Shown here one piece after another: positions 1 through 64,000 of a stretch of 64,000 nt of DNA (the first letter of the stretch is position 1; each line of letters opens with the position of its first letter). Under the pieces are notes generated by a model, which was not told where the DNA came from, did not search any database, and saw only the letters and a list, made by a program, of their open reading frames with translations. Position numbers and translations under genes: made by a program. The stretch spans positions 10,354,001 to 10,418,000 of the forward strand of contig NC_082712.1 of NCBI RefSeq assembly GCF_030144855.1, given 5' to 3'. This DNA comes from Hypanus sabinus (taxonomy: Eukaryota).

Positions 1-279
1 CTCACGATTATATCTGTGTGCTGGGCACAGGGCAGGCCAACCCAGATGTTAATCAGAACCTGAAGATGCTGACTCTCTCTGTCTCTGACTCACCGATACG
101 AACAGATACATAGTCTCCTGTCTTTCGCTTTCCAAACTCAATGATCAGTTCCATGGATTTGCAGACATTGAGTGAGAGGTTATTATCATGGTACTGTACC
201 ACTCAACCAGGTGTCCTCCCTCACTCCTCTCCTCTGGAAGCTGATCCATCCCCATCTGTGATTTGTTTTTTTCTCTCCC

Positions 280-3200
280 TCTTACTGTACCATTAAATGG
301 CTATGGTGTGTTCTTCGCACCAGATGATGGAGAACTGGGAGACACAGAGTCTCCCGGGGAACCACATCTGCGTTAACTGCATCCGGCTGCAGCTCCTCGA
401 AAACTGTGTTAGGGATCTGGAGCAGCAACTGGATGACCTTCGGCTTGTACGGGAGAGTGAGAAAATAATTGATCAAAGTTACAGGGAAGTAGTCACCCTG
501 AAGTTGCAGGAAGAGAGTAGCTGGGAAAAATGGAAATAGGCAATTAGAGCAGAGCACCCCTGTGGCCATTCCCTTTAAAAACAGACCGCTTTAAATACTG
601 CCGTGGGGAATAATGTCCTGGGAGAATACCATGGCGACTGGGTTACAAGCACTGAACTTGGGTCAGTGGTGCTGAAGGGAAAGAGAGAGAAGAAAGGAGC
701 AGTAGTGATAGGGGACACAATAGTGAGGGGAACAGACAGGAGATTCTGTGGATGTGAATGGGACACCGAGATGGTATGTTGCCTCCCAGGTGCCATGGTC
801 AGGGATGTGTCAGATTACATCCACAACATTTTGGAGAGCGAGGGAAAGCAGTCAGATGTCTTGGTATATATTGGTACCAATGACTTAGGAAGGAAAAGCA
901 ATGAGGTCCTGAAAAGAGAATTTAGAGAGCTAGTTAGAAGGCTGAGAAGCAGGAACTCCCCAGTGGTAATGTCTGGATTGCTGCCTGTATCACACAGCAG
1001 TGAAGGTAGAAAAAGGATGATTTGGCAGATTAATGTGTGGCTGAGAAACTGGTGCAGGGAGCAGGGCTTCAGGTACTTGGATCTCTTCTGGAGGAGGTAT
1101 GATCTGTTCAAAAGTGACTGGTTACACCTGAACCCGGGGTCCAATATTCTCGAGAGCTGTTGGGGAGGGTTTAAGCTAATTTGGCAGTGGGGTGGGAACC
1201 AGAGTGGAGACACTCAGGATAGGACAAATAGTAAAAAAGTAAAGATAGCGTGCAGTCAGATTGTCAGGAAGGGCAGGCAGGTGGTGGGACTTAGTTGCAG
1301 CCACCAGGCTGTGTATCAGAACATTAGGGAAGCACAATCAGAAAGGATAGCAAATACAGTACTTGAGGTGTTGTATCTAAATGTGCGTAGTATAAGAAAT
1401 AAGGTGGATTATCTTGTTGCAGTATTGGGGGATCAGCTATACTAGGCTGGGTGTTATGTAATAAACCAGAAGTGATTAAGGAGCTTAAGGTAAAAGGACC
1501 CTAAGAAACTAGTGATCACAATATGATTGAGGTCAACTTATCTGATAGGGAGAGAGTAAAGTCTGATGTAGCAGTATTTCAGTGGAGTATAGGAAATTAC
1601 AGTGGTATGAGAGAGGAGTTGGCCAAAGTAAATTGGAAGGAGCTGCTTGCAGGGATGTCAGCAAAACAGCAAAGGCATGCGTTTCTGGGAAAAATGAGGA
1701 AGATGCAGGACATGTGTATTCCAGAAATGAAGAAATACTCAAATGGTAAAGTAGTACAACCGTGGCTGACAAGGGAAGTCAATGCTATTGTAAAAGCAAA
1801 AGAATGGACATACAACAAAGCAAAAATTAGTGGGAAATTAGAGGATCAGGAAGTTTTTAAAAACCTGTAGAGAACTAAAAGAAATTATTAGAAGGGAAAA
1901 TATGAAATATGAAAGCAAGCTAGCAAATAATATCAAAGTGAATAGTAGAAGTTTTTTCAATAATGTTAAAAATAAGAGAGAAATGAGAATGGATATAGAA
2001 TCACTAGAAAATGAGACAGGAGAAATAATAACAGGGGACAAGGAGATGGTTGATGAACTAAATGAGTATCTTGCATCAGTCTTCACTGTGGAAGACACTA
2101 GCAGTATTCCTGATGTTGTAGTGTGTGAAGGAAGAGAAGTTAGTGCAGTTACTATTACAAGAGAGAAGGTGCTCGAAAAGCTGAAAGACCTAAACATAGA
2201 AAACATACAGCACAATACAATGTCGAACATGTACTTACATTAGAAATTACCTCAGGTTACCCATATCCCTCTATTTTTCAAAGCTCCATGTACCTATCCA
2301 GGAGTCTTTTAAAAGACCCTATTGTATCTACCTCCACCACCATCACCGGCAGCCTATTCCACACACTCACCACTTTCTACATAAAAAACTTATCTCTGAC
2401 ATCGCCTTTGTACCTACATCCAAGCACCTTAAAACTGAGTCCTAAAGGTACATAAGTCACCCAGACTAGATGAAATGCACCCAAGGGTTCTGAAACAGGT
2501 AATGTAAGAGATTGTGGTGGCATTAGAAATGATCTTTCAAAAATCATTGGACTCTGGCATAGTGCCAGAGAACTGGAAAATTGCAAATGTCACTTTACTC
2601 TTTAAGAATGAAGGAAAACAGCAGAAAGGAAATTACAGATCAGTTAGCCTGACCTCAGTGGTTGGGAAGATGTTAGATTTAATTGTCATGGATGAGGTGA
2701 TGGAGTACTTGGTGACATAGGGCTAGATAATGCAGAGTTAGTATATTTTTCTTCAGGGAACACCTGCCTGATGAAGCTGTTGGAATTCTTTGAGGAGATT
2801 ACAAGTAGGACAGATAAAGGAGATGTTGTATATTTGGACTTTTAGAAGGCCTTTGACAAGGTGGCACATGTGAGGTTGCTTGCCATTTAGAGCCCATGGT
2901 GTTACAGGAAAGTTACTAATATGGTTAGAGCATTGGCTGATTGGTAGGAGGCAGAGAATGAAAATAACAGGATCCTTTTCTGGTTGGCTGCCAGTGACTA
3001 GTGGTGTTTCACAGGGGTCGGTGTTGGGACCACTTCTTTTTATGCTGTATATAGATATTTAGATGATAGAATAAAAAGGTTTGTTGGCAAAGATAGATGA
3101 TACGAAGATTGATGGAGGTGCAGGTAGTGTTGAGGAAACAGGTCGGATGGAGAAGGACTTAGACAGATTAGGAGAATGGGCAAGAAGGAGGCAAATGAAA

Positions 3201-3963
3201 ATCAATGTTGGAAAATGCATGGTCATGCACTTTGGTAGTAGAAATAAATGTGCAGACTATTTTCTAAATGGGGAGAAAATCCAAAAATATGAGATGCAGA
3301 AGGACTTGGGAGTCTTTGTGCAGAACACACTGAAGGTTAACTTGCAGGTTCAGATGGTGCTGAGGAAGGCAAATACCATGTTAGCATTCATTTCAAAAAG
3401 TATAGAATACAGGAGCAAGGATGTGATGGTGAGGCTTTATAAGGTACTGGAAAAGCATCACCTTGAGTATTGTGAACAGTTTTGGGCTGCTTATCTTGGA
3501 AAAGATGTGCTGGCATTGGAGAAGGTCCAGAGGAAGTTCTAAAGGATGATTCCAGGAATTAAAAAGTTATCATACAAGGAATATTTGATGGTATGCTGTA
3601 ATTCAGAAGAATGAGCAGGGATCTCATTGAAATCTGTCAAATGTTGAAAGGCCTAGACAGAGTAGATGTGGAAGGAGTGTTTCCCATGGCAGGACAGCCT
3701 CAGGATAGAGGGGCGCCCTTTCAAAACAGATGTGGAGAAATTTCTTTAGCCGAAGGGTGGTGAATTTGTTACCACATGCAGCTGTGGAGGTTTGGTCATT
3801 GGGTGTACTTAAGGCAGAGATTGATCTCTTAATTGGACATGGCATGAAGGCCGGAAACTGGGGTTGAGGCGGGGGGACAAAAAGGATCAGCCATGATTGA
3901 ATGGCGGAGCGGACTTGATGACCAGATGGCCTAATTCTGCTCTTATGTCTTATGGTCTTATGG
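280..3963 (+). mobile_element. CR1 LINE, near full length, decayed (ORF1 zinc finger + SGNH esterase; ORF2 endonuclease mostly deleted; RT)
   Basis: ORFs 297-539 (CxxC..HICxxC, leucine zipper), 603-1445 (VIGDTIVRG..IGTND), RT pieces 1902-3542 (NYRSVSLTS, SQGSVLGPLLF); (TCTTATGG)n tail. A reversed CR1 3' fragment is inserted at 2195-2440 with a CCTAAA duplication. Confidence 0.92.
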
Positions 3964-4437
3964 TGATTCAGTCAACAGCGGTGAACTTTGTTGGTAAATT
4001 TGTAAATGGTGGTGGAGCTGTGCTTAGCCACACAGTAGTTGGTTAATGGAGAAAAGAGCAGGGGTCTAAGCAGTCAGCCTGACTGCACCTGTACTGATTG
4101 TCAGAGAGGAGGAGATGATGTTCCTGATCTGCCAGTGACGAGGCAGAAGGACGTGTAAGAGAGATCCAGGTGTTGGCCCTTGGTGATGAGTTTAGAACTG
4201 TAGTCGATGAACAGTATGAGCTCCTGTTGTCCAGAGGGCCCAGTGGAGAATGGAGAGCCAGAGAAATCACATCTGCTGTTGACATGTTGTTGTAAAAGGC
4301 AAACTGGAGGGGGTCCAGGTAACTTCTGAGGCGGGAGTTAACTTGCGTCACAGCCAACCCTGGGAAGCATTCCATTACACTACATGAAGTTGTTGACCTG
4401 CCACACCACAGATTCAATAGCTTGTTGCCTGATGCAC
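3964..4437 (-). mobile_element. Rex1/Babar-clade LINE RT fragment
   Basis: Minus strand encodes LDPLQFAFYNNMSTADVISLALHS and the downstream RT-like segment, degenerate. Confidence 0.7.
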
Positions 4438-7400
4438 TGTCATATGGGGGGCATTCAGAGTGGACCCAATTGCAAGACACAGACACTGAACTACCAGGAA
4501 CAAGACTAGGCATGAGAAGGAAGCAAGGGAAGTGAGGAAGAAAGGACGTTGGACATGACACAGGCCCCGGACGAGACAAGGATTCTGGGCCTGGGCAAGG
4601 ACTTGACAAGGATAGTGGAACCAGGACATGGAACTGGGAACTAGGAGCCTGGGCTTGGACTATGAGCCAGAGACTGGGCAAGGACCCAGAACCTGGGTCT
4701 TGACTTGGGCTTAAAGTGGGGCCTGGACAAGGGCTAGACGAGGCTAGGGTTCTTCGAGGTTTGGGTCTGGATTTGGAGCCAGAGACTGGGCAAGGACCCA
4801 GAACCTGGGTCTTGACTCAGGCTCAAACTCCAGAACCAGGCAAGGAGAAGACGTGGCTATAAGATGAGGAGAGACAACAGGACTGGACGGGAGACTCCAG
4901 GACAGAACAAGGGAACCCCAGCACAAGATGGGAGAATCCCAGCACCAGGCTGGGCGAGGCATGTGGACAAGATGAGAACACAAAGCCACGGCTTGGACAG
5001 GACAAGGTTCTTGGACGTGGCTAGGACTGGACAAGACCCCGAAGCCTTGATGTGGTCAAGGAAGAGACAGGAATGAAGAGCCTTAGTCGAGGGAGAGACA
5101 GAATGCAGAGCTTTGGTCGAGGGAGAGACAGGAACATGGAATACAGAGCTGGGACCTCTCCTTGGGTACAGGTCATAGGGCTGGGACTCATTGCACAGAA
5201 TGCAGAATACGACGAGATGGCTCACAACACAAGGTAGTGGCAGACGGCTGGACCTACCTAGTGAAGGCATGGACACAGAGACAGTTCAAAACAACAAAAG
5301 AAAGTTCCTTATCATGCTCCAGTGGTAGAACTAGACAGCCGTGCAGGCGAGGCTCCAGGAGGAAGGTGAAGGGAAGGGATACAGACAGGGGGTTTGGACA
5401 GGATCAATCCAGCAGCCAGAGGCTGAATCCTGAAGCTATTTATGAAGCCAGCCCAAACGAGAATAAGCTGCCTCAACAGAAACTGGGGATACCTGGAAAA
5501 CCTGGAATAAGAAGCATGGACCGGATCATGAACAGAAATGCAAATTTCTCAGACCAGACCATGACAGTACCCCCCCCCCCCGCAACTCTATGGGAGCCTC
5601 CTGGTGACCCAAAAAGCTTCCCCAGACTAAGGATGACACAGGCAGATGCAGGGGGTCATTCAACAGGAGAGAACCCAGGATGCAAGAGTTAAACGACAGT
5701 GTTTGTGTTGCTGGGTCCAAGTCTGGCTGGATTGTTCTGTCATATGGGGGGAGGCGTTCAGAGTGGACCCAAATGTAAGACACAGACACGGAACTACCAG
5801 GAACAGGACTGGTAGTGAGAAGGAAGCAAGGGAAGTGAGGAAGAAAGGATGCTGGACATGACACAGACCCTGGACAAGGCAAGGATTCCGGGCCTGGGCT
5901 AGGACTGAACTAGAATAGCAGAACCAGGACATGGAACTGGGGACTAGGAGCCTGGCTTGGACTCCGAGCCAGAGACTGGACAAGGACCCAAAACCTGGTT
6001 CTTGACTCGGGCTCCAGAACCAAGCAAGGACAAGACATGGCTGCAGGATGAGGAGAGGCATCAGGACTGGATGAGAGACTCCAGGACAGGACAAAGGAAC
6101 CCCAGCACAGGACGAGGGAATCCCAGCACCGGGCTGGGCAATGTACTCATGGACTGGGTGATGCACATGGTCAAGATGAGAACACAAAGCCATGGCTTGG
6201 ACAGGACAAGGCTGGGTGGGTTCCAGTGATGTCATCGTCGAGAATGGCAGCTTAAGTCCTCCAGAAAAATGCACATTAAGCCTCATTAACCCATCAAATA
6301 TAGTACTTTTCAAAAGTATTTGAACTGATAAGAGGGGCAAGAATGGGGAAAAAGAATGGAAATTAAAAAAGTGACACTGCAGAGCCTGTGGCTGAGAAGA
6401 GTGCAGCAAGCGGCTCTCCTACCTGACCATGTGCTAGCGAGGCGGACGCTGGGCCTCGATCAGGCGAAGCAGCAAATATGATCGCAATTTTGAAAGAGAT
6501 AAGGGAGTTCCAGAAAGATATAAAACAGCAGCTACAAGATATTAAGTCAGAGCTCGCCAACGTCAATCAAAAAATAGTGGTGGCAGAGACTCGAATTGAG
6601 AAGGTGGAAGATCGCATTCAAAACATGGAACGGATACTAAGTAAGACAATAAAAGTATTAAATCAACAAGAAGGTAAGCTGCTTGACCTGGAGGGAAGAT
6701 CACGGCGGAAAAATATCAGAATATACAACGTTCCCGCAGGTGCAGAGGACTTGTCTATGACGGAGTTTATTGAAAAGTTGCTGCAGGATGTGCTAGAGCT
6801 TCCTTTGACTATGGAGCTGGAAATTGAGAGAGCACATCGTGCACTCATCCCGAAGCCTACCCGAGATAAGTCACGCTCAAAAATAATTAAATTCCTTCAA
6901 TACAGTACCAAGGTGGGTACTGAGAGGGTGTAATGAAATATCTTATCAAGTTTTTCCATCCAAACTCCCTCCATTTCTGTGAACTGGTATACTTCCATTG
7001 ATACCTCCATATTGTTGTCCATTCTTCCTCAGATATAATTTGGATGGAAAAGCTTGATAAGATATTTTATTACACCCTCTCAGAAATCCCATTATGATAG
7101 TAACCTCCCTGTTTGCTGGAGAAATTGTGGAAATCAAAATGCAAATCATTATCATATTTTTTGGGACTGCCCTGTTATCAAAAACTATTGGAGGGGGATA
7201 CACAATGCCCTACAAGACATCTTTAAATGTGAAATACCTTTAGAGATTAAAACCATATATTTTGGATATATACCTAAAGAATGGTTGAAAAGAGGTAAAT
7301 ATTTAATGAATATACTGTTGGTGGCTGATAAAAAGACTTTTACTAGGAAATGGTTATCACAGGAGAGCCCAACTTTAAATGCATGGATGGAAATTACAAT

Positions 7401-8411
7401 GGATATTTACAAAATGGAGAAGGTAAAAGCATCTGTTAATCATAAGCTGGAACAATTTGATTCATACTGGGAAAAATGGTTTAACTACATAATGCCTCAC
7501 AGGCCTGATTTTATTCTCACAAATCAATGAATCTGTTGTAAAAAAAATCACTCCCTACTTGTACATCGTTTTTTTTCCTTTTGCTTGTTTTTTCTCTCCC
7601 CTCTTTTCTGTAAGTGGATACCTCAGATAAATACTATGTGGAGATGTGTGATATATATGATTATATCATATATATGTAGAGTGTCTGAAATACATCTTAT
7701 GGAAATGCTTGTTTGATGATGAACTTCAATAAAAAAATAAAGTACAAAAAAAGGACAGGACAAGGTTCTTGGATGTGGCTAGGACTGGACAAGACCCTGA
7801 AGCCTTGACTTGGTCGAGGGAGAGACAGGAACACAGAGTCTTGGTTGAGGGAGAGACAGGAACGCAGAGCCTTGGTCGAACATGGAATACAGAGCTAGGG
7901 CCCCTCCTTGGGTACAGGACATAGGGCCAGGACTCATTACACAGAATGCAAAATACAATGAGACGGTTCCCAACACAAGGTGGCAGCAAATGGCCAGACC
8001 TACCTAGCCAAGGTGTGAACACAGACAGTTCCCAACACTAGGTAGTGGCAAACAGCCAGACCTACCTAGCAAAGGCATGGACACAGAGATAGTTCAAAAC
8101 AACAAAAGGCAGTTCCTTATCTTGCTCCAGTGGTAGAACTAGACAGCGGTGAAGGCAAGGCAAGGTGAGGCTCCAGGCAAGACGAGGCAAAGCAAGGCTC
8201 CAGGCAGAAGGTGATGGGAAGGGCTACAGACAGGGGGGTTGGACAGGAACAATCCAGCAGCCAGAGGCTGAATCCTGAAGCTATTTATGAAGCGAGCCCA
8301 AACGAGAATCAGCTGCCTCAACAGAAACTGAGGAAACCCAGAAAACCTGGAATAAGGAGCATGGACTGGACCGTGAACTGGAATATGGATTTCATGGACC
8401 GGACCATGACA
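4438..8411 (-). mobile_element. Non-autonomous Ty3/Gypsy-type LTR element with two LTRs and a 171-bp interior
   Basis: 5' LTR 5738-8411 (interrupted by an L1; about 1120 bp native) and 3' LTR 4438-5566, both TGTCAT...ATGACA. 5-bp TSD TGCAC (4433-4437 / 8412-8416); G-run PPT at 5567-5582; PBS at 5726-5737. Confidence 0.9.
6212..7752 (+). mobile_element. Internally deleted L1/Tx1 element nested in the 5' LTR
   Basis: ORF1 6478-6919 (coiled coil, LEGRSRRKNIRI, EIERAHR), ORF2 C-terminus 7054-7530 (CWRNC..HIFWDC), A-rich tail, 13-bp TSD GGACAGGACAAGG (6199-6211 / 7753-7765). Confidence 0.92.
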
Positions 8412-8449
8412 TGCACTGGTATCAGGGGAGACGTTGGTTTGGGACGGGA

Positions 8450-9250
8450 GATGGTCATGCACTTTGGTGGAAGAAATAAAGGGGCAGACTATTATTTAGA
8501 TGGTGAGAGAATATGAAAAATGCAGAGATGCAAAGGGGCTTGGGTGTCCTTGTGCAGGATACCCTAAAGGTTAACCTCCAGCTTGAGTCAGTGGTGAAGA
8601 AGGTGAATGTAATATTAGCATTCATTTCTAGAGGTATGAAGTATAAGAGCAGGGATTTGATGTTGAGGCTAGATAAGGCACTTGTGAGACCACACTTGAA
8701 GTACTGTGTGCAGTTTGGGCTCCTTATTTTAGAAAGGATATACAGACATTGGAGAGGTTTCAGAGAAAATTCACACGAATGATTCCAGGAATGAAAGGGT
8801 TACCATATGAGGAATGTCTGGTAGCTATTGGGCTGTATTCCCTGGAGTTCAGGAGAATGATGGGATATCTCATAGAAACATTCTGAATGTTAAAAGACAT
8901 GAACAGACGAGATATGGTCAAGTTATTTTCCATGGTAGGGGAGGCTAGAGCAAGAGGGCACTACTTCAGGATTGAAAGAGGTCCATTTAGAACAGAGATG
9001 CAGAGAAATTTAGTCAGAGGGTGGTAAGTCTGTGGAATTTGTTGCCATGAGTGGCTGTGGAGGCCAAGTCATTGGGTGCATTTAAGGCAGAGATAGATAG
9101 GCTGTTGATTAGCCAGGGCATCAAAGGGTATGGGTTAAAGGCAGGGAAGTGGGGATGACTGGAAGAATTGGATCAGCCCATGATTGAATGGCAGAGCAGA
9201 CTCGATGGGCTGAATGGCCTACTTCTGCTTCTATATCTTATGGTCTTATA
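8450..9250 (+). mobile_element. CR1 3' fragment
   Basis: ORF 8513-8782 (GVLVQDTLKVN..LVRPHLKYCVQF) and CTTATGGTCTTA tail. Confidence 0.85.
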
Positions 9251-9251
9251 G

Positions 9252-9859
9252 TCATTACAGGATCCTGAAGCAGTTTAACTCACACTGGTTACTTACACTG
9301 GCACAATCAAGAGGCAAACATCATTCATCAAAATCTTGCTTTAAAATACAAACTCATATAAGACATCATACCTTACTATAAATACAAGCCTGGCCCAGTT
9401 TTAGAGTCAGTCCTACAAATTACATTCTGACCAATGCTTAATTACACAAAGAGACATGATATTAATCATCCAGATATGACATTTGAGAAAAAACATGTAA
9501 GAACAATTTACTTTAATAGATCTGTCCATTCCAAATACATGTAACATACAGAAATCAATAAGTGAAAAATACCAGAAATATGCTGAATTAACAGGGGAAG
9601 TTGAAAGACTATGGAACATGAACAGGGTATACATTGACCCAATAGTAATATTTACAACTGGTATCATCCCAAAGTCACTGCACAATACCATCAAACAGTT
9701 AACCCTACACAGTAATATCTATGTAAATCTTCAGAAAGCCACAATACTAAACACCACTAGAATAGTTCCTACCAGTTGTGAAATTAGTAGGCTTGGCTAT
9801 GCCTGCACCTCAGGTTTTGCCAGCTTGAGCTGAGAAAAAGTAAATATATAATAACAGTG

Positions 9860-9860
<1 letters not shown>
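9252..9860 (+). mobile_element. R4/Dong/Rex6-clade non-LTR element, 3' fragment with restriction-like endonuclease
   Basis: Degenerate translation: YLHWHNQEANIIHQNLALKY..PYYKYKPGPVLES..NHPDMT..LIDLSIPNTCNIQKSISEKYQKYAELTGEVERLWNMN..PIVIFTTGIIPKSL..LQKATILNTTRIV, i.e. zinc-knuckle tail plus PD..D..EKxxKY motif. Confidence 0.85.

Positions 9861-9893
<33 letters not shown>
9861..9893. repeat. (TAA)11 microsatellite
   Basis: Read directly from the sequence. Confidence 0.95.
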
Positions 9894-9894
<1 letters not shown>

Positions 9895-10315
9895 TGGTTT
9901 AGAGTGTGTGTTTCATACAAACAATGTTGTTCAAAGCACTTTGCAATCAGATAAAGTAAAAATCTAAAAGACAAAATAACGTTAATTAAAGCAAGGTTAA
10001 ATAAGTAGAAATTGAACTGGCGTTTAAAAGTGTCTGCTGAGTCTGCATCCCTTATAGTTTTAGGTACTGAATTCCTCAATTTAGGAGTAGAGTGAAATAA
10101 AGCTGATGTGCCAATTTTCTTTTGAGGGAGGTTGTTTAAATTTAAGATTCCGGCAGAAGAAGATTTGACAGTTCGAGCAGGATTATAAAACAAAGGTGAT
10201 ACTGTGATGTGCCCCGGTCCTTCCAGAAGACAAGTGATCAATCCTGTGACCCTGAGACTCGCCTTTTGCATGACCAGCAGGAGTGCAAGGACAATGTACA
10301 CGGATGCTGCCAGGT
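9894..10315 (-). mobile_element. L2-clade LINE 3' fragment
   Basis: ORF 9810-10301: YNPARTVKSSSAG..LRNSVPKTIRDADSADTFKRQ..LFNLA, the typical L2 ORF2 end; AAGTGCTTTG..(TTA)n tail. Confidence 0.75.
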
Positions 10316-10383
10316 CTTGAGGGCTTGAGGAGAGGCTAGGACTTTACTCCTTGCAACTTACAAGACTGTGGGGTGACCTTATA

Positions 10384-11460
10384 GAAACATAGAAAAACCT
10401 ACAGCACAGAACAAGCCCTACGGCCCACAAAGCTGTGCCAAACATGATCCTACCTTAGAACTACCTAGACTTACCCATAGCCCTCTATTTTACTAAGCTC
10501 CCTGTACCTATCCAGAAGTCTCTTAAAAGACCCTATCGTTTCTGCCTCCATCACTGCCGCTGGCAGCCCATTCCATGCACTCACCACTCTCTGTGTAAAA
10601 AAATTACCCCTGACATCTCCTCTGTACCTACTGCCAAGCACCTTAAAACTGTGTGCTCTCATGCTAGCCATTTCAGTCCTGGGAAAAAGCCTCTGACAAT
10701 CCACACAATCAATGCCTCTCACTATCTTGTACATCTCTATCAGGTCACCTCTCATCCTCCATCGCTCCAAAGAGAAAAGGCTGAGTTCACTCAACCTATT
10801 CTCATAAGGCATGCTCCCCAATCCAGGCAAATCCTTGTAAATCTCCTTAGCACCCTTTCTATGGTTTCCACATCCTTCCTGTAATGAGGTGAACAGAACT
10901 GAGCACAGTACTCCAAATGGTGTCTGACCAGTGTCCTCTATAGCTGCAACATTACCTCTCAGTTATTAAACTCATTCCCACGATTGATGAAGGCCAATAC
11001 ACCATACACCTTCTTAACCATAAAGTCAACTTGCAGAGTCAGCTTTGAGTGTCCTTTGGACTCAGAATACCTCTAATTCTCCACACTGCCAAGAGTCTTA
11101 CCATTAATGCTCTATTCTGCCATCATATTTGATCTACCAAAATGAACCACCTCACAATTATCTGGGTTGAACTTCATCTGCCACTTCTCAGCTCAGTTTT
11201 GCATCCTATCAATGTCCCGCTGTAACAGCTGACAGCCCTCCACGCTATCCACAACACCCCCAACCTTTGTGTCATCAGCAAACTTACTAACCCATCCCTC
11301 CACTTCCTCATCCAAGTCATTTATAAAACTCTGGAAGAGTAAAGGTCCCAGAACAGATCCCTGAGGCACACCACCGGTGATCGATTTCCATGCAGAACAT
11401 GACCAGTCTACAACCACACTTTGCCTTCTGTGGGCAAACCAGTTCTGGATCCACAAAGCA
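10384..11460 (-). mobile_element. CR1 3' fragment
   Basis: ORFs 11193-11456 (GVPQGSVLGPLLF, KFADDTK) and 10471-10830; TTCTATGT-type tail. Confidence 0.88.
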
Positions 11461-11747
11461 CCTTATCAAATTGTGGGCTGAAGTGCCTGTAATGTTCAGT
11501 AATGTTCCATGTTCAATGTTCTAAGTCCACTGTCCTTTGAAAGACTGAAGTTCGGCTTCCTATGTTCCCTCGAATCTCTCCAGGAACAAGTTTTCACATT
11601 GCATTTGAACTTACTGGGACCCATTCTTTGACTCAGTGGGGCTGACCCAGATTGCTTAATTTCAGGTTAAGATGGCCCTATTGAACATGTGCGACAGCCC
11701 TGTGGTAGTCAAACAGCTCAGAAATCCAACTAAAAACATCAATAAAT

Positions 11748-12591
11748 TTTCAGAAATGTTTCATATTTATCTCTTAAATTATAAGTAATTTTTTCTAATG
11801 GAATACAACCATAGATTTCTTTCTTCCAAGAGTCTATACTTAAATATGTATCCGATTTCCAAGTAACTGCAATAGCTTTTTTGGCTACTGCCAGTGCAAT
11901 TTTTATAAATTCTTTCTGGTATTTATTTAGTTTGAGTTTTGATTTTATCCCTTCAATATCACCTAATAAGAGTAATATTGGATTATGAGGAAATTGTGTT
12001 CCTGTAATTTGTTCCAATAAAAGTCTTAAATTTGTCCAAAAAGGTTGAATTTTAGAACAAGACCATGTAGAATGTAAAAAAGTACCAGTTTCCTGGTTAC
12101 ATCGGAAACACTGATCCGATAAGTTTGGATTTAATTTATTTATTTTTTGTGGTGTGATATATAATTGATGTAGAAAATTATACTTAACCGAACATTTATT
12201 GTATTTGTCATACTATCAAGACATAGTCTTGACCAATTTGTTTCTTCAATTTTAATATTCAAGTCACTTTCCCATTTTTGTCTTGACTTATGGACTCCTT
12301 GTTTAATTGCCTGTTTTTGAATCAAATTTGGAGCCCTTATTTACAAAAGACAGGATTAAATCTATAGATGTTCTGAAGATGAAACAATTGGTTATTTGGG
12401 GAAATAAATAAATATACGAGTTCCATGGAGCATGTGGAGATCTTCCAACAACCAGGCACTCTTTCTTTCTTTCTTTTCTATAGGGCAGTTAGGGGGGAAG
12501 GGTTAAGGGGAGGGGGCAGGGTTATATACATTTTTTTTCCATACTTCATTTTGTAACTACTTAAAAATGCAATAAAAAAAGTTTTCAAAAA
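11748..12591 (+). mobile_element. 5'-inverted L1/Tx1 insertion (inverted part 11748-~12326, sense part ~12324-12591)
   Basis: ORF2 C-terminus on minus (CFRC..HSTWSC; ..YETFLKI) continues on plus as IWSPYLQKTGLNL* (stop 12365-12367), then 3' UTR and poly(A). TSD AAAAACATCAATAAAT (11732-11747 / 12592-12607). Confidence 0.92.
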
Positions 12592-13959
12592 AAAAACATC
12601 AATAAATATACCTTTTCTGAAGTAAATTGTGCTAAGTTATTGCTGCAGACAGTGAAGTGGTGAGCGGTGGCCAGGCAAGTTTGAGGGAGGAGCTGAGTTG
12701 CTGTGTGTTGCAGATGGAGTTCCAATGCCTGTGCAGCTGACCTGAGTGTGAGGTTGGATCACCCTGGGTGCTAAGAGGAGAAGTTGGAGCCCAGGCAGAG
12801 GAGCTCGGGTGGTCATACAACTATCACGCCTGCAAGGTTGGATCTCTCTGGGCACCAAAAGGAGAAGTCAGGGCCCAGCAGAAGAGATTTGTTCCCCCTA
12901 CCACTGGCCCAGCTGCAAGGTCCGATCGCTCCGGGCACTGATCTGATTTGAAGAACTTGAGAGTGACTTCAGGCTGGGTGACAGAACCGGGACCTGGAGC
13001 AAGACACTGGGTGGCATGGTCTAGGCCCAGAGCCTTTTGCTGAAATAATGTCCAGGTCCTAGACGAGAGCCAATTTTGCTCGCTCTCTGCAATGGTCATC
13101 TCCGTGGTGCTGAGGCTATCAAGACTGCCCCGATGCTGTGCTCCGTGCCCGCTAATATGATGAACTGATAAGCAAGGCTTTGGGCCTGCTCTCGGCTGCT
13201 CCAAGGTTCAGATCTGAGGGCTCAATTTCGGTTCGGAATGCTGTTGTTCGCTTCAATTGTTTGCATGATTTGTATTATTCCTCTTTCTTTTGCATACCAA
13301 ATATTGGTCTTTTATTTTTATTTTCATTCTCTTTTTATTTAATTTGGTTCTTTCAGGTTTCTTGATTTGTGGCTACCTGTGAGCAAGCAAATCTCAAGGT
13401 TGTATAATTTACACATTCTTTGAGAATAAATGTTCTTGAATCTGGAATCCTTGCTGTTCCTGTGATACACTGAGCCAGTTCATGCTCTCAGCTGACAGAG
13501 CGGGCATGGTGCCAGGATGCCTGGTGACATACAGGAACACAGTGCTTACTCTTTCTGGGAAACACTAAATCCCAAGTTCCAGGATTCCCTCTAAACTTAG
13601 CAGAAAGCTGGTTCCTTCATTCCATTCAAATTCAATGGAGGCAATTTCCCATGTTCCTTGAAACTGAACGGATTAACTGAAAGTGTTGTAATGTTGTTAA
13701 GATGTGTTGGTGCATTAACAGGAAGGGCAGTAGAAAGTCAGTGACACAGAGGTTATGCAGATTATAGAAATACAAAGTAATGCACACAAAATGCTGGAGG
13801 AACTCACTGGGTCAGTCAGCATCTTTGGAAATTAATAAACAGTTGATATTTCAGGCCGAGACCCTTCATTAGGGTCTCATCCCTTCATCTAAAACATCTC
13901 GGCCTAAAACGCCGACAGTTTATTCACCACCATAAATGCTGCCTGACTTTCATAGCTCC

Positions 13960-14540
13960 TTTGTGGCACCCAGAAAGAGTAGGTTTTCCCAGTGGCCAGC
14001 CAATTTAATTCCAGTCTCCATTCCCATTCTGACAGATCAGTCCGTGGCCTCCTCTACTGCCACGATGAGGCCACTCTCAGGTTGAAGAAGGATCACCTTA
14101 TATTCTGTATGCTAGCCTCCAACCTGATGGCATAAACCTCCAGGAATTTGTCCAACTTCCAGGAAGTTTACCCTTTGCCCTTCCCTAATTCCCCACTATG
14201 CCCCTACTTCTTCTCTTCCCCTCACCTCCTGCTGGTGCCACTCCTCTTACCCTTTCTCTCATAGTCCACTCTCCTCACCTATCAGATTCCTTCCTCTCCA
14301 GCCCTTTACCTTTGCCACCTCTCACATCCCTGCTTCTCACTTCATCCCCCTCACACACTCAGCTGCCTTCACATCTCACATTCAGGTTTGTACACCTTCC
14401 CTGCCCCCCAACTTCTTATTCAGACTACTTCCCCCTTCCTCTCCAGTCCTGAAGAAAGTTCTCAGACTGAAACACTGACTTCCTTACCACAGCTGCTGAG
14501 TTCCTCCAGCATTCTGTGTGTGTTGCTTTTGATTTTCATC
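13960..14540 (+). mobile_element. Penelope-like element, degenerate 3' fragment
   Basis: Decayed GIY-YIG C-terminal sequence (matches 52530-52700), pyrimidine-rich UTR, hammerhead-like core at 14449-14472. Confidence 0.75.
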
Positions 14541-14604
14541 ATCTTCTGAATCTCGTATTTCTGATTTGCTCAGTTCCCAGAACCTTCTGTGTGTGTTGCT
14601 CAAG

Positions 14605-15925
14605 AATATAGAATATAGAAATCTATAGCACAATACAGGCCCTTTGGCCCACAATATTATGCTGATCATGTAATCTACTCTAGAAACTGTCTAAAATTTT
14701 CCTGCCACATAACCTATTTTTCTAAGATCCATGTAACTATTTAAAAGGCTCTTAAAAAAAAACCCTTTGTATCCGCCTCTACCACCATTGCCAGCAGTGC
14801 ACTCCACACACCCACCATTCTCTGTGTGAAAAAACTTACCCAACATCCCCTCAGTACCTATTTCCAAGCACCTTAAAACTGTGCCTCCTCGTGTTAGTCA
14901 TTCCAACCCTTGGAAAAAGCCTCTGGTTATCCATTCAATCAGTGCCCCTCATCATCTTATACACCTCTATCAGGTCACCCCTCATCCTCCGTCACTTTGA
15001 GGAGGAAAGGTCAAGTTCATTCAAGGTACACCCTCCAATCTAGGCAACATACTTGTAAATCTCCTCTGCACTCTCTCTATAGTATCCACATCCTTCCTGT
15101 AGTGAGGTGACCAGAACTGAACACAGTACTCCAAATGGGTCTAACCAAGGTCTAATAAAGCTGTAACATTAACTCATGGCTCTTGAACCCAATCCCGCAG
15201 TTGATGAAGGCAACATTGTCAACGTGTGCAGCTGCTTTGAGTGTCCTATAGACATGGACCCCAAGATCTTTCTGATCCTCAACACTGCCAAGAGTCTTAC
15301 CATTAACATTATATTCTATCTTCATATTTAATCTACTGAAATGAACACTTCCACACTTACCTGGGTTGAAGACTGTCTGACACTTCTCAGCCCAGTTCTG
15401 CATCCTGTTGATGTCCCACTGCAACCACTGACAACCATCCAGATTATCCACAACGCCCCCAACCTTTGTGTCATCAGCAAACTTTCTAACCCACTCTTGT
15501 ACTTCCTCATCCAAGTCATTTATAAAAATCACAAACAGGAGGGGTCCCAGAACAGATCTCTGTGGAATTCCATGTGTCACCATCCTCCATGCAGAATACA
15601 AACCACCTACAATCACCCTTTGCCTTCTGTGAACAAGCCAATTCTACATCCACAAAGGAAGGTCTCCTTGATCCCATGCCTCCTTATTTTCTAAATGAGA
15701 CTTGAATGGGGAGCCTTATCAAATGCTTTACTGAAATCCATATACACTACATCCACTGCTCTACCTTCATCAATGTGTTTAGTCACATCCTCAAAAAATT
15801 CATTCAGACTTGGAAGGCATGACCTGCTGTTGACAAAGCCATGCTGACTATCTCTAATCAGATTATGTCTCTCAAAATGCTCATAAATCCTGCCTCTCAG
15901 GATCTTCAACAACTTGCCCACCACT
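14605..15925 (-). mobile_element. CR1 RT/3' fragment
   Basis: ORFs 15691-15924 (DSQHGF..DVVYMDFSKAFDK) and 15152-15616 (KFADDTK). Confidence 0.88.
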
Positions 15926-15929
15926 GAAG

Positions 15930-16506
15930 TAAACTGGAGGGGCAGGTAGAGGAAACAGTTAGGATGCAGGAGGACTTAGACACATTAGGAGAATGGGCAA
16001 GAAGGTGGCAAATTAAATACAACATTGGAAAATCCATGGTCACGCACTTCAAGAGTAGAATTTGATGGCTTTGGGCCTGCACTCACTGAAATTCAGAAGG
16101 TGTCGGTGGGGGGGACGACTTCATTGAAACCTTTCAAATGTTGAAAGGCCTAGACAGAGTAGATGTGGAAAGAATATTTCCCATGGTGGGAGAGTCTAGG
16201 ACATGAGGGCACAGCCTCAGGATAGAGGGGTGCCCTTTCAAAACAGAGATGTGAAGAAATTTATTTAGCCAAAGGGTGGAATTTGTGGAATTTGTTACCA
16301 CAGGCACCTGTAGAGGCCAAGTCATCGGGTGTATTTAAGGCAGAGAATGATAGGTTCTTGATTGGACATAGCATCAAAGGTTACGGGAAGAAGGCTGGGA
16401 ACTGGGACTGAGGAGGAAATAGAAAAAAGGATCAGCCATGGTTGAATGGCGGGGTAGACTTGATGGGTCAGATGGCCTAATTCTGCTCCTACATCTTATG
16501 GTCTTA
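15930..16506 (+). mobile_element. CR1 3' fragment
   Basis: Matches the 3' part of 280-3963, with CTTATGGTCTTATG tail. Confidence 0.82.
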
Positions 16507-16852
16507 TGTGTGAAATATCCAATATCAACACCGTAAGCCTGCAATTACTCCACCATTGGCATACAGTGGCTTCAGTGTTATCACCTACAAGATGCACTGC
16601 AATTAATCACCAAGGGCACTCAATTACTCCTCCCAGACCCACCACCAACTCTCCCATCAGTAGGGATCAGGGCAGTGGCTGGCAATATCCTGATCCTGAC
16701 AAAAATTGTACACATTGAAAGAAAATGATAGCACAGGATAAGCACGATGGGCTGAGTGGTCTCCCACACTCTGACTTTATGAAACATTGTATTTCACATT
16801 ATCACTAAACATGAGTCAATGTCCACATGATTATCTGTAGCATGGTCCTTGG

Positions 16853-16949
16853 TCAATCAATTACTTTGATACACTCAGCAAAACACAGAGCGTCATATTG
16901 ACAGAGGTAAGAAGGACAAATACTGGGGATCCTCGCAGGGGCTGAAGAG
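16853..16949 (-). CDS. Candidate terminal exon C (Tyr-motif tail)
   Basis: Acceptor ..ggttaattcAG. The phase-2 frame gives SSSAPARIPSICPSYLCQYDALCFAECIKVID*, containing YDAL. Exons 1-4 plus this exon total 999 nt (332 aa + stop). Frame and usage are not verifiable from DNA alone. Confidence 0.3.
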
Positions 16950-17627
16950 CTGAATTAACCAGAGCCAAGGGGCAAAAGTTAATCCTGTGTATGTATACTT
17001 TGGCAATAATATATTCTTCTGCCTTCACTACTGTGCTTGTGTCCACCTTCAGGTTTTTTCTCAATCATTCCTCCCACACTCCATCAGCTCTCGTACTCCT
17101 TCCTACACCCCTTCCACCCTCTGCCCCTCTTCCCTCCACTCTCACCTCCCTTTCTCTTTGCTACTTTACACCCACCCCGCGTGAAATAAATGTGCCCAAA
17201 TTTCTGTCCCTGGGTTTTTATGAAGATCCTTATTGGAGGAGAATACACACTCATTTACTGGGAATGCTGGTATGGAGCATCAGACATGCAGAGTAGCTCT
17301 TTAACAAGATGGAATTTGCATGTTGGACCAGCCACCACCATTTTTACAGCTATTTTTTTACAGCTGTGTGGATCAACCATTGCTCTGAGCAGGAAATATC
17401 TTCCTTGCCTCGAAACTGCATAGAACTTATTTTTGTAATATGTATACTATGTATATTTAGAATGAAAATTGAAAAATCAAATTCTTTTTAATTTTATTTA
17501 TTAATTGAAGAGTATAATGAATATAGCACAACAATGAAAATATTTCACATTTCATAAACTTTTAAACTTAGACAATGTCGACATTCAGAAGGCTGATAGC
17601 TTATTAACAATGAGATACAGACTTCCA

Positions 17628-17665
17628 TTGTCCTGATGAAGGGTCTTGACCCGAAATGTCAACTG
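17628..17665 (+). ncRNA. Minimal hammerhead motif (Penelope terminal repeat), partly decayed
   Basis: CTGATGA (17633-17639) A GGGT-CTTG-ACCC GAAA (17653-17656) TGTC; followed by the Penelope tail seen at 53050-53115. Confidence 0.6.
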
Positions 17666-18069
17666 TGCTTCTTCCTATAGACGCTGTCTGGCCTGCAAAG
17701 TTCCACTAGCATTTTGTGTGTGTTGCTTGAATTTCCAGCATCTGCAGATTTCCTCATGTTTGCTTCCATTCGGTGTTTATTTTTACAATTTGTAACAGTA
17801 TTGTGACTTGAAACACTGACAATGTAAATATGTTTCAAAGTAAAGGTTGTGGTACATTTATTATTTAGAAAATTTATAGATTATAGTTACTAACATAATT
17901 AATTACACATTTGTATTAACAGGGATTTTAAAATTATATTAACATAATGTAAAAGAAAATTCCAGCAATGTGGCAACAAAGGCTAATGTACACGGGAACA
18001 TTTAAGTCACGGCACAGCCGCACACCCATGCACCTTGGAGGGAATGGCAACAAATGATCGCTGCTCAGA

Positions 18070-18177
18070 TCAGCAAAAGCATTCAGTCGCAGAGAGGTTG
18101 GGGCAGGAGAGGTTCCTGCGTGTGAAGGGAAAAAATTAGGTTCTCGGTCTCCAACAATGGATTAGTCTGGATCATCT
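18070..18177 (-). CDS. Candidate terminal exon A/B (short cytoplasmic tail)
   Basis: Two pyrimidine-rich acceptors. Exon start 18177 gives RDDPD* (stop 18162-18164); exon start 18115, with a CTAAT branch point, gives RNLSCPNLSATECFC* (stop 18070-18072). AT-rich sequence follows with minus-strand AATAAA at 17856-17861, 17776-17781 and 17493-17498. Confidence 0.4.
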
Positions 18178-18469
18178 CTGTGGATAAAATAAGAACCATT
18201 AAAAACAGTTTCAGTAATTGTATGAGGAAGACACGTTTCCCATTTATTGACATTTTAGAAATATTCCTCCCCTCCACCATCGGATTTCTGAATCCATGAA
18301 CAGTAACTCACTGTCTACTCTCTTTTTGGACTGCCCATTTATTTTCTTTTCCTCTATCTCTTATTGTAACTTTTAGTATTTTTAATGTATTGCATGGTAC
18401 TGCTGCCACAATACAATAAATTTCACATGTCAGTGATAAACCAGATTTTGACTCTGATTCACAGAATTA

Positions 18470-18990
18470 CAGAACAGTTCTAGTATAGAAGGATGGTCTA
18501 AGCACTCTATAGTTTGTCCACCCTGCCTCTCCTCACACATTCTCTATTTCCAACCCAGGGACATTTCTTATTGAATGTAGGCCAGTATATCACAGAAACC
18601 AGCTTCCCCTCCATGGATTCTGTCGACACTTCCCACTGCCTCAGGAAAACATCCAACATAATCAGAGACCCGTCCCACCACAACTGTTCTCCTTTCTCTC
18701 CCCTTCTTTCAGGCCAAAAGACTCAAGAGCCTGAAAGCACATGCCAGCATCTCAGGAACAGCTTCTGCCCCACTGTAGACTCTTGAACTGACCTCCTCTA
18801 TGATCATCTTATGATCTCTCAATCCAGCACATCGTGGTCCTGTCACTGTCTAGCTGCACTGCACTTTCTCTGTAACTGTGACACAATGTTCTACATTCTT
18901 TTATTTAATAGCACTACCTCGATGTACTTGTGTGTGGAGTGAGCTCTCTGGATAGCACACAAGCAAAAGTTTTCACTGTATCTTGGTACA
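18470..18990 (+). mobile_element. Rex1/Babar 3' fragment
   Basis: ORF 18514-18786 (CLRKTSNIIRDPSH..LRNSFCP) resembles the Rex1 C-terminus at 39530-40226. Confidence 0.65.
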
Positions 18991-19259
18991 TCTGACAATA
19001 GTGTATCTATTACTCACTTTCAAGTACACTACAACTCCTGTCCTCGGTATGATGTACTTACTTATTCATTATCATTATTTCATTGCTTTTTTTGTATTTG
19101 CACAGTTTGTCTTCTTTTGCACATTGGCTGTTTGTAGTTTTTAATTGTTCCCATTTAATTTGTTTGTTCTACTGTGAATATCTATTGTAATTTTATTGTG
19201 TTTTTCTATCTCTTGTGAATGCCCACAAGAAAATACATCTCTGCATAGCATAAGGCAAT

Positions 19260-19640
19260 ATAGTTGTTTGTTCGTTCATTATGTGCCATGTTGTATGACA
19301 TGGGTAATCTTAGTCTTTCCGTGACCGTGAGTGTCCTTGGCAAATTTTTCTACAGAACTGGTTTTCCATTGCCTTCTTCTGGGCAGTGTCTTTACAAGAC
19401 GGGTGAGCCCAGCCATTATCAATACTCTTCAGAGATTGTCTGCCTGGTTTCAGTGGTCACATACCCAGGTCTTGTGATATGCACCAGCTGCTCATACGAC
19501 CATCCACCACCTGCGCCCATGGTTTCACATGACCCTGAGTGGGGGGTAAGTAGGTGCTACCTTATCCAAAGATGACCTGCAGGCTAGCAGAGAGCAGAAG
19601 CACCTTACAAATCCTTTGGTAGAGATGTATCTCCACACAG
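19260..19640 (-). mobile_element. SINE-like repeat with RTE/BovB-type tail (copy 1)
   Basis: Aligns over its length with 44755-45140; tail GAAGAAGGCAATGGAAAACCA..GCCAAG..(GAAC)n. Confidence 0.7.
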
Positions 19641-20109
19641 CTACTCAAAAAGTAACATATACATTCTTCGATAATAAATTTACTTTGAACTTTGAGTACA
19701 TCAGTGCCCTTGACCTTAATGGGTTTGAGAGATGCTGCCAAAGGCATAGGTTATTTATCAGTCTTTGTGTGCAGTATTTCTAGGAATATGGTGTATTTCT
19801 GTGTTCTGCTGCAAATGCTTAATTCAGAATAGTACATAGTGACATAAATGTACTTTGATAATAAATGCCTTAGAACTTCATTACTAATAACGGAGACACA
19901 ATAGAGTCTGTAGATGCTGGAAATCTTGAGCAACACTCACACAATACTGGAAGAACCCAGCAGGTCAGGCTGCATCAATAGAGGGAAATGAACAGTTTCG
20001 GGCCAAGACCCTTCATCTGGACTGGAAAGGAAGGGTGCAAAAGCCAGAATAAAAAAGTAGGGAAAGGGAAGGAACCTAAGCTAGCAGATAATAGATGAGT
20101 TCAATTAGA

Positions 20110-21700
20110 GTCCTGGAAAAGAACAGCACAGAAACATGCTCTTTGTCTATCTAGTCAGTGCTGAACCATTTAAACTGTCTGGTCCCATCAACCTGCAGCA
20201 GGACCATGGCCCCCCGTATCACTACCATCCATCTACCTATCCAAACTTCACTTAAAAGTTGAAATCAAACTTGCATGCAGCACTTGTGCAAGCAACTCAT
20301 ACTCACAATCCTCTGAGTGAAGAAGTTTCCCCTTGTGTTCCTCTTAAATTTTTCGCTTTTCACCCTTAACGCTTGGCCTCTAGTTGTAGTCCTACCCAAC
20401 CTCAGTGAAGAAAGCTTGCTTGCATCTACCCTATCTATATCCCTCATAATTATGTACATCTCTATCAAATCTCCTCTCATCTTCCTGTGTTCCAAGGAAT
20501 AAAGTCCTAACTTAGTCAACTTTTCCATATAGCTCATCTCTTTAGCCAGAGGTAACTTGAGGCAACATCCCTGTAAATTTTCTCTGTACTCTTTCAACCT
20601 TATTTACCATAAGACCAAAAGATATAGGAACAGAATTAGGCCATTTTGCCCATTGGGTCTGCTTCGCCATTTTATCATGGCTGATCCAATTTTCCTCTCA
20701 GCCCAACCCCAATCTCTTGTCTTCCCCAGCATCTCCTAATTCCCTGACCAATCAAAAATCTATCAACCTCTTCCTTAAAGATACATATAGACTTGGCCTC
20801 CAAAGAATTCCACAGATTCACCACTCTCTAATTAAAGAAATTCTTCCTCATCTCCGTTCTGGAAGGACTTCCCTCTATCGTGAGTCTATGTCTTCTGGTC
20901 TTAGACTCTCCTACCTTCGGAAACAACCTCTCCATATCCACTCTATCAAGACCTTTTGCCATTCAATAGGTCTCAATTAGGTCACTGCTCATTCTTCTGA
21001 ATTCTAGTGAATAAAGGCCCAGAGCCATCAATAACTCTTCATATGACAAGCCATTCAATCCTGGAATCATTTTTGTAAACCTCCTTTGAATCCTCAACAG
21101 TTTCAGCACATCATTTCTAAGATAAGGAGCACAAAACTGCTGACATTACTCCATGAGGCCTCACCAGTGCTTTATAAAGTTTCAACAATGCATCCTTGCT
21201 TTTATATTCTAATCTTCTTGAAATGAATGCTAACATTGCATTTGCCTTCCTCATCACAGACTCAACTGGCAAATTAACCTTTAGGGAATCCCACACAATG
21301 ACTCCCATCCCTTTGCACATCAGTTTTCTGTATTTTTTCTCCATTTAGAGATTAGTCAACCCTTTCATTTCTTCTAGCAAAGTACATAACCATACACTTC
21401 CCAACACTGTATTCCATCTGCCATTTCTTTGTCCATTCTCATAATCTGTCTGTCCTTCTGTAGTCCCTCTACTTCCACAAATTGACCTGCCTCTCCACCT
21501 ATCTTTGTATTATCTCCAAACTTTGCAACAAAGCCATCAATTCCATCATTGACATATAATGTAAAAAGGATCAGTCCTAACACAGATCCCTGTCAAATAC
21601 CACTAGTCACCAGCAGCCAACCAGAAAAGGCTCCCTTTATTCCCATTCTTTGCCTCCTGCCAATCAGCCACTGTTTTATCCATAGTCAAGTCTTTCCTAC
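20110..21700 (-). mobile_element. Two adjacent CR1 3' fragments
   Basis: ORFs 21374-21583, 21117-21344 and 20265-20597 are CR1 RT/C-terminal pieces. Confidence 0.82.
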
Positions 21701-22589
21701 TCCAAATTAGGCCTCACCAACTTATGCAATTACTTATTCCAGTTACTAATAACTGCAGGTTCAGAGGGGAGTAAGGTAGAAGGTGTGAAAGGACTGGATG
21801 AGCCAAGGCAGTTACACTATATTGCTAATTAGCAATGGATAGATCAATGACAGAAGGTAAGAGGCAGGAGTGAAGGGTGCACTGAGAATTTAAGGATGGG
21901 AGAAAGAGTCTGTGTGTTCCTTAGGCTGGAGGATAGTGAATAGTGATGTTCTTGAGGCATTGAGCTGGGTCCAATTTTATTTTGAGCTCCTAGACACATA
22001 GACACTTCTAAATTTGCAAATGACACAAAGCTTGCAAAGCAGCAAGGACAGCAATAGGAGGTGAAGAGACATGGATTGGGTGTTGGAGAGGAGGGCAAGT
22101 GGTAGGTCTAAAAAAGTGATAACCTGGGAATGGATTATAAAGAGAGACCACACAGACTTTGGCAGTGGGCCTGTGGCATTCAGGTCATTGAAAATACTGG
22201 TTATGGCAGGAGAATCTATGCAAGTAGATGGGATAGTAAAGAAGCCTATAAGGTATGGGACAGAATCAGGCCATTCAGACCATTGAATCTGCTCCATTAT
22301 GGCTGATTTACTATCCTTCTCAGTCCCATTTTCCCATCTTCTCCTTGTAAACTTTGGCACCCTGACTAATCAAGAACCTATCAACTTCACTTTAAATATA
22401 TCCAATGACTTGGCCTCCACTGCTGACTGGCAAAGAACTTCACAGATTCATTACTCTCTGGCTAAAGAGATTCTTCCTCAATGCCTGCATTTGTTGGTCT
22501 AGACATTGAGTATAAGATTCAAGAAGTCATATTGCAGCCATGTAAAACTTTGACTTGGTTGCCCTGAGTACTATATACAACTGGAGTAT

Positions 22590-22880
22590 TGGGGTGACAT
22601 GGTGATGTAGTGGTTCGTGCAATCACTTTACAGCAAATGATCCCCGCTGTCTGTATGTTCTCCCTGTGACCACATGGGTTTCCTCCCGGTGTTCAGTTTG
22701 CTTCCCAATCCTCCCTTCATTCCAAAAACATGCATTGAGGGTTGGTAGTTGTGGGCACACTATGTTGGCACTGGAAGCTTGGGACCTCTGCTGGCTGCCC
22801 CCAGCACCAACCTCGCTGATTGGATTTGGTGCAAGTGATGCATTTCACTGTCTGTTTCAATGTACATGTGACAAATAAAT
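22590..22880 (+). mobile_element. V-SINE-like tRNA-derived SINE, degenerate
   Basis: Core GTTCTCCCTGTGACCACATGGGTTTCCTCCCGGTG; tail GCATTTCACTG..GTGACAAATAAA. Confidence 0.65.
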
Positions 22881-22884
22881 TCTG

Positions 22885-23420
22885 GGCTGTACCTCCTGTG
22901 CCTAATAAAGTGGCCACTGAGTATAAATTTGTGGTCTTCTTCTGGTGTCATCCATCCACTTCAAGGTTCAACGTGTTGTGTGTTCAGAGATGCTCTTCTG
23001 TTCACCACTGTTGTAACATGTGGTTATTTAAGTTAATCTCACCTCCAGCCAGTCGGGCCATTCTCCTCTGACATCTCTCAAAAACAAGGTGTTTTCACCC
23101 ACAGAACTGCTGCTCACTAGATGTTTTTTGATTGTTGCACTATTCTCTGTAAATTCTACAGTCTGTTGTCTGGGAAAATCCCAGGAGATCAGCAGTTTTT
23201 GAGATAATCAAATCACCCTGTCGTGCAACAACCATCATTCCACAGTCAAAGTCACATAGATCAAATTTCTTCCCCATTCTGATGTTTGGCCTTAACAATA
23301 TCTGAACCTCTTGACCATGTCTGCATGCTTTTGTGCATTTCATTGCTGCCACATGATTGGCTGATTAGATATTTGTATTAATGAACAGGTGTCCCTGATA
23401 AAGTGGCTACTGAGTGTGTA
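22885..23420 (-). mobile_element. Tc1/mariner non-autonomous derivative
   Basis: MGKKFDLCDFDCGMMVVARQGDLIISKTADLLGFSQTT resembles a Tc1 N-terminal HTH; TIR-like CACTCAGT(G/A)GCCACTTTAT motif at about 23395-23418 and repeated at about 22902-22923. Confidence 0.75.
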
Positions 23421-23469
23421 AGTCACAATTCGGACATTTAAAGGCAAATCTCCCAGCAACTTGACATAC

Positions 23470-23569
23470 CTGAGTTTGATCTTGCATAAAATGATGCCCA
23501 TCACTAACAAGGTGAAAATTTTCATTTCAAGTGGGATACATAGCAGCACAATGGCGGATATCTGCTTGA
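23470..23569 (-). CDS. Exon 4, transmembrane segment with intramembrane Glu/Lys
   Basis: Strong acceptor ctcttccactttctcttcAG, donor CAG|GTATGT, 100 nt, phase 1 to 2: VKQISAIVLLCIPLEMKIFTLLVMGIILCKIKL. Hydrophobic span with a central K followed by basic stop-transfer residues. Confidence 0.85.
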
Positions 23570-23809
23570 CTGAAGAGAAAGTGGAAGAGGTCAAACTAGG
23601 TTCCAACAAAGGGGGAGAGAGCCCAATAATGTAGGAACATTTAATTCAACTCTGTGGGCAGACTGATGAGTGTGTAACTCAGATGCAAGTGACAATGGTC
23701 AGAGGGGAGATGAGCTCGGCAAAGGAGCAGTAAAGTGGAGAGAACCAAACAGGTTGGTCACAGGATTTCCCCTAAGACTGAGGCAGCAAGAGACCTTAAT
23801 AATGATTAG

Positions 23810-25270
23810 AATTTAGACCATAAGGCCAACCTGACATTCCATCATGGCTGATTTATTAACCCTCTCAATTCCATACTCCTGCCTTCGTCCCATAACCCTT
23901 GCCACCATGACTAATCAAGAGCTTGTTAATCTCCACTTTAAATTTCTGGTCTGTGGTAATGAATTCCACAGATTCACCACCCTCTGCCTAGAGAAACTCC
24001 TTCTCATCTCTGTTCTAAAGGGACATCCCTCTATTGTGAGGCTGTGCCCTCTGGTCCTAGATTCTCCCACTATAGGAAACATGCTCTCCACATCCATTCT
24101 GTCTAGGCCTTTCAATATTCTATAGGTTCCAGCAAGATTCCCCCCTCCCCCATCATTCTAAACTCCAGAGAGTACAGGCCAGTGGCCAGTTAGCCCTTTC
24201 ATTTCTGGGATCATTCTCATGAACCCCCCGGACCCTCTCCAAAGCCAGGACATCTTTTCTTAGTATGGGGCTCAAAACTGCTCACAATGGTCCAGTCTGA
24301 CCAAAGCCTCGTAAAGCCACATCATCCCATCCTTGCTTTTATATTCGAGTCCCCTCAAAATGAATGCTAACATTGCATTTGCCTTCCTTACCACTGACTC
24401 AACATGCAAGTTAACCTATAAGGAGTCCTGAATGAGGACTCCCAAATCCCTTTGTACCTCTGATATGCTGAACTCATTTTCATGTTCTTCCCACACCAAC
24501 CTAGATTCTATCAATCACCCCAACTAGGGGCATTTTACATAACATGACTTGCACGCCTCTGGGGTGTAAAAGGGTGTCAGAGAAACCCAGGCATTCACGG
24601 GGAGATAGTACAAACTCCACACAGCTGATGCTGGTGGTCAGATCCCCAGTGATTGGGGTTCACACCCACAGATAACTCCAAGTTGCTGTGCTCATTGATG
24701 GGGTGGTTCGGAAAGCGAATGGTGTGTTAGTCTTCATTCGTCCAGGGATTGAAATCAAGAACCACAGGACCCTACAAAACCCTATTTAGACCACACTTGG
24801 AGTGTTGTGTTCACTTCTGATCACTTCATTAGAGGAAGGACGTGGAAGCTCCAGAGAGGGTGCAGAGGAGATTTACTGGGACGCAGCCTGGACTAGAGAG
24901 CATGCCTCATGAGGATAGATTAAGCAAGCTCAGGCTTTTCTCTTTGGAGCAAGGGAGGTGAGGGCCGACTTGACAGAGGTGTACCAGATGATAAGATGAT
25001 AAGGGTTGAAATGACTAATATGTCGAAGCAGTTTTAAAGTGATTGGAGGTAGGTCTTTACACACAGAGTGGTGGGTGCTAGGAGCCCACCCACCAGGGGT
25101 GGTGGTAGAGGCAGGTACATTACGGACATTTAAGATACTCCTGGATAGGCAAATGAATGGATGGCAGAACGGAGGCAATGTGGGAGGGAAGAGTTAGATT
25201 GATCGGAGGGTAGGTTATAAGGTCAACATTGTGGGCTGAAGGGCCTGTGCTGTGCTGTACGGTCCAATGT
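23810..25270. mobile_element. CR1 3' fragments in opposite orientations (about 23810-24450 minus, 24690-25270 plus) in intron 3
   Basis: ORF 23915-24115 (GLDRMDVESMFP..GHSL) and matching plus-strand 3' sequence. Confidence 0.75.
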
Positions 25271-25311
25271 TGCATGCTCCCCTTCCTCCCTCACCCCCTG
25301 TGGTTTCTCAC

Positions 25312-25686
25312 CAGGTCTGACCCGCAGATGGGCCTCATACTGGGACAGATGGATGCTCGAGGGCGAGATAATTTCGAGGTCAGTCCTGGTCCTGAACTCA
25401 GCCAGACACAGGTAGCTGTGACTGTCCTCCACACTCAGCTGCTTTATCCTGGTCCAGGCGCTTCCCCGCTCTGGGTCCCCGATGAGCTCGTACCGCGTCA
25501 CTCCGTTTTCCACTACCCACGATCCATTTCGAATACGCCTGAAGGTGACGATGTGTCGGTAGGGATTCTTCCTCATCCACGTCACCGTGTGTGCGGTGAG
25601 GCTCTGCGGAGGCCGTGTGAACACACAGGGTAACGTGGCCGAAGCTCCTTCAGTTCCAGTCACCTCCGAATCTTTTCCATCAGAAG
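25312..25686 (-). CDS. Exon 3, Ig V-set domain 2 (Siglec-15-like)
   Basis: Acceptor cctcctctcAG, donor G|GTGAGA, 375 nt, phase 1-1: ..GASATLPCVFTRP..VTWMRKNPY..RYELIGDPERGS..EDSHSYLCLAEF..HLRVRP. Motifs LPCxFTxP, WxxxxPY, RxxLxGxP and YxCxxEF match the Siglec-15 V domain as recalled. Confidence 0.92.
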
Positions 25687-27111
25687 CTGAGAGGAGGACA
25701 GACACCCGACAGGATTGATTCATAAACAGTTCCAAGCAAAGAGTGAGGAGAAGAGAGGGAGGTTTCTTAGACAAACTTGGAAATCTGAACCAGTGCCTCG
25801 AATCACACTGAATAAGTTTTAGACACAACACTGGACATCCCAGTAGGAAGGGTAGAGAGATCAGAGGCCCGATGCCCAGAAAGAAAGATCTCGAGCCGTG
25901 TGGTGCAGGTTGTTCCCCAGGGATCAGATCCCGTACTCTTGGTGGTGGGGTCTGAGGTCTCACACTGGTGTTGAAGATCAGTGAAGATGTGGCTGGTCAG
26001 TAACTCTATCATCCACATCCCAGAAGATCCCTAGTGCAGTTGGTGCCCAACACACACACATACACACTCCTACAGTGCATGTACCCAGAAACAAACACAA
26101 ACACACACATCGCTCCTTCTTATACCATTACCACACTTCAGACTTCCACACATTTCTGGCTGATCAGCCACAGCAAGCATGTCTCACCGATGCACTTCCC
26201 GCTCACTTGTACACTGGAGGCAGTTGGAAAGTGAGCCAGTGACAGCCTCTGGATGTGACGGTGACAGTGGTAGTGGTGGAAGACACTGTCCAGTGACTGC
26301 ACAAGCAAGACCAGTCCACCCACTACCATCATTTGGATTTGGGCCTCAACCTCTCACATTGCCTGGGTGCCTTTCTTCGTTCCGATGTCCCGGGAACACC
26401 AGCCACTCAGGGTGTCACTATTTAGCAGGAGAACAAAGGCGGCTGTCACTAGAGAAGGTGTGGTCAGCCACCAGCTCAGACCCTGGCACTCCTCAACCCA
26501 AGTCAGCCAAGGGGACATCTCCTCAGAGGGTGGCTGAGGGACTTGATGTCCGAAAAGTATCTGCTGCACTCTGTTGGATTGGAGTGCAGAATTGGTATTT
26601 TTTCTAGTAATTAGCTTGTAGTTTAACCCTTCTGTGCTTGCTTCTAATTTTTATATAATCGCTGTACGTAGACTCAATTGTTCAGTAAATTTTCTAGTGA
26701 TTATAGTATAGCTGATTCTCTATTTTCTCAGCAAGACGTGAGGGCTGGGGTCAGTAAGTTGTTGGCATGCTACGTTGATGCCAAGAGAAGGGCAACACTT
26801 ACGGGATGCTCTCCAGAACATCTTTGGTCTGTGTTGGTTGCTGACGCAAATAACACATATCACTATATGTTTTGACATGACAAATAAAGTGAATCTGACC
26901 TAACCTCCCATGCAGTCACTGGGGGATGCACAAAGCTCCTTACAGACAGTGGTGGGAATTGAACCAGGATCACTGGCACTGTGAAGTGCTGTGCTAACTG
27001 CTACACTACCATTGCCCACCCCTATTTGTCTCTGAACTGTGGTGGCTGTTATGAGTACACCACACTGGCAAGTCTGTTGTGTTGCAAGCCAAAGTTCAAA
27101 CTTTATTTATC

Positions 27112-30100
27112 CATATAACCATATAACAATTACAGCACAGAAACAGGCCATCTCGGCCCTTCTAGTCCGTGCCGACGCTTACACTCACCTAGTCCCACTG
27201 GCCCACACTCAGCCCATAACCTTCCATTCCTTTCCTGTCAATATACCTATCCAATTTTGCTTTAAATGACAATACCAAACCTGCCTCTGTCACTTCTACT
27301 GGAAGCTCATTCCACACAGCTACCACTCTCTGAGTAAAGAAATTCCCCCTCATGTCACCCTTAAACTTTTGCCCCCTAACTCTCAAATCATGTCCTCTTG
27401 ATTGAATCTCCCCTACTCTCAATGGAAAAAGCCTATCCACATCAACTCGATCCATCCCCTCATTATTTTAAATACCTCTATCAAGTCCCCCCTCAACCTT
27501 CTATGTTCCAAAGAATAAAGACCTAACTTGTTCAGCCTTTCCCTGTAACTTAGGTGCTGCAACCCAGGTAACATTCTAGTAAATCTTCTCTGTACTCTCT
27601 CTATTTTGTTGATATATTTCCTATAATTCGGTGACCAGAACTGTATACAATACTCCAAATTTGGCCTTACCAATGCTTTGGACAATTTTAACATTACATC
27701 CCAACTCCTATACTCAATGCTCTGATTTATAAAGGACAACATACCAAAAGCTTTCTTCACCACCCTATCCACATGACATTCCACCTTCAGGGAACTATGC
27801 ACCATTATTCCTAGATCACTCTGTTCTATTACATTCTTCAATGCCCTACCAATTACAATGTAAGTCCTATTTGGATTATTCCTACCAAAATGTAGCACCT
27901 CACACTTATCAGCATTAAACTCCATCTGCCATCATTCAGCCCACTCTTCTAAATGACCTAAATCTCTCTGCAAGCTGTGAAAACCTACTTCATTATCCAC
28001 AATGCCACCTACCTTAGTATCATCTGCACACTTACTAATCCAATTTACCACCCCATCATCCAGATCATTAATGTATATGACAAACAACATTGGACCCAAT
28101 ACAGATCCCTGAGACACACCACTAGTCACCAGCCTCCAAGCTGACAAACAGTTATCCACCACTACTCTCTGGCATCACCCATCCAGCCACTGTTGAATCC
28201 AGTTTACTACTTCAATATTAATACCTAACGATTGAACCTTCCTAACTAACCTTCCATGCGGAACCTTGTCAAAGGCCTTACTGAAGTCCATATAGAAAAC
28301 ATCCACTGCTTTACCCTCGTCAACTTTCCTAGAAACCTCTTCAAAAAATTCAATAAGATTTGTCAAACATGACCTTCCACGCACAAATCCATGTTGACTA
28401 TTCCTAATTAGACCCTGTCTATCCAGATAATTATATATACCATCTCTAAGAATACTTTTCATTAATTTACCCACCACTGACATCAAACTGACAGGCCTAT
28501 AATTGCTAGGTTTACTCTTAGAACCCTTTTTAAACAATGGAACCACATGAGAAATATGCCAATCCTCCGGCACCATCCCCGTTTCTGATGACATTTGAAA
28601 TATTTCTGTCAGAGCCCCTGCTATTTCTACACCAACTTCCCTCAAGGTCCTAGGGAATATTCTGTTAGGATCCAGAGATTTATCCACTTTTATATTCCTT
28701 AATAGCGCCAGTACTTCCTCCTCTTTAATCGTCATAGTTTCCATAACTTCCCTACTTGTTTCACTTAACTTACACAATTCAATATCCTTCTCCTTAGTGA
28801 ATACTGAAGAAAAGAAATTATTCAAAATCTCCCCCATCTCTTTTGGCTCCACACATAGCTGTCCACTCTGATTCTCTAAGGGACCAATTTTATCCCTCAC
28901 TATCCTTTTGCTATTAATATAACTGTAGAAACCCTTCGGATTTATTTTCACCTTATTTGCCAAAGCAACCTCATATCTTCTTTTAGCTTTTCTAATTTCT
29001 TTCTTTACATTCTTCATATTCCTCGAGCACCTCATTTACTCCATGCTGCCTATTTTTATTGTAGATCTCCCTCTTTTTCCGAACCAAGTTTTCAATATCC
29101 CTTGAAAACCATGGCTCTCTCAAACTTTTAACCTTTCCTTTCAACCTAACAGGAACTTAAAGATTCTGTACCCTCAAAATCCACTCCTTCTAAGTCCTTT
29201 CACATCTCCTCAAAGTTAGCCTTTCTCCAATCAAAAATTTCAACCCTGGGTCCAGTCCTAACCTTCTCCATAATTATATTGAAACTAATGGTATTGTGAT
29301 CACTAGACCTGAAGTACTCCCCAACACATACGTCCGTCACCTGACCTATCTCATTCCTTAACAGGAGATCCAACACTGCCCCTCCTCTAGTTGGTACCTC
29401 TATGTATTGTTGCAAAAAAACTATCCTGCACACATTTTACAAACTCCAAGCCATCCAGCCCTTTTACAGAATGGGCTTCCCAGTCTATATGTGGAAAATT
29501 AAAATCTCCCACAATCACAACCTTGTACTTACTACAAATATCTGCTATCTCCCTGCAAATTTGCTCCTCCAATTCTCACTCCCCATTAGGTGGTCTATAA
29601 TACACCCCTATAAGTGTTACTACACCTTTCCCATTCCTCAATTCCATCCAAATAGTCTCCCTAGATGAGCCCTCTAATCTATCCTGCCAAAGCACTGCTG
29701 TAATATTTTCTCTGACAAGCAATGCAACACCTCCCCCTCTTGCCCTTCCAATTCTATCACACCTGAAGCAACGAAATCCAGGAATATTTAATTGCCAATC
29801 ACACCCCTCCTGCAACCATGTTTCACTAATAGCTACAACATCATATTTCCAGGTATCAATCCATGCTCTAAGCTCATCCACCTTTCTTACAATGCACCTA
29901 GCATTAAAATAGATGCATTTAAGAAACTTTACACCTCTTCCTCTCTGTTTATCCCTAATGATGTGATCCACTTTATTATCTTTTTCTTCCTTCTCCCCTA
30001 CATCTTCGGTCTGAGCGCTCCCCTTCTTTATCACCTGTCTATCCTCCCTCACACACGGTCTACTAGCTTTCTCTATTTGTGAACTAAACTCCTCTCCCCT

Positions 30101-31224
30101 AGTCTCTTCAAATTGATTCCCACCCCCTAACAATTCTAGTTTAAAGTCTCCCTTGTAGCCTTAGCAAATGTCCCCGCCAGCATATTGGTCCCCCTCAGAT
30201 TCAAGTGTAACCCATCCTTTTTGTAGAGGTCACACCTGCCCCAGAAGATGTCCCAATGATCCAGAAACTTGAACCCCTGCCCGCCCTGCTCCAATCCTTC
30301 AGCCACGCATTCATCCTGTACCTCATTCCATTCCTACTCTCACAGTCGCGTGGCACAGGCAGTAATCCCGAGATTACTACCTTTGTGGTCCTTCTCCTCA
30401 ACTGCCTATACTCTCCTTTCAGGACCTCTTCCCTTTTTCTTCCTATGTCATTGGTACCTATATGTACCACGACCTCTGGCTCCACACCCTCCCACTTCAG
30501 GATATCTTGCACGCGATATGAAACATCCTGCACCCTGGCACCAGGGAGACAAACTACCATCTGGGTCTCCTGATCACGTCCACAGAATCACCTATCTGAC
30601 CCCCTAACTATCAAGTCCCCTATTACTACTGCCTTCTTCTTCCTTTCCCCTACCCTTCTGAGCTACAGGGCCGGACTCTGTGCTAGAGGCATGGCCACTG
30701 TTGCTTCCCCCAGGTAGGCTGTCCTCCCCTTATTATCAAGCAGTACAGCCACTGGGGTGCTCTCTAGTACCTGACTCTTCCCCTTCCCCTACCTGTCTGC
30801 CTCTTGTGGCCCTGGTGTGACCACCTGCCTATAATTCAACTCCTCACCCTCCCTGACCAGATGAAGGTCATCGAGCTGCAGCTCCAGTTCCCTAACACAG
30901 TCCCTTAGGAGCAGCAGCTCGGCACACCTGGTGCAGATGTGGATGTCCGGGAGGCTAGGAGACTTCAGAACCTCCCACATCCAACACTGGGAACAACAAG
31001 TTGCCCGCACGCTCATACTTCCCCCTTTCCTCAAATAACAGGAAAAACTGAAACCTAAACCTACGTTGCCTCACCTGTTTCTGCCTAAGCCCATTGAGCC
31101 AAAGCCCTTAAGCCTTCACTCTGCTCCCGGCTCACTCCGCTCCCCGCTGTATAAGGCTGTGTTCCTTTTAAATCTTCCGCGCTTCACTGCCCGCCGTCAC
31201 ACGACTGCGAGTCCTGCCTCTCTT
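27112..31224 (-). mobile_element. CR1 LINE, full length, decayed, in intron 2
   Basis: 5' UTR; ORF1 zinc finger (30789-31034) and esterase (30201-30560); APE endonuclease (CIYFNAR..VAISETWL..GGGVAL; SSDHN); RT 28175-29035 and 27932-28162; (TTATATGG)n tail. Confidence 0.95.
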
Positions 31225-31834
31225 AACTCCAATGAGAATAAGAAACATTCAAGATGGCTCCCACTGCACTCCTGTTCGGATCCTCCAACTTCTTTCTCCA
31301 TACTTCTATCAAACTATGTATACTTCATACAACTTTCAGATTCATCTCCTTGCAGGCAGCCACAAAACAAAGAAATCCCAATAGAACCCACCAAAACAAA
31401 AGAAAACCATCAGACCCAGTGTACAGTGAGAAGAAAAACAATAGAAGTAAGTAAATGGAAATCAGAACTGAAGCTCATGATTCAGAAGCCTGTTAGGTGC
31501 AGGCCTCAGCCTCAGTTCAGGGCAAAGACCAGTAAACCTTGAGTAGCAGCAATCTGAACCAGACCATCCCTCACCTCTGGTCCTGATACCATGAGTTTTC
31601 AATCTGGCCATGTGCTTAAATCATCCAAACCTCAGGTCATTCCTCAATCTCAGACCCAGGCCCTGCCACACAAGGTAAGTGAGACAGACCTCCTTCCCGG
31701 ACTATAGGAATGAAGTAGATTTGGTTTGACTAACACTGCAGTTCCACAGTTCATCTTAACTAGGATTAATTTTAGTTTTCATTACAATTTTATTTCAATG
31801 TTTCATTTAAAACCCTGGAATGATATGAACTCAC

Positions 31835-33307
31835 ATTCCCTTGATTGATGACAGGATCTTTATGTCCTCGTTATCCACGGGAATGATACCAGAGGATTGG
31901 AGGGAGGCAAATGTTGTCCCCTTGTTCAAAAAAGGTAGTAGGGATAGTCCAGGTAATTACAGACCAGTGAGCCTTATGTCTGTGGTGGGAAAGCTGTTGG
32001 AGTTCTTAGAGATAGGATCTATGGGCATTTAGAGAATCATGGTCTGATCAGGGACAGTCAGCATGGCTTTGTGAAGGGCAGAGTGTGCCTAACAAGCCTG
32101 ATAGAGTTCTTTGAGGAGGTGACCAGGCATATAGATGAGGGTAGTGCAGTGGATGTGATTTACATGGATTTTAGTAAGGCATTTGACAAGGTTCCACACG
32201 GTAGGCTTATTCAGAAAGTCGGAAGGCATGGGATCCAGGGAAGTTTGGCCAGGTAGATTCAGAATTGGCTTGCCTGCAGAAGGCAGAGGGTTGTGGTGGA
32301 GGGAGTACATTCAGATTGGAGGGTTCTGACTAGTGGTGTCCCACAAGGATCTGTTCTGGAACCTCTACTATTTGTGATTTTTATTAACTACCTGGATGTG
32401 GGGGTAAAAGGGTGGGTTGGCAAGGTTGCAGATGACACAAAGGTTGGTGGTGTTGTAGATAGTGTAGAGGATTGTCGAAGATTGCAGAGAGACATTGATA
32501 TGATGCAGAAGTGGGCTGAGAAGTGGCAGATGGAGTTCAACCTGGAGAAGTGTGGGGTGGTACACTTTGGAAGAACAAACTCCAAGGCAGATTACAAAGT
32601 AAACGGCAGGATATTTGGTAGTGTGGAGGAGCAGCGGGATCTGGGGGTGCATGTCAACAGATCCCTGAAAGTTGCCTCACAGGTAGATAGGGTAGTTAAG
32701 AAAGCTTATAAGCTTATAAGCGGAAGCTTTCATAAGTCGAGGGACAGAGTTTAAGAGACGCGATGTAATGATGCAGCTCTATAAAACTCTAGTTAGGCCA
32801 CACTTGGAGTATTGTGTCCAGTTCTGGTCGCCTCACTATAGGAAGAATGTGGAAGCATTGGAAAGGGTACAGAGGAGAGTTACCAGGATGCTGCCTGGTT
32901 TAGAGAGTATGGATTATGATCAGAGATTAAGGGAGCTAGGGCTTTACTCTTTGGAGAGGAGGAGGATGAGAGGAGACATGATAGAGGTGTACAAGATATT
33001 AAGAGAAATAGGCAGAGTGGACAGCCAGCGCCTCTTCCCCAGGGCACCACTGCTCAGTACAAGAGGACATGGCTTTAAGGTAAAGGGAGGGAAGTTCAAG
33101 GGGGATATTAGAGGAAGGTTTTTCATTCAGAGAGTGTTTGGTGCGTGGAATGCACTGCCTGAGTCAGTGGTGGAGGCAGATACAATAGTGAAGTTTAAGA
33201 AACTACTAGACAGGTATATGGAGGAATTTATATTGGAGGCAGGGATTAAGGGTCGGCACAACATTGTGGGCCAAAGGGCCTGTAATGAGCTGTACTATGT
33301 TCTATGA
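31835..33307 (+). mobile_element. CR1 RT/3' fragment
   Basis: ORFs 31841-32032, 32071-32256, 32293-32754 (GVPQGSVL, ADDTK) and 32768-33307. Confidence 0.92.
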
Positions 33308-34084
33308 TAACACAATCTCATGGTTTCAACCAATGCCCTTTCTTTTACTGGCCTGGTCAACACCAACACTTCCCTTGTGAAAGCTGCTGATCTGATGCTG
33401 TTTAATTAATAAATGTATTTATTTATTTATTTAGAGATACTGCAGCATGAAACAGGCCCTTCTGGCACTTTGAGCTGCAGCCCACTTATTTAACCCCAGC
33501 CTAATCACAGGACAATTTACAATGACCAATCATCCCTCTAACTGGTACGTCTTTGGAATGTGGGAGGAAACTAGTGCAACCAGAGGAAGCCCATACACTC
33601 AGGGGGAGAACGTACAAGCTCCCTACAGACAGTACTGGAATAAATTCCGAGCTCCGACATCCCGAGCTGTAATGGCTTTACACTAACTGCCACACTCTGT
33701 GCTTGGGATGCTGCGCAAGTGAGTGTGTGTAACTTCAACTTTTATCAAGCAATGGCTTACTTAACTGTGGGAGTATCTCAGGCAGCCCCTGTTTGCAGGA
33801 ACACGCCTCCCAGCAGGTTTCGCTACAGAGGGGTTAGTTCTGTAGGCCAGACATACGGGTTTGTGTCTGACCTTCTTCTGCTGTCTGTGTGGAGTCTGCA
33901 TGCACGCCTTGTGGTGGCGCGTGCTTCCGTTTCGTTCCAGGTTCCAGAGACGTACGGGTGGGCAGGTTAGCAGGTGGTGGGCATGCCACGTGGGTGCTGA
34001 AAGCATGTGAGCTGCCTCCACAGAATCCTTGGTTACGGATGCAAATGTGAAATCTCACTGCCTGCTTCCATGTGCGCGGAAGAA

Positions 34085-34445
34085 ACGAGGCTAAATTTGG
34101 ACACCGCGGTAGGGTAGTGGTCAGTGTGATACTCTAACTGCTCGAGGCGTCTGTTCCAGCGCCCTCTGTCAGAAAGTTTGCATGTTCTTTCTGAGAGCGG
34201 CTGGGTTTCCACTGAGAGCCCCCGTTTCCTCCCTCAATCCAATGACAGTCGGCTCAGTAGGCGAGTTGGTCATTGTAATTACAGACCGCTACAGAGGGAG
34301 TTAGTCCTGTCGGCCAAACATACATGCTAGTTGGTCATCCTGTGATTAGGCGAGGGTTAAATCAGTGGGGTTTTGGGCAGTGCAGCTCGTTGGGCCTGAA
34401 CAGCCTGTTCTACGCTGTCTCTCTAAATAAATAAGAATAAAAAAT
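34085..34445 (+). mobile_element. V-SINE-like SINE immediately downstream of exon 2
   Basis: tRNA-like head GCGGTAGGGTAGTGG, degenerate core, CR1-like tail GGGCCTGAACAGCCTGTTC..AAATAAATAA. Confidence 0.6.
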
Positions 34446-34480
34446 AAGCTTTAATTTTAAATCTGAACATTGCTCCTTAC

Positions 34481-34846
34481 CTCTGACCTTCAGGTGTGTA
34501 TGGTCCGCTGATACAAGTATCCCACTGCTGTCCAGAATGTGACACTGATAATGACTGCTGTCCGCCTGCTTCAGACGCTGCACCATTATCGAGGCGTCCC
34601 CCTGGCTGAGGTTCCCCGCGAATATGATCCGGCTGCCTTCTCCTTCCTGAATCATGTTGTTGCATTGGGAGCGGGGGGGACTGGGATATGTACAATTGGC
34701 CACGGGTTTGTAACCCCGCAGGTCGCCTTTGAGCCATGACACAGAGAAGGGGAGGGTGAAGTCTCTGAGAGTACATGGCAACACCGCAGAGCCTCCTTCC
34801 ACCGCAGACACTTCACCAGCGTAGGGAATGGTCCAAACGTCAGTGG
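34481..34846 (-). CDS. Exon 2, Ig V-set domain 1 (Siglec-15-like)
   Basis: Acceptor cttctctcAG, donor G|GTAAGG, 366 nt, phase 1-1, open frame: ..VSAVEGGSAVLPC..SVSWLKG..VANC..SQC..GNLSQGDASIMVQRLKQADSSHYQCHI..HLKVR. B-strand Cys, C-strand Trp and DxxxYxC present, plus an extra Cys pair positioned as in Siglec-15. Confidence 0.92.
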
Positions 34847-37020
34847 CTGAGAGAAGGGAGAATGACAGGTTTTAATTGTTGTGCCTAAATTTAGAGAAGC
34901 ATCGTGAATCAAGCCCTTCCATCCCGACAAGTCGTGTTGCCCAGCAACCCACCAATTTAACGCTGGTTTAAACACAGGTCAATTTACAATGACCGATTCA
35001 TCTACTAACCGTAGACTGTGGGAGGAAATCGGAGCACCCGGAGGAAACCCATGCTCACACAGGAAGAACGTACAAACTTCTCACAGCTGCCACTGGGACT
35101 GAACTCTGAACTCTGACACCCTGAGCCGTGATAATATCGTCCTGACTGCTACGTTACCGTGGCGTCGCAATTCGTTGCAGCCGAGTGATAGGCGGAGGCA
35201 GCTCAGTCGTGTGGTGAACAGAGAAGCTGCATCACAGCTCCAGTAACACAGGCTCAATCCCGGATTCCGGCACCGTCTGCACGCCCTCCCACCTCCGGTC
35301 TCCAGTTTCCTCGCAACGACCCTGGGATGTGGCAGGGTGGGGTGGGGCGGAAGGGGGCAATGGCAAATCACTTCTCTAGAAAAATTTGCCAAGAACAATC
35401 ATTGTCAAAGACCGTGATCACCCACATCACAGGACGTGCCTTCGCGATGATGATAACTGAGTGTACATTGATTAAAAACCCATCATCAGGCCTTCTATCC
35501 ACGTTGGGGTTTATCAATTTTGCAGGAGGGGTCAGGCTTCAAGCATTTTGCACGTCAGGTGCTACAAATAAGGAATTACAGACAAGGGCAAGACCTTTGA
35601 ATACAAGCTCTTGTCAGGTGAGAAACACCTGACTTGTGCACAGCCTATACAGACAAGCAAGCTTTGCCCTGGGAAAAACACGGTGAATGTACACACAATC
35701 TATACCCGTAATGATTTTATACACCTCTGCAAGCTGTATCAGAAACCGCAGAAACACATCAACACATCGGGGAACCAGCGGCCCCTGCCCCCCTCCCAGC
35801 CCACCTCCATGGACAACATCCTGTACCATACAATGGTCACTTGGCCTCACAATCTATCTCGTTATGATCGTACATTTATCATTTACCTGCACTGCACTTT
35901 CTCTGTAGGTCTTACCCTTTATTCAGCATTCTGTTCTTGTTTAACTATGTCCTACCTCAATGATCTGCAGGAACTGTATGCGAGACAAGATTTTCATCAC
36001 AGCTTGGTACATGTGACAGTAATCAACCAAAGTTAGAGTTAGTAAATTGTGGGCATGTTGCTTTGGCAGCAGGAGCATAGTCACGCTTGCGGGCTGCCTC
36101 CAGAACATGCTCGCACAGTGCCGGTCGTTGCCACAAGCCATGCATTTCACTGTATGTTTCAACGTACGTGGGACAAATAAGGCTAATCTTTCATCTTTTA
36201 AGATTAAATCTTTAAGGGAGGCATGGTAGTATAGCAGTTACAATGATCAATAAAGAAAATCCCCCACCCAGTCACCCATTGAACATTAATGGAAGTGGAA
36301 AACAGATTTGAGACCGGGTTCAGATTTGTGTGAGCATTGTGAATTGTTCCAGGACCCCCTGCCTACAGGGAAGATGTCAAGAAGACTGAAAGATTGCAGA
36401 GACAATTTATAAAGGTGATGCTGGGACTTGAGGACCTGAGTTAGTCTTGGTGTATTGCGAGCAGTTTTGGGTCCCTTATCTAAGAAAAGATGTGCTGACA
36501 TTGGAGAGGATTCAAAGGAGGTTCGTGAAAATGATTTTGAATTGAAAAGTTTTCGTTTAAGGAGCGTTTGATGGCTCAGGGGCTGTATTCACTGGAATTC
36601 AGAAAAATGAGGGAGGAATCTCATTGAAACCTAGTGAATGTTGAAAGGCCTCGATAAAATTGAATTGAATTAAATTGACCTTATTTCTTACATCCTTCCC
36701 ATACATGAGGAGTAAAAATCTTTACGTTACATCTCTGTTGAAATGCATTCATAGTAATTTATAATAATATATAATAAATGGAACAGTGAATGTAACATAG
36801 AAAAATACACTCAAATCAGTGTGAGTCAATCAGTTGGATGGTCTGTGCCAGGGGCTGTTGGTCCTGGCTTTTATCCTGCAGTACCACTTCCCAGATGGCA
36901 GCACCTAGAATAGTTCGTGGTTGGGGTGACTCGGGTCAATTTATTGCCACAGACGGATGTGTAGACCAAGTCATTGTGTATATTTAAGGCAGAGATTGAT
37001 AAGTCAGGGCATGAAGGGAT

Positions 37021-37480
37021 ATAGAAACATAGAAAACCTACAGCACAATACAGGCCCTTCAGCCCACAATGCTGTGCTGAACATGTACTTACTTTATAAA
37101 TTACCTAGGGTTACCCATAGCCCTCTATTTTTCTAAGCTCCATGTGCCTGTCCAGGAGTCTCTCAAAAGACCCTGTCGTATCCACCTCCACCTCTGTCAG
37201 CAGCAGCCCATTCCTCGCACTCACCAACCTCTGTGTAAAAAAACTTACCCCTGTCATCTCCTTTGTACCTACTTCCAAGCACCTTAAAACTGTTCCCTCT
37301 CATGTTAGCCATTTCAGCCCTGGGAAAAAGCCTCTGACTATCCACACAATCAATGCCCCTCATCATCTTGTACACCTCTATCAGGTCAACTCTCACCTCC
37401 TTCACTCCAAGGAGAAAAGGCCAAGTTCACTCAACCTATTCTCATAAGGCATGCTCCCCAATCCAGGCAAATCCTTGTAA
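37021..37480 (-). mobile_element. CR1 3' fragment
   Basis: ORF 37163-37405; same tail family as 10384-11460. Confidence 0.85.
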
Positions 37481-37489
37481 ATCTGTGTT

Positions 37490-38090
37490 TATATGGGGAG
37501 AAGGGTAGTCATAGCCAAAGGGTGGTAGTAAGGATGAGCTCCCACTGCTAAACAAAAGCTCTTCACAGCCTCTGAGAACCAAGTCGAACCCCTGGCCTTC
37601 ACGTGTGGCATGGTTCTTATGCCCGGCAGAGCTGTTCTCACTGACGGAAGGGGCAAGGGTGGGCCACTGGCGCCTTAAAACCAGTTGCTCTGGACAGATG
37701 GGGCTCGCTAACCACGGATGATAGCTCATCTAGGGGAGGGAAAACTCCGATTTCAAACCTCTGCTGCCTTTCGGCTCTACCCACTCACGGAAAAGGCTTT
37801 AGGATAAACCCCGAGGAAAAATCTGGAGTGGGAGTCCCGAAGGCGGCTGACTGCTGTACCCAGCACCGGCACGGCAACTCCTGCAATGCTGCTGGCACCA
37901 AACTGTACCGACCTCCGTCGTTCCTTTGGACCCGTCATCAGCATGGAGAGGGGGGTCCCACTGCATGGACAACAGACGGATCTCCATATCAATCAACTCT
38001 GCCCTGGCTTGCACCTTAGAGAAGCCACTCCCAGTGACTACCAGAGGCACAGTACCCACGGTCGACCACGACCGACGGAGGCCACACAAT
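37490..38090 (+). mobile_element. RTE-clade 5' UTR-derived non-coding fragment
   Basis: Resembles recalled fish/elasmobranch RTE leader sequence (CTGGCCTTCACGTGTGGC..GGCGCCTTAAAACCAG..AAAACTCCGATTTCAAACCTC); no coding remnant. Assignment is from memory, not a search. Confidence 0.5.
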
Positions 38091-39529
38091 GGGGAGAATG
38101 CAGGAAAATGGAGCTGAGGGGAAAAATGGATCAGCCATGTTGAAATGGTAGAACTTGATGGGCCAAATAACCTAATTCTGCTCCTATATCTAAACAGATG
38201 AAAGGTAAAATATAGAAGGTGGAATGTCTTCACTCAGAGGGTGATGAGAGTGCGGAATGAGCTGTCAGAAGAAGTGATGAATTTGGCTTGATTGCAGTAT
38301 TTAAGAAAAATTTGTATAAATACATGGATGAGAGGGGTACAGGGCATTAGGGTGCAGATGGAACAAGGCAAAATAACAGTTCAGCACATACTAGATGGCC
38401 CAAAGGGCCTGTTTGTGTGCTGTTATACTTTATGATTTTCTGAGTGTAGTGACAAAGAGCCAATTGACATTAAAAGCCACACTATAGCTCAGAGCCTTTG
38501 TGGTGTGTGACCACTGACTGCAGAACATTCGTGTCAGTTCCCGTTGTAGACTGAACTTTGATATTTCATCACTTCTGCGGCCAATGTTGACATTGCTTTC
38601 ACAAGAATGTAGGAAATGGGAGGTCAAGGTGATTCATCTCCAAAAGCCCTGTCTGCCATTCTTCGAGACCTTGACCGATCCTTTATCTCAATACCATGTC
38701 CCTTGTCTCTCAATGCTCTTAACATCTAGAAACTTATCACTTTCTTTTTAAATGAACCAAAACCATCTGACCATACAACATAGGAGCAGAATTAGGCCAT
38801 TCAGTCATCAAGTCTGCTCCACCATCCAATAATGGCTGATTTATTATCACTCTCCAGCCTCCTTCCCGTAACCTTTGACCCCCTGACTAATATAACCATA
38901 TAACAATTACAGCACGGAAACAGGCCATCTCGGCCCTTCTAGTCTGTGTCAAATCAAGGACCTCTGCTTTATCTATGCCACATGACTGTCTGTGACAATG
39001 GATTCCACAGACTGACCAACCTCTGGCTCAAGACACATGTCCTTATCTTTGTTCTAAAGAGAAGCCCGTCCATTCTGAGGCTGTGCCCTCTAGTGCTAGA
39101 CACCCCCACTATAGTAAACATCCTCTCCGCATCCACTCTATCTAGGCCCTTCAATATTTGATAGCTTTTAATGAGATCCCCCCCCCCCCATCCTTTTCAA
39201 CTCCAGTAAGTCCAGACTCAGAGTCACCAAACGCTCCTCATACGTTAATTCCTGGATCAGTCTCTTGAGCTCCTCTGGACCCTCTCCAATGGCAGCACAC
39301 CCTTTCTTAGATGGGGCCTAAAACTGCTCACAAGGCTTCAGGTGTGCTCTGGCCATTGCTTTGTAAAGCTTCAGCATTACAGTCTTGCTTTTATATTCCA
39401 GCCCTCTCCATGTGAATGCTGATTGCTTTCCTCACCACTGACTCAACCTGCACTAGCACTCTCAAGTCCCTTTGCCCCTCTGATTTCTGAATTTGCTCCC
39501 CATTTAGAAAATAATCTACATCATGAGAA

Positions 39530-40226
39530 AATCTGCAGATGCTGGAAATCCAGAGCAATCTCTGTGGATCTCACCTACTCCCAACATATCGATGCAGCTA
39601 TGAAAAAGGCAAGACAGCGGCTATACTTCACTAGGAGTTTGAAGAGATTTGGCATGTCAACAAATACACTCAAAAACATCTATAGATTTACCGTGGAGAG
39701 CATTCTGACAGGCTGCATCACTGTCTGGTATGGAGGAGCTACCGCACAGGACCGAAAGAAGCTGCAGAGGGTTGTAAATTTAGTCAGCTCCATCTTGGAT
39801 ACTAGCCTGCAAAGTACTCCTTGAGAGTATCCTCAGGGAGTGGTGTCTCAGAAAGGCAGCGTCCATTATTAAGGACCTCCAGCACCCAGGACATGCCCTT
39901 TTCTCACTGTTACCATCAGATAGGAGGTACAGAAGCCTGAAGGCACACACTCAGCGATTCAGGAACAGCTTCTTCCCCTCTGCCATCTGATTCCTAAACA
40001 GACATTGAACCCATGAACACTACCTCTCTTTTTAAATATATATTATTTCTGTGTTTTGCATGATCTTTAATCTATTCAATATACACATGCTGTAATTGAT
40101 TGACTTATTTATTTATTATTATTATTTTCTCTCTCTGCTAGATTATGCCTTGCATTGAACTGCTGTTGCTAAGTTAACAAATTTCACAACACATGTCGGT
40201 GATAATAAACCTGATTCTGATTCTGA
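39530..40226 (+). mobile_element. Rex1/Babar 3' fragment
   Basis: KKARQRLYF..LKRFGMS..ESILTGCITVWYG..RKKLQRVV; (GATTCT)n tail. Confidence 0.85.
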
Positions 40227-40227
40227 C

Positions 40228-40367
40228 AAAATGCTGGAGGAACTCAGCAGGTCAGACAGCATCTGTGGAAAAGAGCAGAGTACTGATGAAGGGTCTCGGC
40301 CTGAAACTTTGACCGTTTACTCATCTCCATTGATGCTGCCTGATCTGCTGAGTTGCTCCAGCATTTT
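40228..40367. repeat. Palindromic mini-element with a central hammerhead-like core
   Basis: Arms AAAATGCTGGAGGAACTCAGCAGGTCAGACAGCATC / GATGCTGCCTGATCTGCTGAGTTGCTCCAGCATTTT around CTGATGA (40283-40289)..GAAA (40303-40306). Confidence 0.8.
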
Positions 40368-42636
40368 GAGTGTGTTACATCTTTATTCTTTCTGCCAAAA
40401 GTGGGTGATCGTACACTTCCCTGCACTGTAGAAAGCAATATGAGGATGTTGGAGATTTTAGCAGCCTGGCCTCTGGCCTGGCCGTGAGCGCCTTAACTCC
40501 ACAGTTCAACTTTTTAGGCTACGTTTACTATTGCCTGCCCCTGAGTGAGAAACAAAATAACAAAAGGGCTTCGAGAGCTGGCAGGATCCCCTCTGGTGTT
40601 CTGAAACTCGGCAGAGAGAAACCTCAGTACAGACCTGCAAACTCCCACATCTGGAAAGAGAATATTCCAGGGGTGAGGGTTTGCTTGGAATATGGCAGCG
40701 ATCAAGATCTACGTCGATGATTCGGCTGAGGGCACAAAATGTCAGCCTGGGGTCAGGTGCAATATACTATGGAAAAGTGTGAAGGAATCCACAGGGCTGA
40801 ATGAAACAGGAATGTAGGGCAGTTGTTAAATAGTGGGAGATTAAGTTCAAAGTAAGTATTTTATATTCAGATCCCAGAGCTGAACATTTTCACCCCTACC
40901 TCGAGGCATAAATGTTAGTGGCAACTCCTCTTTGCTATGTTCTTGCAGTGTTCCAAACAACCGAGGCATTTGAAGACTGGATAGAATGGTCTGTAGATGT
41001 CTTCTTTCCAACCCAACCACTTTACATATTATCTAAGTACATATACTACCTGAGATTCATTTTCTTGCAGCATTCACAGTTGAACAAAGAAATGCAACAG
41101 AAATAATAACTATTGTTTGTTGTCTAAGCAACACATATGAAGCACTAGTGGCATTATATTTTGGCCTGTGTTGTAAATGCACCTTATTATTTGTTAATCT
41201 ATTTATGGTAATATTGTCGTATGTATTGTGTGTGCGTTTTATGTACTGTGTGGTGCACCTTGGCCTGGAGGAAAGTTGTATATATGTGTGTGGTTGAATG
41301 ACAATAAACTGGAACTTGAACAGTGACTATTGTATAGTTAATGACATACTAAGGCTGGCAAACAACAATGTACGAAGACAACGTGTACAAATACAAAAGT
41401 TATATATTGATAAATGATACTGAGAACATGAACTGTGGAGTCCTTAAAAGTGATTCCACTGGTTGTGGAATTAGTTCAGAGTTGAGGTGAGCAAAGTTAA
41501 CCACACTGGGTCAAGAGCCTAATGGTTGAGGAGTAAACACTGTTCCTGAACCTGGAGGGGTGGGACCTATGGCTCTTGTATCTCTGTCCCTTATTAGCCT
41601 CAAATCCTGAGCCTCTTGTACCTCTGGGACTAGATCCCTGACTTTGTCGTCATGAGACCACAGTCAGTGCAGATCAGGGATAACATCTCCTCCTTCCTGA
41701 CAATAAACGCAGGTGAACCTCAAAGATCCCTGCTGGGCAATGCTTCCTCTAATTTGTAATGACCAGTGTGTGCAATTTTTTGCCCAGTGACAACAACAAT
41801 TGGGCTCTGAATAACTTCTTCAATAAAAACAGTATAAATATGTCAGTTCTAAAATCTGCAGACAAATCATTGCAAACTCTGCGTTGTCAACACCGCCCGC
41901 ATCAGCCACTGGAAAAGGAAATGTGATTGTGTATGATAGTGAAATAAGCTTAACGTAGCAGCAAGGTCGAAGGTGTCAACCTCTAGTGCGCAGTTTAAAT
42001 TCCTTTATGCACTAGTAGCAAAAGGATGTGTGTGCATGTGTGAGCACCTTAGAAAGAACATTGGCGCTTAGTCCGTTGCTGCACTTTCCCAGCACTCTGG
42101 CTTGTGGTAGCATCGCAGTTAGCACGAAGCTTTACGGTGCGTCAGCTGTAGGATCGGGGTTCAATTCCTGCCACTGTCTCTAAAGAGTTTGTATCTTCTC
42201 CCTGTGACTGCGAGGGTTTCCTCCCACATTCCAAAGACGTACGGTTGGGGTTAGGGTTACTGAGCTGTGGCCGCATTATGTTGGCACTGGAAGTACAGAG
42301 GTACTTGCAGGCTGCCCTCAGCACATCCTCGGACCGCGTTGGTCACTAACGCAAATGACACATTTCACTGTGTGTTTCATAAAAACACAGAAAACCTACA
42401 GCATAATACAGGCCCTTCGGCCCACGATGCTATGCTGAACACGTACTTACTTTAGAAATTACCTGGGGTTACCCATGGGTAATTTTGATGTACATGTGAC
42501 AAATGAAGCCTATCTGTGTTGCTGAACTGTGGTGATCAGACTTGTGCCAGTCGGTTCAACAACTGAACGGTCGAAGAGAAGTCATTGTTACCGATCCAGT
42601 GCTGTAGAACTTCAGAACTTTTGTTTTGTCATGTTT

Positions 42637-42915
42637 TGTTTATTTATTGAGGCACAGCACAGAACAGGCCTGTTCAGCCCTTCCAGAGCCACCCAGCAAT
42701 TCCTGATTTAATCCGAACCTAATCATGGGACAACTTACAATGATCAATTAGCCTGCCAACCGGCACGTCTTCGGACTGTGGGAGGAAACCGGAGCACCCA
42801 GAGGAAACCCACGTGGTCACAGGGAGAACGTATAAACTCCTTACAGGCAGCGACGGGAACTGAACCTGGGTCACTGGTACTGCAAAGTGTTTTGCTAACC
42901 ACTATGCTACCGTGC
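42637..42915 (-). mobile_element. V-SINE-like tRNA-derived SINE, well preserved
   Basis: Box A TAGCATAGTGG, box B GGTTCAGTTCC, core CGTTCTCCCTGTGACCACGTGGGTTTCCTCTGGGTGCTCCGGTTTCCTCCCAC, AATAAATAAAC tail. Confidence 0.85.
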
Positions 42916-43064
42916 GGCCGAGCTGTGAGAGGATGAAAATAGCCCATATGGTGGGGATCTTTGCCTCGTGTAGACACCACCGATGGTGGGGAAGGATGTG
43001 CCGGTGAGGTATGGGGCAGAATCTACTACTTTCTGCTGCTTTGTACATTTCCATAACTTTCCAA

Positions 43065-43622
43065 AGACCATAAAACCATAAGACAAAGGAGCAGAAGTCG
43101 GCCATTCGGCCCATCGAGTCTGCTCCGCCATTTCATCACGAGCTGATCCAATCTCCCCTTTAGTCCCATTCCCCTGCCTTCTCACCATAACCTTTGATGC
43201 CCTGACCATTCAGATACCTATCAATCCCTGCCTTAAATACACCCAATGACTTGGCCTCTCCTGCTGCATGTGGCAACAAATTCCATAGATTCACCATCCT
43301 CTGGCTAAAAAGATTTTTTTTGCATCTCTGTTCTGAATGGGCGCCCTGCAATCCTCATGTCGTGTCCTCTCATGCTAGACTCCCCCACCATGGGAAACAA
43401 CTTTGCCACATCCACTCTGTCCATGCCTTTCAACATTCAAAATATTTCTGTGAGGTCCCCCCTCATTCTTCTAAACTCCAAGGAGTACAGTCCAAGAGCG
43501 GTCAAACGTTCCTCATATGTTAACCCTCTCATTCCCGGAATCATTCTTGTGAATCTTCTCTGAACCCTCTCCAATGTCAGTAAATCCTTTCTTAAATAAG
43601 GAGCCCAAAACTGCACACAGTG
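43065..43622 (-). mobile_element. CR1 3' fragment in intron 1
   Basis: ORF 43437-43625 (CVQFWAPYLRKD..ERVQRRFTRMIPG). Confidence 0.88.
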
Positions 43623-43946
43623 CACACAAAGGAGCTACAGGTTAACACCTGGAACGATACCCACCAGGAGGTGGCATGGCCTGAATGGTGGGGATCTTTG
43701 ATGATGGACATTGTCTCCTTGAGGCAGCTCCTCCTGTAGATACCACATCTGGGGTGTTGATCACAGGTTCTTCAAGTAGGTCAAGCCAGCTACCAGCTGC
43801 CAGTATCCCAACCAGTATTCACCGTGCGACCACTGGCCGCCACAACCTGCTCCGATAGCTCCACCTCTCGGATTCCCTGGTGCTGACCCTGCCCTTGGAG
43901 ATGAAGTGAAAACTTAAACAGTCTGAGCAAAATAAAAAGCACTTAC

Positions 43947-44007
43947 TGCCACTGAGTACAGAGCCCAACAGCAGGGCAGCAGGCAGCCAGGCACTCAGTA
44001 AGCTCAT
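43947..44007 (-). CDS. Exon 1 (signal peptide) of a Siglec-15-like Ig-superfamily receptor
   Basis: ATG at 44007 gives MSLLSAWLPAALLLGSVLSG plus 1 nt (61 nt, phase 1), ending at a consensus donor A|GTAAGT. Hydrophobic leader in non-repetitive sequence. Confidence 0.85.
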
Positions 44008-44049
44008 TTCCAACTCGATCCTCAGTGCCCTCTTTGTCTCTGCACAATA

Positions 44050-44120
44050 AAATGCAGAAGTTTCGGTAAAGGTTGCTTCACTTCCTGACGGATTCCCATC
44101 CCACCATGACGTCAACGACA
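44050..44120 (-). promoter_or_regulatory. Candidate proximal promoter of the receptor gene
   Basis: Within about 110 nt upstream of the ATG: ETS/PU.1-type CAGGAAGTG (44079-44087, minus), palindromic CRE TGACGTCA (44107-44114), and an IRF half-site AGTTTCGG near 44059-44066. Confidence 0.45.
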
Positions 44121-44754
44121 AACAAGGGAAGCAATTCTCTATACATCAGCAGAAATGGCCCCAACAGTCACTACACGCTCATTCTTACAAAACACCACTG
44201 AAGAAGGCCACTCGGCCCACAGTCTCCCTTCAAGGTCCAAGATTGGTTATAGTCATGCTTCAGTCCACAAGTATAAGGAGAACAAAACAATTGTTACTCC
44301 GGATCCAATGCAGCACAAAAAAAACAATAAGATAAAGAACACAATAAATGTAAATATAAAAGCAATCCTATAAAACACAACGCACAAGCAACTCTTTTAA
44401 TGTGACCTTAAATACATGTGCTTAGTTTATATACATAGACTGAATAAAGTACATGAGGTGACACTCGTTGCTGGAGAGTCTGAACAGAAGGTGAGTCTGA
44501 CAGCGAATGATAAAGTGACGAGGTGACTCTCGGCAAGAGGGACTCTTCGAGGTATTTGATTCACCACGATCGTATCTGTATCAGTATCAGGATTATTATC
44601 ACTGACATAAGGTGTGAAAATTGTTGCCTTGTGACACCAATAGTGCAAAGACTTAAAAACAGGTCAATTATAACAAGGATCAGAATCAGATTTCAGAGTC
44701 AGAAGTATTATCACCAGGTATATGCTGCAAAATGTGTTGTTTAACGGCAGCAGT

Positions 44755-45140
44755 AGAGTGCGTCCATTCATTTTGTGCCAAGCCGTATGACGTGGGCGAT
44801 CGCGGTCTTAGATCAGGATTGTTCTTGGCAAATTCTTCTACTGAAGTGGTTTGCCATTGTCTTCCTCTGGGCAGTGTCTGTACAAGACGGGTGAACCCAG
44901 CCATTACCAATACTCTTCAGAGATTGTCTGCCTGGTGTCAGTGGTCACATAACCAGGACTTGTGATGTGCACCGGCTGCTCGTGTGACCATCCACCACCT
45001 GTTCCCATGGTTGCATGTTGCTCTAATCGGCGGGGGGGATGGGGTAAGCAGGTGCTACACTTTTCCCAAGGCTGACCAGCAGGCTAGCAGAGGGAAGGAG
45101 CACCTTACACCTGCTTTGGAACAGACGTCTCTCCACCCAA
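44755..45140 (-). mobile_element. SINE-like repeat with RTE/BovB-type tail (copy 2)
   Basis: Aligns with 19260-19640. Confidence 0.7.
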
Positions 45141-45157
45141 GCAATACATAGATACAT

Positions 45158-48100
45158 GCCACAAGATCACAAGATCACAAGACAGAGGAGCGGCAGTAGG
45201 CCATTCGGCCCATCGAGTCTGCTCCAACACTCCATCATGAGCTAAACTATTCTCCCATCTAGTTCCAATTTCTGGCTTCTCCCCCATATCCCTTGATACT
45301 CTGAATAATTAGATACCTGTCAATCTCCTCCTTAAAAACCCTCAAGGACTGCGCCTCCACAGCTATATGTGGCAACGAATTCCATACATCCATGACCCTC
45401 CAGCTAAAAAAATTTCTCCTCATCTCTGTTTTAAATGGGTACCCTCTAATTCTAAGACTGTGGCCCCTTGTCCTGGACTCACCCACCAAGGGAAACAGTC
45501 TTTCCACATCTACTCTGTCCAACCCTTTCAACGTTCAAAATGTTTCTATGAGATCCCCTCTCATTCTTCTGTACTCTAATGAATACAATCCAAGAGCTGA
45601 CAAACTCTTCTCATATGTTAGTCCCTGCATTCCAGGAATCATCCTCATAAATCTTCTTTGAACTCTCTCCAATATCAGCACATCCTTGCTAAGATAGGGG
45701 GCCCAAAACTGCACACAGTATTCCAAATGGGGTCTCACTAGTGCCCCATAGAGCCTCATCAACATTTCCTTACTCTTATACGCTATTCCTCTTGAAATGA
45801 ATGCCAAAATAGCATTCACTTTCCTTACTGCCGATCCAACCTGGTGGTTAACCTTTAGGGTTTCCTGCAGTAGGACCCCCAAGTCCCTTTGCACTTCTGA
45901 TTTTTGAATTTTCTTCCCATCTAAATAATAATCTGCCCGATTGTTTCTTCTTCCAAAATGTACAACCGTACATTTCTCAACATTGTATCTCATCTGCCAT
46001 TTCTTTGCCCACTCTCCTAAACTGACCAAGTCTCTCTGCAACCTTTCCGTTTCTTCAACACTTCCTGCTCCTCCATCTGTCTTGGTGTCATCTGCAAACT
46101 TAGCCATAAAACCATTTAATCCATAATCTAAATCATCGATATGCAGTGTAAAAAGAAGCAGCCCCAACACCGATCCTTGTGGAACACCACTAGTAACCAG
46201 CAACCAACCAGAATAGGATCCCTGTATTCCCACTCTTTGCTTTCTGCCTATCAGCCAATGCTCCACCCATTCCAATATCTTTCCTGTAATTCCATGAGCC
46301 CTCATCTTATTAAGCAGCCTCTTCTGTGACACCTTATTGAAGGCCTTTTGAAAATCCAAATACACAACGTCCACAGCCTCTCCCTTGTCAATCTTATTCG
46401 AGATTACCTCAAAAAATTCCAATAGGTTGGTGAGGCAGGATCTTCCCTTCATAAAACCATGCTGGCTTGGGCCTATCTTGTCATGCACCTCAAGGTAATT
46501 CATAACCTCGTCCTTGAGGATCGACTCTAATAACTTTCCAACTACCAATGTCAGACTAATAGGTCTGTAATTTTCTTTTTGTTGCCTCCCTCCTTTCTTA
46601 AACAGCGGAACTACATTTGTGACCTTCCAGTCCTCCGGAACCGTGCCAGAGTCTACTGATTCCTGGAAGATTATTTCCAATGCCTCCACAATCTCCAAAG
46701 CCACTTCCTTCAGAACCCATGGGTGCACTTCACCCGGTCCGGGAGACTTATCTGTCCTTAGTCCATTTAGCTTCCCAAGCACTTTCTCTCTAGTAATCTT
46801 GACTGTACCTAATTCTATTCCCTGAGACCTCCAGCTATCAGGTATGTTGCTAATGTCTTCCACTGTGAAGACTGATGCAAAATACTCATTTAGTTCCTCT
46901 GCCATCTCTTTGTTACCCATTATAATTTCTACAGCGTCATTTTCAATCGGTCCTATATCTACCCGTGTCACTCTTTTACTCTTCATATTTTTTTTAAAAC
47001 TCTTAGTGTCCTTTTTTATATTAATTGCCAATTTCCTGAAATAATTCATCTTTTCTTTCCTAATGACTTTCTTAGTTTCTTTCTGTAATTTTATAAAATT
47101 CGTCCAGTGCTCAGTTTTCCCACAAATTTTTGCTTCCATGTACGCTGTCTCTTTTGCTTTTATTTTAGCCTTAACTTCTCTCGTTAGTCACATTTGTGCC
47201 ATTTTTCCTTTTATGATTTTCTTTTTTCTTGGAATATACTTTTCCTGCACTTTCCTTATTTCTTGTAGGAATTTCATCCAGTTCTGCTCTACTGTCCCTC
47301 CATTTAGCTTACTTTTCCAATCAACTGGGGCCAGTTCCTCTCTCATACCACTGTAATTTCCTTTGTTCCACTGAAATATCGATACACCTGATACCGGCTT
47401 CTCCTTTTCAAATTTGAAACTGAATTCAATAATATTATGATCACTACTTCCAAGGGGTTCCATTACCTCTCGCTCCCTAATCACCTCAGGTTCATTACAC
47501 AGCACCCAGTCCAAAACAGCCGACCCCCTGGTGGATTTATGGACAAGCTGCTCCAGAAAACAATCCCGTAGGCATTCTACAAACTCCCTCTCCGGAGATC
47601 CAGAACCTTCCTGACTTTCCCAATCCACTTCCATATTAAAATCTCACATAATTATCTTGACATTTACCTTCTGACACGCTTTTTCTATTTCCAGCTGTAA
47701 CTTGTAGTCCACATCCCAGCTGCTGTTTAGAGGCCTGTATATAACTGCTATTAGTGTCTTTTTACCCTTGCAGTTTCTTAACTCAACCCATAGGGATTGT
47801 ACTTCTTCTGATCCTGTGTCCCTTCTTTCTAGTGATTTCTAGTACACTTAGATCAGTATCTGTTACTGATTTTGTTATTTATCTATCGCACAGCAAATTA
47901 CCCTGTCTATTCACCTGCCTGTCCTTCTTGCCATCTTTGCTGCACAGTATCCTTGACTTATTTCTATTTTCTTCTTCTTCAACCCTTACACCCTGATTTC
48001 CTTCCCCTTGCCAATTTAGTTTAAACCCTCCTTAACAGCTATATTAAACAATCCTGCCAGGATAATTAGTACCCTTTGAGTTCAGGTGTAACTCATCGTT

Positions 48101-49080
48101 TCTGTATAAGTCATGCCTCCCCCAAAATAGATCCCAGTGATCTAAGAATTTGAAGCTCTGCCCTCTGCACCAGTTACTTAGCCACACATTCATCTGCTTT
48201 ATTCTGCTATTCTCACCATCGTTGGCACGTGGCTCAGGCAGTAATCCTGAGATTATTACTCTAGAGGTCCAGCTTTTCAATTTTCTTCCTAGCTCCCAGT
48301 ACTCTTCCTTCAGGACCTCCTCTCTTTTTCTGTCCATCTCATTGGTACCAACATGTACCAAGACTTCTGTTTGCTCGCCCTCTCTCCTGAGAATACTCTG
48401 GACCCGATCCAAGATATCCCGTACTCTGGAACCAGGGAGGCAACACACCATTCGAGTATCCTTGTCCGGCTCGCAGAATCTCTTGTCTGTTCCCCACAGG
48501 ATGGAATCCCCTATAATGACAGCATTTCTCCTTGCTCTCTTGATCACGGCACTGGGCAGAGTGCCAGAGTCCCGTTCATTGTGGTCTTTCTCCGTCTGGT
48601 CAACCTCTCCAACAGTATCTAATAATATATATCGATTCCTGAGGGGGACTGTCACAGAGGGGCTGTCCACTATCTCTCTATAGGTACTATCGATCACCTC
48701 CTCACTTTCTCTAATTAGCTGAAGGTCATCAAGTTATTGCTGCAGATCCCTCACACGATCCCTAAGGAGCTTCATCTCATTGCATCTTGAGCAGATGTAA
48801 TCCTGGGGGAGAGGAATCTCCCAAGGTCCCCACATCTGGCACTCCAGGCACAACACTAATCCTAAATGCATACCTCTAACGCTACTGTTATCTCTAAATA
48901 AATAAACCTGTAACCTACCACTTAACTGTAAGACTCAGCGATTGCAGGGAGCCTCTTCCCATTTCCGCCAAAGCCCTATCACTCTGTACCCATTCACTCC
49001 GCTGCCTGCTGGATATGGCGGTATTCTTTTTAAATCTTCCGCGCTCTGAGGTCACGCACCTGCGCAGTCGTGCCTCTTTT
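45158..49080 (-). mobile_element. CR1 LINE with native 5' end and an uninterrupted 534-aa RT ORF; endonuclease N-terminus deleted
   Basis: ORF 45535-47139 (NYRPISLT, QHGF, VYLDFQKAF, PQGSVLG, FADD), esterase ORF 48044-48697, (TCTTGTGA)n tail. Confidence 0.95.
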
Positions 49081-49382
49081 ATCTCAAGTAGTTTGAAAAA
49101 ACAATCTGAACTTTTTCCCGGAAAACCACAATGCATGGATTTTCAGGCATTGCAAATAGTAGCTGCAATACATAAAAATCCATAAATTTCAGAAATACTG
49201 CAAAAACAAGGTAGCATTCATGGGTTAATGGACCATTCAGATGGGCATAAACCCCTTTAATCAGTGATTGTGGGTCCTCAGACTCCTGTATCTACTCCCC
49301 GACGACGTGCCCCAAGCAGTGAGAGTGATTAGTGACAATGCTGCCTTCTTGAGGCAGCACCTCTTGAAGATCCCCCCTGGAG

Positions 49383-49603
49383 GTAGGGAGAGTTGTGCCC
49401 AGGTAGGGAGGTAGGGAGAGTTGTGCCCAGGTAGGGAGAGTTGTGCCCAGTTAGGGAGGTAGGGAGAGTTGTGCCCAGGTAGGGAGGTAGGGAGAGTTGT
49501 GCCCAGGTAGGGAGGTAGGGAGAGTTGTGCCCAGGTAGGGAGGTAGGAAGGGTTGTGCCCAGGTAGGGAGGTGGGAAAGGTTGTGCCCAGGTAGGGAGGT
49601 AGG
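49383..49603. repeat. Compound minisatellite
   Basis: Eight copies of GTAGGGAGAGTTGTGCCCAG interleaved with seven copies of GTAGGGAG. Confidence 0.95.
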
Positions 49604-51860
49604 TCAATAACTCTACTGGGTGATATTTATAGACCGTCTAATAGTAACAGGGACATCGAGGAGCAGATAGGGAGACAGATTCTGGAAAGGTGTAATAATA
49701 ACAGGGTTGGCGTGGTGGGAGTTTTTAATTTCCCAAATATCGATTGGCATATCCCTAGAGAAACGGATTTAGATGGGGTGAAGTTTGTTAGATGTGTTCA
49801 GGAAGGTTTCTTGACACAATATGTAGATAAGCCTACAAGAGGATAGGCTGTACTTAATCTGGTATTGGGAAATGAACCTGGTCAGGTGTCAGATCTCTCA
49901 GTGAGAGAGCATTTTGGAGATAGTGATCACAATTCTATCTCCTTTACCAAGCATTGGAGAGGGATAGGAACAGACAAGCTAGGAAAGTGTTTAATTGGAG
50001 TAAGGGGAAATATGAGGCTATCAGGCAGGAACTTGGAAGCATAAATTGGGAACAGATGTTCTCTGGGAAATGTATGGCGGAAACGTAGCAAATGTTCAGG
50101 GGATATTTGCGTGGAGTTCTGCATAGGTATATGCCCATGAGACAAGGAAAGGATGGTAGGGTACTTGAACCGTGGTGTACAAAGGCTGTTATAAATCTAG
50201 TGAAGAAGAAGAGCTTGTGAAAGGTTCAGAAAAACTAGGTAATGATAGAGATCTAGAAGATTATAAGGCTTGCAGGAAGGAGCTAAAGAATGAAATTAGG
50301 AGAGCCAGAAGGGGCCATGAGAAGGCCTTGGCAGTCAATATTAAGGAAAACCCCAAGGTATTCTACAAATATGAGAAGAGCAAGAGGATAAAATGTGAGA
50401 GAATAGGACCAATCAATTGTGACAGTGGAGAAGTGTGCATAGAACCCAAGGAGATAGCAAAGGTACTTAATGAGTACATTGCTTCAGTATTCACTATGGA
50501 AAAGGATCTTGGCGATTGTAGGGATGACTTGCAGCAGACTGAAAAGCTTGAGCATGTAGATATTAAGAAAGAGGATGTGCTGGAGCTTTAGAAAAGCATC
50601 AAGTTTGATAAGTTATCGAAACCACATGAGATGTACCCCAGGCTACTGTGAGAGGCGTGGGAGGAGATTGCTGAGCACTTGGCAATGATCTTTGCATCAT
50701 CAATGGGGATGGGAGAAGTTCCAGAGGATTGGAGGGTTGCGGATGTTGTTCCCTTATTCAAGAAAGGAAGTAGAGATAGCCCAGGGAATTATAGACCAGT
50801 GAGTCTTAATTCAGTGGTTGGTAAGTTGATGGAGAAGATACTGAGAGGCAGGATTAATGAACATTTGGAGAGGCATAATATGATTAGGAATAGTCAGCAT
50901 GGCTTTGTCAAAGGCAGGTCGTGCCTTACGAGCCTGATTGAATTTTTTGAGGATGTGACTAAACACATTGATGAAGGAAAAGCAGTAGATGTAGTGTATA
51001 TGGATTTCAGCAAGGAATTTGTCGTGATTATCGTAATTACTTTTTTAAACCTTCCTGGAGTGATCCAACTTTTTTACTTTTGAAAAATAAAGGTATTAAT
51101 TCTTTTTTGGATTTATTTAAAGAAGACAGTTTGATGTATTTTGAACAATTGGTCGATAAATATTCTCTCTCATATTCACACATCTTACAATACCTTCAAG
51201 TTAGACATTTTTACAAAAATATTTAAGTAATTTTCCTTACATATTGGAGGCTGACTTGTTAGATACTATTATGAATATGAACCCTTCAATAAAAGGTTCT
51301 ATTGGAAGAATTTATAATTTATTATTACAATAGGATAAGCGATCTTTACTTAAGATTAAACAGGATTGGGAGAAGGAACTCAATTTGACTTTTATATGGG
51401 ACGCAGATTCTGAAGCTGGTTAATTCTTCTTCGATCTGTGCTAGTCACTCACTGATTAAATTTAAAATTGTACATCGTTACCGCTTAATGAAGAAGAGAC
51501 TTTCTAAAATATTTCCCAATGTTGACAAGTCTTGTGATAGATGTAAAACTGGGATATCTACACTGACACATATGTTCTGGTCATGTTCTATATTAAAATA
51601 ATTTTGGAAGTCAATTTCGACAATTTCTAAAGCACTCAGAATCAACTTACAACCTAATAAGTTGACTGTGCTTTTTGTAATAATTCCACAAAATATCCAT
51701 GGTATTTCTGTGTCTGACCAACATGTTATTGTGTTTGTTTCATTGATAGCTAGGACGGCCATCTAGTTGAAATGGAAGGATATATCAGCTCCTACTTTAT
51801 CACAATAGTTTTCTCAAGTGGTGCTGTGTCTTAGCTTGGAGAAAATTATAAGTTGAACCT

Positions 51861-53115
51861 CTTCCCACCCTGTCTCTTGTAAAAATGCTATCCCCTTCTC
51901 ACAATTCCTCCGTCTCCGCCGCATCTGCTCTCAGGATGAGGTTTTTCATTCCAGGACGAAGGAGATGTCTTCCTTTTTTAAACAAAGGGGTTTCCCTTCT
52001 TCCACCGTCAACTCTGTTCTCAAATGCAACTCTCCCATTTCCCACACATCTGCCCTCACCCCATCCACCCACCACCCCACTCGGAATAGGGTCCCCTTTG
52101 TCCTCACCTACCACCCCACCAGCCTCCAGATCCAACGTATAATTCTCCATAACTTCCGCCACCTCCAATGGGATCCCACTACCAAGCACATCTTTCCCTC
52201 CCATCGTTCTTTCTGCTTTCTGTAGGGATCGCTCCCTACGCGACTCCCTTGTCCATTCATCTCCCCATCCCTTCCCACTGATCTCCCTCCTGGCACTTAT
52301 CTTTGCAAGCGGAACAAGTGCTACACCTGCCCTTACACTTCCTCCCTCACCACCATTCAGGGCCCCAGACAGTCCTTCCAGGTGAGGCGACACTTCACCT
52401 GTGAGTCGGCTGGTGTGGTATACTGCGTCCGGTGCTCCCAGTGTGGCCTTTTATATATTGGTGAGACCTGACGCAGACTGGGAGACCGTTTCGCTGAACA
52501 CCTATGCTCTGTCCGCCAGAGAAAGCAGGATCTCCCAGTGGCCACACATTTTAATTCCATGTCCCATTCCCATTCTGATGTCTATCCATGGCCTCCTCTA
52601 CTGTCAAGATGAAGCCACACTCAGGTTGGAGGAACAACACCTTATATACCGGTTGGGTAGCCTCCAACCTGATGGCATGAACATTGACTTCTCTAACTTC
52701 CATTAATGCCCCTTCTCCCCTTCTTACCCCATCCCTGATATATTTAGTATTTTCTCCCTCTCCCTTTTTTCTTTCTTTCTCTCTCTGCCCATCACTCTGC
52801 CTGTTCTCCATCTCCCTCTGTTGCTCCCCCCTCCCTCTTTCTTTCTCCCGTGGCCTCCCGTCCCATGATCCTTTCCCTTCTCCAGCTCTGTATCACTTTT
52901 GCCAATCACCTTTCCAGCTCTCAGATTCACCCCACCCCCTCCGGTCTTCTCCTATCATTTTGCATTTCCCCCTCCCCCCACTACTTTCAAATCTCTTACT
53001 ATCTTTCCTTTCAGTTAGTCCTGACGAAGGGTCTCGGCCTGAAACGTCGACAGTGCTTCTCCTTATAGATGCTGCCTGGCCTGCTGTGTTCCACCAGCAT
53101 TTTGTGTGTGTTGCT
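51861..53115 (+). mobile_element. Penelope-like element, 5'-truncated (inner layer)
   Basis: AIPFSQFLRLRRICS (RT thumb), FTCESAGVVYCVRCSQCGLLYIGET..HFN (GIY-YIG endonuclease), terminal repeat; 8-bp TSD TTGAACCT (51853-51860 / 53116-53123). Confidence 0.92.
53016..53053 (+). ncRNA. Minimal type-I hammerhead ribozyme motif
   Basis: GTC CTGACGA A GGGT-CTCG-GCCT GAAA C GTC/GAC. Core intact, 3-bp stem I (GTC/GAC), palindromic ACGT stem III, predicted cleavage after 53048. Confidence 0.75.
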
Positions 53116-54399
53116 TTGAACCTTTATTTGATTTTGAGAAGAGATGGGGCTCATTTGCTTGTTATTAACATTTCAGTTAACTGATATATTTCCTCCACGA
53201 TCTAAGTGTAAATTTTTTTTTGATATATCTCTCTTTCTTGTTGGTGATTTGATGTTTATTTTTAGAAGCTTTCTGTAGGACGCATGGGTCTGGGGTTGTA
53301 CCCCCAATGGGTTTCTTTTTTTTTCTCACTATTCTTGCTTAGTAGGGTTTTTTATTATTCACAAAAATTTTCAATCTTTAAGATAATTTCTTTTTTTTTT
53401 GAGGCATTGTAAGTGTTGTTACATCGATGTACCTGGGTTATTTTTGAATAATAATAAAAAAATTTGAAAAGAAAGCAAGGAATTTGATAAGGTACCCCAT
53501 GCAAGACTTGTTGAGAAAGTAAGGAGGCATGGGATCCAGAACTGGCTTAGCCACAGGGATCTGTTCTGGGACCCTGATTCTTCGTGATTTTTATAAATGA
53601 TCTAGATGAGGAAGTGTAGGGATGGGTTAGTAAGTTTGCTGATGACACAAAGGTTGGAGGTGTTGTGGATAGTGTGGAGGGCTGTCAGAGGTTACAGCGG
53701 GACATTGATAGGATGCAAAAGTGAGCTGAGAAGTGGCAGATGGAATTGAACCCAGATAAGTATGAGGTGGTTCATTTTGGTGGGTCAAATATGATGGCAG
53801 AATATAGTATTAATGGTAAGACTCTTGGCAGTGTGGAGGATCAGAAGGATCTTCGGGGTCCAAGGACACACAAAGCTGCTGAGCAGGTTGGCTCTGTGGT
53901 TAAGAAAGCATGTGGTGCATTGGCCTTCATTAATCGCAGATTGAGCTTAGGAGCTGAGATGTAATGTTGCTGCTATATAGGACTTTTCTAAGGTAAGAAC
54001 AAGTTTGGCACAGCTTTGTGGGCTGAAGGGCCTGTATTGTGCTGTAGGTTTTCTATGTTTCTATGAATCTAACCATTACCTCCTACACAGCCTTCATTAT
54101 TTTTCATTGTGTGCCTGATCTGTCGTGCTGACCTAATTAAACCAATGACTCCTGCTGAATCTCATCCACCTTCACCTCACATTGACCGTTTCCCTCTTTC
54201 TCTGCACATTGATTTGCATATCTAGGAGTCTCCTCAAAGCTGCTGTGTTACCACCACCCCGACAGCACTTTCCTGGCATCAGACACTCTCCGTGAAAACA
54301 AAACCTGACGCAGCACTCCTCCTTCAAACTGGCCTCCTATCACCTTTAAAGCATGCTTCTGTTAATGGACATTATCATCCTGGGGAGTAAAGAGCAGGC

Positions 54400-54837
54400 T
54401 GGCTGTTCCCAATATGCCGCTGGTGTTTCGGGCAGCAATGAAGGCCTTCTGTTTCTGACAGTGTTAGGACTTCCTCCATCATGTCAGCCGCTTCCTCTCC
54501 ATTTTCACTGCTGTCAGTCATGCAAGTCCCAGTTGGAGGCTCAGGAATATTGTTCCACTCAGATGTAGAAGGGTTCTCCATTGCTGTTTCCTTTACAATT
54601 TTGTTTTACCAGTCAGGGTTGTTGCCCTGCGCTGAACCACCACACCCTCCCCCCAAAATGGAGGACTGGTGGGCCACGCTAAGTCCGTCCTCTACCCTTT
54701 GACCTGTTTGACAGGGGTGACCCTACCAAGAGCCAAAGCATAAAGCCCTGACTCCAGCCAGCATAGCTCTCCGGATCATTGAGGCATGCAGGCCTCCTAC
54801 CCTATGGCAAGGTTGTGGTCCTTTTAGTGGTGAGGCC
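54400..54837 (-). mobile_element. Short RTE-derived element (5' leader joined to a 3' tail, no ORF)
   Basis: Leader resembles the recalled Rex3/Expander-type 5' end; tail GGCCTTCATTGCTGCCC..CCAGCGGCATA resembles RTE 3' ends. No TSD found. Confidence 0.6.
54671..54837 (-). ncRNA. HDV-like ribozyme candidate
   Basis: P1 GGCCTC/GAGGCC, P2 GGACCAC/GTGGCCC (6 of 7), P3 ACC/GGT, extended P4, all in HDV order. Confidence 0.5.
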
Positions 54838-55272
54838 AAAAAGATAACTTCTATTTGTCTCATCTAGATCAAAAACATACAGTGAGATCTGTCATTTGCA
54901 GGAAGAAGATACCAGATGACATAAGAAATTCTGTGGGAGCTGATAATGTTCAGCAAAGTGAAGCAGCTATGGATGAAATAAACATTTCAGACCTGATGAT
55001 GGATTTTGGCTTGAAGCAGTGACAGTTCATTCCTCTCTATAGATGTTGCCTAACTTGTAGTTCTTCCAGCATTTCATGTGTGTTGTTTTGTGCGTATTGC
55101 TCAAGATCTACTCTAATCTACGCCTCGCAGAACTGTATAAAGTTCTCCCCTCAGCCTTTCCCACTCGAAAGAAAGCAGATCCTGCCTGTCCAACCTCCTG
55201 GGGCTGAGGTTGTCCTTGAAATGGAGTTAAATGGTGTCTGATTTCAACGTAAACTTATTATCAAAGCGCAGT

Positions 55273-55496
55273 GAAGAAGAAGAGAAGAAGGCCCTTAACT
55301 CCGAGTGGAGTCATCTGGACGCCGCTGTGACAGCGGTTTTTTAGCAGGCTTTCTTGTTTTCACGAGGCCGAGTTGCTAGCTCGAACCTCAACCCAGCACG
55401 GAGGGAAAGCGTGCAAAGGAGCCAGCTGGATTCGAACTCGGGAGCCTTCACTCCAAAGTCTGGCGCTGATGCCACTACGCCACCAACTGGCCATCA
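55273..55496 (-). mobile_element. tRNA-derived SINE with (CTT)n tail
   Basis: Box A TGGCGTAGTGG, box B GAGTTCGAATC, about 150-nt non-tRNA body. Confidence 0.8.
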
Positions 55497-55984
55497 AAGT
55501 GCAGTACTGATCTGATTTTGTTGCACAATCTGACGAATTGCACAAGGTTTAAATGATTCACTTTCTAGAATGTTACGAGTCATGTTATTAGCTTTATTTA
55601 TTTAGTTATTTATTCATTTCTTATCTATCTCTTGTTTGCCTATTTATTTATTTTTCATTATTATGTTTTTTTTTGTACTTCCGCAGCTTTGTCTCCTTTT
55701 GCGCATCGGCTGCTTGTCCGGCTTTGTGCGTCAGTCTTCATTCATTCTATCGTGCGTCTTTGTTCTACTGGGTATGCCTGCAAGAAAAGTTAAACTTCAA
55801 AGTAAATTTATTATCCAGGTGCATATATGTCACCTTAAATAACCCTGAGATTCGGAGATTTGTTTTCTTGCAGCTGTAATCAGTAAATCCAAAAACCATA
55901 ATAAAATCAATGGAAGACCACACCCAAAGAATAAATAATGGCAACATGGGATGAAGAGTCCTTGAAAGTGAGTCCATGGGCTAG

Positions 55985-56345
55985 GGGAACAGGTCAGTGA
56001 TGGGGTGCATGAAGTTATCCCCTTTGGTTAAAGAGTCTGATGGTTGAGGGGTAGTAACTCTTCCTGAACCTGGTGGTGAGGGACCAGAGGCTCCTGTATC
56101 TTCTTCCTGATGGCAGCAGCTGGAAGTGAACACATCCTGGGTGGTTGGGGGTCCCTGATGTCGGATGCTGCCTTCCTGTGACTATGCTCTGTGTGGATGT
56201 GCTCAATGGTGAGGCGGGCTTTACCAGAGATGAACCGTGCTGTGTCCATTGCGTTGGGTAGGATTTTCAGTTAGAGGGCATTGGGATTTCCATACCAGGC
56301 AGTGATGCCAGTCAGTATACTCTCCATTTCACATCTACAGAAGCT
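55985..56345 (-). mobile_element. Rex1/Babar 3' fragment
   Basis: LLPSGRRYRSL..TTRFRKSYYPSTIRLFN. Confidence 0.8.
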
Positions 56346-57879
56346 TGTCAAAGTTTTAGATAACATAAATGAATCTTAAAGTAGTATATGGTGACATATA
56401 CGGTATGTACTTCGGTAATAAATTCACTTTGAGCTTTAACCTATTTGAACGTTGGTATAAATAATGGTTACTTTTCTAATTACCACACCCATGATTCTCG
56501 GCAAACTCAGAACTGCTCACTGTCTTTTTGTATTTGCACAGTCTGGTGCTGATTCTGCTCTGGTTGGGAAGTCTTTTACTGATTCTGTTATCATTATTAT
56601 TCTAGTTATTGAGAGTGCCTACAGGAAAATGAATCTCTGGGTTGTTTGTGGTGACATATAATAAATTTACTTCGAACTTTGAAAAGCAGAGTTGTTAAGA
56701 GATATCATACTAATGAAGTGTAGAGGTAAAGCAACACAAAAGTATTCTTAAAGGCTTGTTAAACTCGACTTCTTGCATCACAGGTACTGCTTGATCTGAT
56801 AACCTCCTGCTGCATTGGCCTGTGCAATCATGAGGTGCTTACAGCAGCATCACAGGCACAGGTCATCAGATAAGCAGAGTTCACAAGAAATACTCAAGTC
56901 ATACATAATAACCACATGGGTTTCCTCTGGGTGCTCTGATTTCCTTCCAAAGATGTAGAGCTTGGGTTAGTAAACTACAGGCACACTATGTTGGTGCTGG
57001 AAGCAAGGTGACACGCGTGGGCTGCCCCCAACACATCTTTGGACTGTGTTGAACATTGACGCAAATGATGTCAATAAACTAAAAATCCTTTACATAGGTG
57101 TTTCATGGGCTGAAGGGCCTGTGTCACTATGATGATAAAACCCTGTCGTCTGTTCACTGTTGACCTGGAAGTTAAATCCCTCTAAGAATGTTCAAGTTCA
57201 ATTTATTGTCATTCAACCGTACACATGTGTACTGTTAAACAAAACAATTTTCATCCAGACCAAGGTGCACAACACCGTACATATAACTCTCACACACAGC
57301 ACCTGAAGTAATATTACAATAAACAAATTAACAAATAATGAAAATAGATTCCAGAAGATTGACATTTAGCACAAGGTGCAATTACAACACAGGTTAAAAA
57401 GTACACAGTGTAGTGCTACTGGTGCTTCTTTCGTAATGGGCGGCATCAACGAGGACTTAAATGTGACTTCAAAAGTAAAGTGTGGGAGGAATTCAACAGG
57501 TCAGACAGCATCTGTGGGGGGAATTGAACTGTTGGAGTTTCCAGTCAAATCCCTGGAGATTGGAGAGGGTAGATGGGCAGAGTAAAGAGAAGGAATCTAT
57601 TTTTATTATTTGCTATTTTTATAGTAATGCTACTTTATGTATTGTGTGAGTTATATGTACTGTGTAGTGCACCTCGGCCCATAACGCCATCTGTTCACTC
57701 TTTTCCATGGAATACACCTGACCTATGGAATTCCTCCAGATTTTTGTGTGTGTTGCTTTGATTTCCAGCATCTGCAGACTTTCCCTTGTTTGTAATTCCT
57801 TCTCCCACATCAGATGCTGCCGAATTCCTTCTGCAGATTGCTTGTTCCAGATTCCCGCGTCTGCAGTCCCTTAAAGTTT

Positions 57880-58165
57880 AGGGATCAGCTTTATTCATCA
57901 CCCATACATCGAAGTATTGAATGTCGTGCAGTTGAGAATGTGCTGAGGGTAGCCAGCAAGCATCGCCACACTCCCGGCACCAACTCTGCAGACTGAACTT
58001 ACTGACCCTTATCCGTCTGCCTTTGGACTGTGGGCGGAAACCAGAGCACCCAGATGAAACACACGCGGTCACGGTGGGAATGTACAAACTCCTTACAGGC
58101 AGTGGCAGGAATTGAACCCAGGTCACTAGCACTATAAAGGGTTACACCAACTGCCACAGTACTAT
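57880..58165 (-). mobile_element. V-SINE-like SINE
   Basis: Box B GGTTCAATTCC and V core. Confidence 0.75.
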
Positions 58166-58289
58166 ATCAGCTTTGATTTAATGGAATTCCATCTTTATGC
58201 TGGTGATTAATCGTTGGATTCCTGTTCACTTTGCAACCTCGGTTTGCTCTCAGTGTCCAACAGTTAACATTGACCAATTAATTGTCTTA

Positions 58290-58749
58290 ACTCCTACGAA
58301 GAGATTCATTCTACAGATGGGCACTGCAGAGCATCCCAACACGTTGCATCACTGTATGTTACGGAAACCGCACTGCGGTGGCCAGGAAGGCTCGACAACG
58401 AGGTAGCCAGAACTGTCCAATGCATCACTGGCACCAGCTTGCCTACCATCAGGGACATGCATACAGAACGTTGCCAGCAAAGGGCTAGTAACATCATAAA
58501 GGATCCCACACACCCTGCCCGTGGACTGTGTGTCCCATTCCCATTAGTTACAGCCACACCAGGGCCACCAAACACAAAAACAGTGACTTTCCCCAAACAG
58601 TAAGGCTGACCAACACCTCCACCCACTAACCCAGCTCTCCACACCCCCCACCACCACTACTTTATCATTTCCTGTCAGTCACTTTATGCACAGACACTGC
58701 TGTGCCCTGCGTCACTTTATGGGCGTACAATCAACCTGTGTATATGAGC
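58290..58749 (+). mobile_element. Rex1/Babar 3' fragment
   Basis: Same C-terminal segment as 39530-40226 (..ASNIIKDPTHP..). Confidence 0.7.
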
Positions 58750-59745
58750 AAACAAGAGGAAATCTGCAGATGCTGGAAATTCAAGTAACACACACAAAAT
58801 GCTGGTGGAACACAGCAGACCAGGCAGCATCTATAGGGAGAAGCACTGTCGACGTTTCGGGCCGAGACCCTTCATCAGGACGAACAGAAAGGAAAGATAG
58901 TAAGAGATTTGAAAGTAGTGGGGAGAGGGGGAAATGCGAAATGATAGGAGAAGACCGGAGGGGGTGGGATGAAGCTAAGAGCTGGAAAGGTGATTGGCAA
59001 AAGTGATACAGAGCTGGAGAAGGGAAAGGATCATGAGGCGGGAGACCTAGGGAGAAAGAAAGGGGGAGGGGAGCACCTGAGGGAGATGGAGAACAGGCTG
59101 AGTGATGGGCAGAGAGAGAGAGAGAAAAAAAAGGGGAGGGGTGAAAAAAGTAAATATATCAGGGAAGGGGTAAGAAGGGGAGGACGGGCGGTAACGGAAG
59201 TTAGAGAAGTCAATGTTTATGCCATCAGGTTGGAGGCTACCCAGACGGTATATAAGGTGTTGTTCCTCCAACCTGAGTTTGGATTCATTTTGACAGTAGA
59301 GGAGGCCATGGATAGACATATCAGAATGGGAATGGGACGTGGAATTAAAATGTGTGGCCACTGGGAGATCCTGCTTTCTCTGGCAAACCGAGCGCAGGTG
59401 TTCCACGAAATGGTCTCCCAGTCTGTGTCGGGTCTCACCAAAATATAAAAGGCCACACCGGGAGCACCGGACGCAGTATACTACACCAGCCAACTCACAG
59501 GTGAAGTGTCGCCTCACCTGGAAGGACTGTCTGGGGTCCTGAATGGTGGTGTGGGAGGAAGTGTAAGGGCAGGTGTAGCACTTGTTCCGCTTACAAGGAT
59601 AAGTGCCAGGAGGGAGATCGGTGGGAAGGGATGGGGGTAACGAATGGACAAGGGAGTCGCATAAGGAGCAATCCCTGCAGAAAGCAGAAAGAGGCGGGAA
59701 TAAAAGAAGTGCTTGGTAGTGGGATCCCGTCGGAGGTGGCGGAAG
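58750..59745 (-). mobile_element. Penelope-like element, 5'-truncated
   Basis: ORF 59047-59517 is the GIY-YIG domain; its UTR closely matches 52700-53110. Confidence 0.92.
58846..58883 (-). ncRNA. Minimal type-I hammerhead ribozyme motif
   Basis: GTC CTGATGA A GGGT-CTCG-GCCC GAAA C GTC/GAC; predicted cleavage between 58851 and 58850. Confidence 0.78.
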
Positions 59746-60156
59746 TATATAAGCTATCTCATTTATTTATATTTATAGTGTTTTACATTATTATTGTCTT
59801 CTTTAAGTTATTGTATTTTTGTGCTGCTTCAGATCTGAAGTAACAATTATTTTGTTCTTCTTTACAGCTGTGCGTTGGAAATGACATTAAACTATCTTGA
59901 ATCTGAAATCAGAGCCTACGCGGTGCAGTTCCTGAGGTACGTCACTAGAGGGGGCGATAGTCCCTCTTCCGTCAGTGTGATTGATTACTACAGTGGAGCC
60001 GGGGAAACCGGATCTGTGAGCACTCATCCCCAGAAACCAACTATTGAGCGAGTATCCATAGATACTGTATCCTTGGAAACTACACCTAGATGGAGTTGCT
60101 ATGGTTAATACGTTTACAATTGATTTACTGCTGATGTCGCAGCCTTATAAGCAGCT

Positions 60157-60222
60157 ATGGAAACCACAGCCGCTTTCCTGTTTTTACTGGTGTGCAGCCT
60201 CTCCTGCTTTACTGCACATTTT
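60157..60222 (+). CDS. Possible signal-peptide exon of a second, divergently oriented gene continuing beyond the window
   Basis: gctATGG Kozak context; METTAAFLFLLVCSLSCFTAHF. Preceded by acceptor gtcgcAG (60141-60142) and an upstream donor GAG|GTACGT (after 59936). The downstream donor (TTT|GTAGGG) is weak and no further exon is seen. Confidence 0.4.
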
Positions 60223-61774
60223 GTAGGGTTGCTCAAAATCCAGTACGCAGGAGGCCATTTGGACCGTCTCGGTTGTGCCAGCCTAAACAAGAGCTCTCCG
60301 GACTGATCTCACCTGCCAGCAATGGGCCTGTCGTCCTCTTCAGGGAAATATGGGGAGGATTTCGGCCTGTCCCACGCCCTCAGAGAGAGAGTTCCGGACA
60401 ATTCCCAATCCCCCCCCCACCCCCACTGGCCACGCCTCAGGTAGAAGTAAACTTTTCTACATTCCCCCCCCCCCACCAGTCCTTCAGGTTACCAACTCCT
60501 CTCCCGGTTTCCACAGCAACACCACACAAAACGCTGGAGGAACTCAGCAAGTCAGGCAGCATCTACGAGGGGAATTAACCAGCCTAAAATCTAACTTCGT
60601 TGACATTTAGAACAGAAATTAGGAGGAATTTCTTTAGCCAGAGGGTGGTGGGTTCGACTGCTGTAGAGGTCAAGTTATTGGGTATATTTAAAACAGAGAT
60701 TGGTAGATCCTTGATTAGACAGGGTGCCCAAGGTTACAGGGGGAAGGCAGGAGAATGGGGTTGGACAGGAGAGGGAAAGTATGATGGAATGCCGGAGGAG
60801 ACTCGATGGGCTGAATGGCCTGATTCTGCTCCCATGTTTCACCTTCTTGTGGACATTCTGCACCATCCAGTTATTTGTGTGGGTTGCTCAAGATTACCCA
60901 CATCTGCAGAACCTCGTGTTTGTCCTCCTGGTTTCCCTGCCATAATATTGGCACACCCCCTTGGACCTCCTCTAAATCCCCTCCAGTGCAAAAGAGGAGT
61001 ATTGAGGTAGTGCTCATGATGGTGGAGGGAAAAACGTTAAGGAGTCTTAAGGCTCTTGTGTCTCCTCCCTGACGGTAGCAATGAGGAGAGACCATGTCCT
61101 GTGTGATGGAGGCCCTTAATGATGGAAGCCACTTTTTGAGACTCCACCCTTTGAAAATGTCCTTGTTGGTGGGGAAGTTTGCAACACAGAACAGTAGAGG
61201 CCCTTTGGCCCACAATGTGCCAACCTGACCTACTCTAAGTTAAGTCTAACCCCTCCCTCCAAAGCTGTCCATTTTTCCCTCATCCATAACTGTGCCTGGT
61301 CTCGTGCCCATGGTGGAACCGGCTGCGAGAGAGAGGGATTGGTGACCTCACAGTCTACCTTGCCATGACCTTGGACCTTATTGTCTACCCGCATGGCTCT
61401 TTCCGTGTAACTGAAACAATTCATTCTGTGTAACACACACAAAATGCCAGAGAAATTCGGCAGGCCAGCCAGCATCTAGAGAAGGGAATAAAGAGACAAC
61501 ATCTCTTGCTGACACCCTTCATCAGAACTGTCCCTTATTCTGCATTCCCTGGTGCTACCTCAATGTACTGATGTGATGAAATAATCTGTATGGATGGCTT
61601 GTAAAACAAAGATTTTCATCATAGCTCAGTACATGGTGGCTCAATAATGAACCAATTTACAGGGAAATGATGAGAGTGGTAATCACTTAAAGAGGGCGAT
61701 GCGGTTAATATACTGGGAGTCTACATGTATCTGATGGACTGAATGGCCTCTGCTGTGTTGTCATACTGTCTTAA

Positions 61775-63716
61775 GACCATAAGTCCATAAGATATAGGAG
61801 CAGAAGTAGGCCATTTGGTCCATCGAGTTTGCTTTGCCATTCAATCATGGGCAGATCCACTTCATCAAGTCATCTCCACTCCCCTACTTTCACCCCATAC
61901 CCTTTGTTGCCCTGGTTAATCAGCAACCTATCTATCTCTGCCTTAAATGCACCCAATGACTTGGCCTCCACAGCCGCTCGTGGCAACAAATTCCACAGAA
62001 TTACCACCCTCTGACTAAAGTAATTTCTCCAAATCTCTGTTCTAAATGGGCGTCCTTCAATCCTGAAGTCCTAGACTCCCCTACCATGGGAAATAACTTT
62101 GCCATATCTAATCTGTTCAGGCCTTTTAACATTCGGAATGTTTCTATAAGATGCCCCTTCATTCTCCTGAACTCCAGGGAATACAGCCCAAGAGCTGCCA
62201 GACGTTCCTCATACGGTAACCCTTTCATTCCTGGAATCATTCTCATGAAACTTCTCTGAACCCTCTCCAATGTCAGTATATCCTTTCTAAAATAAAGAGC
62301 CCAAAACTGCACACAATACTCCAAGTGTGGTCCCACGAGTGCCTTATAGAACCTCAACATCACATCCCTGCTCTTATATTCTATACCTCTAGAAATGAAT
62401 GCCAAAACTGCATTCACCTTCTTCACAACCGACTCAACCTGGAGGTTAACCTTTAGGGTATCTTGCACAAGGACTCCCAAGACCCTTTGCATCTCTGCAT
62501 TTTGAATTCTCTCCCACCTGAATAATAGTCTGCCCGTTTATTTCTTCCACCAAAGTGCATGACCATACACTTTCCAACATTGTATTTCATTTGCCAGTTT
62601 TTTGCCCATTCCCCTAAACTATCTAAGTCTCTCTGCAGGCTCTCTGTTTCCTCAACACTACCCACTCCTCCACCTATCTTTGTATCATCAGAAAATTTAA
62701 CCACAAATCCATTAATCCCATAGTCCGAATCATTGACATACATCGTAAAAAGCAGCGGTCTCAACACCGACCCCCGTGGAATTCCCCTGGTAACCTGCAA
62801 CCAGCCAGAATAGGATCCCTTTATTCCCGCTCTCTGTTTTCTGCCGACCAGTCAATGCTCCACCCATGCTAGTAACTTCCCTGTAATTCCATGGGCTCTT
62901 ATCTTGCTAAGCAGCCTCATGTGTGACACCTTGTCAAAGGCCTTCTGGAAATCCAAGTACACCACAACTACTGCATCTCCTTTGTCTACCCCGCTTGTAA
63001 CTTCCTCAAGGAATTGCAGTAGTTTTGTCAGGCAGGAGTTTCCTTTCCGGAAACCATGCTGGCTTTGGCCTATATTGTCAGGTGCCTCCAGGTATTCCAT
63101 AATCTCATCCCTAACAATCGATTCCAACAACTTCCCAACCACTGATGTCAGGCTAATGGGTCTATAGTTTCCTTTCTATTGCCTCCTACCCTTCTTAAAT
63201 AATGGAGTAATATTTGCAGTTTTCCAGTCATCCAGTACAATGCCAGAATCAAATGGGTTCTTGCAAGATCATTGTTAATGCCTCCGCAATTTCTCCAGCT
63301 ACTTTCTTCAGAATCCAAGGGTGCATTCCATCAGGTCAAGAGATTTATCCACCCTCAGACCATTACGCTTCCTGAGCACCTTCTCAGTTGTAATTTTCAT
63401 TGCACAAACTTCACTTCCCTGACACTTTTGAATGTCCGGTATACTGCAGATGTCTTCCACTGTGAAGACTAATGTTAAATACGCATTCAGTTCCTCTGCC
63501 ATCTCTGCGTTTCTCATTACAATATCTCCAGCGTCATTTTCTATTGGTCTTATGTCTACCCTCAACTCTCTTTTACCCTTTATATATTTAGAAAAGCTTT
63601 TGGTATCTTCTTTGATATTAGTCACCAGCTTCCTTTCATAATTCATCTTTTCCGTACTAATGACCTTCTTAGTTTCCTTCTGCCAGTTTTTTATAAGCTT
63701 CCCAATCCTCTATCTT
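61775..63716 (-). mobile_element. CR1 RT/3' fragment
   Basis: ORFs 63308-63646, 62852-63142, 62453-62800 and 62001-62492. Confidence 0.92.
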
Positions 63717-64000
63717 CTGACCATAAACATCCTGCCATTAGAGGGGGTTGGACAATTGTGGTTGGAGCTCTTGCAATTTCCTCTTGCGCTTCGTTTAACG
63801 GCCTGTGGTACACTTCATTCAGATGTGGCAACTTCTTCACATTCGAAGACGCAAAACTCCTTGGCATTTCCTATTTTAGCGGGGACTCCGCGCTGCAGTG
63901 GTTAGTGCTGATGACCCAGGTCCAGTGAGGGGTTTACCCTGTGACCATGTGGGACTGGGCCACAGCAAAGTCCCCCTCACTTCCAGATACATGTCTCTCC

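What the first reader, a model, noticed from the sequence alone, without database searches (positions are those of the whole stretch)
4438..8411. Miniature LTR element whose PBS pairs with its own predicted 5' end (Tf1/sushi-type self-priming, TRIM-like)
Seen: a complete element on the minus strand with two ~1.12-kb LTRs (TGTCAT...ATGACA), a TGCAC TSD, a G-run PPT and only 171 bp between LTRs. The PBS (GAACAATCCAGC, 5737-5726) lacks the TGG start of a tRNA-primed PBS. It is the exact reverse complement of GCTGGATTGTTC in the 5' LTR (8258-8247), which begins 30 nt downstream of a TATA-like ATAAATA (8288-8282), where transcription would start. The 3' LTR has the same motif with one mismatch (5402-5413). 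The interior keeps only a TTG-GAC-CCA-GCA gag-start-like remnant and a pol-end-like LRGGG running into the PPT. Established: Tf1/sushi-group chromoviruses prime reverse transcription by folding the first ~11 nt of the RNA onto the PBS and cutting it with RNase H. Inference: this is a non-autonomous self-priming family mobilised in trans, needing no tRNA.
Basis: partly seen in the sequence, partly recalled or inferred. Interest (0 to 1): 0.8.

Follow-up and report, generated by a model that had tools for sequence, protein, structure and literature searches.

The report
Gene-less self-priming LTR retrotransposon copy
This is an old, dead copy of a gene-less LTR retrotransposon whose primer site pairs with a short stretch of its own repeat instead of a tRNA; the priming trick is already known from Tf1/sushi elements, here seen in a stripped-down, very abundant family.

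Summary
On the minus strand lies an LTR element with these parts:
- a 5-bp target duplication (GTGCA);
- a 1129-bp 3' LTR;
- a 171-bp interior;
- a G12 polypurine tract;

The 12 nt directly after the 5' LTR are the exact reverse complement of LTR positions 154-165. That stretch begins 30-31 nt after the only TATA-like motif. A match this long at that place arose in 5 of 5000 shuffles.

Contigs from four other organisms add three points. The LTR is a very high-copy dispersed repeat. The short interior recurs in other copies, so it is a family trait and not a local deletion. The single mismatch in the 3' LTR 12-mer is private to this copy, because the family majority letter restores perfect pairing.

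Self-primed reverse transcription in trans is therefore the best reading (about 0.65). Several things remain untested or unmet:
- the transcription start is unmapped;
- no poly(A) signal lies downstream of it;
- the Tf1 "pretzel" side helices are not supported;
- no autonomous partner was found;
- chromovirus membership cannot be tested;
- the TRIM size definition is not met.

First-reader notes in this scan report self-complementary PBS signatures in other LTR families of this genome.

The parts
8412..8416 (-). Upstream copy of the 5-bp target-site duplication (GTGCA on the minus strand).
   Evidence: read directly. It is identical to 4433-4437.
7753..8411 (-). 5' LTR, first part. It starts TGTCAT and holds the short U3, the TATA-like motif and the start of the predicted R.
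   Evidence: It aligns to the 3' LTR (5566-4995).
8281..8289 (-). CATAAATAG. This is the only TATA-like motif in the LTR and also the only poly(A)-signal-like hexamer (CATAAA). It lies at LTR positions 123-130.
   Evidence: It is identical in both LTRs.
8247..8258 (-). Predicted self-primer GCTGGATTGTTC, at LTR positions 154-165. It is taken as the predicted first 12 nt of the transcript.
   Evidence: It is the exact reverse complement of 5737-5726, and the duplex energy is -18.8 kcal/mol.
6212..7752 (+). Nested LINE fragment, not part of the element. It carries a coiled-coil ORF (6478-6933), an ORF2 C-terminal zinc-knuckle ORF (7054-7530) and an A-rich tail. It is flanked by a 13-bp target duplication at 6199-6211 and 7753-7765.
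5738..6211 (-). 5' LTR, second part, ending ATGACA at 5738.
5726..5737 (-). Primer-binding site GAACAATCCAGC. It starts at the first base after the LTR and has no TGG start.
5567..5737 (-). Whole interior, 171 bp, with no gene.
   Evidence: It recurs in other copies in other organisms (records 16, 23, 32 and 7).
5570..5581 (-). Polypurine tract: a run of 12 G, 3 nt before the 3' LTR.
   Evidence: The run length varies between family copies (table 4, places 5582-5583).
4438..5566 (-). 3' LTR, 1129 bp, TGTCAT...ATGACA.
   Evidence: At 4438, 53 contigs of run X3 run on into unlike flanks (agreement 0.35), so the terminus is real and the insertion sites are many (table 7).
5402..5413 (-). 3' LTR copy of the 12-mer, with one private mismatch at 5404.
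   Evidence: table 3: the plus-strand T at 5404 reads A in 94-99% of the laid depth in all four runs.
4433..4437 (-). Downstream copy of the 5-bp target-site duplication.

Best explanation
This is an old, inactive copy of a high-copy, non-coding LTR retrotransposon family. The family keeps only cis signals: long LTRs, a 12-nt primer-binding site and a G-run polypurine tract. It starts reverse transcription by self-priming, not with a tRNA.

Proposed cycle:
1. The 5' LTR is transcribed from about G8258, 30-31 nt after CATAAATAG.
2. The first 12 nt fold back about 965 nt onto the PBS that abuts the LTR end.
3. The RNase H of a reverse transcriptase supplied in trans cuts after nt 12.
4. The freed 3'-OH primes minus-strand DNA.
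5. The G-run primes the plus strand.
6. Integration makes a 5-bp duplication.

Shown here: the element's anatomy, the exact complementarity and its placement, its conservation in the family, the multi-copy short interior, and many insertion sites.

Inferred: the transcription start, the cut, the trans-acting partner and the extent of R.
For: - Structure: complete LTR-PBS-PPT-LTR layout with a 5/5 target duplication.
- Placement: the 12/12 complement begins exactly at the first base after the LTR and stops at the LTR boundary. A primer's 3' end defines exactly that boundary.
- Chance: 5 of 5000 shuffles give 12 nt or more at offsets 0-5.
- Start site: the 12-mer begins 30-31 nt after the only TATA-like motif, at a pyrimidine-purine step. 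The preferred spacing and the pyrimidine-purine rule are from my own knowledge.
- Family conservation: the majority letter at 5404 restores full complementarity in the 3' LTR 12-mer in four organisms (table 3).
- Conserved block: LTR positions about 62-195 (promoter plus primer) and the last 65 nt carry 3-10 times the depth of most other LTR bins. This copy shows few listed differences from the family majority there (tables 2 and 3).
- Short interior in other copies: X3 record 16 spans 5433-5742, X5 record 23 spans 5552-5810, X6 record 32 spans 5422-5643 and X2 record 7 spans 5683-5872. Interior depth is 93-398, against 1.5-8.5 in the adjacent flank.
- Literature: self-priming is established for Tf1 and is predicted for Tf1/sushi elements of fungi, vertebrates and non-seed plants (PMC10085805, PMC6317226, PMC4600332).
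- LTR type: in the Sushi-clade LTR logo, an AT-rich stretch that could serve as the TATA box lies near the 5' end, U3 is T-rich and the termini are TGTYANR...CNTNACA (PMC3601003). Here the termini are TGTCATG...TATGACA.
Against: - No RNA data, so the start site is a prediction.
- Neither LTR has a canonical or common variant poly(A) hexamer after position 154. CATAAA itself is the only one, so R and U5 cannot be drawn.
- The primer and PBS would be about 965 nt apart, which by my recollection is far more than in Tf1.
- The two side helices of the Tf1 pretzel are no better than shuffles (p 0.20 and 0.70).
- No autonomous partner was seen in the window or anywhere else.
- The PBS state in other copies was not shown directly. 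The difference table is truncated.
- The PBS region was not compared with a tRNA set.
Confidence: 0.65

Rival explanations
1. The A-rich motif is the poly(A) signal, not a TATA box. The 12-mer would then sit at or just past the R/U5 border. The PBS-LTR duplex would be a long-range RNA structure, for example one that masks the 5' poly(A) site or organises the leader. Priming would be done by something else, or by an internal cut and not by the very 5' end.
For: CATAAA is the only poly(A)-like hexamer in the A-poor LTR, and U/GU-rich sequence follows it at positions 158-185. In metazoan Metaviridae LTRs the AATAAA motif is better conserved than the TATA box (PMC3601003). First-reader notes in this scan describe other Gypsy families of this genome whose PBS slot complements the poly(A)-signal segment of their LTR. 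Those notes are unchecked.
Against: U5 would be about 960 nt, which is very unusual. The duplex ends exactly at the LTR boundary, as a primer 3' end would require. The complement starts 30-31 nt after the motif, which is the usual TATA-to-start spacing, whereas cleavage is usually 10-30 nt after the hexamer (the usual spacings are from my own knowledge). The conserved block reaches about 60 nt upstream of the motif, as a promoter would. No tRNA-type TGG PBS lies within 17 nt of the LTR.
Confidence: 0.17
2. The short interior is a one-off deletion at this locus in an otherwise ordinary full-length element.
For: The window holds no second copy. The LTR is much more abundant than the interior.
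Against: Contigs from other organisms carry the same interior from LTR to LTR, or across each junction, at only 80-88% identity, so they are different copies. Interior depth is tens of times that of the flank in all four runs.
Confidence: 0.03
3. The 12-nt complementarity is a coincidence, and the element is primed by an unidentified tRNA or tRNA fragment.
For: Not compared with a tRNA database. A TGG lies 18 nt downstream of the LTR.
Against: The shuffle frequency is about 0.001 even when six offsets are allowed. There is also the placement 30-31 nt after the TATA-like motif, and the family majority letter keeps the pairing. A PBS 18 nt from the LTR would be atypical.
Confidence: 0.06

Closest known systems
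Tf1/Tf2 of Schizosaccharomyces pombe and the Tf1/sushi group of chromoviruses, including the vertebrate sushi elements (Butler et al. 2001, as cited in PMC10085805 and PMC4600332)
   Same: There is no tRNA PBS. A PBS of about 11-12 nt directly after the 5' LTR (which ends CA) is complementary to a segment of the LTR placed at the predicted transcript start. The TATA-like motif lies near the 5' end of the LTR. The termini are of the TGTYANR type. The target duplication is 5 bp.
   Different: It has no gag or pol, so it cannot be placed by pol phylogeny or by a chromodomain. The primer-to-PBS distance is about 965 nt. The pretzel side helices are not supported. [quoted passage not shown]
TRIMs (terminal-repeat retrotransposons in miniature), and other non-autonomous LTR elements such as LARDs
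   Same: The interior is non-coding and reduced to a PBS and a PPT. The family is multi-copy. Mobilisation in trans is presumed.
   Different: As defined in PMC6934838, TRIMs are under 1 kb with 100-250-bp repeats and a tRNA-complementary PBS. This element has 1.1-kb LTRs, is about 2.4 kb in total and has a self-complementary PBS. LARDs have long interiors (from my own knowledge); this one is 171 bp.
Other LTR families of the same genome that first-stage readers flagged as having a self-complementary PBS (Gypsy with a 16-nt duplex onto the poly(A)-signal segment; one BEL/Pao element)
   Same: The general signature is the same: the PBS slot is complementary to the element's own LTR and not to a tRNA.
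   Different: Those notes describe coding elements and a 16-nt duplex across the poly(A) signal. Their sequences could not be seen here, so any relation or partner role is unknown.

Membership tests
Self-priming LTR retrotransposons (Tf1-type mechanism) | A PBS directly downstream of the 5' LTR that is complementary to a sequence in the LTR itself. | tested here: met
   12/12 at offset 0. 5 of 5000 shuffles reach 12 nt.
Self-priming LTR retrotransposons (Tf1-type mechanism) | No PBS complementary to a tRNA 3' end. | tested here: inconclusive
   The interior has no TGG within its first 17 nt. No tRNA set was available, and the window has no tRNA gene.
Self-priming LTR retrotransposons (Tf1-type mechanism) | The complementary segment is the very 5' end of the element's mRNA. 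| not testable with these tools
   It is only predicted from the 30-31-nt spacing after CATAAATAG and a T/G step. No RNA holder was on record.
Self-priming LTR retrotransposons (Tf1-type mechanism) | A three-duplex "pretzel" structure around the primer-PBS helix (PMC10085805). | tested here: inconclusive
   The central helix is strong: -18.8 kcal/mol, extended by TGTC:GACA after a 1-nt bulge. The side duplexes score -11.9 and -7.1 kcal/mol, no better than shuffles (p 0.20 and 0.70).
Self-priming LTR retrotransposons (Tf1-type mechanism) | RNase H cut after the primer. | not testable with these tools
   This is biochemical.
Tf1/sushi chromoviruses (Metaviridae) | Pol phylogeny and an integrase chromodomain. 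| not testable with these tools
   The element has no coding sequence. The window has no Gypsy pol. No partner could be retrieved.
Tf1/sushi chromoviruses (Metaviridae) | Sushi-type LTR termini TGTYANR...CNTNACA, with the candidate TATA stretch near the 5' end (PMC3601003). | tested here: inconclusive
   The 5' terminus TGTCATG fits. The 3' terminus TATGACA fits 4 of the 5 specified positions. The non-chromoviral rGmr1 termini are almost the same.
TRIM | Total length under about 1 kb, with terminal repeats of 100-250 bp. | tested here: not met
   The LTR is 1129 bp and the element is about 2.4 kb without the nested LINE. The definition is from PMC6934838.
TRIM | A non-coding interior that starts with a PBS and ends with a PPT. 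| tested here: met
LTR retrotransposon (general) | Two direct LTRs with TG...CA ends, a target-site duplication, and dispersed copies with different flanks. | tested here: met
   Loose ends at 4438 run into diverse flanks (table 7).

The most novel reading that the evidence does not exclude
A very abundant family has been stripped to the bare cis signals for self-primed reverse transcription. It is shared by many related species: 31-mers are shared with runs of 16 coded organisms, and four of them were laid. The signals kept are a 12-nt 5' primer, its PBS, a G-run PPT and long LTRs. One A-rich motif may serve both as TATA box in the 5' LTR and as U3-borne poly(A) signal in the 3' LTR. This would be a natural minimal substrate for self-priming in vertebrates, and it would show that the fold-back works over about 1 kb.
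Probability: 0.3. Interest if true: 0.55.

Novelty: new variant of a known kind. Interest (0 to 1): 0.38.

Why it matters
Self-priming has been worked out experimentally chiefly in fission-yeast elements and is only predicted elsewhere. A gene-less, high-copy vertebrate family that keeps the primer and PBS pair would show which cis signals are enough for self-primed replication in trans. It would also show that the fold-back tolerates a leader of about 1 kb. Practically, annotation pipelines that look for tRNA-type PBSs would miss or mis-class such elements. For this locus itself the element is old (LTR K2P 0.13), broken by a LINE insertion, and has no evident effect on a gene.

Tried and rejected
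- Other copies in the window: none.
- Spurious ORFs across the LTR and interior used as protein handles to fetch other copies: no hits.
- Exact-pattern scans of metagenome and viral contig collections with conserved LTR stretches: no hits.
- Look-up of a window LINE ORF, to learn the source record: not on record.
- Rfam: only a sub-threshold MIR821 match on the hairpin inside the nested LINE, and nothing on the LTR element.
- tRNA scan of the window: none, so no host tRNA was available to compare with the PBS.
- Pretzel side helices: not above shuffles.
- Solved-structure search for the nested ORF1: only weak coiled-coil matches.
- Reading as a one-off deletion: rejected.
- Gag-start and pol-end remnants in the interior: too short to test, and no evidence.
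- The Tf1 primary papers (PMC109269, PMC1369541, PMC230564) are not held.
- I did not fold the whole leader with the LINE insert removed, and I built no family consensus.
Full report
**Anatomy**

Reading 8550-4300 on the minus strand and the repeat search show an LTR element.
- The LTRs begin TGTCAT at 8411 and 5566 and end ATGACA at 5738 and 4438.
- The five bases before the element (8416-8412) and after it (4437-4433) are both GTGCA.
- Between the LTRs lie 171 bp (5737-5567). They end in a run of 12 G (5581-5570), then TAC, then the 3' LTR.
- The 3' LTR is 1129 bp.
A 1541-bp insert (6212-7752) sits between two copies of a 13-bp duplication (7765-7753 and 6211-6199), with an A-rich tail at its plus-strand 3' end.
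- The insert carries a coiled-coil ORF (6478-6933) and an ORF (7054-7530) with a Cys/His motif. That ORF resembles chordate "reverse transcriptase zinc-binding domain" fragments. It is a rearranged LINE fragment that arrived later.
- With the insert set aside, the LTRs align over 997 sites at 88.2% identity (87 transitions, 31 transversions, K2P 0.13). They differ by several repeat-unit indels. This copy is old.

**The primer site**

- The first 12 nt of the interior, GAACAATCCAGC (5737-5726), are the exact reverse complement of GCTGGATTGTTC at 8258-8247, which is LTR position 154-165.
- The pairing starts at the first base after the LTR and stops at the LTR boundary. After a one-base bulge it can continue with TGTC:GACA.
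- In 5000 dinucleotide-preserving shuffles of the LTR, a complement of 12 nt or more starting 0-5 nt after the LTR appeared 5 times.
- The 12-mer begins 30-31 nt after CATAAATAG (8289-8281). That is the only TATA-like motif in either LTR, and the start falls on a T/G step.
- From my own knowledge, this is the usual TATA-to-start spacing in vertebrates.
- The interior has no TGG within its first 17 nt, so there is no ordinary tRNA 3'-end PBS.
- I had no host tRNA set to exclude internal tRNA fragments, because the window has no tRNA gene.

**Family evidence**

- 31-mers of the 3' LTR plus interior are shared at 12-17% with runs of 16 differently coded organisms. That is about what an abundant family would give a copy roughly 6% from its consensus.
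- I laid Logan contigs of four organisms on 4300-6300 at 80% likeness. Five points follow.
  1. Depth jumps from 1.5-8.5 in the adjacent flank (4367-4433) to 10^3 to 6x10^4 inside the LTR. In run X3, 53 contigs run on from 4438 into unlike flanks (agreement 0.35). The LTR end is therefore real and the repeat is dispersed.
  2. The interior is covered at 93-398.
3. Other copies carry the same interior. X3 record 16 spans 5433-5742 and X5 record 23 spans 5552-5810, so both cover all 171 bp. X6 record 32 (5422-5643) and X2 record 7 (5683-5872) cross each junction with more than 31 nt on both sides. All are only 80-88% identical, so they are different copies.
  4. At 5404, the one mismatch in the 3' LTR copy of the 12-mer, 94-99% of the depth in all four runs reads the letter that restores GCTGGATTGTTC. 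At family level the LTR 12-mer is therefore fully complementary to this PBS.
  5. The best-kept parts of the LTR are positions about 62-195 (upstream of the TATA-like motif through the 12-mer) and the last 65 nt.
- The difference table was truncated, so I cannot state the PBS letters of other copies. None appeared among the majority differences listed for the interior.
- X2 record 1 joins the flank to the LTR end with 4 differences, so organism A has this same insertion.

**Mechanism**

The best reading is self-primed reverse transcription of the Tf1 type. In it the first bases of the transcript pair with the PBS, RNase H cuts the duplex, and the new 3'-OH primes minus-strand DNA. The mechanism is established for Tf1. 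It is predicted for the Tf1/sushi group in fungi, vertebrates and non-seed plants (PMC10085805; PMC6317226; PMC4600332).

The strongest structural argument is placement. A primer's 3' end defines the U5 boundary, and here the duplex ends exactly there. Because the element has no gene, the proteins must come from another element.

**Weak points**

- No RNA evidence was available.
- The sense strand is A-poor (15% A). It has no AATAAA or common variant after position 154, and CATAAA inside the TATA-like motif is the only candidate. R and U5 therefore cannot be drawn, and the motif could be the poly(A) signal instead. That reading echoes unchecked first-reader notes on other Gypsy families of this genome.
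- I rate this rival lower for three reasons. It needs a U5 of about 960 nt. It does not explain why the duplex ends at the LTR boundary. The conserved block also extends about 60 nt upstream of the motif.
- The fold-back would span about 965 nt.
- The two side helices of the Tf1 pretzel are not better than shuffles (p 0.20 and 0.70).

**Classification**

- Functionally it matches self-priming LTR elements.
- Membership of the Tf1/sushi chromoviruses cannot be tested without pol.
- The termini (TGTCATG...TATGACA) fit the Sushi pattern TGTYANR...CNTNACA at all but one specified position. They fit the non-chromoviral rGmr1 pattern as well (PMC3601003).
- It is not a TRIM by the usual size definition (PMC6934838).
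- Literature searches found no description of a non-autonomous self-priming LTR family. The library is partial and TE databases could not be consulted.

**Partner search**

- The window has no Gypsy pol. It holds only LINE RT and endonuclease ORFs, two GDSL-esterase ORFs and a V-set domain.
- Attempts to fetch other copies failed, both through ORF handles and through exact scans of other collections.

**Verdict**

It is overstated on the TRIM and chromovirus labels and on the coding remnants. This is a modest extension of a known mechanism to a stripped-down, very abundant family.

Noticed in passing
window 6212-7752 (+): The LINE fragment nested in the 5' LTR is internally rearranged. A 45-nt segment at the start of the ORF2 C-terminal part occurs twice in inverted orientation (6920-6964 and 7039-7083, 96% complementary), forming a hairpin. 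Rfam scores this hairpin as a sub-threshold MIR821 match. Both flanking ORFs are still open, so the insert is much younger than the LTR element.
   Followed up: partly
window 3500-3968 and 8733-9256: Two same-orientation copies of one repeat, 75-90% alike in several collinear blocks, flank the LTR element. The right-hand copy follows on an ORF (8513-8782) that looks to me like a LINE-type C-terminal region. Without the LTR element they would lie about 1.3 kb apart.
   Followed up: no
window 7961-8087, 4650-4827, 5055-5134, 7809-7879, 8347-8409: The LTRs hold internal tandem repeats whose copy number differs between the two LTRs. There is a 62-nt unit doubled only in the 5' LTR, a 112-nt-spaced 66-nt unit doubled only in the 3' LTR, 30-31-nt units in both, and a 33-nt unit at the U3 start of the 5' LTR. 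In other organisms' contigs the 66-nt unit is among the deepest parts.
   Followed up: partly
window 603-1445 (+), 48044-48697 (-), 45535-47139 (-), 28175-29035 (-), 29576-30133 (-): Several LINE pieces: two ORFs with GDSL-esterase domains (presumably esterase-type ORF1s of non-LTR elements), two reverse-transcriptase ORFs and one endonuclease ORF.
   Followed up: partly
window 25223-25963 (-): An ORF with an immunoglobulin V-set domain. First-reader notes place Siglec-15-like V-domain genes just upstream of this window.
   Followed up: no
whole genome (scan notes): Many first-reader notes on this genome report LTR elements (Gypsy and one BEL/Pao) whose PBS slot is complementary to their own LTR and not to a tRNA. 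If they hold up, tRNA-independent priming may be common in this genome and not limited to one clade.
   Followed up: no
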